NCBI GenBank assembly: GCA_965197645.1
Contig: OZ240219.1
Coordinates: 1,760,001-1,824,000 of the forward strand
Origin: Dehalococcoidia bacterium
GTDB taxonomy: Bacteria > Chloroflexota > Dehalococcoidia > Plut-88900
Reading direction: 5' to 3'
Length of the DNA stretch: 64,000 bases
Shown here: one piece after another, positions 1-64,000 of the stretch
How the letters are laid out: each line of letters opens with the position of its first letter
Position numbering within the stretch: the first letter of the stretch is position 1
Notes under the pieces: generated by a model
The model's database searches: none
What the model was told of the DNA's origin: nothing
The model's input: only the letters and a program-made list of their open reading frames with translations
Made by a program: the position numbers and the translations under genes

Positions 1-680
1 ATCTCCATATCCATCAGCGGCGCGCCGACCTTGTAGGCCAGGCTCATGCCATCGCCGGTGCAGATCAGGGCGTTGGTGCTGGGTTCGTAGACCCTACCAA
101 GGCCGCCCGTAGCCATGATGACGGACTTGGCCTGGAGGGCCTCCAGCTTGCCGGTGCGAATGTCCAGGGCCACTGCGCCGCAGCAGACGCCATCGTCCAT
201 GATGAGGGAGGTGACGAACCACTCCTCGTAGATCTGGACATCGGACTTCATGAGCTGCTCGTAGATGACGTGGAGGATGGCCTGGCCGGTTATGTCGGCG
301 ACGAAAAAGGTCCGAGCGTAGGATGCGCCACCGAAGCTGCGTGCCCCTAACCGGCCGCGTTCGTCCCGGTTAAAGATGGTGCCCATGTGCTCCAGCTCGA
401 TGATCTCGTCTGGCGCTTCCCGGGCCATGATCTCGATGGCGTCCTGGTCACCTAGGTAGTCGCTGCCCTTGACGGTATCGAAGGCGTGGGACTCCCAGGT
501 GTCATCGGCGCCCTCTTCCGGCATGGCGGCGTTGATACCGCCCTGGGCCGCGTTGGAGTGGCTGCGGACCGGGTGGACTTTGGAGACTAGGGCAACTGTT
601 GCGCCCTGACGGCTGGCCTCCAGGGCTGCTCTCATCCCTGCCAGACCCGCTCCTAATACCAGAACGTCATGCTGGGGCAC
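1..680 (-). CDS. sdhA: Succinate dehydrogenase/fumarate reductase flavoprotein subunit (3' end runs off the window)
   Basis: Manual translation from GTG at 680: [22 protein letters not shown]...[20 protein letters not shown] (FAD-binding His motif), ...[14 protein letters not shown]...[11 protein letters not shown]. Confidence 0.9.
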
Positions 681-824
681 GTAACATTCCTCCGGAGCGT
701 AGGGTATTTGGACCGCCGTAAGTGTAACATTTCACTATCTGGCTGACAAGAAAAAGGCAACGGCTGAAAGGTCGGGACATTTTGCCCGGCGAGTGTGAGT
801 CCTTCCCTCTGGGACCGGGACTGA

Positions 825-1991
825 TCACTCGATGAAGCCGTAGAGCTTGCCGGCGTTCTCGCAGATAATCTTGCTTCGAGTGCTCTCGTCCAGGCCTCCC
901 AGGTTCCGCTGGATGGTCTCTTGGGAATCTGGCCAGACGCTATCGGGATGGGGATAGTCCGAGCCCCACAACACGTTGCCGGTTCCTATCACATCCAGCA
1001 TATCTGGAATGACGTACTCGTCCTGGAAGGTGGAGTACCCCTGGCGGTACCAGAATTCGGTGGGCTTCATGCTCAGTCCGAGATGGAACAGACGGTCGTC
1101 GTACTCCTGGTCGAGACGAGGGAGAATGTAGGGCAGCCAGCCGACTCCGCACTCTCCCAGCACGAACGAGAAGTCCGGCTGGCGATCGCAGGCGCCGGAG
1201 AGGATCATGCTGGTCATGAACTCGGGGCCGGACAGCTGGAAGAGGGTGTACATGAGTCCCAGATCGATCCAGTGGTACCGATCATTGGTAGGGTCATCCG
1301 GATGGCGGAACTGGAGCCCTACAGTATGGAAGGAGATGGGCAATCCGGTCTCTGCGGCGGCATCCCATAGCACGTTCCACTCGTCCTGGTAGATCGGCTT
1401 CACGGCGCTGGAAACATTCATCTCCGCTCCTTTCAGGCCCAGGTCTGCGGCCCTCCTGAGCTGTTGAGCGGCAGTTTCCGGATCGTGGGAGGAGATGCAG
1501 GCCAGCCCGGCCAATCTCTGGGGATTGTGCTTGCAGAAATCGGCAATCCAAGAGTTGTATATGTCGAAGACCTGGGTGAGAGCTTCTGCGCTGGAGACGC
1601 CGCCGGCAGCATCGGAGAAGCCGCTGGCGACGCCCAGGATTCCATAGATCACCTCGGCCTGGACATTGTCAACGTCCTGGTCCTTCAGGCGCAGCTCCGG
1701 CGTGGTGGGGTGGAAGTTGCCGGCCTCTGCGTCGGAGAAGAAACCGAACTCGGCCATCTTGTCCAGTCGATGCGACCGTCCCGGCTCGTAGGGTTCGTAG
1801 GAGCCGGTGAGGGCGGCGGCAGCAACGAACCCCAACGATTCGCCGTCAGCCATCCACATCTTTCCCTCGTCGGTATCAATTACCCGGGGCATCCTGTCCT
1901 TCAGTTTGTCCGGGGCATTGGAGACGAAGAGGTCTTCCGGGAGCCAGACGATGTCGGTGTGGGTGTCTGCCGATATTACTTTGTAGTCCAC
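825..1991 (-). CDS. Amidohydrolase family protein (Amidohydro_2 / decarboxylase-like)
   Basis: N-terminal SADTH metal motif, FH in the middle, C-terminal WGSDYPHPD and ENAGKLY. Confidence 0.85.
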   Translation of the reverse strand: MDYKVISADTHTDIVWLPEDLFVSNAPDKLKDRMPRVIDTDEGKMWMADGESLGFVAAAALTGSYEPYEPGRSHRLDKMAEFGFFSDAEAGNFHPTTPELRLKDQDVDNVQAEVIYGILGVASGFSDAAGGVSSAEALTQVFDIYNSWIADFCKHNPQRLAGLACISSHDPETAAQQLRRAADLGLKGAEMNVSSAVKPIYQDEWNVLWDAAAETGLPISFHTVGLQFRHPDDPTNDRYHWIDLGLMYTLFQLSGPEFMTSMILSGACDRQPDFSFVLGECGVGWLPYILPRLDQEYDDRLFHLGLSMKPTEFWYRQGYSTFQDEYVIPDMLDVIGTGNVLWGSDYPHPDSVWPDSQETIQRNLGGLDESTRSKIICENAGKLYGFIE

Positions 1992-2147
1992 GTCATTACC
2001 TTTCTACTCATTGTACCTGCCGCCTTGGCGTGAAGGCTTGAAAAATGCCCCAGCCTCCGAGGATGCACAGAGCGCGTTCTCATCGGGAACGATTTGGGCA
2101 GTGATAACTCGATCATAAAGCCATCGTCATTTTAACACGAACTGCTT

Positions 2148-2690
2148 TCACGAGTTTCGGTAGCAGGTCAGATAGAGGAGGAGTCCCGCAATGCTCTTGC
2201 TGTCCTTGATCTCGCCGGAGTTGATCAGGCCGATGACGGCGTCGGAAGAGACGGGACAGACCTCAATGTTTTCATCGTCTTCCGCCTCCAACGGGTCGTG
2301 TACCAGGTCCGTAGCGAGGTAGAGATGACTGTACTCGGTGGAGAATCCGGGTGTGATATAGAAGGAGGCCATATGCTTCAGGCTCCGGGCACGGAAGCCG
2401 GTCTCCTCTCGAAGCTCGCGCTGGGCCGCCTCGATCGGTTCCTCATCCGGTTCCATGACACCGGCGGGAATCTCTAGAAGCTCCTGTTCGACGGCCTTCC
2501 TGTACTGTCTAACCATCAGCACGTTGCCCTGAGCATCAACCGGGACGATGAACACGACGTCGTCATGCTCAACGATCTCGCGGGTTGTGGTCCGGCCATT
2601 GGGCATGGCTACGGTATCGACGCGGAGGGTAAGGAGCCGCCCCTGGAATATCCGCTCCGATCTGATGGTCTTTTCCGGTTCCATGGGCAC
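2148..2690 (-). CDS. NUDIX hydrolase (ADP-ribose pyrophosphatase-like)
   Basis: Nudix box GVMEPDEEPIEAAQRELREETG; REIVEH and QYR motifs. Confidence 0.9.
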   Translation of the reverse strand: MPMEPEKTIRSERIFQGRLLTLRVDTVAMPNGRTTTREIVEHDDVVFIVPVDAQGNVLMVRQYRKAVEQELLEIPAGVMEPDEEPIEAAQRELREETGFRARSLKHMASFYITPGFSTEYSHLYLATDLVHDPLEAEDDENIEVCPVSSDAVIGLINSGEIKDSKSIAGLLLYLTCYRNS

Positions 2691-3547
2691 TATTCGAACC
2701 GGGTAAGGCGGTGGGTTACGGTCGAGTAGAAACGGCCGGACGGCTGGAAGCGCAGGAAGCTTATCGATTCGGAGCTGCCGGAGATCGAGACCCGGTCGCC
2801 ATCGGCCAGGGGATGGTCCATCTGGCCATCTACGCTGAGGTGGGCCCCGTGTTCGCCATACACGGTTAGCTCCACCTGGGCAGTGGGCGCCAGGACGAGG
2901 GGGTTGCGGATGGCGAGGTGAGGAGCGATGGGCGTCAGGACCAGCTCACGGCTCTCGGGCCAGAGTATGGGGCCTCCCACGGCCATGGAGTAGCTGGTGC
3001 TGCCCGTGGCGGTGGCCACGATGACACCGTCGGCTCGATAGGTTGTGAAAAGATCACCGTCGATTCGGGTCTCTATGCGGATGACCCTGGACACTCCGGC
3101 CCTGGCTACAACCATGTCGTTGAGGGCGTGAAAGGGGCCGGCCTCCTCTTCGTCGGCGGCTATGCTCACCTTCCCTTTTAGCACGGCTCTACTTTCGATT
3201 CTGCCGGGCTCGGAAAGTATCCCGAGTATCCCGCTTCGAGCGTCCTCTGCGCTGATCTCGTTCATGAAGCCTAGCTGGCCCATGTTGACACCCAGGATAG
3301 GGATGCGCATGTCCATCGCCACCCGGGCAACCCTCAGGACCGTACCATCGCCGCCGATGCTCAGAAACAGGTCGCTGCCGTCCAGTTTCTCCGAGGCCGC
3401 GCTGTCGTCCCAAGCCGAGCTGGTCCAGCTATCGTAACCCCCATCCCGCAGCTTGGTCAGCAGCTCCTGGGCCAAGTCTTTGGCGGCGGCTAGCCTGGGA
3501 TGATAGAGGATGCCGATTCGATTGAACTGGTGCGTCTGGTAGTCCAT
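2690..3547 (-). CDS. nadK: NAD(+) kinase
   Basis: GGDGT, LND, ADG...TATGSTSYSMAVGGP motifs; start chosen at MDYQ (ORF is open to 3577). Confidence 0.9.
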   Translation of the reverse strand: MDYQTHQFNRIGILYHPRLAAAKDLAQELLTKLRDGGYDSWTSSAWDDSAASEKLDGSDLFLSIGGDGTVLRVARVAMDMRIPILGVNMGQLGFMNEISAEDARSGILGILSEPGRIESRAVLKGKVSIAADEEEAGPFHALNDMVVARAGVSRVIRIETRIDGDLFTTYRADGVIVATATGSTSYSMAVGGPILWPESRELVLTPIAPHLAIRNPLVLAPTAQVELTVYGEHGAHLSVDGQMDHPLADGDRVSISGSSESISFLRFQPSGRFYSTVTHRLTRFE

Positions 3548-3646
3548 CGGTGAGGAGACATCTGATTGTCCGTTCATATCACATCCTTGTCAAGAAACGG
3601 TCTGGTATACTCAGTGAGCATTACAGCACACACGGGGGTAACGGCT

Positions 3647-4561
3647 ATGCGGATCGTCATCATTGGACAGGCGCCCTTTGGAGCATCGGTACTGGAGAAG
3701 CTCGTTGAGCGGGGGGACGAGGTGGTAGGGGTGTTCGCTCCGCCGGAGAGACGGGGCCGGGCTGACCCGTTGGCCGAGGCCGCTCAACAGAAGGGACTGG
3801 ACTTGCACCAGGTGACCTCGATGAAGACCGACGAGGTGTACGACACCATCGCGGGTATGGAGCCCGACCTGGGTGTAATGGCCTTCGTTACTATGATCGT
3901 GCCCGAGCGGGTGCTCTACTGCCCCAAGTACGATACCATCCAATACCATCCGTCCATACTGCCCAAGCATCGAGGGGCCTCGGCCATCAACTGGGCGATA
4001 ATCGAAGGCGATTCCAAGACTGGACTGACCATCTTCTGGCCCGACAAGGGTCTGGACACAGGCCCGGTCCTCCTTCAAAAAGAGGTTGATATCGGACCTG
4101 ACGACACGGTGGGGTCGCTGTACTTCAATCACCTGTACCCGATAGGCGTCGACGCCATGCTGGAGTCGGTGGACCTGGTGAAGAAGGGCAAGGCGCCGAG
4201 AATCGTTCAGGACGAGTCCCAGGCCACCTACGAGGGGATATGCAGACCCGATGACGGGGTGATCGATTGGAGCAAGCCGGCCCAGACCGTCTACAACCTG
4301 ATTCGAGGCACCAACCCGCAGCCGGGGGCATCGACCCAGATCAACGGGCAGACAGTGAAGATATTCGACTCCGAGCTGCGCGCCGGAGAGGGCGGTGGAA
4401 CCCCTGGCGAGGTTGTGAAGGTCGAGGAGGACGGGTTCACGGTGTCGGCCCAGGGAGGCGCCATCAAGGTGAAGCGCGTCCAGCCGCCTGAATCGAAGAA
4501 GATCATGGCCCCAGAGTACATCGAGCAGTCTGGGCTAAAGGTTGGTCAGAAGCTGGGATAG
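3647..4561 (+). CDS. Formyltransferase family protein (Fmt / 10-formyl-THF hydrolase FDH-N-like)
   Basis: MRIVIIGQAPFG start; QYHPSILPKHRGASAINW and DKGLDTGP motifs; C-terminal Fmt OB-like domain. Confidence 0.85.
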   Translation: MRIVIIGQAPFGASVLEKLVERGDEVVGVFAPPERRGRADPLAEAAQQKGLDLHQVTSMKTDEVYDTIAGMEPDLGVMAFVTMIVPERVLYCPKYDTIQYHPSILPKHRGASAINWAIIEGDSKTGLTIFWPDKGLDTGPVLLQKEVDIGPDDTVGSLYFNHLYPIGVDAMLESVDLVKKGKAPRIVQDESQATYEGICRPDDGVIDWSKPAQTVYNLIRGTNPQPGASTQINGQTVKIFDSELRAGEGGGTPGEVVKVEEDGFTVSAQGGAIKVKRVQPPESKKIMAPEYIEQSGLKVGQKLG

Positions 4562-4686
4562 GCCCGACTCACAGCGGGGCCCGCCCCTTTTGTCCCTTAA
4601 TCGCAACACCGCCCGTGACGTTCACGTAGACACGCGCCTTCCAGGCCACGGGTCCACACGTCCCTGAGTAAAGAGAATGAAAGCCG

Positions 4687-6828
4687 TTGATTGAGCTCCG
4701 GGACTACCAACTCTACCTGATGCAACGCGTGGGCGACGTGTTGGCCGACGCGGGCGCCAGAATAATGATGCAGTTGCCCACCGGCGGCGGTAAGACCCAC
4801 ATCGCGGGCGAGTTGCTGTCAGAATGGCTGAAAGACGGGCGAAAGGCTGTCTGGTTGACTCACCGTAAGGAGTTGGCCGTCCAAACGGAAGGTATGCTGC
4901 GACAGGCCAACGTCCCGGCCACGGCCAACATCCGGTGGACCCCCCGCACTGATGCGCCAATGATAGCCAACGGTGTCGTTATCTTGATGGCTCAAACCGT
5001 GAGCAGGCGCAACTCAAAGGCGGCGGTGTGGGGCGACTACAACAGCCGCGACCTGATGATTATCGACGAGGCCCACCACGCCACTGCGCGCGGGTGGGCC
5101 AGGGCCATGAAGCAATGGCCTGGCCCAGTCATAGGTATGACTGCTACGCCGTGGCGTCTCTCTGAAAGAGAGGGGTTCGACCACCTGTTTGACGAACTGT
5201 ACTGCGGGCCGCAGGTCTCGGACCTGCAATCAGGCGGATGGTTGTGCCCGGCATCGGTGGTGCTGCCTGCAGAGCAAGAGCAAGTTCAAGGCGGCCAGAT
5301 TGATTACACCGGAGACTACAGCGAGTCCGGCATCGAGCTGGCCAACGACAAACGGGATGTCTGGACCGCCGGGGCGCTGCGATTCTGGCAAAAGCACGGC
5401 GAGAGCCGTCCAACCCTTGTCTATGCCGTGTCGGTGAGACACGCTCGAAACCTGGCAGCCGTGTTCAATGAGGCCGGAACACCCGCTGGACTGCTCCTGG
5501 GGGATACCCCGGATGAGGAGCGGGTCAGGCTCTTGCGGGAATTCCAGGACGGAGCCGTCAAGGTGCTGGTCAATGTCGTCGTGGCCACCGAGGGATTCGA
5601 CCTTCCGGACGCCTCCTGCGTGGTGCTGACTCGCCCGACCATGAGCCTGTCTTTGTACCTGCAAATGGTTGGCCGCGGCTTGCGTCCCAAGCCGGACGGG
5701 GGCGATTGCATCGTACTGGACTTGGCCGGAAACAGTCTGCGACATGGGCTCCCCGAGGAAGACCGGGAATGGTCTTTGCTGCCGCGGGGAGCACCAACGG
5801 CGGGTGACGGAGAACCATGGGTGGTTCGATGCCCCGTGTGCGAGAGCGTGTCCCCTGCCGCAAGCCACGAATGCAGCCGGTGCGGTGCGGCCTTTGGGGA
5901 CTCCTGTAATCGTTGCGGTGCTTGGAGAGTGTGGGATAGATGGAGTCGCAAGACCGGTTGTGGTGAAGACCACGACCTAGTATGCGATCTCTGCCACTAC
6001 GACGCCCACGTCCATGCCCGTCTACCGGTAACTGAAGAGCTGAAGGAGCTATCGATGCTGAGAGATGGGGATGAACTCTCACCCACTAGGGACCCGTTTC
6101 TAAAGGACTTTCTGGAAGAAGAGCGCCGCCGGGTCACCTTCGCCGACGAGGGACGTAAAGAGGAGCTGCGATCGTTTATCGGCGTCCGGGAGTCTGAGCT
6201 GGCTGACGTCGAGGGAATGTGGGGTCGGTTCGAGCAGCATTTGCAGTCTCTCCCCCATGAGCAACGCCCTGAAAACGAGGCCATCAAGGCAAGAGCGTTT
6301 GTAGAATGGGAGAACAATCAAAAATCGGAGCTCGCCGGCTGGAAGGAAGAGCTTGCCGGCTTGGAGAACCGACCCATCGACGGGCAGTTAGTATTCAGTC
6401 AGGCTAGAGAGCGCTTGTTGCGGCTGCTGGAGGCCGAAGGGAGAGAGGCGGGACTGCTTCCACGGGCAACCCTTCGGGAAGAGTCCCCTCGTACAGTGAT
6501 TGAAGAGCCTTCCCCGTCTAGCGTAACCAAACGTAAGCGTACTCCCAAACGGGAGTACATCAGGCCGATACTGGAAAGCCTGGTCGAGCTTGGCGGCTCG
6601 GCCAAGAGATCCCAAGTAGAAGAAATGGTCTTTCAGAAGATGAAGAGCGAGCTAACCGAACAGGACTTAGGATACTCACCATCCGAGCGAAGGCCGCGCT
6701 GGCGAGTTAGAGCAGGGTTTTGCCGACAGAGCCTGGTGGATAAGCATAGGTTCCTCAGGTCCGACTCGCCCCATGGCGTCTGGGAGATCACCGAGCTGGG
6801 GCGTAACTACCTCAAGGATCAGCAATAG
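4687..6828 (+). CDS. SF2 DEAH-box helicase with Cys-rich zinc region, coiled coil and C-terminal Mrr_N-like winged helix
   Basis: LPTGGGKT (Walker A), IIDEAHH, TATP, TEGFD, QMVGRGLR; CPVC/CSRC/CNRC/CDLC; tail PILESLVELGGSA...RW...GVWEITELGRNYL. Confidence 0.8.
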   Translation: MIELRDYQLYLMQRVGDVLADAGARIMMQLPTGGGKTHIAGELLSEWLKDGRKAVWLTHRKELAVQTEGMLRQANVPATANIRWTPRTDAPMIANGVVILMAQTVSRRNSKAAVWGDYNSRDLMIIDEAHHATARGWARAMKQWPGPVIGMTATPWRLSEREGFDHLFDELYCGPQVSDLQSGGWLCPASVVLPAEQEQVQGGQIDYTGDYSESGIELANDKRDVWTAGALRFWQKHGESRPTLVYAVSVRHARNLAAVFNEAGTPAGLLLGDTPDEERVRLLREFQDGAVKVLVNVVVATEGFDLPDASCVVLTRPTMSLSLYLQMVGRGLRPKPDGGDCIVLDLAGNSLRHGLPEEDREWSLLPRGAPTAGDGEPWVVRCPVCESVSPAASHECSRCGAAFGDSCNRCGAWRVWDRWSRKTGCGEDHDLVCDLCHYDAHVHARLPVTEELKELSMLRDGDELSPTRDPFLKDFLEEERRRVTFADEGRKEELRSFIGVRESELADVEGMWGRFEQHLQSLPHEQRPENEAIKARAFVEWENNQKSELAGWKEELAGLENRPIDGQLVFSQARERLLRLLEAEGREAGLLPRATLREESPRTVIEEPSPSSVTKRKRTPKREYIRPILESLVELGGSAKRSQVEEMVFQKMKSELTEQDLGYSPSERRPRWRVRAGFCRQSLVDKHRFLRSDSPHGVWEITELGRNYLKDQQ

Positions 6829-6901
6829 CCGATTTCGGTCTCAGCTACCAGAGTGAGGGGCGGAGAGCATCTCCTATTTGGAGGAGCCGGGCCGGGAGAA
6901 G

Positions 6902-8371
6902 CTAGATCAGGGTGCCGACCGCGTTCTCGACGACGTCCATGACGAAGTGGGGGACTACGCCCATGAACAGAATCCCCACTACTACGACCGCCAGCGCCGA
7001 AACGAGGGGCAAGTCCACCTTGATACCTTCCTCGGAAGAAGGCTGGCCCAGGTACATCGCCTTGATGACCCGGACGTAGAAGTAGGCCGAGATCACACTG
7101 TTCACCACCCCGATGACGGCCAGCCACACCAGGTCGCTATCTACGGCGGCCTTGAAGACGTTGACCTTGGCCCAGAACCCGGCGGTCGGAGGGATGCCCA
7201 TCAGGGAGACGAGAGAGATGGCCAGGGCGAAGGCGAGCACCGGGCTGCGGCGGGCAACACCGGCATAGTCGTTGATAAGCTCGCTGTTGATCTTGTTGGA
7301 GATGGCGATTACGGCAAAGAACGCACCGAGATTGGTCGCGGCGTAGGCCACAAGATAGAACAGGATGCTCTCGACGCCCGGGCCCAGCAGATGCCCCTCT
7401 CGACCGATGGACGCCAGGCCCACCATGATGAAGCCGGCATGGGCTATGGTGCTGTATCCCAGCATCCGCTTTATGTTGTTCTGAGCGATGGCCACCAGGT
7501 TTCCGATGAACATCGATACCGCGGCCAGGATGCCGAACAGCAGCGCCCACTCGTCGCTCATGGGACCGAAGGCCATGAAGAACACCCGGACTATCACGGC
7601 GAAGCCGGCGGCCTTGCTGGCGACGGACAGGTACGCGGCGATGGGCGTCGGCGAGCCTTCATAGACGTCGGGCACCCACATCTGGAACGGCACCGAGGAT
7701 ATCTTGAACCCGAATCCGGCAACGATGAAGATGACGCCGAGCAACAGCGCCGGCTGGTCTATGAGATCGCCTACCGAGGTGATCCGGTCGGCGATGTCCA
7801 GCAGATTGGTGCTGCCGGTGAGCCCGAACACCAGGGCCATGCCGTAGAGCATGACGGCGGAGCTGATGGCGCTGAGCACGAGGAACTTCATCGATGCCTC
7901 GGTGGAGCGGCTGTCCTTCATCAGGGATACCAGCGCCACTATGGACAGGGCGTTCAGCTCCAGGGCGATGTAGATGGAGATGAGCTCGGTGGCGCCGGCC
8001 ATGAGCATCATTCCGCCCGAGGCCAGCATTACCAGGGCGTAGTACTCCCCCTGGAACCTGGGGAACCGGGCCACCGTCTCCTTGGAGGCGATGATTACCA
8101 GGGCGGCGACTCCCAGTATGAGGAACTTGAAGAATAGGCTGAAGTAGTCGACTATCAGAAAGCCGTTGAAGCCGGTCAGGACGTGGGAGTCCATGCTGTC
8201 CAGCTTGAGCCACAGCACCAGCGATAGGGCTATCGGCACCGCCAGAAATACGAGACTCAGCGTGGACAGAAGCTGTTTCCGTTTCAGGAACAGCTCGACG
8301 ATGATCAGTATCAGAGCCAGACCACCGAGGGCCAGCTCCGGCATCAATAGGTATAGATCGTCTGGATACAT
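6902..8371 (-). CDS. nuoN: NADH-quinone oxidoreductase subunit N
   Basis: Polytopic membrane protein; EASMKF, FKISSVPFQMWVPDVYEGSP, NIKRMLGYSTIAH. Confidence 0.95.
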   Translation of the reverse strand: MYPDDLYLLMPELALGGLALILIIVELFLKRKQLLSTLSLVFLAVPIALSLVLWLKLDSMDSHVLTGFNGFLIVDYFSLFFKFLILGVAALVIIASKETVARFPRFQGEYYALVMLASGGMMLMAGATELISIYIALELNALSIVALVSLMKDSRSTEASMKFLVLSAISSAVMLYGMALVFGLTGSTNLLDIADRITSVGDLIDQPALLLGVIFIVAGFGFKISSVPFQMWVPDVYEGSPTPIAAYLSVASKAAGFAVIVRVFFMAFGPMSDEWALLFGILAAVSMFIGNLVAIAQNNIKRMLGYSTIAHAGFIMVGLASIGREGHLLGPGVESILFYLVAYAATNLGAFFAVIAISNKINSELINDYAGVARRSPVLAFALAISLVSLMGIPPTAGFWAKVNVFKAAVDSDLVWLAVIGVVNSVISAYFYVRVIKAMYLGQPSSEEGIKVDLPLVSALAVVVVGILFMGVVPHFVMDVVENAVGTLI

Positions 8372-8376
8372 TTAAC

Positions 8377-9843
8377 TCAAGCGAACAGCTGACTAATGGG
8401 TTGCACGCCGGACCGTAGCATGTCCGTAATAAACGCCGGATAGATTCCTATCACCAGGGTTGCGGCGACCAGCAGTCCCGCTCCGGATGCGTCGACGATC
8501 GTGGCGTCGCCCACGCTGTCGAAGTGGGACTTGGACGGCCCGAACATCACCCTTTGAATCGTCCACAGTATGTAGGCGGCCGAGAACGCTATCCCCACGA
8601 CGCCAAGGACCGTGGCGGTCCGCCACTCCTCGAAGGTCCCCAGGAACACCGTGAGCTCGGCGACGAACCCGCTGGTCGCAGGAAGGCCGAGGGACGCCAG
8701 CCCTGCGATAAGTATGGCAATGGCAATAAGTGGCATCCGAGGCGCCAGCCCGCCCAGGTCCGGGATATGTCTAGTGTGCACTCTATCGTATACCAGCCCC
8801 ACCAGGAAGAAGAGGAGTCCCGTGATGGTGCCGTGGGTAAACATCTGCAGGGCCGCTCCGGTGAATCCCACCTCCCCGAAGGAGGAGACCCCCAGCAGGA
8901 AGAATCCCATGTGGCTCACACTGCTGAAAGCCACAAGTCGTTTCAAGTCGCTCTGGCGCAGGGTGACCACGGCGCCGTAGAGGATGTTGACCACGGCCGC
9001 GGAGACCAGCAGCCAATCCCAGTCCCGGGCGACGCCGGGAAAGAGGGTTAGCGAGATGCGAAGAATGCCGTACCCACCCATCTTCAGGAGCACCCCGGCC
9101 AGCATCACGCTGACCGCAGTGGGCGCGTCGGTATGCGCGTCGGGAAGCCAGGTATGGAAGGGCCAGATAGGCAGCTTGACAGCGAACGCGGCTATGATGA
9201 GGAAGAAGACGGCCTCGGCGGAGATGAACAGCTTGGGCGCCCAGTCCAGGCTGGTCCGGCCCAGTTCCACCATATCGAAGGTGCCAGCAGCGAAGCCCAC
9301 CGCCAGGATTCCCACCAGCATGAAGGCGCTGGCCCCTACGGTGTAGATGAGGAACTTCATCGCCGAGTACTCTTTTCGTCCGCTGCCCCAGATGGAGATG
9401 AGTAGGTACATCGGCACCAGTTCCACCTCCCAGAACAGGAAGAACTGGACCAGGTCCAGGGAGGTGAAAACTCCCATCACGCCGGTCTCCAGCACCAACA
9501 GCCAGATGAAGTACTCCCGAACCCTGAGCTTGACGTACCAGGAAGCCAGGATCGCGGCCAAGGACAGCAGGGCCGTGAGGACGACCATGGGCATGCTGAG
9601 GCCGTCTACGCCAAAGAAGTACTGGACGTCGATGAAGGGTATCCAATTGTAACGCTCGACGAACTGAGGATCGGTCAGGCTGGTATCGAACTGGGATGCG
9701 GCTACCAGGGAGAATACCAGGGCAGTCATGGCGACAGCGAAGGCGATGAGTCTCGTCAAACGCGGGTCACGGCCTACCAGCACGATGAGGATAGCTCCTG
9801 CCAGGGGCAGGAATACGATTAATGTTAGCGTTCCCTGGAACAT
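8377..9843 (-). CDS. nuoM: NADH-quinone oxidoreductase subunit M
   Basis: GVDGLS, FWEVELVPMY, KLPIWPFHTWLPDAH, LKRLVAFSSVSHMG. Confidence 0.95.
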   Translation of the reverse strand: MFQGTLTLIVFLPLAGAILIVLVGRDPRLTRLIAFAVAMTALVFSLVAASQFDTSLTDPQFVERYNWIPFIDVQYFFGVDGLSMPMVVLTALLSLAAILASWYVKLRVREYFIWLLVLETGVMGVFTSLDLVQFFLFWEVELVPMYLLISIWGSGRKEYSAMKFLIYTVGASAFMLVGILAVGFAAGTFDMVELGRTSLDWAPKLFISAEAVFFLIIAAFAVKLPIWPFHTWLPDAHTDAPTAVSVMLAGVLLKMGGYGILRISLTLFPGVARDWDWLLVSAAVVNILYGAVVTLRQSDLKRLVAFSSVSHMGFFLLGVSSFGEVGFTGAALQMFTHGTITGLLFFLVGLVYDRVHTRHIPDLGGLAPRMPLIAIAILIAGLASLGLPATSGFVAELTVFLGTFEEWRTATVLGVVGIAFSAAYILWTIQRVMFGPSKSHFDSVGDATIVDASGAGLLVAATLVIGIYPAFITDMLRSGVQPISQLFA

Positions 9844-9850
9844 CTATCCG

Positions 9851-11785
9851 TTAGCCCGTCGCGAAGAAGAAGGCCGCTACAATAACGATAAGCCCAATGG
9901 AGATCGCCACACCATAGGTCTGGACCTGTCCCGTCTGCAATCTGCCTATAGCCCGACCCAAGTTTCGCCCTATCAACCCAACGGTGTTGACCACCCGGTC
10001 GACGAGGTGCCGATCGAACTTGTCGCAGAAGTTGGCCACGAACGCGTAGATCCCCTTCTTTACTATCAGGTCTTCGTAAAGCTCGTCGAAATAGTACTTC
10101 TTGACAAGAATGGTGTGGACGGGCTTGAAGGTAGAGATGATGGTATCGGGGGTTACCACCTTGGCCACGTAGACGGCATAGGCCACTACGATGCCCGCTG
10201 CGGCGACAATTGACGAGGATGCGGCAATACCGACGGAGAACTTCTCGCCGTGATCGTCCAGAAAGTAGCCCATCCAGCTATCTGGCACACCGATGAAGGA
10301 GAAGCCCGGTAGGCTGGCGAGTCCCGCTGCGAAGGCGCCGGCGGCCAGCACTATCAGGGGGATCAACATAATTGTCGGGGACTCGTGGGGCGCTCCGCCG
10401 TGATGGGCATCGTCGTCATGCGCCTCAGCCGTCTCGCCTCGGTACTGACCGGTGAAGGTGAGGAAGACGAGCCTGAAGATGTAAACGGAGGTGAGGAAGG
10501 CAGCGATGATGGCGAGAATAAAGACACCCTTCTCTTCGTTCCAGGCGACGTGGAGTATCTCGTCTTTGCTCCAGAAGCCGGCCAGCGGCGGTATTCCGGC
10601 GATGGACAAGGCCCCGATCAAGAAGGTGGCGAAGGTCCAGGGCATCGGCCGCATGAGGCCGCCCAGGCGACGAATATCTACGTCGTACTTCTCGCCGACC
10701 CCGTGGATCACACTTCCGGCTCCGAGGAACAGGAGCGCCTTGAAGAAGGCGTGGGTGAACAGGTGGAACATGGCCGCCGGCAGGGAGCCGACTCCCAGAG
10801 CCAGCATCATGAATCCCAGCTGGCTGACCGTGGAATATGCCAGGACACGCTTGAAATCGGTCATCACCAGGCCCATGGTGGCCGCGAACAAGGCGGTGCC
10901 GGCTCCGATGTAGGCCACTGTCTGCATAGCGCTGGTGGACTCCTCGAACAGAGGGAAGAACCGAGCGACCAGGAATACGCCGGCGGCGACCATGGTGGCG
11001 GCATGGATCAGGGCGCTGACGGGTGTGGGGCCTTCCATGGCGTCGGGAAGCCACGTGTGGAGGGGGAACTGGCCCGACTTGCCCGCCGCGCCGGCGAATA
11101 TGCCCAGGGCTATCAGGGTCAGGGCCATGCCACTCAGGATGCCGGCTTCGGCCATGTGGTGAAGGGCCGCTATGTCGAAGCCTTTGGAGCCCACTGTGAA
11201 GTAGACCCCCAGTATCGCTATGAGGAAACCGAGGTCTCCGAATCGGGTAACGATGAACGCTTTCTTCGCTGCTGCTGCGGCCGAGGGTCGCTGGAACCAG
11301 AACCCGATGAGCAGGTAGGAAGAGAGACCGACCAACTCCCAGAAAACGTAGACCATTATCAGGTTGTCCGCCAATACAATACCCAGCATGGAGAAGGTGA
11401 ACAAAGACATGTAGGCGAAGAACCGGGAGACGGACTCGTCGTCCTTCATGTAGCCGATGGAGTAGACCTGGACCATAAGGCTGACGCCCGTCACCACGAA
11501 GAGCATCACCGCCGTCAAGGAGTCCATCATGATGCCGAGCCTGATGTCCAGGGGCCCGACCTCCATCCACGTGTGGCTGGCGTACTCGATGACGTGGCCC
11601 GGCTCGCCGATGACCGAGCCCAGCGCCCAGATGGACAATGCCAACGACCCGCCGATTCCCGCAACGGCTGCAACGCCGCTGAGCAGCGAAGTAGAGCCGA
11701 TGAGGGGCCTGATGACAAGGAATATCAGTGTAAAGGAGACGAGGGGAAGGAAGAGTATGAGCCAGGCCGCTGATTCGGGGAGCAT
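9851..11785 (-). CDS. nuoL: NADH-quinone oxidoreductase subunit L
   Basis: WELVGLSSYLLIGFW, GKSGQFPLHTWLPDAMEGPTPVSALIHAATMV, HAFFKALLFL, LQTG near the C-terminus. Confidence 0.95.
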   Translation of the reverse strand: MLPESAAWLILFLPLVSFTLIFLVIRPLIGSTSLLSGVAAVAGIGGSLALSIWALGSVIGEPGHVIEYASHTWMEVGPLDIRLGIMMDSLTAVMLFVVTGVSLMVQVYSIGYMKDDESVSRFFAYMSLFTFSMLGIVLADNLIMVYVFWELVGLSSYLLIGFWFQRPSAAAAAKKAFIVTRFGDLGFLIAILGVYFTVGSKGFDIAALHHMAEAGILSGMALTLIALGIFAGAAGKSGQFPLHTWLPDAMEGPTPVSALIHAATMVAAGVFLVARFFPLFEESTSAMQTVAYIGAGTALFAATMGLVMTDFKRVLAYSTVSQLGFMMLALGVGSLPAAMFHLFTHAFFKALLFLGAGSVIHGVGEKYDVDIRRLGGLMRPMPWTFATFLIGALSIAGIPPLAGFWSKDEILHVAWNEEKGVFILAIIAAFLTSVYIFRLVFLTFTGQYRGETAEAHDDDAHHGGAPHESPTIMLIPLIVLAAGAFAAGLASLPGFSFIGVPDSWMGYFLDDHGEKFSVGIAASSSIVAAAGIVVAYAVYVAKVVTPDTIISTFKPVHTILVKKYYFDELYEDLIVKKGIYAFVANFCDKFDRHLVDRVVNTVGLIGRNLGRAIGRLQTGQVQTYGVAISIGLIVIVAAFFFATG

Positions 11786-11983
11786 CTATATCTTCCTGAG
11801 TATCTCGTCGGCGACGTGTTCGCGGCCTTTGGGAACGTAAACGATGAAGGGGACGGTCTCGGACCAGGACAGGATGTCGCCTTCGGGGAGGATTCTGGTG
11901 GGAAGGCCTTCGCCCTCCATCAGCTCCTTCCACATCTCGGCGAGCATCAGGTTGGGGACTCTTTTGTACTCTATCCAGCTCAA
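11786..11983 (-). CDS. Small hypothetical protein inside the nuo operon (DUF2007/PII-like fold suspected)
   Basis: TTG start at 11983 gives (M)SWIEYKRVPNLMLAEMWKELMEGEGLPTRIL...VYVPKGREHVADEILRKI; fills the nuoK-nuoL gap and its stop abuts the nuoL ATG. Confidence 0.65.
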   Translation of the reverse strand: MSWIEYKRVPNLMLAEMWKELMEGEGLPTRILPEGDILSWSETVPFIVYVPKGREHVADEILRKI

Positions 11984-12006
11984 GGTAGTTGTGTTGACTT
12001 GCGGGC

Positions 12007-12315
12007 CTAGCCTCGTAGGGTGTCGACGTCTCCCGCGTTCACGCTTTCTCTCGTCCGGTACACGGCTATAACCACGGCCAAGCCCAGGGCTACCTCGGCT
12101 GCCGCCACTGTAATGATGAACAATGCAAAGACCTGGCCGGTCAGCAACGTCGGAGTTGCGTACCTGGAGAAGGCAACGAAGGCGACGTTCACGGAGTTGA
12201 ACATGATCTCGATGCACATGAGGATGGCCACTATGTTGCTCTTGACCAGCGCGCCCCACAGGCCTATGCCAAACAGGATGGCGGACAGCGTCAGGAAATG
12301 TTCCAGTCCGATCAT
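12007..12315 (-). CDS. nuoK: NADH-quinone oxidoreductase subunit K
   Basis: MCIEIMFNS, GQVFALFIITVAAAEVALGLA. Confidence 0.95.
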   Translation of the reverse strand: MIGLEHFLTLSAILFGIGLWGALVKSNIVAILMCIEIMFNSVNVAFVAFSRYATPTLLTGQVFALFIITVAAAEVALGLAVVIAVYRTRESVNAGDVDTLRG

Positions 12316-12341
12316 TCAGCTGTTATCTCAGTTTCGATTTG

Positions 12342-12830
12342 CTACTTTTCTCGAGCTATGACTATTGCGCCCAGCATGGCGGCCAGCAGCAGCACCGAAG
12401 CGAGCTCGAAGGGCAGCACGAACTTGTTGAACAGTGCGTCTGCCAGTACCTCGGTGGTGGCGTCGGGCGGACTCTCGGCCGACTCGGGCCAGTTAGTCGT
12501 GAATATGGCGACGATGATCGCCGAGCATATCACGCCGACCAGAAACAACCCCGGCGCCATGAGCCGGTTGGAGGGGTTGCCCCGCTGGGTGTCCCGGGTG
12601 AGCATGATGGCGAATATGAGCAGAATGGATATGGCCCCGGCATAGATGAGGACCTGGGCAACGGCGAGGAAATCGGCCCGCAGAATGACATACAGCCCGG
12701 CTACCGCCAGGAAGGAGAGGACCAGGAACAGGGAGGCCCTGAAGATGTCCTTGAGAAGCACGACCGCCGCCGACGATACCACGGCCAGTATGGCCAGTAC
12801 CCAGAAGGCGATACCGATTCCTACTTCCAT
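12342..12830 (-). CDS. nuoJ: NADH-quinone oxidoreductase subunit J
   Basis: AQVLIYAGAISILLIFAIML, PFELASVLLLAAMLGAI. Confidence 0.95.
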   Translation of the reverse strand: MEVGIGIAFWVLAILAVVSSAAVVLLKDIFRASLFLVLSFLAVAGLYVILRADFLAVAQVLIYAGAISILLIFAIMLTRDTQRGNPSNRLMAPGLFLVGVICSAIIVAIFTTNWPESAESPPDATTEVLADALFNKFVLPFELASVLLLAAMLGAIVIAREK

Positions 12831-12833
12831 CTC

Positions 12834-13415
12834 TTAGGTCTGGTCTCCCTCAGGCGCCGGTTGTCCCGGCTTCTTCGCCGATTGGGGCACAGGCTCCCCT
12901 TCCTCTGCCCAGCGGCCCTCCCACGGTCTGCCAGCCACGTCCGAAGGCATGGAGTAGTCCGCTACGTACTGGATGCCGTCCAGGTTGGGGCGGAAGAAGG
13001 CGCTGGGCTGGTTGGTCTTGCCCCTCAACTCCTCGACGTCGATGACCATGTTGGTGCGCTCGTAGGTAGCGCGCTCGAAGCCGCTGCCCATGTACAGAGC
13101 ATCGTAGGGGCAGGCCTCCACGCAGAGGCCGCAGAACATGCAGCGCCCGCCGTCGATATCGAACACGTCAATAGCGTAGTCGAGCCCCTGCTTGGGGTCG
13201 CCCTCGGGATGAGTAACTATGCGGATCGTGCCCAAGGGGCAGTATTTGGCACAGGAGGCGCAGCCGGTGCACCGGTCTTCGTACCAGATAAACTCGTAGC
13301 CGCGGAAGCGGGGGCCCCTTCGGACGTACTCGTCGGGGTACTGGACGGTGAACGGCTTCCGAAATAGATGCTTCAGGGTGACCATCAGGCCTTTTGCGAT
13401 TCCCAGTCCGTACAT
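12834..13415 (-). CDS. nuoI: NADH-quinone oxidoreductase subunit I
   Basis: TVQYP, two CxxCxxCxxxCP ferredoxin motifs. Confidence 0.95.
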   Translation of the reverse strand: MYGLGIAKGLMVTLKHLFRKPFTVQYPDEYVRRGPRFRGYEFIWYEDRCTGCASCAKYCPLGTIRIVTHPEGDPKQGLDYAIDVFDIDGGRCMFCGLCVEACPYDALYMGSGFERATYERTNMVIDVEELRGKTNQPSAFFRPNLDGIQYVADYSMPSDVAGRPWEGRWAEEGEPVPQSAKKPGQPAPEGDQT

Positions 13416-14623
13416 TACTCGCTTCCTCCCCTGACCGGCGTTACAAATGTCCCGAATCTATCGAATCTACGAGGCACCACGTCTCTCTTCTGGCCCGGGA
13501 ACCTCAGGAAGGTGCTCATGGCTACAATCAGGATGGCGGCGATAGCGATGTTGACCGGGATCAGCCATGGCGGCAGTCCATCGTCCCAGACCACCACTTC
13601 TACAGCGGCAATGGCGGCGTTGACCAGAGAGAGGGGGAACATGAACTTCCAGGCCAGGGCCATCACCTGATCGATGCGCAGCCTGGGCAACGTGGCGCGG
13701 GTCCACACGAATAAACCGAACAGGAAGAGTATCTTGATCAGCAGCCAGATGTAGCCGGGGAAGCCGGGGCCTTCCCATCCGCTGAGGAAAAGGGTGGCTA
13801 TGACGGCGGCGTAGCCGACAAGGGCTATGCCCTCGGCTGTAAGGAACATGACAAACTTCATGCCGCTGTACTCGGTGTGGAACCCGGCGATGATCTCGGA
13901 TTCCGCTTCAAGGAGGTCGAAGGGAGTGCGGTTCAGCTCGGCGGAGACGGCGATGAAGAGGATGATGAACCCCAGGGGCTGATAGAGGATCATGGGCCAG
14001 CTGGACTGAGCCAGCACGATATCGTTGAGGCTCATGGAGCCGACCACCAGGACCACGCCCATTATGGACAGGACCAGGGGTATCTCGTAGCTGACCAGCA
14101 CCGCGACGGCCCTCATCGCTCCGAAAAGGGCGTACTTGTTGTTGGAGGCCCAGCCCGCCATGAACACAGCTATCGTGTCCAGGGCTGTGATGGCGACGAT
14201 GAACAGGATCCCTACGTTCAGATCGGTGAGGAAGGTTTTGCCGCCGAAGGGGATAACGGTAAACATCAAAAGCACCGGCACCATCATCGCTACCGGCGCG
14301 ATGTTGAAGACTATCTTATCGGCACCGGCGGGTACCAGGTCCTCCTTGGTCAATATCTTGATACCGTCCGCTGCAGGCTGAAGGATGCCAAAGGGGCCTA
14401 CCCTGTTGGGGCCGAGCCGGTTCTGCAACCGGCCCAACAGCCGCCTCTCCATCCAGATCATCAGGGGGACTAGGATCATGGGCACGTTGACCACTATCAA
14501 CACGCTGAGGAAGCCGATTACCAGGTAGATGACCCAACCCTCGACGGAGTCGGGAAGTGCCCACTCCAACCAACCGGTGATGGTCTCTCCCAGCTTGGCC
14601 CACAGCTCGTAGAACCAGTCCAT
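13415..14623 (-). CDS. nuoH: NADH-quinone oxidoreductase subunit H
   Basis: ERRLLGRLQNRLGPNRVG, NRTPFDLLEAESE, RATLPRLRIDQ. Confidence 0.95.
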   Translation of the reverse strand: MDWFYELWAKLGETITGWLEWALPDSVEGWVIYLVIGFLSVLIVVNVPMILVPLMIWMERRLLGRLQNRLGPNRVGPFGILQPAADGIKILTKEDLVPAGADKIVFNIAPVAMMVPVLLMFTVIPFGGKTFLTDLNVGILFIVAITALDTIAVFMAGWASNNKYALFGAMRAVAVLVSYEIPLVLSIMGVVLVVGSMSLNDIVLAQSSWPMILYQPLGFIILFIAVSAELNRTPFDLLEAESEIIAGFHTEYSGMKFVMFLTAEGIALVGYAAVIATLFLSGWEGPGFPGYIWLLIKILFLFGLFVWTRATLPRLRIDQVMALAWKFMFPLSLVNAAIAAVEVVVWDDGLPPWLIPVNIAIAAILIVAMSTFLRFPGQKRDVVPRRFDRFGTFVTPVRGGSE

Positions 14624-15726
14624 TAGCGGTCGACCTCACCCATGTTGATGTCTATGCTGCCGAATATCACGATGAGGTCGGCCAGCTTGTACCCGACGAT
14701 CAAGTCTCGCAGGACGGTGAGATTGATGAAAGAGGGAGACCTGATCTTGCACCGGTAGGGAGAGATGGAGTTATCACTGACCAGGTAGAATCCCAACTCG
14801 CCTTTGGGGGCCTCTACGTGAGCGTAGGCGTCTCCCACGGGCGGGCGGATCAGCGCCGGCGCATCGGCGCGGAAGGGGCCCGGCGGCATCTGCTGCATCG
14901 CCTGCTTCACTATCCGCACGCTCTCTCGCATCTCCTCCAACCGCACAAGGAACCGATCATAGGTATCGCCAACGGCGCCCACTGGCACGTCAAAGTCAAA
15001 GCGGTCGTACACCTCGTAGGGATCGGTCTTTCGTAGGTCCCAGGGAACGCCGCTGGCGCGGAGTACGGGGCCGGTGACCGAGCAGTTGATGGCCTTGTCC
15101 TTGGGCAGTATGGCCAGGTCCTTGGTGCGGGAGACCAGTATCTCGTTCTCTCGGAGGAGCTGTTCGTACTCGTCTATGTAGCCCGGCATCTCGTCTATGA
15201 ACTTGGTGATGGCGGGCATGAACTCATCGGGCAGGTCGCCGCTCACGCCGCCTATGCGCATGTAGCTGTAGGTGATGCGTGCGCCGCACACCAGCTCGAA
15301 CAGGTCCAGTATCTTTTCTCGCTCTCGAAACATATACATTAGCGGAGTGGCCAGGGCGCCCAGGTCATTGATGAAGAAACCGAGTCCCATGCAGTGGCTG
15401 GCGATGCGCATAAGCTCGGCCATGACCACGCGGATGTACTTGGCCCGCTCCGGCGGCTCTATGCCAGCCAGCTTCTCGGCGGCGAGCACGTAGGCCAGGT
15501 TGTTGGACATGGATGCGAGGTAGTCCAGCCGGTCTGTGAGTGTGATGACCTGGGTGTAGGTGCGCTCTTCTCCGAGCTTTTCCGTCCCTCGATGCAGGTA
15601 TCCGAATATCGGCTCGAGCTCGGTGACCACCTCTCCATCGAAGGTGACGCGCATTCGGAACACCCCGTGGGTGCTCGGGTGCTGGGGCCCGATGTTGACC
15701 ATTACCTCTTCGGTCTTAAGCGTCAA
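14623..15726 (-). CDS. nuoD: NADH-quinone oxidoreductase subunit D
   Basis: [35 protein letters not shown]-terminal GEVDR. Confidence 0.95.
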
Positions 15727-15787
15727 GACTACTTTCTCCCCTCAACGGGACGGGTTGCACTACCCGAATTGAAAGGACCATTTGAGT

Positions 15788-16234
15788 TCATGCGGTGGTG
15801 AAGTCCTTGCGATGGGGATGGCCTTCGAAGCCTTCCCAAAGCAGTATCCGCTTCAGGTTGGGGTGACCGGAGAAGCTCACCCCCAGCAGGTCGTAAATCT
15901 CTCTCTCCTGAAAGTTGGCGCCCTCCCAAATACCGATCATGGAGGGGACGATAGGCTCTTCCCTATCGTAGACCCGCGTCTTCAACACTACCCTATGGTT
16001 GTGCTGGATGGAGACGAGATGATACACCATCTCGAAGTAATCGATGAAATCGGTCCCGGTCACCGCCGATAGAAAGTCCGTGCTAAGTTCAGGAGTGTCG
16101 TGGCAGTAGCGAGCCACCTGCTCCAGGGACTCGACATTAAGGAGTATGCACTCCCCTTCGGCTTCTAGCACCGAGCCTGGGAACTGCTCCTGGAGGTTCT
16201 GGTAAAGCTGGTTTACATCCAGCGGGGTAGTCAC
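15788..16234 (-). CDS. nuoC: NADH-quinone oxidoreductase subunit C
   Basis: ANFQEREIYDLLGVSFSGHPNLKRIL...GHPHRKDF. Confidence 0.95.
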   Translation of the reverse strand: MTTPLDVNQLYQNLQEQFPGSVLEAEGECILLNVESLEQVARYCHDTPELSTDFLSAVTGTDFIDYFEMVYHLVSIQHNHRVVLKTRVYDREEPIVPSMIGIWEGANFQEREIYDLLGVSFSGHPNLKRILLWEGFEGHPHRKDFTTA

Positions 16235-16240
16235 CGCAGG

Positions 16241-16855
16241 CTAGCTCTTCTTCTTGGCGATGCTGTATTTCTTGATCTTGTTCTGGAGCTGCATCAGCCC
16301 GTACAGCAGGGCGTCGGGACGGGGCGGGCATCCGGGGATGTAGACATCGACGGGAACTATTCGATTGACGCCCGGGACTACGCTGTAGGCCTCGTAGTAG
16401 GGGCCGCCGCTGGTGGCGCAGACCCCCATCGAGATGACCCACTTGGGCTCCGCCATCTGATCGTAGATGCGCTTGATGGGCACGGCCATCTTCCAGGTAA
16501 CGGTGCCGGCCACCACCATCAGATCGGCCTGGCGGGGGGAAGCTCGAAAGGCCTCCATGCCGAACCTGGCGATATCGTAGCGGGACATCGCCGTGCCGAT
16601 CATCTCGAAGGCGCAGCAGGCGAGCCCGAAGGTCAAGGGCCAGACGGCGTTCCTTCGACCCCAGTTCAGTACGAAGTCCACTGAGCTGACCAGGAGGTTG
16701 CGCTTCAGGTCGTCCGGCACCTCGATGACGGGATCGGGATAGGGGACCTTGGACGAGTCCTTTAGCGCCTGTACCTCGGCGCCTTCGGACTTGTCCAACG
16801 CCTGGATTTCGATGGGAGTTCCGAGTATTTCGATGCCCTGCTGCTTCTCTGCCAC
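16241..16855 (-). CDS. nuoB: NADH-quinone oxidoreductase subunit B
   Basis: [33 protein letters not shown]; start uncertain (GTG 16855; ORF is open to 16897). Confidence 0.9.
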
Positions 16856-16856
16856 G

Positions 16857-17228
16857 TTAGCTCCATTCCAGGGCCTTTTTACGCCATGCGTAACCAAAAC
16901 CGACGAGTAGTATAGCGATGAATATGCCCATTTCTATCAGGCCGAATAGCTTCAGCTGGTCCAGATGTACCGCCCACGGGAAGAGAAAGACAACCTCGAC
17001 GTCAAAGATCACGAACAGCAGGGCAAAGAAGTAGTACCGGAAGTTGTACCTCACCCAGGAGCCGCCCACGGTCTGCATGCCGGACTCATAGGTCTCCGAC
17101 TTGACGGGGTTGGGATTTCTAGGCTTCACGCCAACGTAGGACAGGGCCATGGGAATAAGGATCATGGTGGTGGGAATGAAGGTGGCCAGAAGCAGGTAGA
17201 TTCCGATGTAGCCGAAGTCGGCAAGCAC
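16857..17228 (-). CDS. nuoA: NADH-quinone oxidoreductase subunit A
   Basis: [29 protein letters not shown]; GTG start at 17228 preceded by AGGAGG. Confidence 0.95.
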
Positions 17229-17391
17229 GATTCTTCCTCCTGTCCGACGTTCGGCAAAATATATCACAAGCCCTGGGGGTCTGCAAGTGAAATTCACCAC
17301 AATTTAAAGCGGAAAACCAACGTGCGTTGACACTGCTCTCCGCGGCGGGGTAAATTTGGGCGATTTCACAAGTCAGGAGCGGTGGCGAAAC

Positions 17392-18021
17392 ATGATAATC
17401 AAGGTAGTTGTGGTTGGGCCCTACATGGAAAACACCTATATCGTCGGTTCCGAGGAATCGAAGGGGTGCGCGCTGGTCGATGCAGGAGCGGACGCCCCTT
17501 CCATCCTGAGCGCAGTCGAGGACTCGGGGCTGGAGGTGAAATACCTGCTGACGACCCACGGCCACGAGGACCACGTGGGCGCCGTCGCGGCGGTTCAGGA
17601 GTCCACCAACGCAACCTTCGCCGTCCACGCCAACGATGTTTCGATGTGGCAGGACTCCTCGGACGGCGAGTCCGTCATTCCCGACTATCGCACTCCCCCC
17701 GATCCGGACCTGTATCTCAAGCAGGACGATGAGGTGGAGATAGGGGACCTGCGATTCCAGGTGATCGAGACCCACGGCCACACCCCCGGCGGCATCTCCT
17801 TCTATGGACACGGGGTGGTGTTTACCGGCGATACCCTGTTCAAGGGCAGCGTCGGCAGGACCGACTTTGCCGGCGGCGATTGGGACCAGCTGATGAACAG
17901 CATCAAAACCAAGCTGCTGGTATTGCCCGAGGACACGATAGTCCTGCCCGGCCATGGCCCCCACTCGACCATCGGCGATGAGAAGCGCCGGAACCCCTTT
18001 GTAGGAGAGGCAGCGGGGTAA
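17392..18021 (+). CDS. MBL-fold metallo-hydrolase (glyoxalase II-like)
   Basis: THGHEDH, GHTPGG, FTGDTLF, PGHG motifs. Confidence 0.9.
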   Translation: MIIKVVVVGPYMENTYIVGSEESKGCALVDAGADAPSILSAVEDSGLEVKYLLTTHGHEDHVGAVAAVQESTNATFAVHANDVSMWQDSSDGESVIPDYRTPPDPDLYLKQDDEVEIGDLRFQVIETHGHTPGGISFYGHGVVFTGDTLFKGSVGRTDFAGGDWDQLMNSIKTKLLVLPEDTIVLPGHGPHSTIGDEKRRNPFVGEAAG

Positions 18022-18070
18022 GAGTGCGGGCTCTGTGGTTGTTCATGGACGAAGGTGGACCATCAGCGCA

Positions 18071-18937
18071 CTAATCCGATTTCTTCTCTAGCTCTTTGAT
18101 GCGCTGTTTTAGCGAATCTAGATTCCATACCTCATCGGTAAAGGCAAGCACCTGCTTTAGGTCTTGAGCTGCGTCTCTGGTCTGACCGAGTTCCTCTAAA
18201 ACATCCGCACGCTCTTTACGGCTATCTAAGTCAATTGGATTTACTGCCAAGGCACGATCCAATATAGCCTTGGCCGCATTTAGATCAGATGTCGCGTCGT
18301 CTGTCCGGTCAAGATGTTTTTGAAGCCTGGCTCGCTTAATCAGAGCTGGTACGTACCAAGGGTCGTCCGTTAGCGCATTGCCATAGTCGTCTATCGCTTT
18401 GTTATATAAGCCTGATGGCGTTTCCGTTTCGCTAATTTTTTCCAGTTCGTCTAATGGAGTATCAATGGCACGAAGCGCAAACGATGAGTATTCCAACTGT
18501 GCAAAAACTTGTAATTCGAAGGCTAATCTACGTAAGACGTCCGCCCTACTCGTAAACCATCTCGCTTTGTGGGAAGCAACCTCAACTGCTTTATTGTATG
18601 CAGATAGTGCTTGTTGCTTATCGCCTCCTTCGAATTGGTCGGCTTGACCTCTTATGCCGTAAGCCAAGGCAAGGGCGTCATTTACTTTCTCGTTTCGGCG
18701 CCCCGTTCTATGGGCAAGTTGTTCCAGCATTCCTTCAGTGACAATGGAACCGTAACGATCCATAGACTGCAAAGCGTTGTCAATGGCCCTGTCAACCGGG
18801 TCCTTCCAGAAGCGCCTTTTGACTTTTCCAAGCCAGGTTTGGTTTCGAGGATCCTCGAAAGCGTCGCGACTTCCACAGTTCGGACAGAACAGCACCTGTT
18901 TCTTAGCGCCAACGCCGCAGTGTCTACAGCTCTTCAC
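18071..18937 (-). CDS. Zinc-ribbon plus TPR-repeat protein (low GC)
   Basis: CRHC...CPNC N-terminus; repeated TPR-like helices (AIDDYGNAL, ALAVNP); visibly AT-richer than the flanks. Confidence 0.7.
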   Translation of the reverse strand: MKSCRHCGVGAKKQVLFCPNCGSRDAFEDPRNQTWLGKVKRRFWKDPVDRAIDNALQSMDRYGSIVTEGMLEQLAHRTGRRNEKVNDALALAYGIRGQADQFEGGDKQQALSAYNKAVEVASHKARWFTSRADVLRRLAFELQVFAQLEYSSFALRAIDTPLDELEKISETETPSGLYNKAIDDYGNALTDDPWYVPALIKRARLQKHLDRTDDATSDLNAAKAILDRALAVNPIDLDSRKERADVLEELGQTRDAAQDLKQVLAFTDEVWNLDSLKQRIKELEKKSD

Positions 18938-18965
18938 AACCTGCCTCCGCCCAACATCGTGGCGG

Positions 18966-21002
18966 TTACACGAACAGAGGCCCGAACACTAAAGCGACGA
19001 TGGACATCAGCTTCAGCAGGATGTTCAGCGAGGGGCCGGAGGTGTCCTTGAAGGGGTCGCCCACAGTATCGCCGACTACGGCGGCGGCGTGGGCGTCGGA
19101 GCCTTTGCCTCCGTGTTCTCCCGATTCCACGTACTTCTTGGCGTTGTCCCACGCTCCGCCGGCGTTGGCCATGGTAATGGCGAGCATCACGCCGCTGGCG
19201 ATGGAGCCTATCAGCAGGCCGCCCAGCGCCTCGGGACCCATGATTGCTCCCATGAGAATGGGGGCGATGATGGCTAGCAGCCCGGGCAGGATCATCTCTC
19301 GGAGGGCGCCCTGGGTGCTGATGGCTACGGCTTTACCGTACTCGGGCCGGGCAGTTCCTTCCATGATGCCGGGTATCTCTCGGAACTGACGCCGCACCTC
19401 GGCGACCATGCTGTTGGCGGCCCGGCCAACGGCCCCGAGGCTCAATGCGGAGAAGATGAAGGGCATCAGTGCGCCCACCAGAAGCCCGATCAGAATGGAA
19501 GGCTCCCGGATGTTGATGATGTCGATCCCCACCACCTGGGAGTAGGCTGCCATCAGGGCCAGCGAGGTCAGCACTGCCGAGCCGATGGCGAACCCCTTGC
19601 CGGTGGCGGCGGTGGTGTTGCCCAGAGAGTCGAGGGAGTCGGTCCGCTCCCTCACGTCGGGAGGCAGGCCGGCCTGCTCGGCGATGCCGCCGGCGTTATC
19701 GGCTACCGGGCCGTAAGCGTCGGTGGCGAGGGTTATGCCCAGGGTCGAGAGCATACCCACGGCTGCGAGAGCTATCCCGTAGAGTCCGCCCAGCCAGTTG
19801 GCCAGCCATATCGCCACCACCACCGCTACTACGGGGATGAGGTTGCTCAGCATACCCAGCCCCATGCCTCCGATGATCACGGTGGCCGGGCCGGTGAGGG
19901 TCTGCTTTGAGAGCCACCGGGTGGGAAAGTACTCGTAGGAGGTGAACCACTCGGTGGCTGTTCCTATCACCTGTCCCGCTACCAGTCCGACGAGCACGGC
20001 CCAGAACAGGTTGAAGTCCAAGTCCAAGACGGAGATGGCTACGCCCGCTCCAATCAGGACCAGTCCGCCGGCTGAAAAGATTCCGGTGCGGAGGGCCCAG
20101 AGCAATCTTCCCATGCTGGCGCCCTCACCGGTGCGGACCAGGAAGGTGCCCAGAATCGACGAGAAGATGCCGATGGCGCCTATGAGCAGGGGAAGCATGA
20201 AAGCGTTGGCGTCATAGGTCGCCGTATCGCTGGCGGCGAATATGCCTGCGGCGGCGGCCAGGGCCATGGTGGCGATGATAGAACCTACGTAGGACTCGAA
20301 CAGGTCGGCGCCCATGCCGGCCACGTCGCCCACGTTGTCTCCGACGTTATCGGCGATGGTGGCTGGGTTTCGAGGGTCATCCTCGGGGATGCCCTGCTCC
20401 ACCTTGCCTACCAGGTCCGCGCCCACGTCGGCCGCTTTGGTGTAGATACCGCCGCCGACACGGGCGAAAAGCGCCACCGAGGAGGCGCCGAAGCTGAATC
20501 CGGCGATGACTATCGGGTCTTTGAAGGTCCAGTAGAGGGCGGTTACGCCGATTATACCAAGTCCCACCACGGTGACGCCCATGACGGCGCCGCCGGAGAA
20601 GGCCACCCTGAGGGCCGGGCTGAGCCCGGTCCGGGCGCTGGCCGTCGTGCGGACGTTGGTCCTTACGGCCACGCTCATGCCTATCAGGCCCGCCAGCCCG
20701 GAGGCCACCGCGCCTGCTATGTAGGAGATGGAGGTCGATGGCAGGGCGCGTGCCGGGCCTGCGATCTTGTCCAGAACGTCGGCGTCTATGAAGACCCACA
20801 GCACCGCGAAGATGATAGCGGTGAAGACGGCAAGAACCGAGTATTCCCGTGCTAGGAAGGCCATCGCGCCTTCCTGGATTGCCTTGCCGATCTCCTTCAT
20901 AGTGTCGTCGCCCTCGTCCTGTCGAAGGATGTACATGACGAGTGCAAGGCCGAAGAGGAGGGCGGCAACGCCCGCGGCCAAACTTAGTACGAGAATTGTC
21001 AT
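18966..21002 (-). CDS. hppA: Membrane ion-translocating pyrophosphatase (K+-dependent, probably Na+-pumping)
   Basis: GGGIYTKAADVGADLVGKVE, DDPRN, DNVGDNVGD, GNTTAA, GDTVGDPFKDTSGP. Confidence 0.95.
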   Translation of the reverse strand: MTILVLSLAAGVAALLFGLALVMYILRQDEGDDTMKEIGKAIQEGAMAFLAREYSVLAVFTAIIFAVLWVFIDADVLDKIAGPARALPSTSISYIAGAVASGLAGLIGMSVAVRTNVRTTASARTGLSPALRVAFSGGAVMGVTVVGLGIIGVTALYWTFKDPIVIAGFSFGASSVALFARVGGGIYTKAADVGADLVGKVEQGIPEDDPRNPATIADNVGDNVGDVAGMGADLFESYVGSIIATMALAAAAGIFAASDTATYDANAFMLPLLIGAIGIFSSILGTFLVRTGEGASMGRLLWALRTGIFSAGGLVLIGAGVAISVLDLDFNLFWAVLVGLVAGQVIGTATEWFTSYEYFPTRWLSKQTLTGPATVIIGGMGLGMLSNLIPVVAVVVAIWLANWLGGLYGIALAAVGMLSTLGITLATDAYGPVADNAGGIAEQAGLPPDVRERTDSLDSLGNTTAATGKGFAIGSAVLTSLALMAAYSQVVGIDIINIREPSILIGLLVGALMPFIFSALSLGAVGRAANSMVAEVRRQFREIPGIMEGTARPEYGKAVAISTQGALREMILPGLLAIIAPILMGAIMGPEALGGLLIGSIASGVMLAITMANAGGAWDNAKKYVESGEHGGKGSDAHAAAVVGDTVGDPFKDTSGPSLNILLKLMSIVALVFGPLFV

Positions 21003-21091
21003 TGTTCCCAGGCTCCAGACTGTTAGGAGGATTACACTGGCTGGGATTTTAGCGATTCAGCCCGCCGGGGTCAAGGGAAGCGTTACAAAAT

Positions 21092-21751
21092 TCACGAGCC
21101 CGAAGCACGGTCTTGCAGGGAATCGCGCACCGTTTTGAGCTGGGACTCCAGCTGGCTCTGCCGATAGGCGACGGTCAGGTCTCCGCGGGTGCGTTCCAGT
21201 ACGCCGCGCAGCATATCCGTGGTGCGCCGAAGGCCGCCGGTTATGGCGTCCGGGTAGTCTATGGTAATCAGCACGGAGTAGATCTCGTCCATGTGGCCCA
21301 GCACCTCCTCGCAGCGCTGGATATCGTCACGGCGGAGGGTGTCGAGGATGTGGCGCCGCATCTCGCTGGCCGCCTCGGCCAACCCGTTGAGGTAGGCCGC
21401 GGAATGGACACCCAGCTCTTCCGGGTTGGGCAACGAGCCACCCGACGCCAGCGCCAGGGTGATGGCGGCCTCGGCGTATTCTTTTTGGGAGTCGTGGACG
21501 AACCCGACGTGGAATACGTCCGGGTGGTCCTTCAGGGCGCTTTTCGCCTCGTCGAGGCAGACCCGCGCCTTGGCCATTAGCTCCCGAGCCGTTTCGAACT
21601 CGAGGCGATGGATGGCTCGGATGGAGTTGGCACAGTGCCGGATCGCCTCGCGGCACTTGGGCAGGCCCTCTTCTCGGGCCCGATGCTTTTCGGCGAGATG
21701 GGTCCTGATCTCTTCTGCTATGGGATCCAGATTGAGAATGGGACTGGTCAA
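21092..21751 (-). CDS. Translin/TRAX-family protein
   Basis: All-helical; REE..CREAIR....IRAIHR, QKEYAEA, YLNGLAEAASEMRR, GLRRTTDMLRGVLERT; TTG start overlaps the thiE stop. Confidence 0.75.
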   Translation of the reverse strand: MTSPILNLDPIAEEIRTHLAEKHRAREEGLPKCREAIRHCANSIRAIHRLEFETARELMAKARVCLDEAKSALKDHPDVFHVGFVHDSQKEYAEAAITLALASGGSLPNPEELGVHSAAYLNGLAEAASEMRRHILDTLRRDDIQRCEEVLGHMDEIYSVLITIDYPDAITGGLRRTTDMLRGVLERTRGDLTVAYRQSQLESQLKTVRDSLQDRASGS

Positions 21752-22407
21752 TTTGCTCCTTTGCGGTAGGCCTCTATCCGGGAGACCATATTTCGGGTCG
21801 CCTGCTCGATGTCCGGGGCAGACATGACGGCGCTGATGACGCATACCGCGTCGGCGCCCGCCTCCATGACGGGACCGACGTTGCTTTCGTTTATGCCGCC
21901 AATGGCGACCACGGGCACGGAGACCGCTTCTACGACCCTGCGCAACGTTTCGAGGCCAGCGGGTCGGGTCTTCTCCTTGGACGAGGTCTCGTAGATGGCG
22001 CCAACGGCTATGTAATCGGCATCCTGCTCCTCTGCTCGCAAAGCCTCTTCATAGGTGGCGTTGGACACCCCGACTATGTTTTCGTCGGCAACGAGGGGCT
22101 TCACCTGGGTGAGGGGCAAGTCCTTCTGGCCCAGGTGGAGGCCATCAGCCTTGGAGATCATGGCCAGGTCCAGGTGATCGTTGATGATGGATACGACGCC
22201 CGCCTCGGCGCAGAGGCGAACGAGCTCCCGGACTATGGGCAGCTGCTCACCCTTATCTCGGACCTTGTCTCTCCACTGAATGATGCCAGCTCCGCCTTTG
22301 ATGAGGGCCTGCGCGGCCTCTAATTCCGTGCAGCCCCGGCAAAACTGGGGATCGAGGATGACATAAAGGCCCCGTACTCGTTCCCTGGATGATTTTGATG
22401 CAGGCAT
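21748..22407 (-). CDS. thiE: Thiamine-phosphate synthase
   Basis: QWRDK, IIND, HLGQKD, TSSK, AIGGI motifs. Confidence 0.92.
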   Translation of the reverse strand: MPASKSSRERVRGLYVILDPQFCRGCTELEAAQALIKGGAGIIQWRDKVRDKGEQLPIVRELVRLCAEAGVVSIINDHLDLAMISKADGLHLGQKDLPLTQVKPLVADENIVGVSNATYEEALRAEEQDADYIAVGAIYETSSKEKTRPAGLETLRRVVEAVSVPVVAIGGINESNVGPVMEAGADAVCVISAVMSAPDIEQATRNMVSRIEAYRKGAN

Positions 22408-22410
22408 GGG

Positions 22411-22737
22411 TCAACTGGAGGGCGGGCGATAGCCGGCGGAGCCCGCCTTTCTCAACGCCTCGATCCCCTCGTCCATGGTCATCAGAATGGTGGTCTTGAG
22501 TGAGCTTACCGAACCCCCGGCCGCCGCGGCCATGGCAAGAGCGGCCGAACTCATGTTATCGGGGAACTGACAGATGAGCACGGTATCGTAATCGCCAAAG
22601 GAGAACCATCCGTTTTCGACCTTACCTCCCAGCCTTTCGACAACCGGGCGGGCCATCTCCAACCGGTTCTGAGGATTCCCGACCTGCACGGCCCAGGCCT
22701 CGGGCGTGTAGCTTACCTGAAGCATATAGTAGGGCAT
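22411..22737 (-). CDS. GYD domain-containing protein
   Basis: YTPEAW...NPQNR...LGGKV...FGDYD pattern; ends YRPP. Confidence 0.75.
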   Translation of the reverse strand: MPYYMLQVSYTPEAWAVQVGNPQNRLEMARPVVERLGGKVENGWFSFGDYDTVLICQFPDNMSSAALAMAAAAGGSVSSLKTTILMTMDEGIEALRKAGSAGYRPPSS

Positions 22738-22791
22738 TCTATGCCTCCTGTCCTATCGGGATAACGGCAACCGGGACACGATGCAAATGGC

Positions 22792-23136
22792 CTAGGCGTC
22801 CTTGATAGCGGGAGGCAGCTCCCCATCGCGGGCGGCATCGATCATCTGCTGGGCTTCCTCGGGCATGTCGACACCCATGTCGCCGAGTCGCTTTTCGGCC
22901 CACCGGCCGATGTTTCGCGGGTCCTTGTAGTAGTCATCGATGGGGTTGGCTTGGGCTGGCCCGGCCTCCTCCAGTCTGGTCTGCCCGGACTTGTGATAGG
23001 CAACCCTCGATATGACCCGGTCCAGGTCCCGGCTGCCACAGGAATCACAGGTCGCGTTTACCTCTGAGCCGATGCTCCGGACGAACACCGAAGTAATCAC
23101 CTTACAGGAAGCGCAGCTGTATTCGTAGATTGGCAT
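22792..23136 (-). CDS. FmdB-family zinc-ribbon protein
   Basis: MPIYEYSCASC...CDSCGS. Confidence 0.85.
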   Translation of the reverse strand: MPIYEYSCASCKVITSVFVRSIGSEVNATCDSCGSRDLDRVISRVAYHKSGQTRLEEAGPAQANPIDDYYKDPRNIGRWAEKRLGDMGVDMPEEAQQMIDAARDGELPPAIKDA

Positions 23137-23144
23137 GCTGTCAG

Positions 23145-23519
23145 CTAGTCGACATCATCATCACCGAAATCGGCGTCCCCATCATCGCCTATGCCGTCGG
23201 GCATCTCTCCCGCCTCCATCTTGTCCACCATCTCATCGAACTCGGGGCCCATATCCTCGCCCATCTGGCCGCCCATCCTCTTCATCCATCTAGCCATGCT
23301 CTGGGGATCGTTCTCGTCGACATCGCCGAAGCTGGATGGGTCGGCCAGCTCCTCCATGCGGCTCTCTTCCGACTTGAGCACGGCTACCCGGGACACGAGC
23401 CGGTCAAGCTCTGGGCTGCCGCACCGGGGGCAGGCCTTGGAGAGAGGATCGGTGAACCCTCGCACCAGCAGGCTGACCCGGCGCTCGCAGCCGTTGCATC
23501 TGTACTCGTAGATGGGCAT
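23145..23519 (-). CDS. FmdB-family zinc-ribbon protein (paralog)
   Basis: MPIYEYRCNGC...CPRCGS; ATG at 23519. Confidence 0.85.
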   Translation of the reverse strand: MPIYEYRCNGCERRVSLLVRGFTDPLSKACPRCGSPELDRLVSRVAVLKSEESRMEELADPSSFGDVDENDPQSMARWMKRMGGQMGEDMGPEFDEMVDKMEAGEMPDGIGDDGDADFGDDDVD

Positions 23520-23562
23520 ATGGGGACAAACCAATTTTAACACACCGGGTGAGGTGCGTAAC

Positions 23563-23928
23563 TCAGGAGACGGCGTTCCTGATGAGATCGACCTGGGGTG
23601 GGGAACGGGGGTCGAGTGCCCGGATGGCAACAACGTCGATGCGCCAGTCCTCAGGCAGACCCGAGTTCTCCTGGAGGTAGGCCTGGGCAGTCTCGATCAG
23701 CTTCTCCTGCTTGGCGGCGGTGACCGACTCTTCGGGCCGGCCAAACGTCCGGTCTCTCCGGGTCTTTACCTCGACGAACACCACCGCGTTGCCCTCGAGG
23801 GCCACGATGTCCACCTCTCCATAAGCACACCGGTAGTTGGTCTCCAGTATCGAGTAGCCCTGCCGCTCCAGGTGTCTCTTTGCCACGCCCTCCCCCCATT
23901 TGCCCAGCCGTTTGCGGTGTTGGGACAT
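23563..23928 (-). CDS. yraN: YraN family protein (UPF0102)
   Basis: LGKWGE, GEVDIVA, VFVEVKTR, WRIDVVAI; ATG at 23928. Confidence 0.9.
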   Translation of the reverse strand: MSQHRKRLGKWGEGVAKRHLERQGYSILETNYRCAYGEVDIVALEGNAVVFVEVKTRRDRTFGRPEESVTAAKQEKLIETAQAYLQENSGLPEDWRIDVVAIRALDPRSPPQVDLIRNAVS

Positions 23929-23933
23929 GGCTT

Positions 23934-24647
23934 CTAGGAAACGTCGAATAGGGGAGTCTGGTCCTGGAGAGGCGCTGGTTTGGTCCGGGAGGTCCTGACT
24001 CGCCGGGCCGGCTTTTCGATCGGCTCTTCTCGGATGGGAGCGAAGGACTTGCGGTGGATAACGCAGGGCCCGTTGAACTCCAGTGCGGCCAGATGTTCCG
24101 GCGTACCGTAGCCCTTGTTGCGGACGAACCCGAACTCCGGGTACGTGGAGTCCAGAGACTCCATGAGCCTGTCTCTCTCGACCTTGGCCACAATGGATGC
24201 CGAGGCGATGGACCGACACAGGGCGTCGCCGTGGATTACCGGGTACTGAGGTATGTCCAAGTCGGGGATCTCGAGGGCGTCTATGACGAGACAGTCGGGC
24301 AGTGTAGACATGCGCCGAACCGCTCTACACATCGCCAGCCTCGTGGCAGCAACTATTCCGATGCTATCTATCTCCCCGGACGACGCTTCTCCGACACACC
24401 AGGCCAGCGAGGCCTCTTTGATCTGGTCCGAAAGGCGGTCACGTGTCGCTGCAGTGAGGGCTTTGCTATCTCGGACCTCGGCCAACCACGGGTGGTCCAA
24501 TTCATGGGGGAGAATGACGGCGGCGGCCATGACGGGCCCGGCCAACGGACCCCGGCCCACTTCGTCGATGCCGGCGACGAGGCCGAACCCCTGGTCGCGA
24601 AGCTCTTCTTCCAGGCCGGATGAAGGCGCCGACTCCGGGTCTAGCAA
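23934..24647 (-). CDS. rnhB: Ribonuclease HII
   Basis: GIDEVGRGPLAGPV, DSKAL, SIASASIVAKVERD, NKGYGT. Confidence 0.95.
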   Translation of the reverse strand: MLDPESAPSSGLEEELRDQGFGLVAGIDEVGRGPLAGPVMAAAVILPHELDHPWLAEVRDSKALTAATRDRLSDQIKEASLAWCVGEASSGEIDSIGIVAATRLAMCRAVRRMSTLPDCLVIDALEIPDLDIPQYPVIHGDALCRSIASASIVAKVERDRLMESLDSTYPEFGFVRNKGYGTPEHLAALEFNGPCVIHRKSFAPIREEPIEKPARRVRTSRTKPAPLQDQTPLFDVS

Positions 24648-24684
24648 GCTGGTCCTCCAGCTCGGCTGCGCACCTAACCCACTC

Positions 24685-25818
24685 TCAACGAGTTCCTGAC
24701 ACTGACAGCGATCGGTCCGATTGCACCGGGGACGTGCTGTCTATGACCCCACCCCCTATCACCTCTTCCCCATGGTAGAAAACGATGGCCTGGCCCGGGG
24801 CCACCGCCCTCTGAGGGGTTGCGAAACGCACCTCGGCCGAGTCGCCGGAGGGTGTGAGCTCCACCGCCGCCTCGGGAGCGTGGTGCCGTACTTTTGCGGT
24901 GATCGGTAACGCTGCGTCGGGTGTGGCGCCGGAGGTGTATCGGACGGAGGAGGCGACTAGGCTACGGCACAGTAGGTCGTCCTTTTCTCCGACCACCACC
25001 ACGTTCTCTTCGGGCACGATGTCCACCACGTATCGAGGGGACGGAGAGCTGATTCCCAGGCCCTTGCGCTGGCCTATGGTAAAGAGCTCGACCCCGTTGT
25101 GGTCACCCAGGACGTTTCCGGAGGTGTCCAGGATCTCACCGGGATGAGCGTCCACGTGCTTTCGGACGAAGCCCCTATAGTTGCCATCGGGGATGAAGCA
25201 GATGTCCTGGCTGTCGGGCTTGTCGGCATTGGGAAGCCGAAGCTTCTGGGCGGTCCGCCTGATCTCAGGTTTTGAGTGCTCCCCGACAGGAAAGAGCAGA
25301 TACTCCAGCTCCCTCTGGCCCAGGCCGTAGAGGACGTAGCTCTGGTCCTTGCCCGGGTCTCGGGCGCGGAGGAGCCGGTATCCGTGGGCAGTGCGATCGA
25401 TGCGGGCGTAGTGTCCCGTGGCCAGCTTCTCGGCGCCCAGCGCCCTCGCCTTGTCGATGAAGAACCGGAACTTCACGTGATCGTTGCAGGCGATGCAGGG
25501 GTTCGGCGTCCGACCCCTTCTATACTCGTCGATGAAGTACTGGACTACGTGGGTATGGAACTCCTTTTCGAAGTTGAGGACGTAGTGGGGGATGTCCAGC
25601 ACGCCGCAGACCCGCCTGGCGTCGCTGGTGTCCTGGGCGCTGCAACACCCCTTGTTCCGTCGAGAGTAATCGGGGTCCTCGATGGAGGAGAGCCGCATGG
25701 TGATGCCGATGACATCGTAGCCGGCGTCCTTGAGGAGGTAGGCGGCAACGGAGGAGTCCACGCCTCCGCTCATGGCTACGACCACTCTCCCCTTGACTGC
25801 ATGATCTGTATCGGGCAT
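24685..25818 (-). CDS. mnmA: tRNA 2-thiouridylase
   Basis: AMSGGVDSS, TPNPCIACN, ATGHY, KDQSY, DSQDICF, GQRKG. Confidence 0.95.
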   Translation of the reverse strand: MPDTDHAVKGRVVVAMSGGVDSSVAAYLLKDAGYDVIGITMRLSSIEDPDYSRRNKGCCSAQDTSDARRVCGVLDIPHYVLNFEKEFHTHVVQYFIDEYRRGRTPNPCIACNDHVKFRFFIDKARALGAEKLATGHYARIDRTAHGYRLLRARDPGKDQSYVLYGLGQRELEYLLFPVGEHSKPEIRRTAQKLRLPNADKPDSQDICFIPDGNYRGFVRKHVDAHPGEILDTSGNVLGDHNGVELFTIGQRKGLGISSPSPRYVVDIVPEENVVVVGEKDDLLCRSLVASSVRYTSGATPDAALPITAKVRHHAPEAAVELTPSGDSAEVRFATPQRAVAPGQAIVFYHGEEVIGGGVIDSTSPVQSDRSLSVSGTR

Positions 25819-25937
25819 GACGTTGGGGGAAGGATAGCACGGCGGATATCCGCTAGCAACGAGCGTGTTTGTTCGGTGCTGAGCAGCACGCCTGGCCGCT
25901 CAGCACTCGTCGTCTAGCAAGGTGCTGGTTGAGCTAG

Positions 25938-26067
25938 TCTCTCAATGAGGGATGTCTTCGTCCCACCCGCCCGCCCTCGGAAGGTTTTAGAGATGGGGGC
26001 ACATCGCCCATTCCCCCTGCCAGAGGGAAAACCTTTTGGACTCCGTGGATGCGCTGTCCTGAGAGGG
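25938..26067 (+). repeat. MITE-like dispersed repeat, copy A
   Basis: CCGCCCGCCCTCGGAAGGTTTT...CCCCCTGCCAGAGGGAAA...TGGACTCC matches the reverse complement of 50814-50910. Confidence 0.7.
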
Positions 26068-26071
26068 TATT

Positions 26072-26470
26072 GTGCTAGAATTCAGGTGGAGCTCTGTACC
26101 GGAGCGGGCGAGGAGGAATCAGAGGCTGGAACCGTCTAGCAAGGCCAGAAGGATAGTGGACATAGCATCCGACAGGCAGGCGTCGGACATCCGGATGCTG
26201 GACGTGGGGAAGGTGTGCAGCTTTGCCGACTACTTCGTGATTTTCAACTCCGAGACCTACAGGCATACCGATGCCCTCAAACAGGAGATCGCCAAGGGGC
26301 TGGAGGAAGAGGGCATCCGGGCGCTTCACACCGAGGGAAGCAGCGATTCGGGCTGGGTGCTCCTCGATTACGGGGACGTCGTAGTCCACATCTTCGCCAA
26401 GGCCGAAAGGGCCTACTATCGCCTGGACGAGCTGTGGCAGGATGCCACCACCGTGGTGCACATCCAATAG
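26072..26470 (+). CDS. rsfS: Ribosome silencing factor
   Basis: FADYFVI, EG..DSGWVLLDYGDVVVHIF...RAYYRLDELW; true start may lie slightly downstream. Confidence 0.92.
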   Translation: MLEFRWSSVPERARRNQRLEPSSKARRIVDIASDRQASDIRMLDVGKVCSFADYFVIFNSETYRHTDALKQEIAKGLEEEGIRALHTEGSSDSGWVLLDYGDVVVHIFAKAERAYYRLDELWQDATTVVHIQ

Positions 26471-26482
26471 GCGCCCCGCTCT

Positions 26483-26932
26483 TTATTCTCTAATCCATAT
26501 GTCAGTGCTGCGGTCGTAGGCGAGCAGCTCGTCATCCGAGAAGAACAAGGCCAACTCCCGCTTCGCCGTTTCCAGCGAGTCCGATCCGTGTACGATGTTC
26601 CGGCCGATCTCCAGCGCCAGATCTCCCCGGATGGTGCCGGGCTGGGCGGTGGCCGGATTGGTCTCCCCCATGACGCGTCGTACTACCTCCATCGCGTTGA
26701 GACCTTCCAGGGCCATGGCGACGATGGGGCCCGAGGTGATGAAATCAACCAGCCCATCGAAGAAGGGTTTCCCTTCGTGCTCCCCGTAGTGTCGCCCGGC
26801 GAAAGCCCGGTCCATGTGCATCAGCTTCATCCCCACTATCTTCAACCCTTTGCGTTCGAAGCGAGCGATGACTTCGCCGGTCAGGCCACGCTGCACGGCA
26901 TCGGGTTTCAGGAGTACCAGGGTAGTTTCCAT
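26483..26932 (-). CDS. ndk: Nucleoside diphosphate kinase
   Basis: KPDAVQR, GTIRGD, NIVHGSDS. Confidence 0.96.
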   Translation of the reverse strand: METTLVLLKPDAVQRGLTGEVIARFERKGLKIVGMKLMHMDRAFAGRHYGEHEGKPFFDGLVDFITSGPIVAMALEGLNAMEVVRRVMGETNPATAQPGTIRGDLALEIGRNIVHGSDSLETAKRELALFFSDDELLAYDRSTDIWIRE

Positions 26933-26939
26933 AATGCTT

Positions 26940-27632
26940 TCACCTCGATTTTTTGGCTTTCTTGGGCTTGGTAATGGAAGGGCGGCGCAGGTAGAGGGGT
27001 TGAAGGGTGGATGGGTCGTCCGCTTCTCCCTTTGAGAGCTTGGCCAGTCCCAGCTCTCCGATACAGGCCGCTCGATAGGTGAGACCCCGGGTATCGGTCA
27101 GCAACGCATCCGTTCCCAGGGCTTCTTCGATGCCGGTCTGAGTCTCGTCGGATATCTCCCCGCATAGAATGGCTGGTCGGGGAAGCTTCCCGCAAAGATC
27201 GGCGACGGTGGTGATGTGCTCGGCGAGCGTGGCCTGAAAGTCGTGGCGAGTTCCTTCGAAGATGGCGGCTGCCACCTCGCTCCTACCCGCCTCCTGGAGG
27301 GCGCATACCTGGACCCCCATGCTCAGGTAGGGATAGGCTCGGGCCTCCAGGGTGCCTACGCCGACGAGGGGCACCCCCTTCGATATCGCCAGTCCCTTGG
27401 CGGTGGTCACGCCGACGCGCAGGCCGGTGAAACTGCCCGGCCCTTTGGCCACGATGATTCCTCCCAGATCGTCCAGCCCTATTCCGGCCCCATCCAGCAG
27501 GTAGTTTAGGGAGGGGATCAGCTCGGCGGTGTGGTTCTGCTTTGACCACCAGGTCAGCTCTCCCGCCAGCTCTCCGCCATCGAGGAGGGCGAGGCTCAAC
27601 CTGCTGGTAGCGGTGTCGATTACCAGGTGCAA
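26940..27632 (-). CDS. tsaB: t6A biosynthesis protein TsaB
   Basis: IDTAT, GPGSFTGLRVG, PLYLR. Confidence 0.93.
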   Translation of the reverse strand: MHLVIDTATSRLSLALLDGGELAGELTWWSKQNHTAELIPSLNYLLDGAGIGLDDLGGIIVAKGPGSFTGLRVGVTTAKGLAISKGVPLVGVGTLEARAYPYLSMGVQVCALQEAGRSEVAAAIFEGTRHDFQATLAEHITTVADLCGKLPRPAILCGEISDETQTGIEEALGTDALLTDTRGLTYRAACIGELGLAKLSKGEADDPSTLQPLYLRRPSITKPKKAKKSR

Positions 27633-28130
27633 CTACTCACTCTTCCCGGTGGTAGAAGCGGTCAGGGACTCAGACTGCAGCCGGTCCAGCAGCCGCTCGT
27701 ACCGCTCGCCGTGGGCTTCCAGGGTGAATTCCCTGTCATTTTCGCCCTTGACTTCGATGCGAATCGTAAGGCCATCGTCGGGAAGGACTCCTCGGCCCTT
27801 CTCGGCCCACTCAATGACACAGACCCCTTGTCCGAAAATATACTCGTCCAGGCCGAGGTCATCTATCTCCATCAGATCGTCCAGACGGTACAGGTCCAAG
27901 TGGTAGAGGGTCAGGCGGCCCTCGTACTCGGAGGCCAAGACGAAGGTGGGGCTGCGAGCGTGCTCCTGGACCCCCAGGCCCCATGCGAGGCCCTGGGTAA
28001 GGCAGGTCTTGCCCGCGCCGAGGGTACCCGAAAGGAGCAGCACCTCTCCGCCTTCGAAGTGCTGGGCCAGCCCTAGCCCTAGCTGCTGGGTCTCTTCGGG
28101 ACTGCCGGTGGACAGTTTCTTCTGTTTCAA
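27633..28130 (-). CDS. tsaE: t6A biosynthesis ATPase TsaE
   Basis: GTLGAGKT, SPTF, HLDLYRL, IEWAE. Confidence 0.93.
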   Translation of the reverse strand: MKQKKLSTGSPEETQQLGLGLAQHFEGGEVLLLSGTLGAGKTCLTQGLAWGLGVQEHARSPTFVLASEYEGRLTLYHLDLYRLDDLMEIDDLGLDEYIFGQGVCVIEWAEKGRGVLPDDGLTIRIEVKGENDREFTLEAHGERYERLLDRLQSESLTASTTGKSE

Positions 28131-29173
28131 ATTTTCTTATCCTCGGGTTCCCCGGCGGAGGTGAAGTGCTCCCAGCCACCCTTAGTCCTGGGCACCTCAC
28201 GGCCCTGGCCATCGACCAGGGTTACCTGTCCAGGATATCCAGCTAGTAATTCGCCGATTATCGTGACTGGGGTACTGCATTCCCGTTTGACCCCTTCCAG
28301 GACCGCTTCGTCGGCTGCGAATAGCAGCTCGTAGTCCTCGCCTCCCGAGAGAGCCAACTCCAGGGCCTGATCGCCGAAGGCACTCTTAACATAAGGATGG
28401 ATTGGGATGCAGTCGATGTTGATCTTGGCGGATACGCCGCTGGCGGCACACATCTTGGGAAGGTCTGCCATGAGACCATCGCTGAGGTCCATGGCGTTCG
28501 CGACTCCTTTCGATAGAAGGAGCCGGCCTTCCGCCAGCCGGGGAACGGGACGATTGTGAGAGGCGGCTAGACCCTCCGAGAGTTCAACTTCCTTCTCGCT
28601 GCTGTCCAGCAGCAACTTCAACCCCGCCCCCGAGCTCCCCAGGTTGCCGGTAACCGCGATCTTTTGGCCGGGTCTCCCACTAGACCGGTTAAGAACGTTG
28701 TCCGGATGGGATCCGCCGCCGGAGGCCTGACCGATCAACGTTACTGTTAGCACCAGGGCCGGTCCGCTGACCGTGTCCCCTCCTATCACCTTGCATCCGT
28801 ACTTCCCACAGATGTCCGCCATACCCCTGTAGAGCTCGGCGACGGATCCTACATCGGTATCTGCGGTCAGGCACATCGACACCACCGCGTATCGAGGGAT
28901 GCCGCCCATGGCTGCAATGTCACTGAGGTTGATAGCGATGACCTTCCAGCCCAGGTCACGCCAGCTGATGATGTCGAGCCGGAAGTGGACGTTCTCCACC
29001 ATCGTGTCCGTGGTCACCAGCTGATCGGTCTCGGGAGGGCGCCACACGGCGGCGTCGTCGCCTATGGAGATGAGGACCTCGGGCTCGTCGGCAGCCGCAA
29101 CCCCGACCGGGCCCAGGGCCTCGGCAATGTGCTCGATCAGCGCGACCTCGCCCAACTCGGATATTTTCATCAT
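28127..29173 (-). CDS. thiL: Thiamine-monophosphate kinase
   Basis: GDDAAV, NLSDIAAMGG, GGDT, DLSDGL, GGEDYEL. Confidence 0.94.
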   Translation of the reverse strand: MMKISELGEVALIEHIAEALGPVGVAAADEPEVLISIGDDAAVWRPPETDQLVTTDTMVENVHFRLDIISWRDLGWKVIAINLSDIAAMGGIPRYAVVSMCLTADTDVGSVAELYRGMADICGKYGCKVIGGDTVSGPALVLTVTLIGQASGGGSHPDNVLNRSSGRPGQKIAVTGNLGSSGAGLKLLLDSSEKEVELSEGLAASHNRPVPRLAEGRLLLSKGVANAMDLSDGLMADLPKMCAASGVSAKINIDCIPIHPYVKSAFGDQALELALSGGEDYELLFAADEAVLEGVKRECSTPVTIIGELLAGYPGQVTLVDGQGREVPRTKGGWEHFTSAGEPEDKKI

Positions 29174-29326
29174 CTGATTACAAGGGGGCCCCGGGCATCT
29201 AAGAGATTATAACCAGCCCGCTGGCATCGAACAGATTATAACCAGACCCTCAGCTGAGCCACAATAAACGCCAGTGGTCAGTCAAAGGCCAAGCTGTTAT
29301 ATTTTGACCGATATCTTCCGCCGGAG

Positions 29327-30070
29327 GTGTTGGTGCGCGCAGCCATTCTTGCCGACATCCACAGCAACATCGAGGCCCTTCAGGCCGTTCTTAGCGACGC
29401 AGCGAACCGGGGCGATGTGGACGAAGTGTGGGCGCTGGGAGACGTGGTCGGCTACGGGCCCGACCCGGTCGAGTGCATTGCCCTGCTGGATGGCTACGAA
29501 TATACCTGTGTGGCCGGCAACCACGATTGGGCGGCGATAGGCAAGATCGATGCGACCCTGTTCAACCCCTACGCCGAGGCTGCGGCCCGCTGGACCGGAA
29601 ACCAGCTTTCGGAGAAAGAGGCCGGCTTCCTGGAGCGGCTTCCGACCAGAGTAACCAAGGGGAGTTTCACCCTGGTGCACGGCAGTCCTCGGGACCCCAT
29701 CTGGGAGTACTTCCTTTCCGAGACGGTGGCGCTGGCCAGCCTGGAGCATTTCGATACCCCCTACTGCCTCGTCGGCCACTCCCACATACCCTTCATCTGC
29801 GAGGTGGACGGGTCTTCGATGCGCTGTACCTTCCGGGAGTTTCCCGAGGGTGTGCCGATTCAGCTCGGCGAGGAACGGCTGGTCATCAACCCCGGCGGTG
29901 TGGGACAGCCCAGGGACGGCATACCGACCGCCAGCTACGCCATCTACGATGGCTCCAATGACTCGATTTGCCGGTACCGAGTGGAGTACGATATTCCCAA
30001 GACCCAGGAGAAGATGCTTCGCGCCGGCCTCCCTGACAAGTTGGCCGCAAGGCTGTCCCACGGTCGTTGA
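29327..30070 (+). CDS. Calcineurin-like metallophosphoesterase
   Basis: DIHSN, GDVVGYG, GNHD, HGSP, GHSH, NPGGVGQPRDG. Confidence 0.9.
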   Translation: MLVRAAILADIHSNIEALQAVLSDAANRGDVDEVWALGDVVGYGPDPVECIALLDGYEYTCVAGNHDWAAIGKIDATLFNPYAEAAARWTGNQLSEKEAGFLERLPTRVTKGSFTLVHGSPRDPIWEYFLSETVALASLEHFDTPYCLVGHSHIPFICEVDGSSMRCTFREFPEGVPIQLGEERLVINPGGVGQPRDGIPTASYAIYDGSNDSICRYRVEYDIPKTQEKMLRAGLPDKLAARLSHGR

Positions 30071-30119
30071 ACAGGCACTCTCCCGTTGCTATAATGCATC
30101 CGTTCCCCGGCCCTAACGT

Positions 30120-31118
30120 GTGCTGAAAGGAGTCGCTGTGGGAGAGATAAAGGTAGCTTACGACTTCCCCATATCCGACGAATACCTGGCCAGGCTGCAA
30201 GCCGTGTCCCCCGATGTTCGACTCGTCGACCTGATAGGCGCGTCCAGCGAGGCGGTGGACGCCGGACTCAAGAACGCGGAGGTCCTCTACACCGCCGAGC
30301 CTCCAACCGGACTCGTCGAGCGTGCTCCCAACCTGAAGTGGCTGCAGTATGTGTGGGACGGGATAGACCTGGGAGTAGGGCCGGACATACTGGAGTCGCC
30401 CATAGGGGTAACCAACGCTCGACAGCTGGGGGCTCTTTGCATCGCCGAGTGGGTCCTGATGGTCATGCTCATGTTCAGCAAGAAGGCGCTGGATTTCACG
30501 CAGGACTGGCGGGACAAGGACTGGCGCAAGTCTCACGGGGACTTCTACTTCCTTTGGGAGCTCAAGGGCAAGACGGTGGGGGTCGTGGGGCTGGGCGCGA
30601 TAGGAGACGACGTGGCTCGCCTCTCCAAGGCCTTCGGCATGCGGGTACTGGCTACGCGGCGGTCGGCTACCAAGAGGCAGACCTCGGTGGGGAACGTAGA
30701 CCAGCTGTACCCGGCTTCGGAGCTGGACGAGGTGCTCAAGCAGAGCGATTTCGTGGTCGTGTGTGTCCCGCTGACCAAGGAGACGGAAAAGCTCATCGGC
30801 GAAAGAGAGCTGGGGCTGATGAGAAAGGACGCCTATATAATCAACATCGCCCGTGGCCAGATTATCGACGAGCCGGTGTTGGCCAAGGCTCTTCGGGAAG
30901 GCTGGATAGCCGGGGCAGCGCTGGACGTGTTTGAGGTCGAACCCCTCTCATCAGACAGTGAGCTGTACGACCTGCCCAACGTCATCGGCGCCCATCACAT
31001 AACCGGGGACGTGGACGTGTACGGCGATCGTATAGCTGATCTGTTCGCCCGGAATCTTGAGAGGTACGTCAAAGGCGAGGACTTCATCAACCTGGTAGAC
31101 AAGGAGCTGGGATACTAG
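30120..31118 (+). CDS. D-2-hydroxyacid dehydrogenase
   Basis: GLGAIG, NIARG, ALDVFEVEPL motifs. Confidence 0.9.
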   Translation: MLKGVAVGEIKVAYDFPISDEYLARLQAVSPDVRLVDLIGASSEAVDAGLKNAEVLYTAEPPTGLVERAPNLKWLQYVWDGIDLGVGPDILESPIGVTNARQLGALCIAEWVLMVMLMFSKKALDFTQDWRDKDWRKSHGDFYFLWELKGKTVGVVGLGAIGDDVARLSKAFGMRVLATRRSATKRQTSVGNVDQLYPASELDEVLKQSDFVVVCVPLTKETEKLIGERELGLMRKDAYIINIARGQIIDEPVLAKALREGWIAGAALDVFEVEPLSSDSELYDLPNVIGAHHITGDVDVYGDRIADLFARNLERYVKGEDFINLVDKELGY

Positions 31119-31157
31119 CACGAACATCGGACACGATGTCCCGGTGAGGAGGACAAT

Positions 31158-31343
31158 ATGCCCAACGTAACTATAGAGATGTATCCCGGTCGGACCAAGG
31201 CCCAGAAGGCGGAGCTGGCCCGGGTAATCACCGACGCCATGGCCAGCATCGCCAAGACTGACCCGGACGCCGTGCAGATAATCTTCCGAGAGATAACGAC
31301 GGAGGACTGGTCCTTCGGAGGCACCTTGGCGGCGGACAGGTAG
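31158..31343 (+). CDS. 4-oxalocrotonate tautomerase family protein
   Basis: Met-Pro start, GRTKAQKAEL, WSFGG; 61 aa; RBS AGGAGG. Confidence 0.9.
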   Translation: MPNVTIEMYPGRTKAQKAELARVITDAMASIAKTDPDAVQIIFREITTEDWSFGGTLAADR

Positions 31344-31394
31344 CCTCGTTTCACTGATGCCGGGTGGGGTTCGCACGTCGCCTCACAGGTCTGT

Positions 31395-33128
31395 TTACTG
31401 GTCTCTTGCAGAAGGATATGGGACAGAGGGCATCTTACCTCGGCGTGCTATACTCGATGGGCCACCCGTTACCGGGGCCGCTAGCTCAATTTGGAAGAGC
31501 AACTGACTCTTAATCAGTAGGTTCAGGGTTCGAGTCCCTGGCGGCCCACCATCGGGTAAAGTAGATAGAACAGACCCGTTCAGGGCCACGTTTTCGGCGG
31601 CTCTCCCAGGTATCGAGCTGTCGTCTGGCATAGGGACTGTGTATCTGAGCAGGGCGTCGCCGGGCACGACGACGATCTCCTTGATAAAGGACTGGATGAA
31701 GGCCCTGCGCTCGGTCAGTTCGCTCTCCTTCAGGAAGTCCTTCATGTCCTTGGCGTAGGCCGCGATGGTGTTCACGTCGTCGAGGACCTTCCGGCGCTGG
31801 GCCAGGACCGCCCTCGCCTGCTCAGCGAAATACTCCAGACGCTCCTGCCGCTCTCGGTGCTCCCTGATGCGGTCGGAGGCGTCGGCCATAACGGCGTCGG
31901 ATGTCTCTATGAAGTGCCAGATGCGGCCCAGCTTCCGCTTCACCTCTTCAAGCTCATCCTCAATGGTCTCCAGCCTCTTGCGCTGCTCTCGGGTCACACC
32001 GTCCATCTCCTCGGCCACCCCCTTGACCAGATCTCGGATGTTGCCCTCAGTGAGAATGTTGGAGCGAATCTTGTTGACCACCAGCTCCTCGAAGCGGCGG
32101 GCGTTGAGCGTGGGAGTCTCGCAGGCGTCCCTGCCGAGCTTGATGTTCGACTGGCAGACGTAGTAGGAGTACTTGCCGCTCTGGGCGAACCGGCCGATGA
32201 GCGGCGTGTTGCACGTCTTGCACTTGGCGAGGCCGCTGAGCAGGTAGGAGCTTCCGACTCTTCGCGGGTGGCTGAACTTGGGTGCGCGGGAGCCCAGATG
32301 CTTCCCGACGCGCTGCAACTGCGCCCTGGTGATGATGGCGGGAAACGCCTTCTCCACCCGCACCGGGTCGGCGTTGTCCTTGGCGTTCGCGCCCCAGACC
32401 AGTGTGCCCGTGTACGCCTCGTTGGTGAGGATGTTGTGGACGCTGGTCCTGGCCCAGAGCTTACCCCTGGGACTGGCGATGCCCTCGTTGTTGAGGGTGC
32501 GGATGATTTCGAGCGTCCCGTTTCCGGCCTCCGCCATGTCGTACATGCGCTTGACGGTGGGAGCCACATCGGGGTCGATCTCCAGGGTGGGCCTCTTTTT
32601 GGGACCGTCCTGCACCATGACCCGGTTGTAGCCGTAAGGGGCGTGGCTGGAAATCCAGAAGCCTCTCGACGCGGCTTCCCGCATCCCCCGCGTAACCTCC
32701 TGGGCAAGATTCTCGCTGTAGAATTCGTCCACGCTCTCGATGATGGCCTCCATGAGCTTGCCCGTCGGTGTGTCGTCGGCGTGCTCGGTGATGGAGACGA
32801 CGCGGACGCCCTTACGCCTGAGCATGGACTTGAAGGCGACGGCGTGCTCGCGCTTGCGGGTGAAGCGGCTGAACTTCCAGACAAGGATTTCCTTGAAGGG
32901 GGCCGTGGTCCTGCTGGCCTCGTCGATCATCTTGCGGAACTGCGGGCGGTCGGCGATGCGGCCGCTCTCGGCCTCGTCCACGAACTCTCCGACGACCATG
33001 TAGCCGTTCTTGCGGGCGTGGTCTCGGAGCGCCCTGAGCTGTGCGGAAACGGACAGGTCCACGTCCTGGCGGTCGCTGGAGACTCTGGCATAGAGGGCCA
33101 CTGGTGTGCAGTCGTGTCGTTCAGCCAT
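31395..33128 (-). CDS. Large serine recombinase (integrase); C-terminal ~51 codons read antisense through tRNA-Lys
   Basis: MAERHDCTPVALYARVSSDRQ (catalytic Ser), SRFTR, recombinase domain YTG, zinc ribbon LLSGLAKCKTC..YYVC, coiled coil; RBS GGAGG before ATG 33128. Confidence 0.92.
   Translation of the reverse strand: MAERHDCTPVALYARVSSDRQDVDLSVSAQLRALRDHARKNGYMVVGEFVDEAESGRIADRPQFRKMIDEASRTTAPFKEILVWKFSRFTRKREHAVAFKSMLRRKGVRVVSITEHADDTPTGKLMEAIIESVDEFYSENLAQEVTRGMREAASRGFWISSHAPYGYNRVMVQDGPKKRPTLEIDPDVAPTVKRMYDMAEAGNGTLEIIRTLNNEGIASPRGKLWARTSVHNILTNEAYTGTLVWGANAKDNADPVRVEKAFPAIITRAQLQRVGKHLGSRAPKFSHPRRVGSSYLLSGLAKCKTCNTPLIGRFAQSGKYSYYVCQSNIKLGRDACETPTLNARRFEELVVNKIRSNILTEGNIRDLVKGVAEEMDGVTREQRKRLETIEDELEEVKRKLGRIWHFIETSDAVMADASDRIREHRERQERLEYFAEQARAVLAQRRKVLDDVNTIAAYAKDMKDFLKESELTERRAFIQSFIKEIVVVPGDALLRYTVPMPDDSSIPGRAAENVALNGSVLSTLPDGGPPGTRTLNLLIKSQLLFQIELAAPVTGGPSSIARRGKMPSVPYPSARDQ
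31475..31551 (+). tRNA. tRNA-Lys (CTT)
   Basis: GGGCCGC/GCGGCCC acceptor stem, ACTGA-CTCTTAA-TCAGT anticodon arm, GTTCGAG T-loop, encoded CCA. Confidence 0.95.
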
Positions 33129-33205
33129 TCGTCTACCCTCCTTCTCTACGTCCTGTCCGGTCCGTCCATCCCTCGGCCCGGCGCCCGCCCAAAGCCAGGG
33201 GCGGC

Positions 33206-34042
33206 TCACACGCCGCAGTGACCCTCGCACTCGTTCCCGAACCCGTCCGCCTGCCCTCCGGCTCCCAAGACCGCCTCGTCGAGGTCGACCGCCTCGGCCA
33301 AGGGCATGCGAAGCATGTGCAGGTATGGGGTCTTGTCCAAGGCGAGCCCTTCTCGCAGGTTTGCGTCGATCTCCACCGCCTCGGCGAACAGCCCCGGCCA
33401 CCGGCGCTTCGCCTCCACCCAACGCTGGCGTGACTGGAAGGGGCAGGCGACGCAGGCCGAGCGTTCCAGGGGCCTGTCGTAGCGGGCCGCCCACCAGTCG
33501 GCGCAGTCGCTGCGGGACATGCCCGCCTCGATGAGCGGGTAGCGGTTCGTCATCCAACGGTCCCGGGAATCTTTCATGCGCATGGCCTCGTCGGTGGAGA
33601 TGCCGAGCCACAGCTCGACCGTCGTTCCGGCGGGGACACGCTGGCGGGGCCGCAAACCCAGCAGCTCCCGTATCCTGCGGCGGATGGGTCTGATCTTGTA
33701 GTTGGTGGTGCACTGGCGTCTGCCGATGCCGTCGCCCTGCCCGTCGCGCCCCTTGAGGTAGACGGGAATGTCCACGTAGCTGCGTGAGCCGGAGTGGTTG
33801 GTGAGGGCCTTCACGTCCTCGCGGAGGCTGCGCCCGTTGTCCACGACGTGCAGGGGGAAACGGAGCTGCCCGGCAAGCCATTCGATGTGCTCGTAGACGC
33901 TGGGCGGCTCCCAATGGGTGTCGGCGAAGATGGCGCAGTCCGGCACCCAGTCGAACGCGCCCTCGCTTGCCATGAGCGCCATGACGGAGGACTGGACGCC
34001 TCCGCCGAGGCTGAGGACGGTCAGGGTCGGATGCGAATTCAT
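33206..34042 (-). CDS. PAPS-reductase-like / adenine nucleotide alpha-hydrolase superfamily protein (phage type)
   Basis: SLGGGVQSS PP-loop, FADT, RQCT..YKI, GIS.DE..R, SACVACPF, Cys-rich ECEGHCGV tail. Confidence 0.7.
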   Translation of the reverse strand: MNSHPTLTVLSLGGGVQSSVMALMASEGAFDWVPDCAIFADTHWEPPSVYEHIEWLAGQLRFPLHVVDNGRSLREDVKALTNHSGSRSYVDIPVYLKGRDGQGDGIGRRQCTTNYKIRPIRRRIRELLGLRPRQRVPAGTTVELWLGISTDEAMRMKDSRDRWMTNRYPLIEAGMSRSDCADWWAARYDRPLERSACVACPFQSRQRWVEAKRRWPGLFAEAVEIDANLREGLALDKTPYLHMLRMPLAEAVDLDEAVLGAGGQADGFGNECEGHCGV

Positions 34043-34254
34043 CAGCTCGCCTCCTCGCCGCCGTCGGGCGCAGCCTCGGGCAAGGGCGACGCGTCCCCGC
34101 GCTTGCGCATGTAGGAGCGGATGGCGACCTTTGCCCAGATGCGCAGGCCCTTGCGGAACATCCTCCGCTGCTCCGGGGTATAGGCCGCCGGGCCGTCCTC
34201 TCCTGACTGTTGTGTTCGTTCTGTGCGGTGGTATCTTTCATGTTGCGTAGTCAC
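34042..34254 (-). CDS. Small hypothetical protein of the element
   Basis: 70-aa ORF whose stop overlaps the next ATG; YTPEQRRMFRKGLRIWAKVAIRSY helix. Confidence 0.55.
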   Translation of the reverse strand: MTTQHERYHRTERTQQSGEDGPAAYTPEQRRMFRKGLRIWAKVAIRSYMRKRGDASPLPEAAPDGGEEAS

Positions 34255-34400
34255 AGCGGCGTCTGCTGGGCCGCTGGCCTCTCATTACGGGATTGCGGCT
34301 GGGCCGCCGGCGCCGACGGAACGGGCGGGCGCCGGCGGCATCCAGCCGTCTCAGACCCCGCCGTGCCGCCGTTGCGCCTGCGCCCGGCGGGGCCGCTCGT

Positions 34401-34730
34401 CTAGCTGTGCTCCTTGAAGAAGCTCATCTGGAAGCTCTCGGTCACGAGGATCGCCATGCCTCCGGGCATCCGAGCTGCGAAGCGGAAGAGGGCGTGCATG
34501 GCCCAGCCGCGGGGCTCGACGCCGTTGCGCCACCGGTGGACCAGCTTGGGGTCCACGCCGATGGCCCTGGCGAAGGCGGCCCACGTGAGGCCGCTGACCT
34601 CGTGCAGCCGTTCGAGGCGCTTGGGGAAGTCCTCGGCCAGCACGGCGGCCTGGAGGGCCAGGTCCTGTTCCTCGTCGAAGGTCTGTTCCGTGATCCCGTC
34701 GAAACGGGACGAATCGTTATGGTTCGTCAT
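34401..34730 (-). CDS. XRE-like helix-turn-helix protein
   Basis: DFPKRLERLHEVSGLTWAAFARAIGVDPKLVHRWRNG. Confidence 0.8.
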   Translation of the reverse strand: MTNHNDSSRFDGITEQTFDEEQDLALQAAVLAEDFPKRLERLHEVSGLTWAAFARAIGVDPKLVHRWRNGVEPRGWAMHALFRFAARMPGGMAILVTESFQMSFFKEHS

Positions 34731-34896
34731 CTCTATCCTCCATAGTGAAAAGTTGGTCGAAGTCGTCGAAACCCAGGGCCCTGAGCATCCGGCGGCGAAT
34801 GCGACCGGAGGGTGTGCGCCCCGCGTTGACCAGCATCGAGATGTAGCCGGGGCTGACCCCGACCTCCCTGGCGAGCCAGTTCTGGGAGCTGTTCAG
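34717..34896 (-). pseudogene. 5'-truncated XRE HTH gene
   Basis: LNSSQNWLAREVGVSPGYISMLVNAGRTPSGRIRRRMLRALG...; no start codon, in-frame TAG at 34900-34902. Confidence 0.7.
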
Positions 34897-35119
34897 CCCC
34901 TACACCGGCTGGCGCTGGTACATCACCGAGTGGGACCCGGAGACGGGAACGTGCTTCGGCCTCGTCGAGGGGTTCGAGGTGGAGCTGGGCTACTTTGACC
35001 TGACCGAGTTGGCTGAGGTAACCGTGTTCGGCAGCGTCCCCGCCGTGGAGCGCGACCTGTACTGGGAGCCGCAGACCCTCGGCGAGATCAGGAGGCAGTC
35101 GTCGGGGATTGCGGCCTAG
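34889..35119 (+). pseudogene. 5'-truncated DUF2958-like gene
   Basis: LFSPYTGWRWYITEWDPETGTCFGLVEGFEVELGYFDLTEL...VERDLYWEPQTL; no start codon in frame after TAG at 34844. Confidence 0.7.
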
Positions 35120-35170
35120 CGAACGGCCCACATAAACGCAGTCGAAGAAGAATCAAGGAAAGGAGACACC

Positions 35171-35653
35171 ATGCCTGACGAGAATGGAACGGAAGCAACC
35201 CGCTCGGATGCGCCGAGCACGGACGGGAGTCTCTTCGGCGAAGCGGCGGACGACACGGGAGCCGCTGTTGCCGACGAGCAGGACGCCAACAAGGAGCCCG
35301 ACCGCGAGGAACAAGCTCCTGATGACGCAGAGGAGCAAGCCGGTCAGCCGGAGGATCTGAAAGTCGTCGTGTCCGTCAAGGACGGCAAGGCCACCATCGG
35401 GGTGCAACAGCCCTCGTCCGACCCGCACATCGAGTCCTTCGACGACGCTGACCTCCCCGGCCTGACACAGGAGGTGCCGGCGGTGGTCGACCGGGCGAGA
35501 GCCAAATGGGAGGAAACACCCAAGCATCCGGCCCACGAGAGACCCGCTCCCACTCCCAGGGGCCGGAACCGGCGTGGGCAAGCTGCGGCTCAGGCCGAGA
35601 CGGCCGAGGGAGGGGCAGAGCAGCAGCAACCCGAGACGCTGAGGCTGTTCTAG
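35171..35653 (+). CDS. Hypothetical acidic protein of the element
   Basis: RBS AGGAG, ATG; low-complexity acidic N-terminus, beta-rich core DLKVVVSVKDGKATIGVQ, ends TLRLF. Confidence 0.65.
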   Translation: MPDENGTEATRSDAPSTDGSLFGEAADDTGAAVADEQDANKEPDREEQAPDDAEEQAGQPEDLKVVVSVKDGKATIGVQQPSSDPHIESFDDADLPGLTQEVPAVVDRARAKWEETPKHPAHERPAPTPRGRNRRGQAAAQAETAEGGAEQQQPETLRLF

Positions 35654-35823
35654 GGGCCGAGTCGAGATGGCTCGGACACATCATCGCAGTCGGCGCGGGA
35701 CGCTGACCGCAGTAGCAGGGGGAGGTCGTCGCAACGGCGACGGCTTTCCCCTGCCCAGCCATGTATGTGGCCTTTTTGCATTTCGGCCGCTGTGGTCGCG
35801 GGCCGCTTCCCCGGCAAGCCGGC

Positions 35824-36069
35824 TCAGCCGGTGAACAGGTGACCGAGGCCCAGGTCGTCTGCCAGGTCCTGAAGCGCCTTCAAATGCCGATAGTTGGGCC
35901 GCACTCCTCGCTGCCACCAACGCCTTACGGTGACGGGATCGACGCCGAGACGACGGGCGATCTCCACCCATGACAGGCCGGATGCGTGCTTGAACCACAC
36001 CAGCCGTTGTGGGAAGTCGTCTGGGAAGTCGCGGGGCTTTCTCCTGTACTGCGTGCGCTGTCGAGGCAT
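35824..36069 (-). CDS. XRE-like helix-turn-helix protein (paralog of 34401-34730)
   Basis: FPDDFPQRLVWFKHASGLSWVEIARRLGVDPVTVRRW; ATG at 36069. Confidence 0.8.
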   Translation of the reverse strand: MPRQRTQYRRKPRDFPDDFPQRLVWFKHASGLSWVEIARRLGVDPVTVRRWWQRGVRPNYRHLKALQDLADDLGLGHLFTG

Positions 36070-36259
36070 AGCGCGAATCCTTGTCACGGACGACCACAAT
36101 CCCCTCCGCGACGGGGCGTCCAAGCCGTCAAGCAAACCCGCTCTCTAGCGGCCTCGAAGCTCCGACGTATCCGGCACGGGAGAGGCCGCCGCCCTCCCCC
36201 GGCGATCCGTACGCGGGCTTTTCTTGTTGCCAGTAAGACCGAGCGATTGACTTCCCGCT

Positions 36260-39200
36260 CTATCCGCTCGGACCGCTAACGGTGAACTCCAGTCTGTTGG
36301 ACAGCATCCTGCCGTCCTCCGTGCAGATGGCTCCATCGGCGGTGCAGTCCGTGGTTGCCGGGAGGACCACGGTAACGTCCCCGGTGGAGGTGGGCTTTAC
36401 CGTGATGCGCCAGTAGATGTTGCTGGGCTTGTCCGTTCTCTGCGCAGTCTCGACCGTGCCTCCCGTCACATTGAAGGCGTGGGTCTTCAGGGTCACGTAG
36501 CTCAGGCCGAACTCCTCGCTGAACTCAATGTCAAAGGTGAACTCTGACGATCCGTCATGGGTCGCCGGGGCCGCGACCGTCAGGCTGACGGTGAGCGGAA
36601 CTGGCGCCGCAGCTACGGCCACTGTCGCTTCGCTGGTCAGGGTCTCCTCGTTATCGGCGTCGTCGGTGAAGGACACCTTCACCTTGATGGTCTTGCCCTG
36701 CTCGCTGGCGGTCAGGGTGTAAGTCGAGCCGGTGGCCCCGTTGATGTCCGCCTCCCCGGCGATCCACTGGTATCGGTAAGCAACGTTGGTCAGCGCGTCC
36801 TCGTCGGCAATGTCCGCCGTATCTGCCGTCAGGGTCTCCCTCACCTGTGGCGTCCCGCTGATGGTCGGCAAGCCCGTGGCATCACGGTTGGGCGCCGCAG
36901 CTACGGCCACTGTCGCTTCGCTGGTCAGGGTCTCCTCGTTATCGGCGTCGTCGGTGAAGGACACCTTCACCTTGATGGTCTTGCCCTGCTCGCTGGCAGT
37001 CAGGGTGTAGGTGGAACCGGTGGCCCCGTTGATGTCCGACCCCCCGGCGCTCCACTGGTATCGGTAAGCAACGTTGGTCAGCCCGTCCTCGTCGGCAATG
37101 TCCGCCGTATCCGCCGTCAGGGTCTCCCTCACCTGTGGCGTCCCGCTGATGGTCGGCAAGCCCGTGGCATCACGGTTGGACGCTGCAGCTACGGACACTG
37201 TCGCTTCGCTGGTCAGAGTCTCCTCGTTATCGGCGTCGTCGGTGAAGGACACCTTCACCTTGATGGTCTTGCCCTGCTCGCTGGCGGTCAGGGTGTAGGT
37301 GGAACCGGTGGCCCCGTTGATGTCCGTACCACCGGCGCTCCACTGGTATCGGTAAGCAACGTTGGTCAGCCCGTCCCCGTCGGCAATGTCCGCCGTATCC
37401 GCCGTCAGGGTCTCCCTCACCTGTGGCGTCCCGCTGATGGTCGGCAAGCCCGTGGCATCACGGTTGGACGCTGCAGCTACGGACACTGTCGCTTCGCTGG
37501 TCAGAGTCTCCTCGTTATCGGCGTCGTCGGTGAAGGACACCTTCACCTTGATGGTCTTGCCCTGCTCGCTGGCGGTCAGGGTGTAGGTGGAACCGGTGGC
37601 CCCGTTGATGTCCGTACCACCGGCGCTCCACTGGTATCGGTAAGCAACGTTGGTCAGCCCGTCCCCGTCGGCAATGTCCGCCGTATCCGCCGTCAGGGTC
37701 TCCCTCACCTGTGGCGTCCCGCTGATGGTCGGCAAGCCCGTGGCATTGCCGTCGGCTACGGATGGCTGCACAAGAGGCAAATCTATTTCATACTTCGGCA
37801 ATTGTGTCGCAGTGAGGACCCTTTGGTCGTAAATGCCTTGCAGGTATGCCTTGAGGTTGTAGTTGTACGAACTGATGCCGTAGAACAGGTTGCCGATGGC
37901 GTTGTCTGCGTTCCATGCGTTCCACAGCGCTGCAAGCTCTTGTGCTGTCTTCGGCTGCTCGGCCAGCAGGTCTTGTGATTCGCTGATGTCGTTCTCAAGG
38001 TCGAATAGCTGGGGGCTTTCACCTGTGTCCAGGATGGGTTTGGGTTTTCCGTGACTGCGCCTTTCTTTGATCAGTTTGTCATCGCCGGAGCGGACTGCGT
38101 AGCCTCCGCTTCTCCAGTCGCGCCAGAACAATGCCTGATGCGGGGGACCTTCTTCTGCGCCTCGGAGAAATGGGTCAAGGTCGACTCCGTCGATCGGCCT
38201 GTCGGGGTCTTCGGAGGTGGCGTTTGCCAGCTTCAGGACGGTAGAGGCTATGTCCAGGCTGATGACCATAGGATCGTATGTGTGCCCTTCGGGCCACATG
38301 GCTGGCCATGAAGCGACAAAAGGTACGTGTATTCCGCCTTCGTAGAAACTGTCTTTCGCGCCGCGGAGCGGGTTGTTGTCGGCGTGGTCTCCGTCCGGAG
38401 GCTTGCCGGACCGGCCGCCGTTGTCGCTGAGGAAGAAGATGACGGTGTTGTCGGCGAGGGAGGATTCGTCCAGGGCGTCCAGCATTCTGCCGATGTTCTG
38501 GTCGAGCGAGTCCACCATTGCGAGGTAGATGCGCCGATCCCGGTCTTCAACTGTGGAGTACTTGTCGATGAGTTCCTGCGGGGCCTGCAGTGGAGTGTGT
38601 GGCGCGTTGTAGGCCAGGTAGAGGAAAAAGGGTTCGTCCGTTGGTTTCTCGATAAAGTCTATTGCTCTGTCGGTGAGGACGTCCGTCAAGTATCCGTCGA
38701 ACTCTCCGTAACCGGTGTTCTCGATGAGCGGGAGTTGCATGTGGTCGTGCGGGGACGTCGTATTTGAGTGCCAATAGCTGTGCCCACCGCCCAGGAAGCC
38801 GAAGAAGTAGTCGAATCCCCGGTTAAGCGGGTTGAATCTCCGTGCGGCTCCAAGCTGCCACTTGCCCACGATACCAGTCCGATAGCCTTCGTCTTGAAGT
38901 CTTTCGGGAAAGAGCGTTTCCTCTAGTGGAAGCCCATGGTTATCGTCAAAGGGAGCGTACGCCAGGTTGCCTTCCAAACCGAACCTTGACGGGTAACGAC
39001 CGGTCAGAAGGCCAGCTCGGGACGGAGTGCAAGTTGAGTAGGGCACATATCCATTCGTGAATGTAATGCCGCGGCTGGCCAGGCGGTCTATGTTTGTCGT
39101 CTGAATCTGCGTGGCGCCGTTGTAGCTGACGTCGTTGTACCCCAGGTCGTCGACGAGAATGACAATCACGTTCGGCTTGGCCACCACGGTCGCGGTCGCC

Positions 39201-41152
39201 TCGCTGGTGCGGGTCTCCTGGTTGTTGGCGTCGTCGTCGAAGGACACCTTGACCTTGATTGCGTTGCCCACATCTGCGGCGACCAGCGTGTACGTGGATG
39301 CTGTCTGGCCCGCTATGTCGGTGTCACCGTTGGTGCCGCTGCGAATCCACTGGTAGCTGTAGGAAACGTTGGTCAGTCCGTCGTCGTCGGCGATGTCCGA
39401 CGTGGACACGGTCAGCGTCTGGTCGACCACGGCAGGTCCGATGACGGTAGGAAGAGCGGTGCCTTGACTGCTTGCCTGGGCCGCCACCACTTCGTCAGTA
39501 GCCGCGCTGGTGAGGGTCTCCTGGTTGTCAGCGTCATCGGTGAAGCTCACCTTCACCTTGATGGTCTTGCCCACGTCGGCGTCGGACAGCTTGTAGGTCG
39601 AGTCCGTCGCGTCCTCGATGTCCGCGTCGGCGTTCCCGTCGTTCCTAATCCACTGGTAACCGTAGGAAACATTGGTCAACCCGTCCCCGTCGGTAATGGC
39701 CGAGGTGTCCGCCGTCAGCGTCTGTTCCGCCTCGGGCGTCCCACTGATGGTGGGCAGGCCGGCGGGCGCAGAGTTCTCAGACTCGGTGTTCTGCTCCGAG
39801 ATGCCTCCGCTAGGCGTGCCCGCTGCCTCGGTAGATGCCGGACCGTAGCCCATGACGTTGCTGGCTATGACCCGAACGGCGTATGCCACCCCTCCAGTCA
39901 ATCCGGTGATAGTGTCCGTAGTCCCGGTCACCGTGGCCTCGGAAACGTCCGCTGCGGTGTCCCAGCTGTCTGCCGCCTCCTTCCACTGCACCTTGTATCC
40001 AGTGATGGCGGAACCACCGTTGGATGAGGGGGCCTGCCAAGACGCATCAAGTTCCTGGATCTGGTCTCCTGTTGCCACGGCCAGGCTCAAAGGCTGTGTG
40101 GGTACGGTGGCGAGAACTGCTGTTGTCGCCACGCTGGTCAGGGACTCGTCGTTATCGGTGTCGTCGGCGAATGAGACCCGAACCTTGATGGTCTTGCCCA
40201 CATCGGTGTCTGACAGCTTGTAGGTGGAGTCCGCTGCGTCCTCAATGTCCGCGTCGGCGTTCCCGTCATTCGTGATCCACTGGTATCGGTAAGTAACGTT
40301 GCTCAGCCCGTCCCCGTCGGCAATGTCCGCCGTATCCGCCGTCAGGGTCTCCCTCACCTGGGGCGTCCCGCTGATGGTCGGCAAGCCCGTGGCATCACGG
40401 TTGGGCGCCGCAGCTACCTCCACCGTCGCTTCGCTGGTCAGGGTCTCCTCGTTATCGGCGTCGTCGGTGAAGGACACCTTCACCTTGATGGTCTTGCCCT
40501 GCTCGCTGGTAGTCAGGGTGTAGGTGGAACCGGTGGCCCCGTTGATGTCCGCCTCCCCGGCGCTCCACTGGTATCGGTAAGCAACGTTGGTCAGCCCGTC
40601 CTCGTCGGCAATGTCCGCCGTATCCGCCGTCAGGGTCTCCCTCACTTGGGGCGTCCCGTTGATGGTCGGCAGACCGGTGGCATCACTGTTGGGAGTGGGT
40701 TTCACCAGCGCCGACGTTGGGACGATGCTCACAGGAATCGTCTGCCCGTCCTCCCAATCGACGTCCACATCCGTCCATTTGAAGTTACTGTTCTCGGAAC
40801 TTCCCTTTGGAAATTCCAGGGTGAGGTCGCCAACTTGCAGCGTATAGCCCTCAGCTCCAGCAACCCCCGCTGCAAATGATAGGCGAAGGTCGCGGCCCGG
40901 GATGTGGGACCAGAGCGACTTAATCTGAAGACCCCCGGTGCCCCCAACGTTGGAGAAGAGGTCGGCGCTGGCTGCGCCGATGGAAACGTCGGTGTACTTC
41001 ACCACGAACATGTCTGCCGACCAAACCACTGTATTCTCATCTTGCGTCTGGCTCTGTGCCTGGACAACCCAGGGTATGAGCACCAGGGCGGCGATGGCCG
41101 CCAGTCCGAGGAGAATCAGTGGGAGCGTCGCAAGACGCCGCGAGATGGTCAT
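36260..41152 (-). CDS. Secreted 1630-aa modular protein: Ig/cadherin-like repeats, FN3-like domain and arylsulfatase domain
   Basis: Signal peptide; about 8 copies of ATGLPTISGTPQVRETLTADT..YQW..GKTIKVKVSFTDD; WQAPSSNGGSAITGYKVQW (FN3); PNVIVILVDDLG, CTPSRAGLLTG, GKWQLG, SDNG (sulfatase). Confidence 0.9.
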   Translation of the reverse strand: MTISRRLATLPLILLGLAAIAALVLIPWVVQAQSQTQDENTVVWSADMFVVKYTDVSIGAASADLFSNVGGTGGLQIKSLWSHIPGRDLRLSFAAGVAGAEGYTLQVGDLTLEFPKGSSENSNFKWTDVDVDWEDGQTIPVSIVPTSALVKPTPNSDATGLPTINGTPQVRETLTADTADIADEDGLTNVAYRYQWSAGEADINGATGSTYTLTTSEQGKTIKVKVSFTDDADNEETLTSEATVEVAAAPNRDATGLPTISGTPQVRETLTADTADIADGDGLSNVTYRYQWITNDGNADADIEDAADSTYKLSDTDVGKTIKVRVSFADDTDNDESLTSVATTAVLATVPTQPLSLAVATGDQIQELDASWQAPSSNGGSAITGYKVQWKEAADSWDTAADVSEATVTGTTDTITGLTGGVAYAVRVIASNVMGYGPASTEAAGTPSGGISEQNTESENSAPAGLPTISGTPEAEQTLTADTSAITDGDGLTNVSYGYQWIRNDGNADADIEDATDSTYKLSDADVGKTIKVKVSFTDDADNQETLTSAATDEVVAAQASSQGTALPTVIGPAVVDQTLTVSTSDIADDDGLTNVSYSYQWIRSGTNGDTDIAGQTASTYTLVAADVGNAIKVKVSFDDDANNQETRTSEATATVVAKPNVIVILVDDLGYNDVSYNGATQIQTTNIDRLASRGITFTNGYVPYSTCTPSRAGLLTGRYPSRFGLEGNLAYAPFDDNHGLPLEETLFPERLQDEGYRTGIVGKWQLGAARRFNPLNRGFDYFFGFLGGGHSYWHSNTTSPHDHMQLPLIENTGYGEFDGYLTDVLTDRAIDFIEKPTDEPFFLYLAYNAPHTPLQAPQELIDKYSTVEDRDRRIYLAMVDSLDQNIGRMLDALDESSLADNTVIFFLSDNGGRSGKPPDGDHADNNPLRGAKDSFYEGGIHVPFVASWPAMWPEGHTYDPMVISLDIASTVLKLANATSEDPDRPIDGVDLDPFLRGAEEGPPHQALFWRDWRSGGYAVRSGDDKLIKERRSHGKPKPILDTGESPQLFDLENDISESQDLLAEQPKTAQELAALWNAWNADNAIGNLFYGISSYNYNLKAYLQGIYDQRVLTATQLPKYEIDLPLVQPSVADGNATGLPTISGTPQVRETLTADTADIADGDGLTNVAYRYQWSAGGTDINGATGSTYTLTASEQGKTIKVKVSFTDDADNEETLTSEATVSVAAASNRDATGLPTISGTPQVRETLTADTADIADGDGLTNVAYRYQWSAGGTDINGATGSTYTLTASEQGKTIKVKVSFTDDADNEETLTSEATVSVAAASNRDATGLPTISGTPQVRETLTADTADIADEDGLTNVAYRYQWSAGGSDINGATGSTYTLTASEQGKTIKVKVSFTDDADNEETLTSEATVAVAAAPNRDATGLPTISGTPQVRETLTADTADIADEDALTNVAYRYQWIAGEADINGATGSTYTLTASEQGKTIKVKVSFTDDADNEETLTSEATVAVAAAPVPLTVSLTVAAPATHDGSSEFTFDIEFSEEFGLSYVTLKTHAFNVTGGTVETAQRTDKPSNIYWRITVKPTSTGDVTVVLPATTDCTADGAICTEDGRMLSNRLEFTVSGPSG
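36604..37746 (-). repeat. Four tandem near-identical 288-bp (96-aa) repeats
   Basis: Same text recurs with a period of 288 (shadow ORFs at 36786, 37074, 37362, 37650); further near-identical sequence at ~40280-40684. Confidence 0.92.
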
Positions 41153-41403
41153 GACTTACCTCCGGCTAGCCAAGGGGTGAACATTTGAGCTAGGCCGCCA
41201 TAGGCGGCGAAGCCCGAGGCGAGCGGCGCAGCGACCGCAGGGGCCGCCGTTCCGTCCGCCGTCTCAGGTGCATGGACCGATCTGTCGAGCGCCATGTGAA
41301 TGCCTCCCTCGCACAGGCGGGATTCAGCGGGATGGTAGCGGCTCTAGAAGGCTTTGGTAAGTGCCTAATCACACTTCTTGGTGAGGTAATTTGGACGACA
41401 CTT

Positions 41404-41487
41404 TGTTAGCTCTTGGAGAGTGTGTTTCTGCAACTTTTCACTCTTTCACCGACCGTGTGTTTGCTCTATTGGAGGGTGTTTCTGCAA
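41404..41487 (+). repeat. Imperfect ~30-bp direct repeat pair
   Basis: TGTTAGCTCTTGGAGAGTGTGTTTCTGCAA (41404-41433) vs TGTTTGCTCTATTGGAGGGTGTTTCTGCAA (41458-41487). Confidence 0.65.
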
Positions 41488-41940
41488 TACGAGGAACAAG
41501 GCCACGGCTTCGCAAGCGTGCGGGCGTACGCCGAGCGGCTGGGTGGACGCCTCATCGTCGAGCCCACGGGATCGGTCGGGGGCGCCAGCGTGACCGGAGC
41601 GACCCGCTACCTTCAGACGATGGCCGGGATAGACCAAGTCCTGGGCATGATGAAGAGCGCGGCGGCGGGCGAGGGGCGTCTGCCGACAGAGGTGGTGAAG
41701 CGGGTCTTCGACAGGATACGGAGCGGGGCGAGAGCGAAGGACGTCCACCTGACCCAGAGGGAGAAGGAGATATTCGTGTCGTTCTGCCGGGGCATGTCGT
41801 ACGTTGCGATTGCGCAGGCAAGGGAAGTCAAGGTGGTCACCATCCGAAACGCCATCTACACCATTCAGGTGAAGCTGGGCGTCGACTCGAAGCAGGAGAT
41901 CGTGGTGTGGGCCTCGCAGAACGGGCTCCTGGATGACTAG
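41488..41940 (+). pseudogene. Fused remnant of a NarX-like kinase C-terminus and a NarL/LuxR response regulator C-terminus
   Basis: YEEQGHGFASVRAYAERLGGRLIVE (HATPase G2 box) joined in frame to GATRYLQ...LTQREKEI...TIRNAIYTIQVKLGVDSKQEIVVWA (LuxR HTH). Confidence 0.7.
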
Positions 41941-42209
41941 CGACAGAGACTGCTTCGCCGACTCGCAGCCGGTGCGCACTGCGGCGAAGCAGTTCCGGCG
42001 CCGGCTGGGGAGGACGCCGACCATCTCGCCTACACCCTCACCGAGCCCCGCTTCGGCTGCCGGATGGGAAGGGGGAGAGGCCGTGTCCTGAGAGGGATTG
42101 AGGAAGCGCCAACCACGAGGCCCCGTGAAGTGTCATTGTAGTCAGCTAACACTCAGCCCCACCGCCCATGTGTACCTGAGTTTTTGGTGTCGATTGGATA
42201 ACTGATAAG

Positions 42210-43460
<1,251 letters not shown>

Positions 43461-43504
43461 AAGATATCAAATAGGGTTGAGGATATCAATCTATGATAGA
43501 TCGA

Positions 43505-44383
43505 TTATGCGCCTCGCAGCGCCTTCTGCAACGTGGCGCCGATCTCCGCTGGGCTGGGTACTATATGGGCCCCCGCGGCCCTTAGAGTCTCCACCTTGGC
43601 CTGAGCCGTAGCCGCCGCGCCGGTGATAATGGCGCCCGCATGCCCCATCCGACGGCCGGGAGGCGCCGTCGCTCCCCCGATGAAGGCGGCTATAGGCTTG
43701 GTCATGTTAGCTTCGATGTACCCTGCCGCTTCCTGCTCCCGAGTGCCCCCAATCTCGCCGATCATGACCACTGCCTCGGTGTCTTCGTCCTCTTCAAACA
43801 TGGACAAGACCTTCACGAAATCGCTGCCGATGATGGGGTCGCCACCGATCCCCAGGCAGGAAGACTGACCGATGCCCAGCTCAGTAAGCTGGGCCACCGC
43901 CTCGTAGGTCAGGGTGCCGCTTCGGGAGACGATACCCACCTTCCCCGCCTTGTGTATATCACCGGGCATGATACCAACCTTCGCCTTGCTGCCCGGCGAG
44001 ATCACCCCCGGGCAGTTCGGGCCGATGAGTATCGATTCGTGTTCGCCGAGATAGTGGGCCACGGAGACCATATCCTTTACCGGAATACCTTCGGTGATAC
44101 ATACGATCAGTGGCACACCCGTTTCGGCGGACTCAAGGATGGCATCGGCAGCGAAGGGCGCCGGAACGAATATCAGGGCCACGTTGGCACGGGTCTCATC
44201 CACAGCCTGCCGTACCGAGTTGTACACAGGCACCCCCTCCACGTCCGCTCCACCTTTGCCAGGTGTCACGCCGGCGACCAGGTTGGTCCCGTAGTCTCGA
44301 CATCGCATGGCGTGGAAGCCGCCGTCCCTGCCGGTGATGCCTTGAACAAGCAATCGAGTATTTTCGTCTACCAGGATACTCAT
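43505..44383 (-). CDS. sucD: Succinyl-CoA synthetase alpha subunit
   Basis: [35 protein letters not shown]. Confidence 0.96.
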
Positions 44384-44395
44384 CCGATGGCCCTT

Positions 44396-45559
44396 TTACC
44401 TGCCGCCGGAAAGGGATACCACCTTTTCGGCGGCCCCCTTCAGGTCCGATACAAAGGTTATATTAAGTCTCGATTCTTCGAGAATCTGCCGCCCCTCGTC
44501 CACGTTGGTGCCCCGCATGCGTACCACCACCGGGATCTCCACCTCGATCTCACTGGCGGCGGACACGATCCCCCTGGCCGCTATATCGCAGCGAAGTATT
44601 CCCCCGAAGATGTTTACCAGTACCCGCTTCACCTTGGGGTCGGCCACCAGCAGCTTGAACGCTTGAGCGATCTTCTCCTCGTTGGCGCCGCCGCCCACGT
44701 CCAGAAAGTTGGCCGGCTCGGCGCCCATGTACTTGATGATATCCATGGTGGCCATCGCTAGCCCGGCCCCATTCACCATGCAGCCGACGTCACCGTCCAG
44801 TTTGACATAGTTAATGTCGTACTTGCTTGCCTCTACGTCCAGCGGGTCCTCCTGCGACGCGTCCCTAAGCTCCTGAACGTCTTTGTGACGGAACAGGGCG
44901 TCATCATCGAAGTCCAGCTTCGCATCCACGGCCAGCAGGCCTCCCTCTTCAGTAACGACGAGCGGGTTGATCTCCACCAGGCTGCAGTTCTTGTCCGCCA
45001 TCAGCTTGTACAGGCCGGAGATCAGGGCGACGGCAGGTCTTATCTGGGCCTCGCTCAGCCCCATGCCGTACGCCAGCCTCCTGCCCTGAAACGGCTGCAA
45101 CCCGATTACGGGGTCGACGTATTCTCGGAGGATCTTCTCGGGTGTCGACGCTGCAACCTCCTCGATGTCCATTCCGCCCACCTGGCTGGTCATAATCACC
45201 GGCTTCTGGGCCGAACCGTCGATAACGATTCCAATATACAGCTCCCGCTCTCCCGCGGCTGCCTTCTCCACCAGTACCGTGCCCACCGGCACGCCCTCTG
45301 CCGAAGTCTGATGTGTGACCAACCGGCTGCCCAACAGATCACCGGCCGCCTGCTCAGCCTCTTCCGGTGAGCTCACCACCTTGATTCCGCCGGCCTTGCC
45401 TCTGCCGCCGGCATGGACCTGGGCCTTGACCACCACCTTGCCCCCTAGCTCCCGTGCCGCTTCTCCCGCCTCGGAGGCTGTGGTGACCGGCCTCCCCTCG
45501 GGTACCGGAATCCGGTATCCGGCCATGATTTCCTTGGCCTGGTATTCGTGGATCTTCAT
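44396..45559 (-). CDS. sucC: Succinyl-CoA synthetase beta subunit
   Basis: MKIHEYQAK, KAQVHAGGRGKAGG, EINPL, NGAGLAMATMD, ANFLDVGGG. Confidence 0.96.
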   Translation of the reverse strand: MKIHEYQAKEIMAGYRIPVPEGRPVTTASEAGEAARELGGKVVVKAQVHAGGRGKAGGIKVVSSPEEAEQAAGDLLGSRLVTHQTSAEGVPVGTVLVEKAAAGERELYIGIVIDGSAQKPVIMTSQVGGMDIEEVAASTPEKILREYVDPVIGLQPFQGRRLAYGMGLSEAQIRPAVALISGLYKLMADKNCSLVEINPLVVTEEGGLLAVDAKLDFDDDALFRHKDVQELRDASQEDPLDVEASKYDINYVKLDGDVGCMVNGAGLAMATMDIIKYMGAEPANFLDVGGGANEEKIAQAFKLLVADPKVKRVLVNIFGGILRCDIAARGIVSAASEIEVEIPVVVRMRGTNVDEGRQILEESRLNITFVSDLKGAAEKVVSLSGGR

Positions 45560-45664
45560 TGGTGTTCCTGCTCCAAGTACCGATGGTTTGACGCCCGTCA
45601 TCGGTCTCAAAACCATCAGGGATGTGCATGATAGCTTAACGAGATTTGCGCTGTCCACCTTTCC

Positions 45665-46873
45665 TCATGCCGGATGGGGCACACGAGGGTCCCGGAGCGA
45701 TAGGGTTGTGATTGCCGCTACAATCGACAGTGCGAAGGCCATGACAAAGGCCCATTGATAGCTCCCAAAGCTATCGAACACCACGCCACCCACGTACGCC
45801 CCCAGGCCGCCGGACATCTGATGGACCATGTTGATAATGCCGGTCAGAGCGCCCAGCTGGCCGATACCGTAGAACCGAGCTATGAACACCGGCGTGAGAG
45901 GGGCGGTCATGAGGAACGTGAACCCGTACAGTAGGGCGAAGGCGAGAATCGCAGGCGTGGATGTCGAGATTATCACCAGCGAAAAGATGCCTGTTCGAAG
46001 CAGAAAGCACATCATCGTTGGCCGGCTCGGCCCGAAGGTGTCGGACAGATAGCCTGAGAGCAGAACCCCGATCAGCCCCATCACTCCCATCAACGCCAGC
46101 AGGTTGCCCGCCAGTACCGGTCCAATCCCTTCGTCCGTGGCGAAGGCTACGACGTGGGTGCCCACCAGCCAGTCTTGAAACCCGCATATGGAAAACATGA
46201 TGAACATACTGATGAACTTGGGAGAGGATAGGACCGGCCCTATGGAACTTTCTTTCTCACGCTCCATCGACATCGGCGCCGGTTTGCTTCCCGATGGCGC
46301 GGGGCGAACGAGAAACAGGATCAACGGCAACGTCGCACCGATTACCGCCAGCGCGAATATCCGGTATGCCCAGCGCCAACCTAGGTCCAGCAGCAGAGAA
46401 GAGAGCAATGAGATCATTACCAGCTGTCCCACGGCTCCGCCGGCTATCGCTACGCTGTTCGCCATACCCCGACCGTTCCGGTGCCATAGGCTGACCATGA
46501 CGCCTACGGGAGAGATCGAGGTGCCCCCGTTTCCCATAGCGAACATGCCGCCATACAGCAGGAAGAGCTGCCACTTCTGGTCCACCGAACCCACCAGTCC
46601 CAACCCGACCGAGGCAAGAACGGTTGTGGCCAACAACGTCGCCCGGAAACCGTACTTATCCGCCAGCTGGCCCACTACAGGCATGGTCACCGAGGACACG
46701 ATCATGAACATCGTAGCGGCCAGTGAAAGCGACCCTCGGCTCCAGCGCAGGTCCTCCTCCATGGGCTTGAGCAGTACGCTGAAGGCAAACCGAGACCCGT
46801 TGTTGAAGAAGAGTAAGACGCAGGCCGTGATCAATATGACCCGGCTGTACCTGTTTCTAAACCACTGGAGCAT
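45665..46873 (-). CDS. MFS transporter
   Basis: About 12 hydrophobic segments; GQLADKYG and GYLSDTFG loop motifs. Confidence 0.88.
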   Translation of the reverse strand: MLQWFRNRYSRVILITACVLLFFNNGSRFAFSVLLKPMEEDLRWSRGSLSLAATMFMIVSSVTMPVVGQLADKYGFRATLLATTVLASVGLGLVGSVDQKWQLFLLYGGMFAMGNGGTSISPVGVMVSLWHRNGRGMANSVAIAGGAVGQLVMISLLSSLLLDLGWRWAYRIFALAVIGATLPLILFLVRPAPSGSKPAPMSMEREKESSIGPVLSSPKFISMFIMFSICGFQDWLVGTHVVAFATDEGIGPVLAGNLLALMGVMGLIGVLLSGYLSDTFGPSRPTMMCFLLRTGIFSLVIISTSTPAILAFALLYGFTFLMTAPLTPVFIARFYGIGQLGALTGIINMVHQMSGGLGAYVGGVVFDSFGSYQWAFVMAFALSIVAAITTLSLRDPRVPHPA

Positions 46874-47216
46874 GGTGAAATTCGTACCGGCGATAAGCGG
46901 CCTCGGGGACCGGGCCGGAGAGGGTAACGATTCCCGGCACTACGGGCGATCGGTTCCGTAAACGTGACTTGCCCGGCAGGCGAGGACGGGTCGTTCGATG
47001 CGAAAACCGGACCGGCGCGACCTATGATAGCACCGAGACTCCCGCCCTGCGACCACATCGGCCGGAAGGGTAAACTCTCACTCCAATCTGACGCCCTGCG
47101 TCCCCTTTCTCCCAGGTTCCCGGCGGGGATTGACACGCTCTAAAGCTGGGCTTACGCTTTCGCCTGTCTAAGCGTCGTAAGCGTGGGTGCGGCCTTTACC
47201 GTTCCATCCGGAGAGC

Positions 47217-48428
47217 ATGGTGCGACCCCTCGAAGGCTTGAAGGTAGTAGAACTGAGTCTCTGGTTCGCAGGTCCCGCCGCCGGAATGCTGCTGGGAGAG
47301 TGCGGCGCCGATGTCATCAAGGTCGAGCCCCTGGATGGCGGCGATCCCCTTCGCGGCCTCTCCGTGGAGGAGCGCCACGGGCATCCGTCCGAAATCAACT
47401 ATCTCCTCGAGTTGGTCAACCGCAACAAGCGGAGCGTGGCTGTCGATCTGCGTCAAGACGAAGGGCGGGACGTCATCGACAGATTGGTCAAGGACGCGGA
47501 TATCTTCGTTACCAACCTCAGGCCCGGCGCCTTGGACCGCCTCAGGATGACCACCGAGCGGCTTACCCAGCTCAATCCACGCCTCATATACGGCCTGCTC
47601 ACCGCTTTCGGGCCTGAAGGCCCAGATCGGGACAAGGGGGGCTTCGATGAAGTCGGGTTCTGGGCCAGGGGCGGATTCCTCTCGTTCATGGGAGAACCCG
47701 ATGCTCCACCCACTCAACTGCACGGCGCCATGGGCGACCTCACCACCGCCATGTGTCTTGTCGCAGGAATCTCCATGGCCCTGCTCGTTCGTGGCCAAAC
47801 GGGTAAGGGGCAGGTGGTGGACTCCTCTCTGCTGTCAGCTGGCATGTGGGTGTCCGGGTTCGATCTACAGACCACCCTGTTCACCGGTGACGACCCCATC
47901 CGGCAGGCCAGATCCCAAGCTTACAGCCCTCTATACAATATATACATGTGTGGCGATGGTCGGTGGGTGCAGTTCTCAATGCCCCAGACCGATCGTTTCT
48001 GGGGCCCCGTTTGCCGGGCCCTGGAGATGCCGAACATGGAACACGACGATCGATACGACAGCCAGCAAAAGCTGATGAGCAGAAAGCAGGAGGTGGTGTC
48101 TCTGTTTGATCAGGCCTTCGCCCGCCGTCCGCTGAAAGAGTGGGCCACCCGGTTCGATCAGGAACAGCTCATCTGGGCCCACGATGCCAGGCTCTCCGAG
48201 GTGATCGCAGACCCCCAGGTGGCGGCCAACCGCTACCTGGCCCAGGTGCCCCACCCATCCCTCGGTGACCTGAAGGAGGTTGGGGTCCCGTTCCGCCTGA
48301 GAGAAACGCCTCCCCAGTCCAGCGGACCGGCCCCCGAGTGGGGCGAGCACACCGAGGAGGTGCTCGGGAGTGCAGGCTACTCCTGGGATGAAATCATCGC
48401 TTTGAAGGACCGAAAAGTGATCTACTGA
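47217..48428 (+). CDS. Class III CoA-transferase (CaiB/BaiF)
   Basis: PLEGLKVVEL..AGP, GADVIKVE, NRNKRS, MGDL catalytic Asp, GEHTEEVL. Confidence 0.9.
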   Translation: MVRPLEGLKVVELSLWFAGPAAGMLLGECGADVIKVEPLDGGDPLRGLSVEERHGHPSEINYLLELVNRNKRSVAVDLRQDEGRDVIDRLVKDADIFVTNLRPGALDRLRMTTERLTQLNPRLIYGLLTAFGPEGPDRDKGGFDEVGFWARGGFLSFMGEPDAPPTQLHGAMGDLTTAMCLVAGISMALLVRGQTGKGQVVDSSLLSAGMWVSGFDLQTTLFTGDDPIRQARSQAYSPLYNIYMCGDGRWVQFSMPQTDRFWGPVCRALEMPNMEHDDRYDSQQKLMSRKQEVVSLFDQAFARRPLKEWATRFDQEQLIWAHDARLSEVIADPQVAANRYLAQVPHPSLGDLKEVGVPFRLRETPPQSSGPAPEWGEHTEEVLGSAGYSWDEIIALKDRKVIY

Positions 48429-48460
48429 GGACCACCTAGCAATCGTAGAGGAGCTATTTC

Positions 48461-49240
48461 ATGCAGTTCGAAACGATACTGTACCAGTTGAACGACGACG
48501 GTATTCTGTGGATTCGCCTCAACCGTCCGGAGGTGCTCAACGCGGTGAATGACACCCTGGCCCGAGAGCTGCGGGATGCCGCCGGTGCCGCCGCCGCCGA
48601 TCCCAACGTCAAGATCGTAATCCTCACCGGTGTGGGCAGGGCTTTCTGCGCCGGCGCCGACCTCAAAGAGGCCTCGAGACGCTCCTCCGAGGATGGGGAG
48701 GGCGGCAACGCGGACCACCTGCAGGAATTCGCCCAGATTTTCCGAAACATGCGGAAGGTCGCCATCGCCGCTGTGAACGGCTACGCGCTGGGCGCCGGCT
48801 GCGAGTTCGTCCTCGACTGTGACATGGCCGTCGCCTCGGAAACCGCCAAGCTGGGCTTTCCTGAGACGGGCGTGGGCGCCACGGTCACTGGTGCAGGCAC
48901 CCATCTACTGCCTCAGCAGCTGGGCCTCGCCAAGGCCAAAGAGCTGATCTTCCTGGGAGAACACATACCCGCCCAGGAGGCGGAGCGTTTGGGCCTGGTC
49001 AACCGTGTAGTTGCGGCCGACCAGCTGGAAGATGCGGCCACCGAACTGGCCCGGGGCGTCTTGGAGAAGTCTGCCACCGCCATTGCCCTCGCCAAAGCCT
49101 GTCTAAACGTTGGCGCCGAGTCCACTTTCAGCACCGCCATCACCTACGAAAGGGACGCAGGACTGGCCGCAGGAGCCACTGGCGACATGGCCACCGCCGG
49201 TCAGGCTTTCAAGGAGAAACGAAGGCACACCTTCAACTGA
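48461..49240 (+). CDS. Enoyl-CoA hydratase/isomerase
   Basis: NRPEVLNA, FCAGADL, GYALGAGCE, GFPE. Confidence 0.92.
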   Translation: MQFETILYQLNDDGILWIRLNRPEVLNAVNDTLARELRDAAGAAAADPNVKIVILTGVGRAFCAGADLKEASRRSSEDGEGGNADHLQEFAQIFRNMRKVAIAAVNGYALGAGCEFVLDCDMAVASETAKLGFPETGVGATVTGAGTHLLPQQLGLAKAKELIFLGEHIPAQEAERLGLVNRVVAADQLEDAATELARGVLEKSATAIALAKACLNVGAESTFSTAITYERDAGLAAGATGDMATAGQAFKEKRRHTFN

Positions 49241-49285
49241 TCCCGGATGCGTAAGGAGGGTGTGATCTCCAGAAGGGCCGATGTC

Positions 49286-49894
49286 TTAAGTAAGGCGTCG
49301 ATGCTTGAGGAAAGCGCGGCCTCGAGGCGACAGCTCATAGCCGACCTCGTGACTAGTCGTTAGCCCCAGGTTCTTCAGCTTCCGAACATCCGCTTTGAAC
49401 GATTTCGTATCTCGTCCCGTCTGCGCTGCAAGCTTCGATGCGGCAACCTGGGGCTGTCGGCCGATCAATGTCAACGTCTCAACGGTCCACGGGCCGTGGC
49501 TGCTGCGGCTGTCCATACGCCCAAGCTGCGTTGACAGCCGGTCCAACTCTTCTGGGGACAACTCGGTATCACAGGCAAGTACTCGGCGCGGGTCCGGCTC
49601 TGTGCAGTAGCGGAAAGCGACCCGATAAACAGTATCGTCCTCCTTCAGCGGTCCACTCGACCTTTGGCTGAGCTCCTCTACCAGCTCTAGGAGGTCAGAG
49701 AAACCACAGAGACGGGCTTGGTCCTCGGTAATCGTCTCCAGCCCAACCTCGTCAACCGAGTTGATCATCACCACGCCTTCGGGGTCGAGACGGTACCTGC
49801 CGCCGACCTTTACCCTGGGACTGCTCCACCTGCGGAACGTTAGGCTAACAGCGCCATCGATGATTCCCGCATGGAATATCTGTTTGAAGATCAC
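49286..49894 (-). CDS. Hypothetical protein (ASCH/PUA-like N-terminus, winged-helix C-terminus)
   Basis: GIIDG...TFRRW..PRVKVGG, ITEDQAR..GF; FKADVRKLKNLGLT...GYELSPRG. Confidence 0.65.
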   Translation of the reverse strand: MIFKQIFHAGIIDGAVSLTFRRWSSPRVKVGGRYRLDPEGVVMINSVDEVGLETITEDQARLCGFSDLLELVEELSQRSSGPLKEDDTVYRVAFRYCTEPDPRRVLACDTELSPEELDRLSTQLGRMDSRSSHGPWTVETLTLIGRQPQVAASKLAAQTGRDTKSFKADVRKLKNLGLTTSHEVGYELSPRGRAFLKHRRLT

Positions 49895-50050
49895 CGCGCA
49901 CCTATTCTAACCACAGGGGTTCTAACCGCTCAGGACGGGCACGTGCACCAGTAGTGATCTATCAGGATGGGCGAGTACTTGGCGCGGGGACACCAGAAGA
50001 GACCATAAAGCTTTCAGAATGGGCCCACGCCTCAACGAAGGGGTCCTGGG

Positions 50051-50431
50051 CTAGGAGGCGCCCTCCCACCGATCGATGCCCGTGCCGCTGGTTATCGCTT
50101 CCTTCATGGGATCAAACCGATCGGAGGCGTCGGCGTATCCGGTCAGTTCATACACGATTAAGGGGCGGTTTGGTTGCCGGCAAAACATCTCTATGCAGTA
50201 TGCCGCACCGACCTTTTGAGAGACCCCAAAGGAGATATCGTCGAAGCTGACGTTCTTCTTGGAACCGAACAGCACCATTTTCTTATCCGCCACGGTCAGC
50301 CGTTGCTGGGACTTATCGAAAACGTAGTCCCTTGACGAAAGAAGACCGCCGGGTGGGGTAACCGTGACCTTCTCTCCGCTCACCACGCACTTCGCGAAAG
50401 GCTCCTCGATTCGCAAAGACTCACTGGCCAT
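50051..50431 (-). CDS. Hypothetical protein
   Basis: 126-aa ORF with RBS GGAGG; no recognisable motif. Confidence 0.55.
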   Translation of the reverse strand: MASESLRIEEPFAKCVVSGEKVTVTPPGGLLSSRDYVFDKSQQRLTVADKKMVLFGSKKNVSFDDISFGVSQKVGAAYCIEMFCRQPNRPLIVYELTGYADASDRFDPMKEAITSGTGIDRWEGAS

Positions 50432-50786
50432 AACCGCCCTCCCTTCAAGTTCAACCTTCCTGACCTCAGAGTGAATCTCGATTTAGGGTGGGATTGCTGA
50501 GGGATGTTCCCTAATTCTATCATTGGTAGCAAGCGTCCCAACTCCGTGGCCTCCGGCCCTGCGATGGCTGAGACGGGACCAGCTTCGTCATCGAGGGAAA
50601 GAGACCCTCCGCATTTCCTCGATGGGGGTTTAGGGAGAAGATGTATACTCTCCCCACCCCCAGGCACTGATCCGATGTGGGGTACTCCCGTGAGTGCCCG
50701 ACGTCGAGGGCAGTCAAGTTTCCGTCCGCACTAGGTCGGTTTACACACCCGCCCCGGGGGGCTGGTTTTAGAAAAGGCCCTCCGAT

Positions 50787-50929
50787 GAGCCTGTCTCAGA
50801 ACCCTGCTTTGAGGGAGTCCAGAGGGAAATTTCCCTCTGGCAGGGGGCCTGGGGAATGTTCCCCCAGCTACAAAACCTTCCGAGGGCGGGCGGTTGGGGC
50901 TAAGACGTCCGTACTTTTGAGACAAGCTC
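50787..50929 (-). repeat. MITE-like element with ~16-bp imperfect terminal inverted repeats, copy B
   Basis: GAGCCTGTCTCAGAAC ... CTTTTGAGACAAGCTC; the interior is homologous to 25950-26044. Confidence 0.7.
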
Positions 50930-50970
50930 CGATATGGCAGTGGCGCGGAGACTTCGATTAATCGGGGGCA

Positions 50971-51297
50971 TTACCCTTGAAAGGGCAGTTGAGGTGCGCC
51001 CAATCCGGACCCCTTGCAGACCTCCTGGTACCACTTACCGGAGCTGGGCTCTCTGAAAATTGTTAGATCGAAACCGTTCTGCAACGCCACCTTGTAGTAG
51101 GTCTTGGGCTGGGCTTGCGGTTCCCACCACTCATCATCGGCGCGCCAGCAGTCCAGAATTGTCACTACCCCTACCCACCTGCCCAGTCTGACTGCAGATG
51201 GGTTCCCCTGATAATCGGTGACGACCTTCACGGGGACCGATACAGTCGGCAGTCCTACTGCACTGGGCGCCTGTGATTCTTGAACACTTTGAAGCAT
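50971..51297 (-). CDS. DUF6504-like small protein (paralog of 54570-54860)
   Basis: ILDCWRADDEWW...KTYYKV...LTIFRE..SGKWYQ; RBS GGAGGT. Confidence 0.75.
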   Translation of the reverse strand: MLQSVQESQAPSAVGLPTVSVPVKVVTDYQGNPSAVRLGRWVGVVTILDCWRADDEWWEPQAQPKTYYKVALQNGFDLTIFREPSSGKWYQEVCKGSGLGAPQLPFQG

Positions 51298-51340
51298 GGG
51301 CCACCTCCATAGCGGTGCTTCTCTTTGATCGGCCGCTGAA

Positions 51341-51381
51341 CAGAACGAAAGTACTATAAAGCACTAATGTTCTATTGTCAA
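51341..51381 (-). promoter_or_regulatory. sigma70 promoter overlapped by two LexA (SOS)-like boxes
   Basis: Minus strand TTGACA-17 bp-TATAGT; boxes GAAC-N4-GTAC and GCAC-N4-GTTC. Confidence 0.8.
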
Positions 51382-51439
51382 GCCCTTGCGAAATAGCCTT
51401 GCTCAGGCGGCTACTGACTTTATGGAGGTAGCTGTTCCC

Positions 51440-54400
51440 TCAACCCCAATTCCTGGCCTTGGGCAGCGCACCCGTGGTTTCGATACTCGACACGCTGCTG
51501 GCTACTATGTTCAGCGCGTCCTCCCGTCTTGAGACCACCCCCTTCACCTTGAGCACCGGCTCTCTAAGGACCAGGCGATATCGCTCGTAGACCTTGGGCC
51601 ATACCACCAGGGGTATGTGTCCGAACTCATCCTCCAGGGTGATGAAGATCGCATTTGCGCTGGGGTGCTGCCGGCGGACCACCAGCCCGGCGACCGTCAC
51701 CTCGCTGCCCTCTTCCAGGTCCTGGACCTGATAGCTCGGCAGGACGTTCTTGTCCAAAGACGGCCTGATCTGGGTCATGAGATGCCCATCGGGATGCAGC
51801 CCCAGGGTGCGGTACTCTCCCATCATCTTTTCCCATCGACTCAAGGATGGGAGCTCGACGAGGTCTTGCTCGACGGGAAGAGGAAGGGCCATCTGAGTCC
51901 CGGATGAGCGGTATCTCAGTCCCACCTCCCATAGCGCCGACCTCCGGTCCGCAGCCAGCGAGTCGAAGGCGCCGGCCCCCGATAGGTCCTCCAGTACCTC
52001 TCGACGCAGGCCCGTTCTTTGCATCACATCGCCCAGCGATTCAAAAGGCCCATCCCTTTCCCTAGCCTCCAGGACCGATTCCACCCCGGACCCTCCCATT
52101 CCCTTCACAGTGAGCAGTCCCAGAAGTATCCCTTCGTCCTTGATTGCGCACTTGGCGTCGCTTTCATTGATGTCCGGATTGAGAACATCTATCCCGTGTC
52201 GTTTGGCGTCCTCTTTGAGGGTCTCCGTGTTGTAGAAACCCATGGGCTGCTGGTTGAAGATTCCCACGAAGAACTCCAGCGCGTGGTAATGCTTGATCCA
52301 GGTCATCTGGTAGGCTGTTATCCCGAAGGCGTAGGCGTGGGACTCGGGGAACATGTACTGCCCCGAGAACTTGCCAAATATCTCTCTTGATACGGACTCG
52401 GGCACCCCCCGTTTGGCCGCCCCTGCCTCGAACCTATTCCAGTACTCCTGGAGCAGGTCCCGATTGTTCTTTCTGCTGAAGGCGCGACGCAGCTGGTCTG
52501 CCTCCATGGCACTGAAGCCCGCTACGTCCATTGCCAGCTGGTTCACCTGGTCCTGGAAGAAAACGATTCCCTCCGTGCGTTCCAGAGCGTCTCTTTCCAG
52601 CGGATGAGCATAGTCCCACGGCTCTTTACGGACGTACCTTTCTATGAACTTGGAAATGCCATTGTTCACTCCCACCCCCGGTCGCACGGCAGCAACCTCT
52701 ATGGCCATCTCTTTGAGGTTCTTCGGCTTGACGCGGGAGATGGTCTGCATCTGCGCGGCGGACTCCACCTGGAAGATGCCGATGGTATCGGCTTTATGCA
52801 GCATCTCATAGACGGCCTCGTCCTCGAAGTCGATACGCGAGAGGTCCGGGTAGGTGCCATCTCTCTGCTCTATGAGGGCCAGGGCCTCGTTTAGCTGGGA
52901 CAGAACCCCCAGCGAGAGGAAATCTATCTTCACGAACCCGGCGTCATCGATACTGTCCTTGTCCCAGTGGCAGACGTACCGTCCGTCCATGGCGCTTTGG
53001 TGTACGGGCACCACGTCTATGAGGGGAGATGAGCTTATGATCATGCCCCCGGGGTGCTGGGCCAGGTACTTGGGGAATCCCTCCAGCTGTTTCGATAGGT
53101 CTATCAGGTCCCGCCACCCCGGTGCGTCCGCCCTGTGCCTGAACTCTGGGAGGATGTTCATCTCCGACTGCAGGCTCGCCGAATGCCGGGTATCGACCCG
53201 CTTGGCAAGCTTATCAACGTCCTCGGAAGGGAGGCCGAGGACTTTACCCAGATCACGAATAGTCCCCTTCATCTTGTAAGTGCTTATCATTCCGGACAGG
53301 GCAGCCCGCTCCCACCCCCATTTTTCGTGCACCCGTTTTATCAGCTCCTCCCTGATCTCCCGGGGAAAGTCCAGGTCTATATCGGGCGCCGCTCCCATCT
53401 CGTCACTCAGAAACCGTTCCAGCGAGAGGTTGAACTCCAGCGGGTCTATATGAGATAGACCGATGAGATATCCCACCAGCATCGCCACTGACGAACCTCT
53501 CCCTCTGCCCGGGGGCCTCTCTTCCAACGGTATCTCGGGATCGGTCAAGCCCAGGTCTATCATCACCTCTCGGGCCATCTGGATTATCTCGTGGTAGATC
53601 AGGAAGAATCCTGCCAGGCTATGCTTTTTGATCAGCCGGAACTCTTCTTTCAACCGCTCTCTTACCCGAGGCGTGATGGAGCCGTACCTTCGGACGGCGG
53701 CCTCGTAGCAAAGCTTTTCGAAATAGCTCTGAGGAGTGTGGCCTTCTGGGACTGGATAGTCGGGGAACCGATACCCCAGATGCTGGGTCAGATCGAATGT
53801 GCACCGCTCGGCGATGACGAGGGTGTTCCGGACAGCCTCGGGGTGTTCCGGGAACAGCTCCTCCATCTCCAGCGACGACTTCAAATGGAACTCGGAGTTG
53901 GCCCTTCTCTGTCTGTGGGTCTCGTCCAGGCTTTTACACGCCTTTACTGCGACCAGAGAGTCCTGCAGTCGATGCCTCCCCCGTGTGTGATAGTGAGCGT
54001 TGTTCGTGGCCACCACCTCGATTCCTCGATCTTCACCCAGTCCGGTCAGAAGCCGATTCCTTTGGGTGTCGCCGTAGACCAGGTTTTGCTGCAGCTCCAG
54101 GTAGAAGCCGGAGCCGCCGAACCATCGCAGGTAGCGGTTGGCTGCTGACCGGGCCTCTGAGTACCGAGATTCCGCCAGAAGCACGGGTATCTCCCCCTTT
54201 GGACACCCTGATAGAGCGATGAGGCCCTCCGTGTGGTCTGGTATGAGGTCCGGGTCCAGCTCCGGCTCTCGGCGGTCCGATGTCATGTGGGAATAGGAGA
54301 TCAGCTGGCACAAGTTGCTGTAACCCCTGGCCGTCTCGGCCAAAAGGGTCAGATGGCCTCCTCCCTTCAGGGTGACTTCGGCACCGGTGATGGGTTGAAT

Positions 54401-54577
54401 TCCCATGGAGCGGGCCTGCTGGGCGAACTCCATGGCGCCGCACAGGTTGTCATGATCGGTCAGGGCTAGGGCCGGATACCCCAGCTCTTTGGCTCGCAGC
54501 AGAAGCTCGTGGGTGAAGGAGGCCCCCTCTTGGAACGAGTAGTTGGAGTGGCAGTGCAGCTCTACGTAGCTAGACAT
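51440..54577 (-). CDS. dnaE2: Error-prone DNA polymerase III alpha (DnaE2/ImuC)
   Basis: YVELHCHSNYSF PHP domain, GRGSS, PDIDLDF, QHPGG, FPESHA, QQPMGFY, C-terminal ARNW. Confidence 0.93.
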   Translation of the reverse strand: MSSYVELHCHSNYSFQEGASFTHELLLRAKELGYPALALTDHDNLCGAMEFAQQARSMGIQPITGAEVTLKGGGHLTLLAETARGYSNLCQLISYSHMTSDRREPELDPDLIPDHTEGLIALSGCPKGEIPVLLAESRYSEARSAANRYLRWFGGSGFYLELQQNLVYGDTQRNRLLTGLGEDRGIEVVATNNAHYHTRGRHRLQDSLVAVKACKSLDETHRQRRANSEFHLKSSLEMEELFPEHPEAVRNTLVIAERCTFDLTQHLGYRFPDYPVPEGHTPQSYFEKLCYEAAVRRYGSITPRVRERLKEEFRLIKKHSLAGFFLIYHEIIQMAREVMIDLGLTDPEIPLEERPPGRGRGSSVAMLVGYLIGLSHIDPLEFNLSLERFLSDEMGAAPDIDLDFPREIREELIKRVHEKWGWERAALSGMISTYKMKGTIRDLGKVLGLPSEDVDKLAKRVDTRHSASLQSEMNILPEFRHRADAPGWRDLIDLSKQLEGFPKYLAQHPGGMIISSSPLIDVVPVHQSAMDGRYVCHWDKDSIDDAGFVKIDFLSLGVLSQLNEALALIEQRDGTYPDLSRIDFEDEAVYEMLHKADTIGIFQVESAAQMQTISRVKPKNLKEMAIEVAAVRPGVGVNNGISKFIERYVRKEPWDYAHPLERDALERTEGIVFFQDQVNQLAMDVAGFSAMEADQLRRAFSRKNNRDLLQEYWNRFEAGAAKRGVPESVSREIFGKFSGQYMFPESHAYAFGITAYQMTWIKHYHALEFFVGIFNQQPMGFYNTETLKEDAKRHGIDVLNPDINESDAKCAIKDEGILLGLLTVKGMGGSGVESVLEARERDGPFESLGDVMQRTGLRREVLEDLSGAGAFDSLAADRRSALWEVGLRYRSSGTQMALPLPVEQDLVELPSLSRWEKMMGEYRTLGLHPDGHLMTQIRPSLDKNVLPSYQVQDLEEGSEVTVAGLVVRRQHPSANAIFITLEDEFGHIPLVVWPKVYERYRLVLREPVLKVKGVVSRREDALNIVASSVSSIETTGALPKARNWG

Positions 54578-54860
54578 AATTCTGCCGGTACCACCGGGAC
54601 GTGGTCTGGTCTTGAAATGCCGTCAAGGTTCGTCCGTCCTCCAGGACCAGGTAATGGTAGGTCCGGGAGATGGGGCGGGGCCGCCACCATTCGTCGTCGA
54701 TGCGCCACCTGTCCTGGACGGCCGTCACCTGCAGAGGAAGACCTCCCAGCACAATCACCCTGGGCAGGCCGTCATCCCCCACTTCGACCTCCAGGTCAGC
54801 GGGAGCCCTTAGAGGGCGTATCGCACCAACGCTTCCCGGCGTTCCGGTATTCTGGACCAC
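54570..54860 (-). CDS. DUF6504-like small protein
   Basis: VQDRWRIDDEWWRPRPISRTYHYLVLEDGRTLTAFQD...RWY; overlaps the imuB end and the dnaE2 start. Confidence 0.75.
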   Translation of the reverse strand: MVQNTGTPGSVGAIRPLRAPADLEVEVGDDGLPRVIVLGGLPLQVTAVQDRWRIDDEWWRPRPISRTYHYLVLEDGRTLTAFQDQTTSRWYRQNYV

Positions 54861-56107
54861 GGCTCTACCTCCCTGAGCTGAAAGATCGGGGCCTTGCACC
54901 CCAGCCTCGCCTCCAGCTGCCTAACCGAGTCCCTGAGCCGGTCCCTTTGTCGTACCTTTGGAAAAAGGTTTATCTGCCGGCCCGTTTCGCGGCTGATTCC
55001 GGACAGTATCAGGCTCAGGTCCTCCAAGGGCCCCGGCAGCACTCGAGATGCAAGCGACCCTTTGATCAGTGCAAGCCCCTGTTCGGCGCTTGCCACCGGC
55101 TCCCTGAACACCATCCTGTGGGTCCAACGAGGCCCTCGCATAGTCCGACCCTCCAGCGTGGACACCCGCGCCTGTCTTCCTCTCACACGGGGACTCGAGA
55201 AGGCCCTTCTCAGCAGGGTTTCGATGGCCATGAGCACCGGCTCGATGGTGGATACAGGATCGGGAAAGCTCATCGACTCAACAACTTCCTCCTCTTTCTT
55301 CCGAAGAAGTATCTCGGTCTTATCGATCCCATTTGAAAGCTCCCAGATACGTCGCCCCACAGGTCCGAACTGGGATGTCAGAGGACCGGGGGCCAGGGAC
55401 GCGATCTGCCCCAAGGTATGCAGACCGAAGACGTGAAGACGCTCTTTCAGGGCCCAGGAGACGGGCAACACCTCTACGGGCAGCTTCTCTAGGAATCCCT
55501 TGATGTCATCCGGCGCTCTGAACGCCTGGTTGACGGCGGCGCGCCTGGCGGCCAGGTACGCGGGGAATTTCCCCTTCGCAACCCCGATTCTGGCGCCGTC
55601 ACCCTCGGGGGGCAGGGACAGTATGGCGCTTATCATCCGGGCCTCACCTCTGTACATTCCTTCCAGTCCCTGCAGCCCGACGTACGCGCAACCCAGCTCG
55701 GCAGGCTCTACGATTGGACTCCTGCCCTCGAGGGAGTCCAGCACCCGCTCGAAGGCCTGCTCGTAGTGTGGCATGTCAGCCTCGATGAGGTTGGCCGACC
55801 TGGCTCTCGACAGCGCCTCCTGCAACGGCATGTTCCTATGCACACCCTGCAATTGAGGTGAATAGTCCAGAACATACTGCTTGGAGCCGTGGGAACAGTA
55901 GATGATGGAGGGGATGCTCTTCAGCCCGGGGTTCCTCATGGCCTCCTGTCTCAGTGCAAAGTGATCGATGAGGACGCACGCCACCTTCGCCGGGGTGCCT
56001 TTCTTGGAGTTCTTGCGCTTCCGAGAATACCGGGGCTCGGCCTTGAGCCCTTCTCTCGGGGAGCCGATTGTCAAGATATCGTCTTCGACGGCTTGGACAG
56101 GGTTCAT
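54809..56107 (-). CDS. imuB: Inactive Y-family polymerase ImuB
   Basis: Y-family fold without catalytic acidic residues, GLHTLGQIA, clamp motif QINLF, EPWSRIPERR tail; ATG 56107 after GAGGAGGT (frame open to 56314). Confidence 0.85.
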   Translation of the reverse strand: MNPVQAVEDDILTIGSPREGLKAEPRYSRKRKNSKKGTPAKVACVLIDHFALRQEAMRNPGLKSIPSIIYCSHGSKQYVLDYSPQLQGVHRNMPLQEALSRARSANLIEADMPHYEQAFERVLDSLEGRSPIVEPAELGCAYVGLQGLEGMYRGEARMISAILSLPPEGDGARIGVAKGKFPAYLAARRAAVNQAFRAPDDIKGFLEKLPVEVLPVSWALKERLHVFGLHTLGQIASLAPGPLTSQFGPVGRRIWELSNGIDKTEILLRKKEEEVVESMSFPDPVSTIEPVLMAIETLLRRAFSSPRVRGRQARVSTLEGRTMRGPRWTHRMVFREPVASAEQGLALIKGSLASRVLPGPLEDLSLILSGISRETGRQINLFPKVRQRDRLRDSVRQLEARLGCKAPIFQLREVEPWSRIPERREALVRYAL

Positions 56108-56320
56108 GACCGTACACACCTCCTCGAACTCACCTCTATACCCTCCATTCCCTCTCGCCATCCCTCCGGTCCTCGCTCGGAAGGGATGCGGACGGCCCTC
56201 TCTATCTCGGCCGGGGCTTCTTACCATCCACTGGGAGAATCCCATGGCCTGCTCTTTGAGAGTAGCAAGCTCAAAGCCCTCAGCATCGAGGACGAATTCC
56301 TCCGTAGGGACCACCTCATG

Positions 56321-56360
56321 CGAACAGGCGTACTATAAAGTACATTAGTTCTACTGTCAA
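56321..56360 (-). promoter_or_regulatory. sigma70 promoter overlapped by two LexA (SOS)-like boxes
   Basis: Minus strand TTGACA-17 bp-TATAGT; boxes CGAAC-AGGC-GTAC and GTAC-ATTA-GTTCT. Confidence 0.82.
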
Positions 56361-56545
56361 GGGTGTAGAGAAGGAGAGTACACTCTTTTCCAATTGAGGA
56401 GGTCTGGAGGATGTGCCCCCAGCAAAGAACCGTCCGAGGACGGGCGGTTGAGACCAATGCATCTGCCCTTTCGATACAAGCTCCCCTTGCTTCTTTCGGG
56501 TACACTCACCTGAAAGGCCTGAAGCTGAGGACCAAGGAGCAGCAA

Positions 56546-56887
56546 ATGGGGACATATCGGCTGTACACCGGGGATGACCGCCAATCTCACGTCGAACCCA
56601 TAGATTTAGCCGGTGCTCCCGATTGGACACGGGGGCTGGCGGCCACGCAGATTACCTTCCAGGAGCAGCCCGTGGGCAGTTTCCTGGACTGGCACCCCGC
56701 ACCGAGACGCCAGTTCGTCATCATCCTCTCGGGGCAGCTGGAGATCGGTCTGGGCGACGGTACCAAGCACGTTTTCGGCCCCGGCGATGCTCGCCTGGTG
56801 GAGGACACCACGGGCCAGGGCCATACCACCGCCGTTTATGGTAATCAGCCGTGCCTCACGGCCACCATCCCGCTGAGCGATCAGTGA
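56546..56887 (+). CDS. Cupin-fold protein
   Basis: RLYTGDDRQSH, DWHPAPRRQFVIILSG, EDTTGQGH. Confidence 0.8.
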   Translation: MGTYRLYTGDDRQSHVEPIDLAGAPDWTRGLAATQITFQEQPVGSFLDWHPAPRRQFVIILSGQLEIGLGDGTKHVFGPGDARLVEDTTGQGHTTAVYGNQPCLTATIPLSDQ

Positions 56888-56959
56888 TGGCCGGTGAGCT
56901 GTGGGCTGCGCTTTCGAGTGTAGGGCTGGAATCGGCAGACACTGAAGAGGTGAGGACAC

Positions 56960-57709
56960 ATGAGTTTGGACGGTAAGATCGTAGTCATTACCGGGGCCAG
57001 CCGAGGCATAGGGCAGGCCCTCGCCATCGGTTTCGCTGCAGAAGGCGCCACCGTGGTGGCCGCGGCGCGGACCCTCCGTCCCGCCTCTGGGGTCGCCGAA
57101 GGGTCGCTGGAAGAGACCGTAAACCGGATCACCGGTTCGGGCGGCAAGGCGCTGGCCATACCCTGCGACATGAGGGTAGAGTCGGAGATCAAGACCCTGG
57201 TGGATCGCACCCTGTCCGAGGCGGGACCGATAGACGTCCTCATCAATAACGCCGCCATCAGCCACCAGGGCGACTTGGATAGCCTTTCGGTGGAAGAGTT
57301 CGACGCGGTGATGTCGGTCAACCTACGGGGCCCATTCATCACCTGCAAATACGTAGCGCCGGGGATGATGGAACGCCGGCGCGGCAACATCATGAACCTG
57401 ACTTCGCGCAATGCCATATGGGACTCGCCGGAGGACCTGGCTTACGCCCCTTCGAAAGCCGCTCTGGATCGGTTCTCACGGAACTTGGCCGAGGACCTGA
57501 GGCCTTACAACATAGCGGTCAACGCTCTCAGCCCGGGCCTGGTCACCTCCTATATGACCCGGAACTGGGATCCCTCCGATAACCCGCGAGGGCTGGAGAT
57601 ATCTCCGCCCGAGGAGGTGTTGCCGGCGACGCTGTGGCTGGCCCAGCAGGATGCTTCCTTCACCGGGCATGTGTTGCTCAGGAACGATTTCGGCAAGACC
57701 TGGCCGTAG
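56960..57709 (+). CDS. Short-chain dehydrogenase/reductase
   Basis: TGASRGIG, NNAA, YAPSK. Confidence 0.92.
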   Translation: MSLDGKIVVITGASRGIGQALAIGFAAEGATVVAAARTLRPASGVAEGSLEETVNRITGSGGKALAIPCDMRVESEIKTLVDRTLSEAGPIDVLINNAAISHQGDLDSLSVEEFDAVMSVNLRGPFITCKYVAPGMMERRRGNIMNLTSRNAIWDSPEDLAYAPSKAALDRFSRNLAEDLRPYNIAVNALSPGLVTSYMTRNWDPSDNPRGLEISPPEEVLPATLWLAQQDASFTGHVLLRNDFGKTWP

Positions 57710-57735
57710 CAGGTTTAGGAAAAACTCTTCCGACC

Positions 57736-57866
57736 ATCCCCCTGGCCCCCTTCCTGGACAGGAAGGGGGGGTAAAAAGATATAATTTCTGAGGGACACCC
57801 CTTCGGCTGGCTCAGGGCAGGCTCTCAGACTCCCGACAAAGGGGCTTTCGCCCCTCTGCACACCCC
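57736..57866. repeat. Composite palindromic intergenic repeat (REP/MITE-like)
   Basis: Hairpins CCCCCTTCCTG-GA-CAGGAAGGGGG and AGGGGC-TTTC-GCCCCT; lies between convergent genes. Confidence 0.55.
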
Positions 57867-57973
57867 ATAATTCACTAGCCAGTTGGTGGACCGGCTGGAG
57901 TGAGTGCGGACTCGGAGCGAAAGGCTCCCTTCGAGGACACGGCTGTTTCGGTCGCCGGGTAGGGCCTCAGTGA

Positions 57974-59302
57974 CTAATCCGCGTACGTCTCCTCTTTGAA
58001 CATGCTGCGCATTAGGGAGAGGTAGCCCTGCTTGTTGAGGGGCGCCTGATAGGTATCTGCTATCTCCCTGGCACGGCGCCCGCCATCGACAAGGAGGTCT
58101 ATGACGGTCATGGCCATGGCCTTGGCGCCCTTCAACACGCCCAGGTCGTAGTCCTGCACCAGGTAGTCGTTGCCGTGGCCGTTGCCCGATGCCGCCACTA
58201 CGTAAGGATGGATGACGGGCATTATCTGCGATACGTCACCCATATCGGTCGAGCCTGTGCGGTGCCCAAGCCGCGCCAGGCTCTCCTCACCGACGAGTGC
58301 GGAGGCGTTGGCTCGATATAGCTCCAGCATGCTCTCATCGCTTTGGATGGGAAGATAGCCGGGCAGCGTCGTGATGGTCACGCTGGCGCCCATGGCGATG
58401 GCCCCGGCCCTCAGAGCGCGGTCGACCTTTTCACTGGCCGATAGAAATGCCTCGATGGTCTTACCCCGGACGAAGGTCTCCATTCGTACGTCCGCCGGCA
58501 CGGAGCTGACGGCGACGCCGCCCCGGGTGATTATCGGATGGATGCGAATGGTGTCCTCGTCCCGATAGGTCTCGCGCTGGGCGTGAATGGCGGAGAGAGC
58601 GATCATGGCGGCGTTGAGGGCGTTGACCCCCAGGTGGGGCGCACCCCCGGCATGGGCGGCACGCCCCTCGAACTGGATCCTCTTGGCCACAATGCCGTTG
58701 TTGGTTCCGCCAAAGGCGATCTTGCCCTCGTTCGGGTTGCTGGAGGTGTGGGTCATCATGGCCATGTCCACGTCATCAAGCGCTCCGTGACGAATAAACT
58801 CAGGCTTGCCTCCGAGAAACTCCAGCTTGCCCTCGCGCCTGAGCTCGTCCCGGTACTCGATCTCGATGTACTCTTCAGCGGGCACGGCTATCAAGGCTAC
58901 TCGGCCCGCGAGACCCTCCATCACGCCCGCGGCCTTGAGACCCATCCCTACCCCCAGCATCATGCCGATCTGGCAGTGATGGCCACAGGCGTGAGCGGCG
59001 CTGGTGATGGGGTCGGCATGAGGATGGCCCAACACTTTCAGGGAATCGAGCTCGCCCATGACGGCCACCGTCGGCCCGGGCGTGCCGCTGTCCAACGCGC
59101 CCTTCAGACCGGTGATGCCGATGCCGTCCTGGAAAGGGACGCCCATTCCACGAAACGTTTCGGCAACAAGTCGAGAGGTCTTCTCCTCTCGAAAGCCCGG
59201 CTCCGGATTGTCCAGGATCGTCTTGGCGATCCGGACAAGTTCGTCGCCACGACGGTCTATCTCCGCCTGTGCAACGGCCTTCATCTCCTCGGGAGTCGGC
59301 AT
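57974..59302 (-). CDS. M20-family amidohydrolase
   Basis: NPEPGFRE, ELDSL, HACGH, PAEE, GRAAHAG, GSTDMGD. Confidence 0.88.
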   Translation of the reverse strand: MPTPEEMKAVAQAEIDRRGDELVRIAKTILDNPEPGFREEKTSRLVAETFRGMGVPFQDGIGITGLKGALDSGTPGPTVAVMGELDSLKVLGHPHADPITSAAHACGHHCQIGMMLGVGMGLKAAGVMEGLAGRVALIAVPAEEYIEIEYRDELRREGKLEFLGGKPEFIRHGALDDVDMAMMTHTSSNPNEGKIAFGGTNNGIVAKRIQFEGRAAHAGGAPHLGVNALNAAMIALSAIHAQRETYRDEDTIRIHPIITRGGVAVSSVPADVRMETFVRGKTIEAFLSASEKVDRALRAGAIAMGASVTITTLPGYLPIQSDESMLELYRANASALVGEESLARLGHRTGSTDMGDVSQIMPVIHPYVVAASGNGHGNDYLVQDYDLGVLKGAKAMAMTVIDLLVDGGRRAREIADTYQAPLNKQGYLSLMRSMFKEETYAD

Positions 59303-59706
59303 GATAGCTCCTGTGGGGCACTTCCCATAGTGGATTGTGGTGTATCGGTGGCCGTCGCGCCGGTCACGAAACAGTGGAACAAGCAGATTGTAGCAGGGCG
59401 CCAGCTGAGAGGCCAGAAAGGAAGAAGGCGACCATCATAGACGAGATGGTCCGGGGTACCGGCCGCCATCGCACGTAGCGCTGCACATCTCCGGTCCTGG
59501 GCTCGGAGTGGGCCAAGTGACCGCTCCGGCAGCGTCTACTTCTGCTCAGCATGGCGCTGGTCTGATTGTTGACCGAGTTATAGGTTTCCAATAAGCTGGC
59601 TTCATTGAGCCCAATAGACACCAGTGCGGGAACTATTCATGCCGAGAGTTCCGACTCGGAAGGGCTGCAATCCGGGCGAGCCGCCATCTAGAAAGGAGCG
59701 TACCGA

Positions 59707-60456
59707 TTGAAGAGTCTGGATAACGAAAAAAAAGAGGAACAGGGGAAGGCGGCGCGTTTGGTCGGAGCGGTAGAACGCCATTTTCAAGGTAGGGTTCTCG
59801 CCGGACTGTTGGAGCTCGTTCCCCTGATAGTCACTGTCATAGTTCTTCTGTTCATCATCACCAAGGCCGATGCCTATGTAAGGGCACTGCCCTTTGTGAA
59901 GGATGAACCCTGGGATGTGACGGGAATAGGAATAGCCTCCCTTGTGGCTGCATTCTATTTGATAGGGTTGCTCATTACTTTCCGCATCGGCAGATGGCTC
60001 ATTACCCTTATTGGGGTGATCCTGCTAAGAGTACCGGTGCTCAAGGTCATCTACAGGGTCATGCTCCAGGTCACCAGTGTACTGGTCTCCGATTACGGGT
60101 TCAGCAGAGTAGTGTTCATAGAGTGGCCGCGTGAAGGCATGGTGGCCATGGGTTTCGTCACAGGCCGCGTGCTAGCCAAGGACGGCGATCATTCCCTTGT
60201 CAGCGTGTACATCCCCACAGTACCCAATCCCACCTCCGGCAACATGGCCTTTGTCCATGAAGACGATGTACTGGAAACGGACCTCAGCGTGGACGCAGCC
60301 ATGAAACTGGTCTTTTCCGGTGGGTTCGTTATCCCGCACAATCTGTCCATGGCCCGAGTCCCCAGGACCGACGCCAAATTCAATGCCGAGTTCCTCGGGG
60401 CCTTCGAATCGGAAAGCAGCGTGAGGGCCCGGGAGTCCCAAGAGCAGGGCTCTTAA
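59707..60456 (+). CDS. DUF502 membrane protein
   Basis: GLL..VPL..T, VVFIEWPREG, VYIPTVPNPTSG, LSVDAAMKLVFSGG. Confidence 0.85.
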   Translation: MKSLDNEKKEEQGKAARLVGAVERHFQGRVLAGLLELVPLIVTVIVLLFIITKADAYVRALPFVKDEPWDVTGIGIASLVAAFYLIGLLITFRIGRWLITLIGVILLRVPVLKVIYRVMLQVTSVLVSDYGFSRVVFIEWPREGMVAMGFVTGRVLAKDGDHSLVSVYIPTVPNPTSGNMAFVHEDDVLETDLSVDAAMKLVFSGGFVIPHNLSMARVPRTDAKFNAEFLGAFESESSVRARESQEQGS

Positions 60457-60543
60457 GCCGAGAACGAATCGAGCTTGCTTAGCGAAGCAACGCACCATTG
60501 CAGTGAGCGACACCACATATCCTAGATTCTGGGCCTGGAGCGG

Positions 60544-61956
60544 TTACCCGGCCCGCTCCGGCCACACCGGCTCGTTGTAGCCGAGGGGCACAGCGGGCCG
60601 AGCCCAGCGCGGGGGTGTCTCGGAGAGACGGACCACCGGTCCCAGATGGTGCAGCCGGCCCACGGGCGTATCACTGGCTATCGTCCAGCGTTCCAACTCC
60701 GCGGGAGTGAACTCCTCCGGCACGGTCTTGAGCTCGGCAGCTGGCATTTCACCCCGTTCGACGAGCCAGCGTCCGGTCTGCGCCAGGGAGACACGCACCA
60801 GCCAGCTTCCTCCCTCGCGCCAGCGACGGGCCAAGGCCACCATCGCGCCGAACGCCATCAGATAGCCGCTCAGATAGTCGATTGCCGACGCCGGATAGAA
60901 TTGGGGGCCAGGTTCATCGCCCGGGAACAGCTTCTCCTGCCGCATGGTTATGCCGCTGACCGTCTGCACCACAGTGTCGAAGCCGCGCCGCCGCGCCCAC
61001 GGCCCAACGTGTCCGAAAGCTGACAGCGAAACGTAGACGATGCCAGGCCGCAGTTGCGCCAGAGCCTCGGGCGAGAGCCCCCGCTCGTCGAGGGTCCCTG
61101 GCCGGTAGCCCTGTGAGAGTACATCGGTCTCACGGACCAATCCGAGAAGAGTCTGAAAGTCCTCCGGTTCTCGTAGGTCCAGCTGAGCGGAGAGCTTGCC
61201 GTGGCTGGTGTCGTATTCCTGGTAGCCGATGTCCGGCAGGTGCGCTCCGGTGATCTTCAGCACGTCGGCGCCGTGCTCGGCGAGGGTGCGAGCACAGGTC
61301 GGCCCGGCGAGGACCCGCGTCAGGTCGAGCACCCGGATGCCCGACAACGGCCGGTCCCCGTCAGGGAGCCTTTCGGGCGGACTATCGCCTATCTTGACTA
61401 TCTCCATCAACGGCAACGAGGCGATTGCCGCTGCCTGCGGGTGCCGTGACCATTCCTCCATGGTACGGACCATGCCCCCGGCGCCCTTTGCGGCGATGAT
61501 CGCTTCCTCCAGCTCCAGGGCGTCCCAGTTCGCCACCGCCGCCCGTACCGCATCGCGGTCGTTTGGCACGTCGAGCACCTCGAGGGCTGCGGCAAGATGA
61601 TTGGGGAATTTGCAGTGGAGGTAGCTCCAACGGCCGTTCCTGGCTGGATAGACGCCCATTACCGCGTCGCTCTCCATCGGTGCGGGCGTCTCGTCCATCC
61701 GTAGGTATTGCCCACTTCTCAGCGAGGCGGTCGCCTGCCGGGTATCGACCGCGATCCCCTGGCGACGCCCTGTGCGTAAATGCCACAGATCGGAGACGGC
61801 AAGGCCGACCGCCGCTAGCGTGGCTGCACTGGTCTCACCGAAGCGGAAGGGTGTTGGCAGTATCGGATCGGTACCACCGGAGATTTCGACGGTGAGGGCG
61901 TTCTGTTCAGGCCAACCGGCGAAGGGTAATAGCGTGCGCAAAGCATCATTGATCAT
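60544..61956 (-). CDS. Class III CoA-transferase (CaiB-like, long form)
   Basis: PLSGIRVLDLTRVLAGPTCARTLAEHGADVL, GYRPG, RGFD. Confidence 0.85.
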   Translation of the reverse strand: MINDALRTLLPFAGWPEQNALTVEISGGTDPILPTPFRFGETSAATLAAVGLAVSDLWHLRTGRRQGIAVDTRQATASLRSGQYLRMDETPAPMESDAVMGVYPARNGRWSYLHCKFPNHLAAALEVLDVPNDRDAVRAAVANWDALELEEAIIAAKGAGGMVRTMEEWSRHPQAAAIASLPLMEIVKIGDSPPERLPDGDRPLSGIRVLDLTRVLAGPTCARTLAEHGADVLKITGAHLPDIGYQEYDTSHGKLSAQLDLREPEDFQTLLGLVRETDVLSQGYRPGTLDERGLSPEALAQLRPGIVYVSLSAFGHVGPWARRRGFDTVVQTVSGITMRQEKLFPGDEPGPQFYPASAIDYLSGYLMAFGAMVALARRWREGGSWLVRVSLAQTGRWLVERGEMPAAELKTVPEEFTPAELERWTIASDTPVGRLHHLGPVVRLSETPPRWARPAVPLGYNEPVWPERAG

Positions 61957-62148
61957 GATCGAAACCCGTCCCTTCATAACCCGAGGTGCACTCATCCCAG
62001 CGGATCACTCAATTTTACCCCGGTTGTGAATGTCGGGCGACCGGCCTGACAAGTCCGTTGACCTCTTTGCTCGCATCTGTTGGAATGTGCTATGCTCGCA
62101 ATCGGATCATCCTGGAAGTGTTGGCGATAAGACGCGGGGAGGTTCAGC

Positions 62149-63537
62149 ATGCCCGTACAGAGATTCAAGCCCATGATGAAGGACTACCCGACCTTCGATT
62201 GCGATGCCCACGTAGTTGAGCCGGCCAAGCTGTGGGAGAGAGCGGAAGACCACCTCACCAGGGACGAGCTGGAAGCGCTGAAAGCCACCATGTGGTACGA
62301 CTCCGAGCGCAAGCAGCTGATTATCAACGGGAAGACCAACGTAGCCCAGTTCTTCCCGGAACCGGCAGTTGGTCCCGGAACTATGGATATCGTCAGGCTG
62401 GCGGGGCCCGGCCTAAATCATGACGTCCAGCGGGCCCTGAATGTGCGCAACCTCGACCCCGAAACTGCCCTCAGTCAGGAGCAGTCGGAGTATCTGGCCC
62501 ATAGAGGAGCCGAGGAGCCTCAACCTCGGCTTCGGGATATGGATGTCCAGGGCATCGACCAGGTGATGTTGATCCCCACCTGCATAGATGACTATCCCTG
62601 GCTGCAGAACGCCGTCGGGGCCCGGGCCATGTGCAAGGCCTACAACGAGTGGGCCTACGAATACTGCCAGGAAGACCCGGAGCGTCTTTTCTTCGCCGCT
62701 CTCGTCCCCATGCAAAGCCCCCAGTTCGCCATAGAGGAGATATACCGGGTGGCGGCCCAGGGTTGCAGGGTAGCCTTGGTCCGCCCCATGGACGCCATGG
62801 GCAACTATCCCCTTCAGCCCAAGTATGAGCCGGTCTGGGATGCCCTGGAGGACACGGGCGTGGTCTACGGCATGCACCCCTTCGCGGCCTTCGGCGTGTC
62901 CAAATTGCCGGGCTACTCCGAGCAGTACTCGGCGGCGGAGATGATCGATCTGGCTATGACCAGGTCCGATCTCCCTCATACCTTCCTGGGGAACGTCCAG
63001 GCATTCCAGGCCGAGGCAGGTCTCTGGGTTACCATGGTGCTGCTCTCGGGCCTCTTCGAGCGCCGGCCCGGAATAAATGCCGCCGTGTTCGAGGCGTCCT
63101 CCACCTGGCTCAGCTTCCTGCTGGATGAGTGCGACAAGATCTACAAGCTGAACCGAAATGATCGCCGGATGCCTCCTTTGAAGCAGCTTCCCAGCGAGAC
63201 CTTCTTCGAGCATTGCGTCACCGGCTTCGAGGGCGATGAGGCGCCGCCGTCTCGCTTCCCCGAGTTCTATCGGGACATCCTAGCCTGGGCCTCGGACGTC
63301 TATCACCATGACGGCGACGACGCCTGGCGGGCCCTCGATACGATGCTGCAGTGCGAGCTGCCCGTAGAAGACCAGGCCAAGTTCCTGGGTGGCAACGCCC
63401 GCCGTCTTTACAACATCGAGCCGCCCAAGAGCTTCATCCGTGAACGGGTAACCGAGATCGAACGGCCCGACTGGTGGCCCACCGAGGAGGAGATCAAAGA
63501 CGCTCTCAGAGCGGAGGCTTCCGTCCCAAGTCGGTAG
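62149..63537 (+). CDS. Amidohydrolase family protein
   Basis: FDCDAHVVEP, MDVQGID, MHP, WASDVYHHD, GGNARRLY. Confidence 0.85.
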   Translation: MPVQRFKPMMKDYPTFDCDAHVVEPAKLWERAEDHLTRDELEALKATMWYDSERKQLIINGKTNVAQFFPEPAVGPGTMDIVRLAGPGLNHDVQRALNVRNLDPETALSQEQSEYLAHRGAEEPQPRLRDMDVQGIDQVMLIPTCIDDYPWLQNAVGARAMCKAYNEWAYEYCQEDPERLFFAALVPMQSPQFAIEEIYRVAAQGCRVALVRPMDAMGNYPLQPKYEPVWDALEDTGVVYGMHPFAAFGVSKLPGYSEQYSAAEMIDLAMTRSDLPHTFLGNVQAFQAEAGLWVTMVLLSGLFERRPGINAAVFEASSTWLSFLLDECDKIYKLNRNDRRMPPLKQLPSETFFEHCVTGFEGDEAPPSRFPEFYRDILAWASDVYHHDGDDAWRALDTMLQCELPVEDQAKFLGGNARRLYNIEPPKSFIRERVTEIERPDWWPTEEEIKDALRAEASVPSR

Positions 63538-63586
63538 TCAGAGAGCGTAAGGGGAGACTGGGAATGAGCTCCCGGAGAGAGGGGTA

Positions 63587-64000
63587 ATGACCTCGAAGAA
63601 GCGCTTTGCAGTCTTTGACGCCGACTCCCACGTCGTAGAGCCTCGCGATGTCTGGGAGCGGTACCTAGAGCCCGAGTACCGCACCCTGGGCAAACACGCC
63701 TTGTGGAGAGAGGAAGGAAAGACCACTTCCTACCTCAAAGTCAACGGCGAAGTGTTCCGAGACACCGGGAACCCCAACATCCCCCGATATGCCATATGGC
63801 GGCCCGGCACTACCTGGGAGGAGATAGGGCAGCTGGACCCGGATGTCCGCCATCCCAAGAACGAGGGCGCCTGGGACCCTCGGGCCCGGCTCGCCGACAT
63901 GGACGCAATGGGGGTGGACCAGGCGTTTCTCTACCCCACCTGGTTCGCCGAAGGCTTTCACCTGGTGAAAGACCCGGACGTGGCTTACGCCCTGGCGAGG
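63587..64000 (+). CDS. Amidohydrolase family protein (runs off the window)
   Basis: Manual translation MTSKKRFAVFDADSHVVEPRDVWERYL...ARLADMDAMGVDQAFLYPT. Confidence 0.8.
   Translation, partial: MTSKKRFAVFDADSHVVEPRDVWERYLEPEYRTLGKHALWREEGKTTSYLKVNGEVFRDTGNPNIPRYAIWRPGTTWEEIGQLDPDVRHPKNEGAWDPRARLADMDAMGVDQAFLYPTWFAEGFHLVKDPDVAYALAR

Follow-up and report, generated by a model that had tools for sequence, protein, structure and literature searches.

Where does an integrase gene end once the element that carries it has been inserted into a tRNA gene? The question is raised by a recombinase encoded in the window, by which is meant the whole 64,000-nucleotide stretch of Dehalococcoidia bacterium DNA that was analyzed. 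A single uninterrupted open frame runs along the minus strand from 31395 to 34241 in the ORF list of the window, and its recombinase part starts with M (MAERHDCTPVALYARVSSDRQ) at 33128 and is 577 amino acids long (33128..31395, minus strand). Pfam matches to Resolvase (PF00239, residues 10-156, E 5.5e-33), Recombinase (PF07508, residues 186-278, E 1.3e-20) and Zn_ribbon_recom (PF13408, residues 296-355, E 1.7e-11) place a resolvase-type catalytic domain at the N terminus, with the Recombinase and zinc-ribbon domains after it, which is the order of a large serine recombinase; Pfam found serine recombinase domains only and no tyrosine recombinase fold. The motif YARVSSDRQ is invariant across 20 aligned homologs, and the serine within it is presumably the catalytic nucleophile. 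Based on the ORF list and the Pfam matches, residues 1-526 (MAERH...STLPD; 31552..33128, minus strand) form the integrase body borne by the element. The run-on tail that follows, residues 527-577 and the stop codon (31395..31550, minus strand), is read from the antisense strand of a tRNA gene and from the 78 nt upstream of that gene.

The tRNA gene is the integration target, an intact tRNA-Lys with anticodon CTT (31475..31551, plus strand; ARAGORN). It is the sole CTT tRNA-Lys gene that ARAGORN finds in the genome, and its 3' end is identical to that of relatives without the integrase. At the junction the minus strand reads ...TTA CCC GAT GGT GGG CCG..., or L P D G G P. With its third base, at 31551, the D526 codon overlaps and pairs with A76 of the tRNA, and so the integrase frame enters the tRNA gene exactly at TGGTGG; the sequence-only reading of this locus had put the entry point there, and the register of these codons bears it out. 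The same reading had the frame continue for 51 codons past the tRNA. The number is correct, but it counts from the junction and not from the far side of the tRNA gene, with about 25 codons inside the tRNA and 26 located 5' of it, and the stop codon of the integrated copy is at 31395-31397. The probability of 51 codons without a stop is 0.20 from base composition and 0.37 empirically, and the run-on is no longer here than chance would have it; the antisense-tRNA tail looks accidental. The feature that goes beyond chance is the fixed junction, since the tRNA 3' end lies exactly 14 nt past a pair of conserved V-L codons in 29 of the 30 homologs that adjoin a tRNA gene. A promoter of the tRNA had also been supposed to lie within the run-on, and this part finds no support in a simple sigma-70 scan, which gave no promoter-like site in 31100-33400. 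A terminator scan gave one weak terminator-like site that does not stand above shuffled sequences. Contigs from RNA libraries overlie parts of the integrase gene, and one of them spans 31533-31771 and hence the junction; such contigs show neither strand, start nor transcription itself.

Junctions of homologous integrases were classified in 86 cases, drawn from six paralogous loci of the same genome (L001-L006) and 75 of 79 related loci (L008-L086); loci L007, L014, L042, L046 and L074 yielded no junction. The related loci were picked by their likeness to the query and the copies are not independent; the junction counts are descriptive. No stop codon lies ahead of the shared core in 77 of the 86 junctions, and in 30 the frame enters an intact tRNA gene in antisense orientation: Ile-GAT (10), Ala-GGC (6), Ala-TGC (4), Ala-CGC (1), Met (3), Val-CAC (2), Val-TAC (1), Val-GAC (1), Lys-CTT (1) and Lys-TTT (1). 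The other classes are tRNA fragments (2), a far arm described below (7), the far arm with a repeat element (4), convergent integrases (10), a mirror-image type (15), integrases with their own stop (8), other sequence (9) and one unclassified junction. Readthrough at the C terminus is thus systematic among homologs. Among the six paralogs of the same genome, a stop of its own is present in one; three enter intact tRNA genes (Lys, Ile and Ala), and the other two pass the same core into other sequence. The length of the antisense tail varies with the tRNA, from 3 residues past the V-L codons to more than 100; the stops set by the tRNAs come 8 to 107 codons past the V-L codons, with one case that has no stop in the stretch. 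The closest relative, at 94-96% identity, does not differ up to and including TGGTGGGCC, after which it enters the far arm in place of a tRNA. A viral contig collection scanned with the integrase contained no relative.

The position of the element/host boundary is indicated by integrases that are nearly the same and yet occupy different targets. Integrase proteins that are 99.0-99.6% identical are found at Ala-GGC, Val-CAC, Ala-TGC and Met-CAT tRNA genes, and these targets have in common only CCACCA and the T-loop. All seven acceptor pairs and the common register are present in 29 of the 30 tRNAs that adjoin integrases. Because the acceptor stems are fully paired although near-identical integrases lie at tRNAs for Ala, Val and Met alike, comparison of the junctions places the boundary inside the terminal CCACCA, which in the window is 31546..31551 (plus strand; tRNA positions 71-76; TGGTGG on the integrase strand). 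At just 6-7 nt, the core is short, with the sequence common to different contexts stopping at TGGTGG(G/A), and no repeat of at least 16 nt of the Lys, Ala or Ile tRNA 3' ends was found in the genome. Serine integrases exchange strands at a 2-bp crossover without long repeats, and the short core and the lack of a repeat of at least 16 nt are consistent with this mode of exchange. Exactly 10 of the 50 tRNA genes of this genome end in CCACCA (three Ala, three Val, Ile, Lys-CTT, one Met and Tyr); nine of the ten target tRNA species observed fall in this set, and the ending was present wherever it was checked.

The sequences around the core have the arrangement predicted for integrase half-sites. 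Serine integrases use short att sites that consist of two inverted half-sites, with attP longer than attB. The motif GTTCT sits 15 nt ahead of TGGTGG in 47 of 47 measured junctions, and the stretch between GTTCT and the core is clade-specific among the integrases. In the window this predicted integrase-proximal half-site, P' (GTTCT, 15 nt, core), occupies 31552..31572 on the minus strand, inside the last conserved codons of the gene (..GSVLSTLPD), and we infer that it may act as an integrase binding site. The attP-like sites, in which the far arm replaces the tRNA, read GTTC, 16 nt, TGGTGG, 20 nt, GAAC in 17 of 17 cases. The GAAC motif starts 20 nt past TGGTGG in these far arms (17/17) as compared to 14 nt in tRNA genes (29/30), a spacing that fits the long (attP) and short (attB) inverted half-sites of serine integrases and predicts where binding would occur. 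The symmetry center of the attP-like sites falls between G5 and G6 of TGGTGG, and the crossover dinucleotide is therefore probably C71-C72 of the tRNA (31546-31547), as judged from this symmetry. On the host side, no clear conservation of a half-site beyond CCACCA was seen among the tRNA-Lys loci compared, which is unusual for a serine integrase.

The far (P) arm appears to hold the missing end of the gene. In the frame continuous with the integrase, the far arm encodes a conserved tail of 17 residues, GGPxxTELRTFRWEVx(L/I), followed by a stop codon. The far-arm pattern was matched 29 times in 20 of 401 genomes of the class, as compared to no match for a reversed control pattern, and a scan of a metagenome contig collection gave one match. 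Of 33 distinct far-arm copies, 31 have the stop of the integrase frame at one and the same codon, with three different stop codons in use (TAG 16, TGA 11, TAA 4). Outside the search pattern, third codon positions vary the most, the mean column entropy being 0.74 bits at position 1, 0.62 at position 2 and 1.33 at position 3. Within these alignments, the far-arm tail is demonstrably under coding-type conservation in the integrase-continuous frame. The claim that the gene has no stop of its own consequently applies to the integrated copy only, as the stop lies 17 codons past the crossover on the P arm. With the native tail and stop on the far arm, integration would detach the tail from the integrase gene, and the boundary mapping together with the conserved far-arm tail upholds the proposal that attP lies within the integrase 3' end and that the C terminus is rewritten on integration. 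Large serine recombinases carry a coiled-coil insert in the zinc-ribbon domain. An AlphaFold model of the native-tail form has long helices at residues 343-468; confidence is low (mean pLDDT 60, pTM 0.34), the native tail scores below 50 and the model is too weak for structural inference.

Far arms also occur where distal junctions of integrated elements would be expected. Unrelated flanking sequence precedes the far arm in 15 of 33 copies, and in another genome a stretch of 38.6 kb has a far arm at one end and an integrase that abuts tRNA-Ala-TGC at the other, with order and orientation as expected. The genome also has a paralog of the PAPS-reductase-like gene described below that breaks off precisely at an internal TGGTGGGC, the counterpart of the core-like site in that gene, where a far arm takes over. 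The mirror-image type of junction has the same pattern on the opposite strand in 7 of 11 cases. Seven far-arm junctions are contiguous with an integrase in chromosomes, and their persistence there counts against the model. A tandem array was considered as the cause of the attP-like junction in the closest relative and rejected, as no tRNA gene or integrase lies within 21 kb downstream.

We consider it likely that a large serine recombinase gene at the end of an integrated island spans its own attachment site, that its native tail is on the far arm and that integration detaches this tail. The window would then contain the integrated end of a Dehalococcoidia genomic island, whose enzyme family would target tRNA genes with a terminal CCACCA at their very 3' end, with strand exchange within these six bases. 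The element would supply a new ACCA and thereby leave the tRNA intact. In the free circle, the integrase frame would cross the site into the P arm and end with the 17-residue tail and its stop; after integration the tail would be separated, and the chromosomal copy would run for 51 codons into antisense tRNA-Lys and the 78 nt upstream.

Could the antisense-tRNA tail itself be under selection, either because the integrated integrase needs residues encoded by the tRNA or because its transcription across the tRNA gene exerts control on that tRNA or on the element, the strong form of the switch proposed from the sequence alone? One might expect as much from the same register into the tRNA in 29 of 30 cases, from the tails at Ile, Val and Met tRNAs, which at 17-20 residues come near the 17 of the native tail and begin, as it does, with a GGPxxTRT-like sequence, and from the RNA-library contig that crosses the junction. 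However, site-specific recombination alone gives a fixed register, and the antisense tail resembles the native one because the far arm mimics the tRNA end. The length of the tail is set only by where the tRNA happens to carry a stop, an in-frame antisense stop is present in 5 of the 10 CCACCA tRNAs of this genome, and a 99%-identical integrase gains very different tails at Ala, Val and Met tRNAs. The RNA contigs carry no strand or start information and come from a family present in hundreds of copies, and selection on the tail seems to us improbable. Even less probable is a crossover in the T-loop, as proposed for DsiB at ssrA, by which the element would bring its own last 20-25 nt of the tRNA. 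The 20-bp direct repeat at ssrA and the 25-bp tRNA-Ala repeat in Dehalococcoides, reported in the accessible parts of two papers (PMC3146451, PMC2764846), argue for such an exchange, as does the mimicry of the T-loop and acceptor end by the far arms. Against it, the near-identical integrases at four tRNA species are joined to acceptor stems that differ and yet are fully paired, which a conservative exchange in the T-loop cannot yield; moreover, the genome lacks the repeat of at least 16 nt noted above for the Lys, Ala and Ile tRNA 3' ends, and the sequence common to the contexts already stops at TGGTGG(G/A).

A further explanation starts from the far arm, which could be a repeat in its own right, whether a small mobile element, a small ORF or an RNA, and one that frequently lands beside integrases lacking a defined stop. 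No integrase adjoins the far arm in 26 of 33 copies, 4 of 86 junctions have a repeat element with inverted ends within it, and a small palindrome, CGAA..TTCG, was seen in it by eye. Copies without an integrase are, however, expected as distal junctions, and the frame that has the codon pattern and the fixed stop is exactly the frame continuous with the integrase. In addition, every far arm has this same core as its starting point, it stands at the distance and in the orientation that suit a serine-integrase half-site, and the mirror-image type repeats the pattern on the other strand (7/11). An independent repeat is accordingly given only a slim chance.

Returning to the reading in which the gene spans its own attachment site, the tail may be important for activity, and its exchange may regulate integration or excision. 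A bolder version, which is possible but rather doubtful, would have the family possess a generic specificity for CCACCA tips (at least 10 tRNA species, four of which are occupied by one 99%-identical enzyme) and use its last 17 residues as a sensor of state. Only the circle would make the complete enzyme, and the integrated form would be a tail-swapped one with changed activity, stability or directionality. Mirror-image elements would behave likewise, with the ends of two integrase genes on opposite strands of one 50-bp site.

Further genes of the element lie beside the integrase in the window. Directly upstream of the integrase and on the same strand is a PAPS-reductase-like gene of 278 amino acids (33206..34042, minus strand; PF01507 E 2.6e-7, phrog_424 E 1.9e-41), which contains a core-like site, GCCGAC TGGTGGGCG, at the codons for ADWWA (around 33485-33500). 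Small element genes occupy 34401..36135 (minus strand); among them are a gene for an HTH protein (35824..36135), as judged by matches to HTH families, a 109-aa ORF related to it (34401..34730) and, on the plus strand, a 160-aa ORF (35171..35653). No P arm, attR-like site or core-plus-arm site was found in the window between 33100 and 43400, and lacking a far arm nearby, this copy may be unable to excise even though its integrase is intact. The tRNA-Lys loci of 10 relatives carry a full integrase in one case, 3' remnants in six (two of them weak matches) and none in three; the genes downstream of tRNA-Lys are not syntenic with these relatives, so that no boundary can be read from the empty sites. 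Metagenome contigs cover 31334-36000 at 100 to 1000 times the depth of the flanks, and all this shows is a family repeated many times over, in hundreds of copies, in those communities. Sponge-type metagenomes, in which this sequence occurs, contain the integrase family in hugely amplified form. Free forms were searched for in the assembled contigs, as distinct from raw reads, of 4 of 24 sequencing runs; no trustworthy excision product, circular junction or empty site was present in these contigs, the long joint from 35089 to 43991 having sides of only 22 letters.

The window contains a second recombinase, which the sequence-only reading had taken to behave in the same way at a tRNA-Ala gene. 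Antisense readthrough is indeed found there, through tRNA-Ala-GGC (43367..43442, minus strand; ARAGORN), which ends in CCACCA and is the target of this second, decayed element. The recombinase itself (42234..43460, plus strand) is not a complete gene, but rather a 5'-truncated relic that lacks the catalytic Resolvase domain (Pfam) and matches only residues 134-562 of the first copy, at 70% identity.

An attachment site inside an integrase gene has precedents. In SSV1-type archaeal integrases, attP lies inside the int gene, which is split on integration so that the intact gene exists only on the free element; these are tyrosine recombinases of archaeal viruses and plasmids, and the split is deep in the gene and inactivating. 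The window integrase would share with them an attP within the coding region, but it is a serine recombinase and only its last 17 codons would be detached. In the integration-dependent immunity of mycobacteriophages, which Broussard and Hatfull reportedly described in 2013, attP is said to lie in a coding region such that integration alters the C terminus and the behavior of the protein; the gene is said to encode a repressor, the integrase to be of the tyrosine type and the alteration to remove a degradation tag. This is by analogy the kind of switch first envisaged for the window, where the gene would instead be that of the integrase and the recombinase of the serine type.

The closest precedent is DsiB of Dehalococcoides, and it goes against the sequence-only reading, which knew of no such arrangement characterized for tRNA-CCA-targeting large serine recombinases: the same overlap and hypothesis are found in the accessible part of McMurdie et al. 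2011 (BMC Genomics 12:287, PMC3146451). According to that text, dsiB overlaps attL without a stop before it, and may be complete or fully functional only on the circle or beside another island. Like the window integrase, DsiB is described there as a large serine recombinase from the same bacterial class, at an island end and on the strand opposite to a small RNA gene, and in both the integrase gene overlaps attL with no stop before the island edge. The DsiB module as described includes a "Mom" homolog of about 270 aa, of which the 278-aa PAPS-reductase-like product is possibly the counterpart. The two systems differ in their targets, tmRNA (ssrA) for DsiB and tRNAs here, and in the proposed insertion, which in the accessible account of DsiB is mid-T-loop with a 20-bp repeat, in contrast to the terminal CCACCA without such a repeat. 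The recombinase adjoining ssrA in two small Dehalococcoidia genomes, which we would equate with DsiB of Dehalococcoides, is a distant relative, about 25% identical to the window integrase, and no integrase-family copy lies beside the tmRNA gene of the window's own genome, at 2680279. Pfam and PHROG found no DsiA-like small second recombinase, RecF or ParB beside the window integrase, only the HTH and PAPS-reductase-like genes; some relatives have two recombinases in tandem.

A second paper, McMurdie et al. 2009 (PLoS Genet 5:e1000714, PMC2764846), reports in its accessible part Dehalococcoides islands at tRNA-Ala, tRNA-Val and tRNA-Lys, with a 25-bp repeat. The tRNA-linked recombinases listed there (for example DhcVS63 beside tRNA-Ala-1) probably belong to the same subfamily as the window integrase; the available text does not describe their reading frame or its end. 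Small complete Dehalococcoidia genomes supplied 12 homologs (40-49% identical), and all 12 enter Ala, Val, Asn, Ile or Met tRNAs in antisense orientation, including one at about 57.8 kb beside tRNA-Ala-GGC. The 20-25 bp repeats at ssrA and tRNA-Ala, as far as these two papers (PMC2764846, PMC3146451) present them, suggest that the crossover in those Dehalococcoides relatives is deeper inside the RNA gene. Beyond the 2009 and 2011 papers, no publication was found in the mainly freely accessible literature, supplements aside, on a serine integrase with its last codons across attP or on specificity for a CCACCA tip. The overlap of integrase gene and attachment site was therefore already known (DsiB, 2011), and what is proposed as new, from sequence comparison, is the tRNA CCACCA tip and the conserved far-arm tail, the latter not being among the results described in the accessible part of the DsiB study (PMC3146451) and emerging here from the comparison of far arms.

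Near-identical enzymes at the very tip of several different tRNA genes represent an unusual form of targeting. Serine integrases are valued tools for genome engineering, and how they choose a direction is a live question. Gene callers will annotate false integrase C termini and tRNA-overlapping ORFs throughout Dehalococcoidia genomes. As to where such integrase genes end, a question left over from 2011, we propose that they do so on the opposite arm of attP, in which case a complete protein would come only from the excised element. If this is true, it offers a simple hypothesis for state-dependent control of integration in this family, one that would operate without a separate directionality factor.

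The query recombinase gene is a 577-codon frame in the ORF list (33128 to 31395, minus strand); Pfam assigns it Resolvase, Recombinase and Zn_ribbon_recom, the domain set that large serine recombinases have. ARAGORN places tRNA-Lys(ctt) on the plus strand at 31475..31551. Where the frame meets CCACCA, the core at the tRNA 3' tip (TGGTGG on the integrase strand), the DNA reads ...TTA CCC GAT GGT GGG CCG..., with A76 of the tRNA pairing with the T of the D526 codon. Past this junction the frame reads the whole antisense tRNA-Lys and 78 nt more, ending 51 codons on at a TAA (31395-31397). ORF list, ARAGORN and the DNA itself thus bear out the sequence-only reading, which had the frame cross into tRNA-Lys exactly at TGGTGG; the 51 codons, which that reading counted from beyond the tRNA, run from the junction. 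Such a run is not unusual for this genome of 61% G+C (P = 0.20 by composition, 0.37 from random starts). The second recombinase copy (42234..43460, plus strand) does enter tRNA-Ala(ggc) likewise, as had been claimed; it lacks the catalytic domain and matches residues 134-562 only, and its alignment with the query copy ends about 10-15 nt ahead of TGGTGG.

No circle, empty site or far arm (the element's other end, beyond the core) was found for the window copy among tRNA-end repeats, relatives' tRNA-Lys loci, public-run contigs and window 33100-43400; the copy, though its integrase is intact, may be a relic. On the putative antisense transcription over the tRNA, RNA-library contigs decide nothing: they lie across the junction region of a copy 95% like this one and show no strand. 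In metagenome contigs of four public runs, window 31334-36000 reaches 100 to 1000 times the depth of its chromosomal flanks; the recombinase family is hugely amplified in communities holding this organism, and sponge metagenome is the label on several of the RNA runs. A secreted-looking sulfatase of 1630 aa (36260-41152, minus strand) sits between the two recombinase copies, flanked by many near-identical Ig/fn3-like repeat modules of about 95 aa, and the metagenome contigs contain many joints among these repeats.

The gene's native end is suggested by the closest relative of the query recombinase (94-96% identical), which is the same through TGGTGGGCC and then continues not into a tRNA but as GGPGRTELRTFRWVVRI and a stop. 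The start of this far arm occurs 29 times in 20 of 401 genomes of the class, and its reversed pattern, used as a control, not once. Together with copies from earlier loci, the search gave 33 distinct far arms. In 31 of them the reading frame that carries on from the recombinase ends at one fixed codon (TAG 16, TGA 11, TAA 4), after a tail with the consensus GGPxxTELRTFRWEVx(L/I). In the eight codons that the search pattern does not cover, mean column entropy is 0.74 bits at codon position 1, 0.62 at position 2 and 1.33 at position 3, the signature of translated sequence. Upstream of the far arms lie a recombinase 3' end (7/33), an arm of the mirror-image type, whose elements would use the core from the opposite side (11/33), or unrelated flank (15/33), the last being what integrated elements should show at their distal junction. 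On its other strand, the mirror-image arm encodes a conserved end of its own, GPP(N/D)(W/L)xKSRTFx(L/V)(R/G)FxLx(L/V)-stop, in 7 of 11 cases. In another genome, a stretch of 38.6 kb has a far arm at one end and, at the other, a recombinase next to tRNA-Ala-TGC, both ordered and oriented as expected. Tandem elements of the two types would also account for convergent recombinase pairs and for arm-core-arm sites. One chromosomal attP-like junction, where a recombinase runs straight into a far arm, has neither a tRNA nor another integrase in the 21 kb downstream.

Because the relative's continuation, the fixed stop, the codon-type conservation and the distal junctions all fit, we conclude from these comparisons that the recombinase gene probably spans attP, the far arm holding its final 17 codons and the stop. 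On integration the gene would lose both. The earlier interpretation is therefore supported in placing attP inside the integrase 3' end, but not in holding that the gene has no stop of its own. Predicted structure was uninformative on whether the native tail matters.

The organism's genome, one 3.21-Mb contig, holds six paralogs (66-76% identical). Three enter intact tRNAs (Lys, Ala, and Ile with the stop inside the tRNA), two pass the same core into other sequence and the last ends at a stop of its own. Scanning a single genome for each species added 79 loci, all from Dehalococcoidia or Chloroflexota MAGs. From the six paralog loci and 75 of the 79, 86 junctions were classified; L007, L014, L042, L046 and L074 gave none by the motif used. 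Thirty lead into an intact antisense tRNA (Ile-GAT 10, Ala-GGC 6, Ala-TGC 4, Ala-CGC 1, Met 3, Val-CAC 2, Val-TAC 1, Val-GAC 1, Lys-CTT 1, Lys-TTT 1), 2 into tRNA fragments, 7 into the far arm, 4 into a far arm broken by an inverted-end repeat, 10 into a convergently oriented recombinase gene at its 3' end and 9 into other sequence. Fifteen are of the mirror-image type, with the core read as GGCCCACCA, 8 come from sister groups in which the gene's own stop precedes the core, and 1 is unclassified. The read-through is thus systematic: 77 of the 86 junctions, in a sample of kin biased to the query's relatives, have no stop ahead of the core, and 30 lead into intact tRNAs. A wider sample of 151 genomes of the class includes 40 with a homolog at E<=1e-40; each of the 12 homologs examined from small complete genomes, 40-49% identical, runs into the antisense strand of a tRNA for Ala, Val, Asn, Ile or Met.

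Some loci carry two large serine recombinase genes in tandem (L013, L041, L051, L052; pairs L014/L008, L015/L012, L024/L011), of which the upstream gene ends at its own stop (…STRQ*, …DGPPI*) while its downstream partner crosses the core, an arrangement that recalls the CcrA/CcrB or DsiA/DsiB pairs. A further locus (L107, G011:C7:2086530-2098530) has two tRNA-Lys-CTT genes 5.2 kb apart on the same strand, each followed by an integrase 3'-end remnant.

The 14-15 nt from the conserved V-L codons to TGGTGG are particular to each recombinase clade, and the sequence past TGGTGG(G/A) varies with the neighbour. The adjacent tRNAs stand in identical register in 29 of 30 cases, with 7/7 acceptor pairs. 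Recombinases 99.0-99.6% identical in protein adjoin tRNAs Ala-GGC, Val-CAC, Ala-TGC and Met-CAT, whose 3' ends have only CCACCA in common. Since conservative exchange deeper in the tRNA could not yield four kinds of well-paired tRNA, the boundary between element and host lies inside CCACCA. Exactly ten of the organism's 50 tRNA genes end in CCACCA (3 Ala, 3 Val, Ile, Lys-CTT, one Met and Tyr). This set covers nine of the ten target species seen elsewhere, and the tenth, Lys-TTT, is CCACCA-ended in the genome where it is used. GTTC lies 16 nt ahead of TGGTGG; GAAC starts 20 nt past it in all 17 attP-like sites and 14 nt past it, in the T-loop, in 29 of 30 tRNAs. Symmetric sites are centred between the fifth and sixth base of TGGTGG, from which we infer a predicted exchange point at tRNA positions C71-C72. 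The host half-site past CCACCA showed no clear pattern.

The elements also seem to insert into one another's PAPS-reductase-like gene. Elsewhere in the organism's genome (3193513-3194083), a paralog of this gene breaks off precisely at an internal GCCGAC TGGTGGGC, where a far arm takes over; this junction too fits a recombinase gene that spans attP. The window's own copy (33206-34042), which lies upstream of the integrase, has a core-like TGGTGGGCG near 33485-33500, within the codons ADWWA. For a Dehalococcoides island module, a pseudo-tRNA embedded in the 'mom' homolog has been mentioned (McMurdie et al. 2011, PMC3146451).

Just behind paralog c2, the far arm is interrupted by an inserted segment of some 1.5 kb (genome 2991670-2993168; 3092-4590 of locus L002). 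This segment has 20-nt inverted repeats (GAATTCAGTCTGTCTCAGAAG-like) at its two ends and one ORF with a weak DDE transposase match (E 9.5e-4, under the family cut-off); its insertion point recurs in three other genomes. The same terminal-repeat motif occurs paired and inverted, about 130-150 nt apart, at window 50786-50801 and 50912-50929 and some ten further places in the genome; these pairs look like miniature derivatives of the insertion sequence. The tRNA-Ser 3' end has four exact copies of 19-24 nt away from tRNA genes (genome 1863650, 2067831, 3085173, 3104032), three of them about 140 nt from the miniature repeats; these tRNA-Ser copies may be traces of another integrative-element family. 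A third recurrent arm, (A/T)(C/T)TCATAGCTAAGAC..GGGGACTCG, follows the CCACCA of a tRNA-Met (genome 2528056-2528090) and stands ahead of far arms in two other genomes (L135, L149); it may be the end of a further element type on the same core.

The conceptual neighbours of this arrangement are the split tyrosine integrases of SSV1 type and the integration-dependent immunity of mycobacteriophages. The sequence-only reading knew of no characterised att site within the gene for tRNA-CCA-targeting large serine recombinases, but a precedent exists at ssrA. McMurdie et al. 2011 (PMC3146451) describe ssrA-specific Dehalococcoides islands, inserted in the T-loop with a 20-bp repeat, whose 540-residue serine recombinase DsiB has a gene that always overlaps attL at its 3' end. 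A stop is reached only past the island edge, which can mean within ssrA itself or in the next island, and dsiB was proposed to be fully functional perhaps only on the circular element. An earlier paper places islands at tRNA-Ala, tRNA-Val and tRNA-Lys, with a site-specific recombinase adjoining tRNA-Ala-1 and a 25-bp repeat (McMurdie et al. 2009, PMC2764846). In two small genomes of the class, the recombinase adjoining ssrA is only about 25% identical to the query recombinase, whereas the tRNA-linked ones are 40-49% identical. The overlap of recombinase gene and att site has therefore been published already for a distant relative; for closer relatives, a link to tRNA genes has been noted. Our literature search, which covered main texts, found in print neither the CCACCA-tip boundary, nor one enzyme using many tRNA species, nor a far arm encoding a conserved protein end; the supplements of the 2011 paper may bear on these points. 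The headline feature was thus reported in 2011, and it is the targeting of the CCACCA tip together with the split gene end that is noteworthy, and testable, for specialists.
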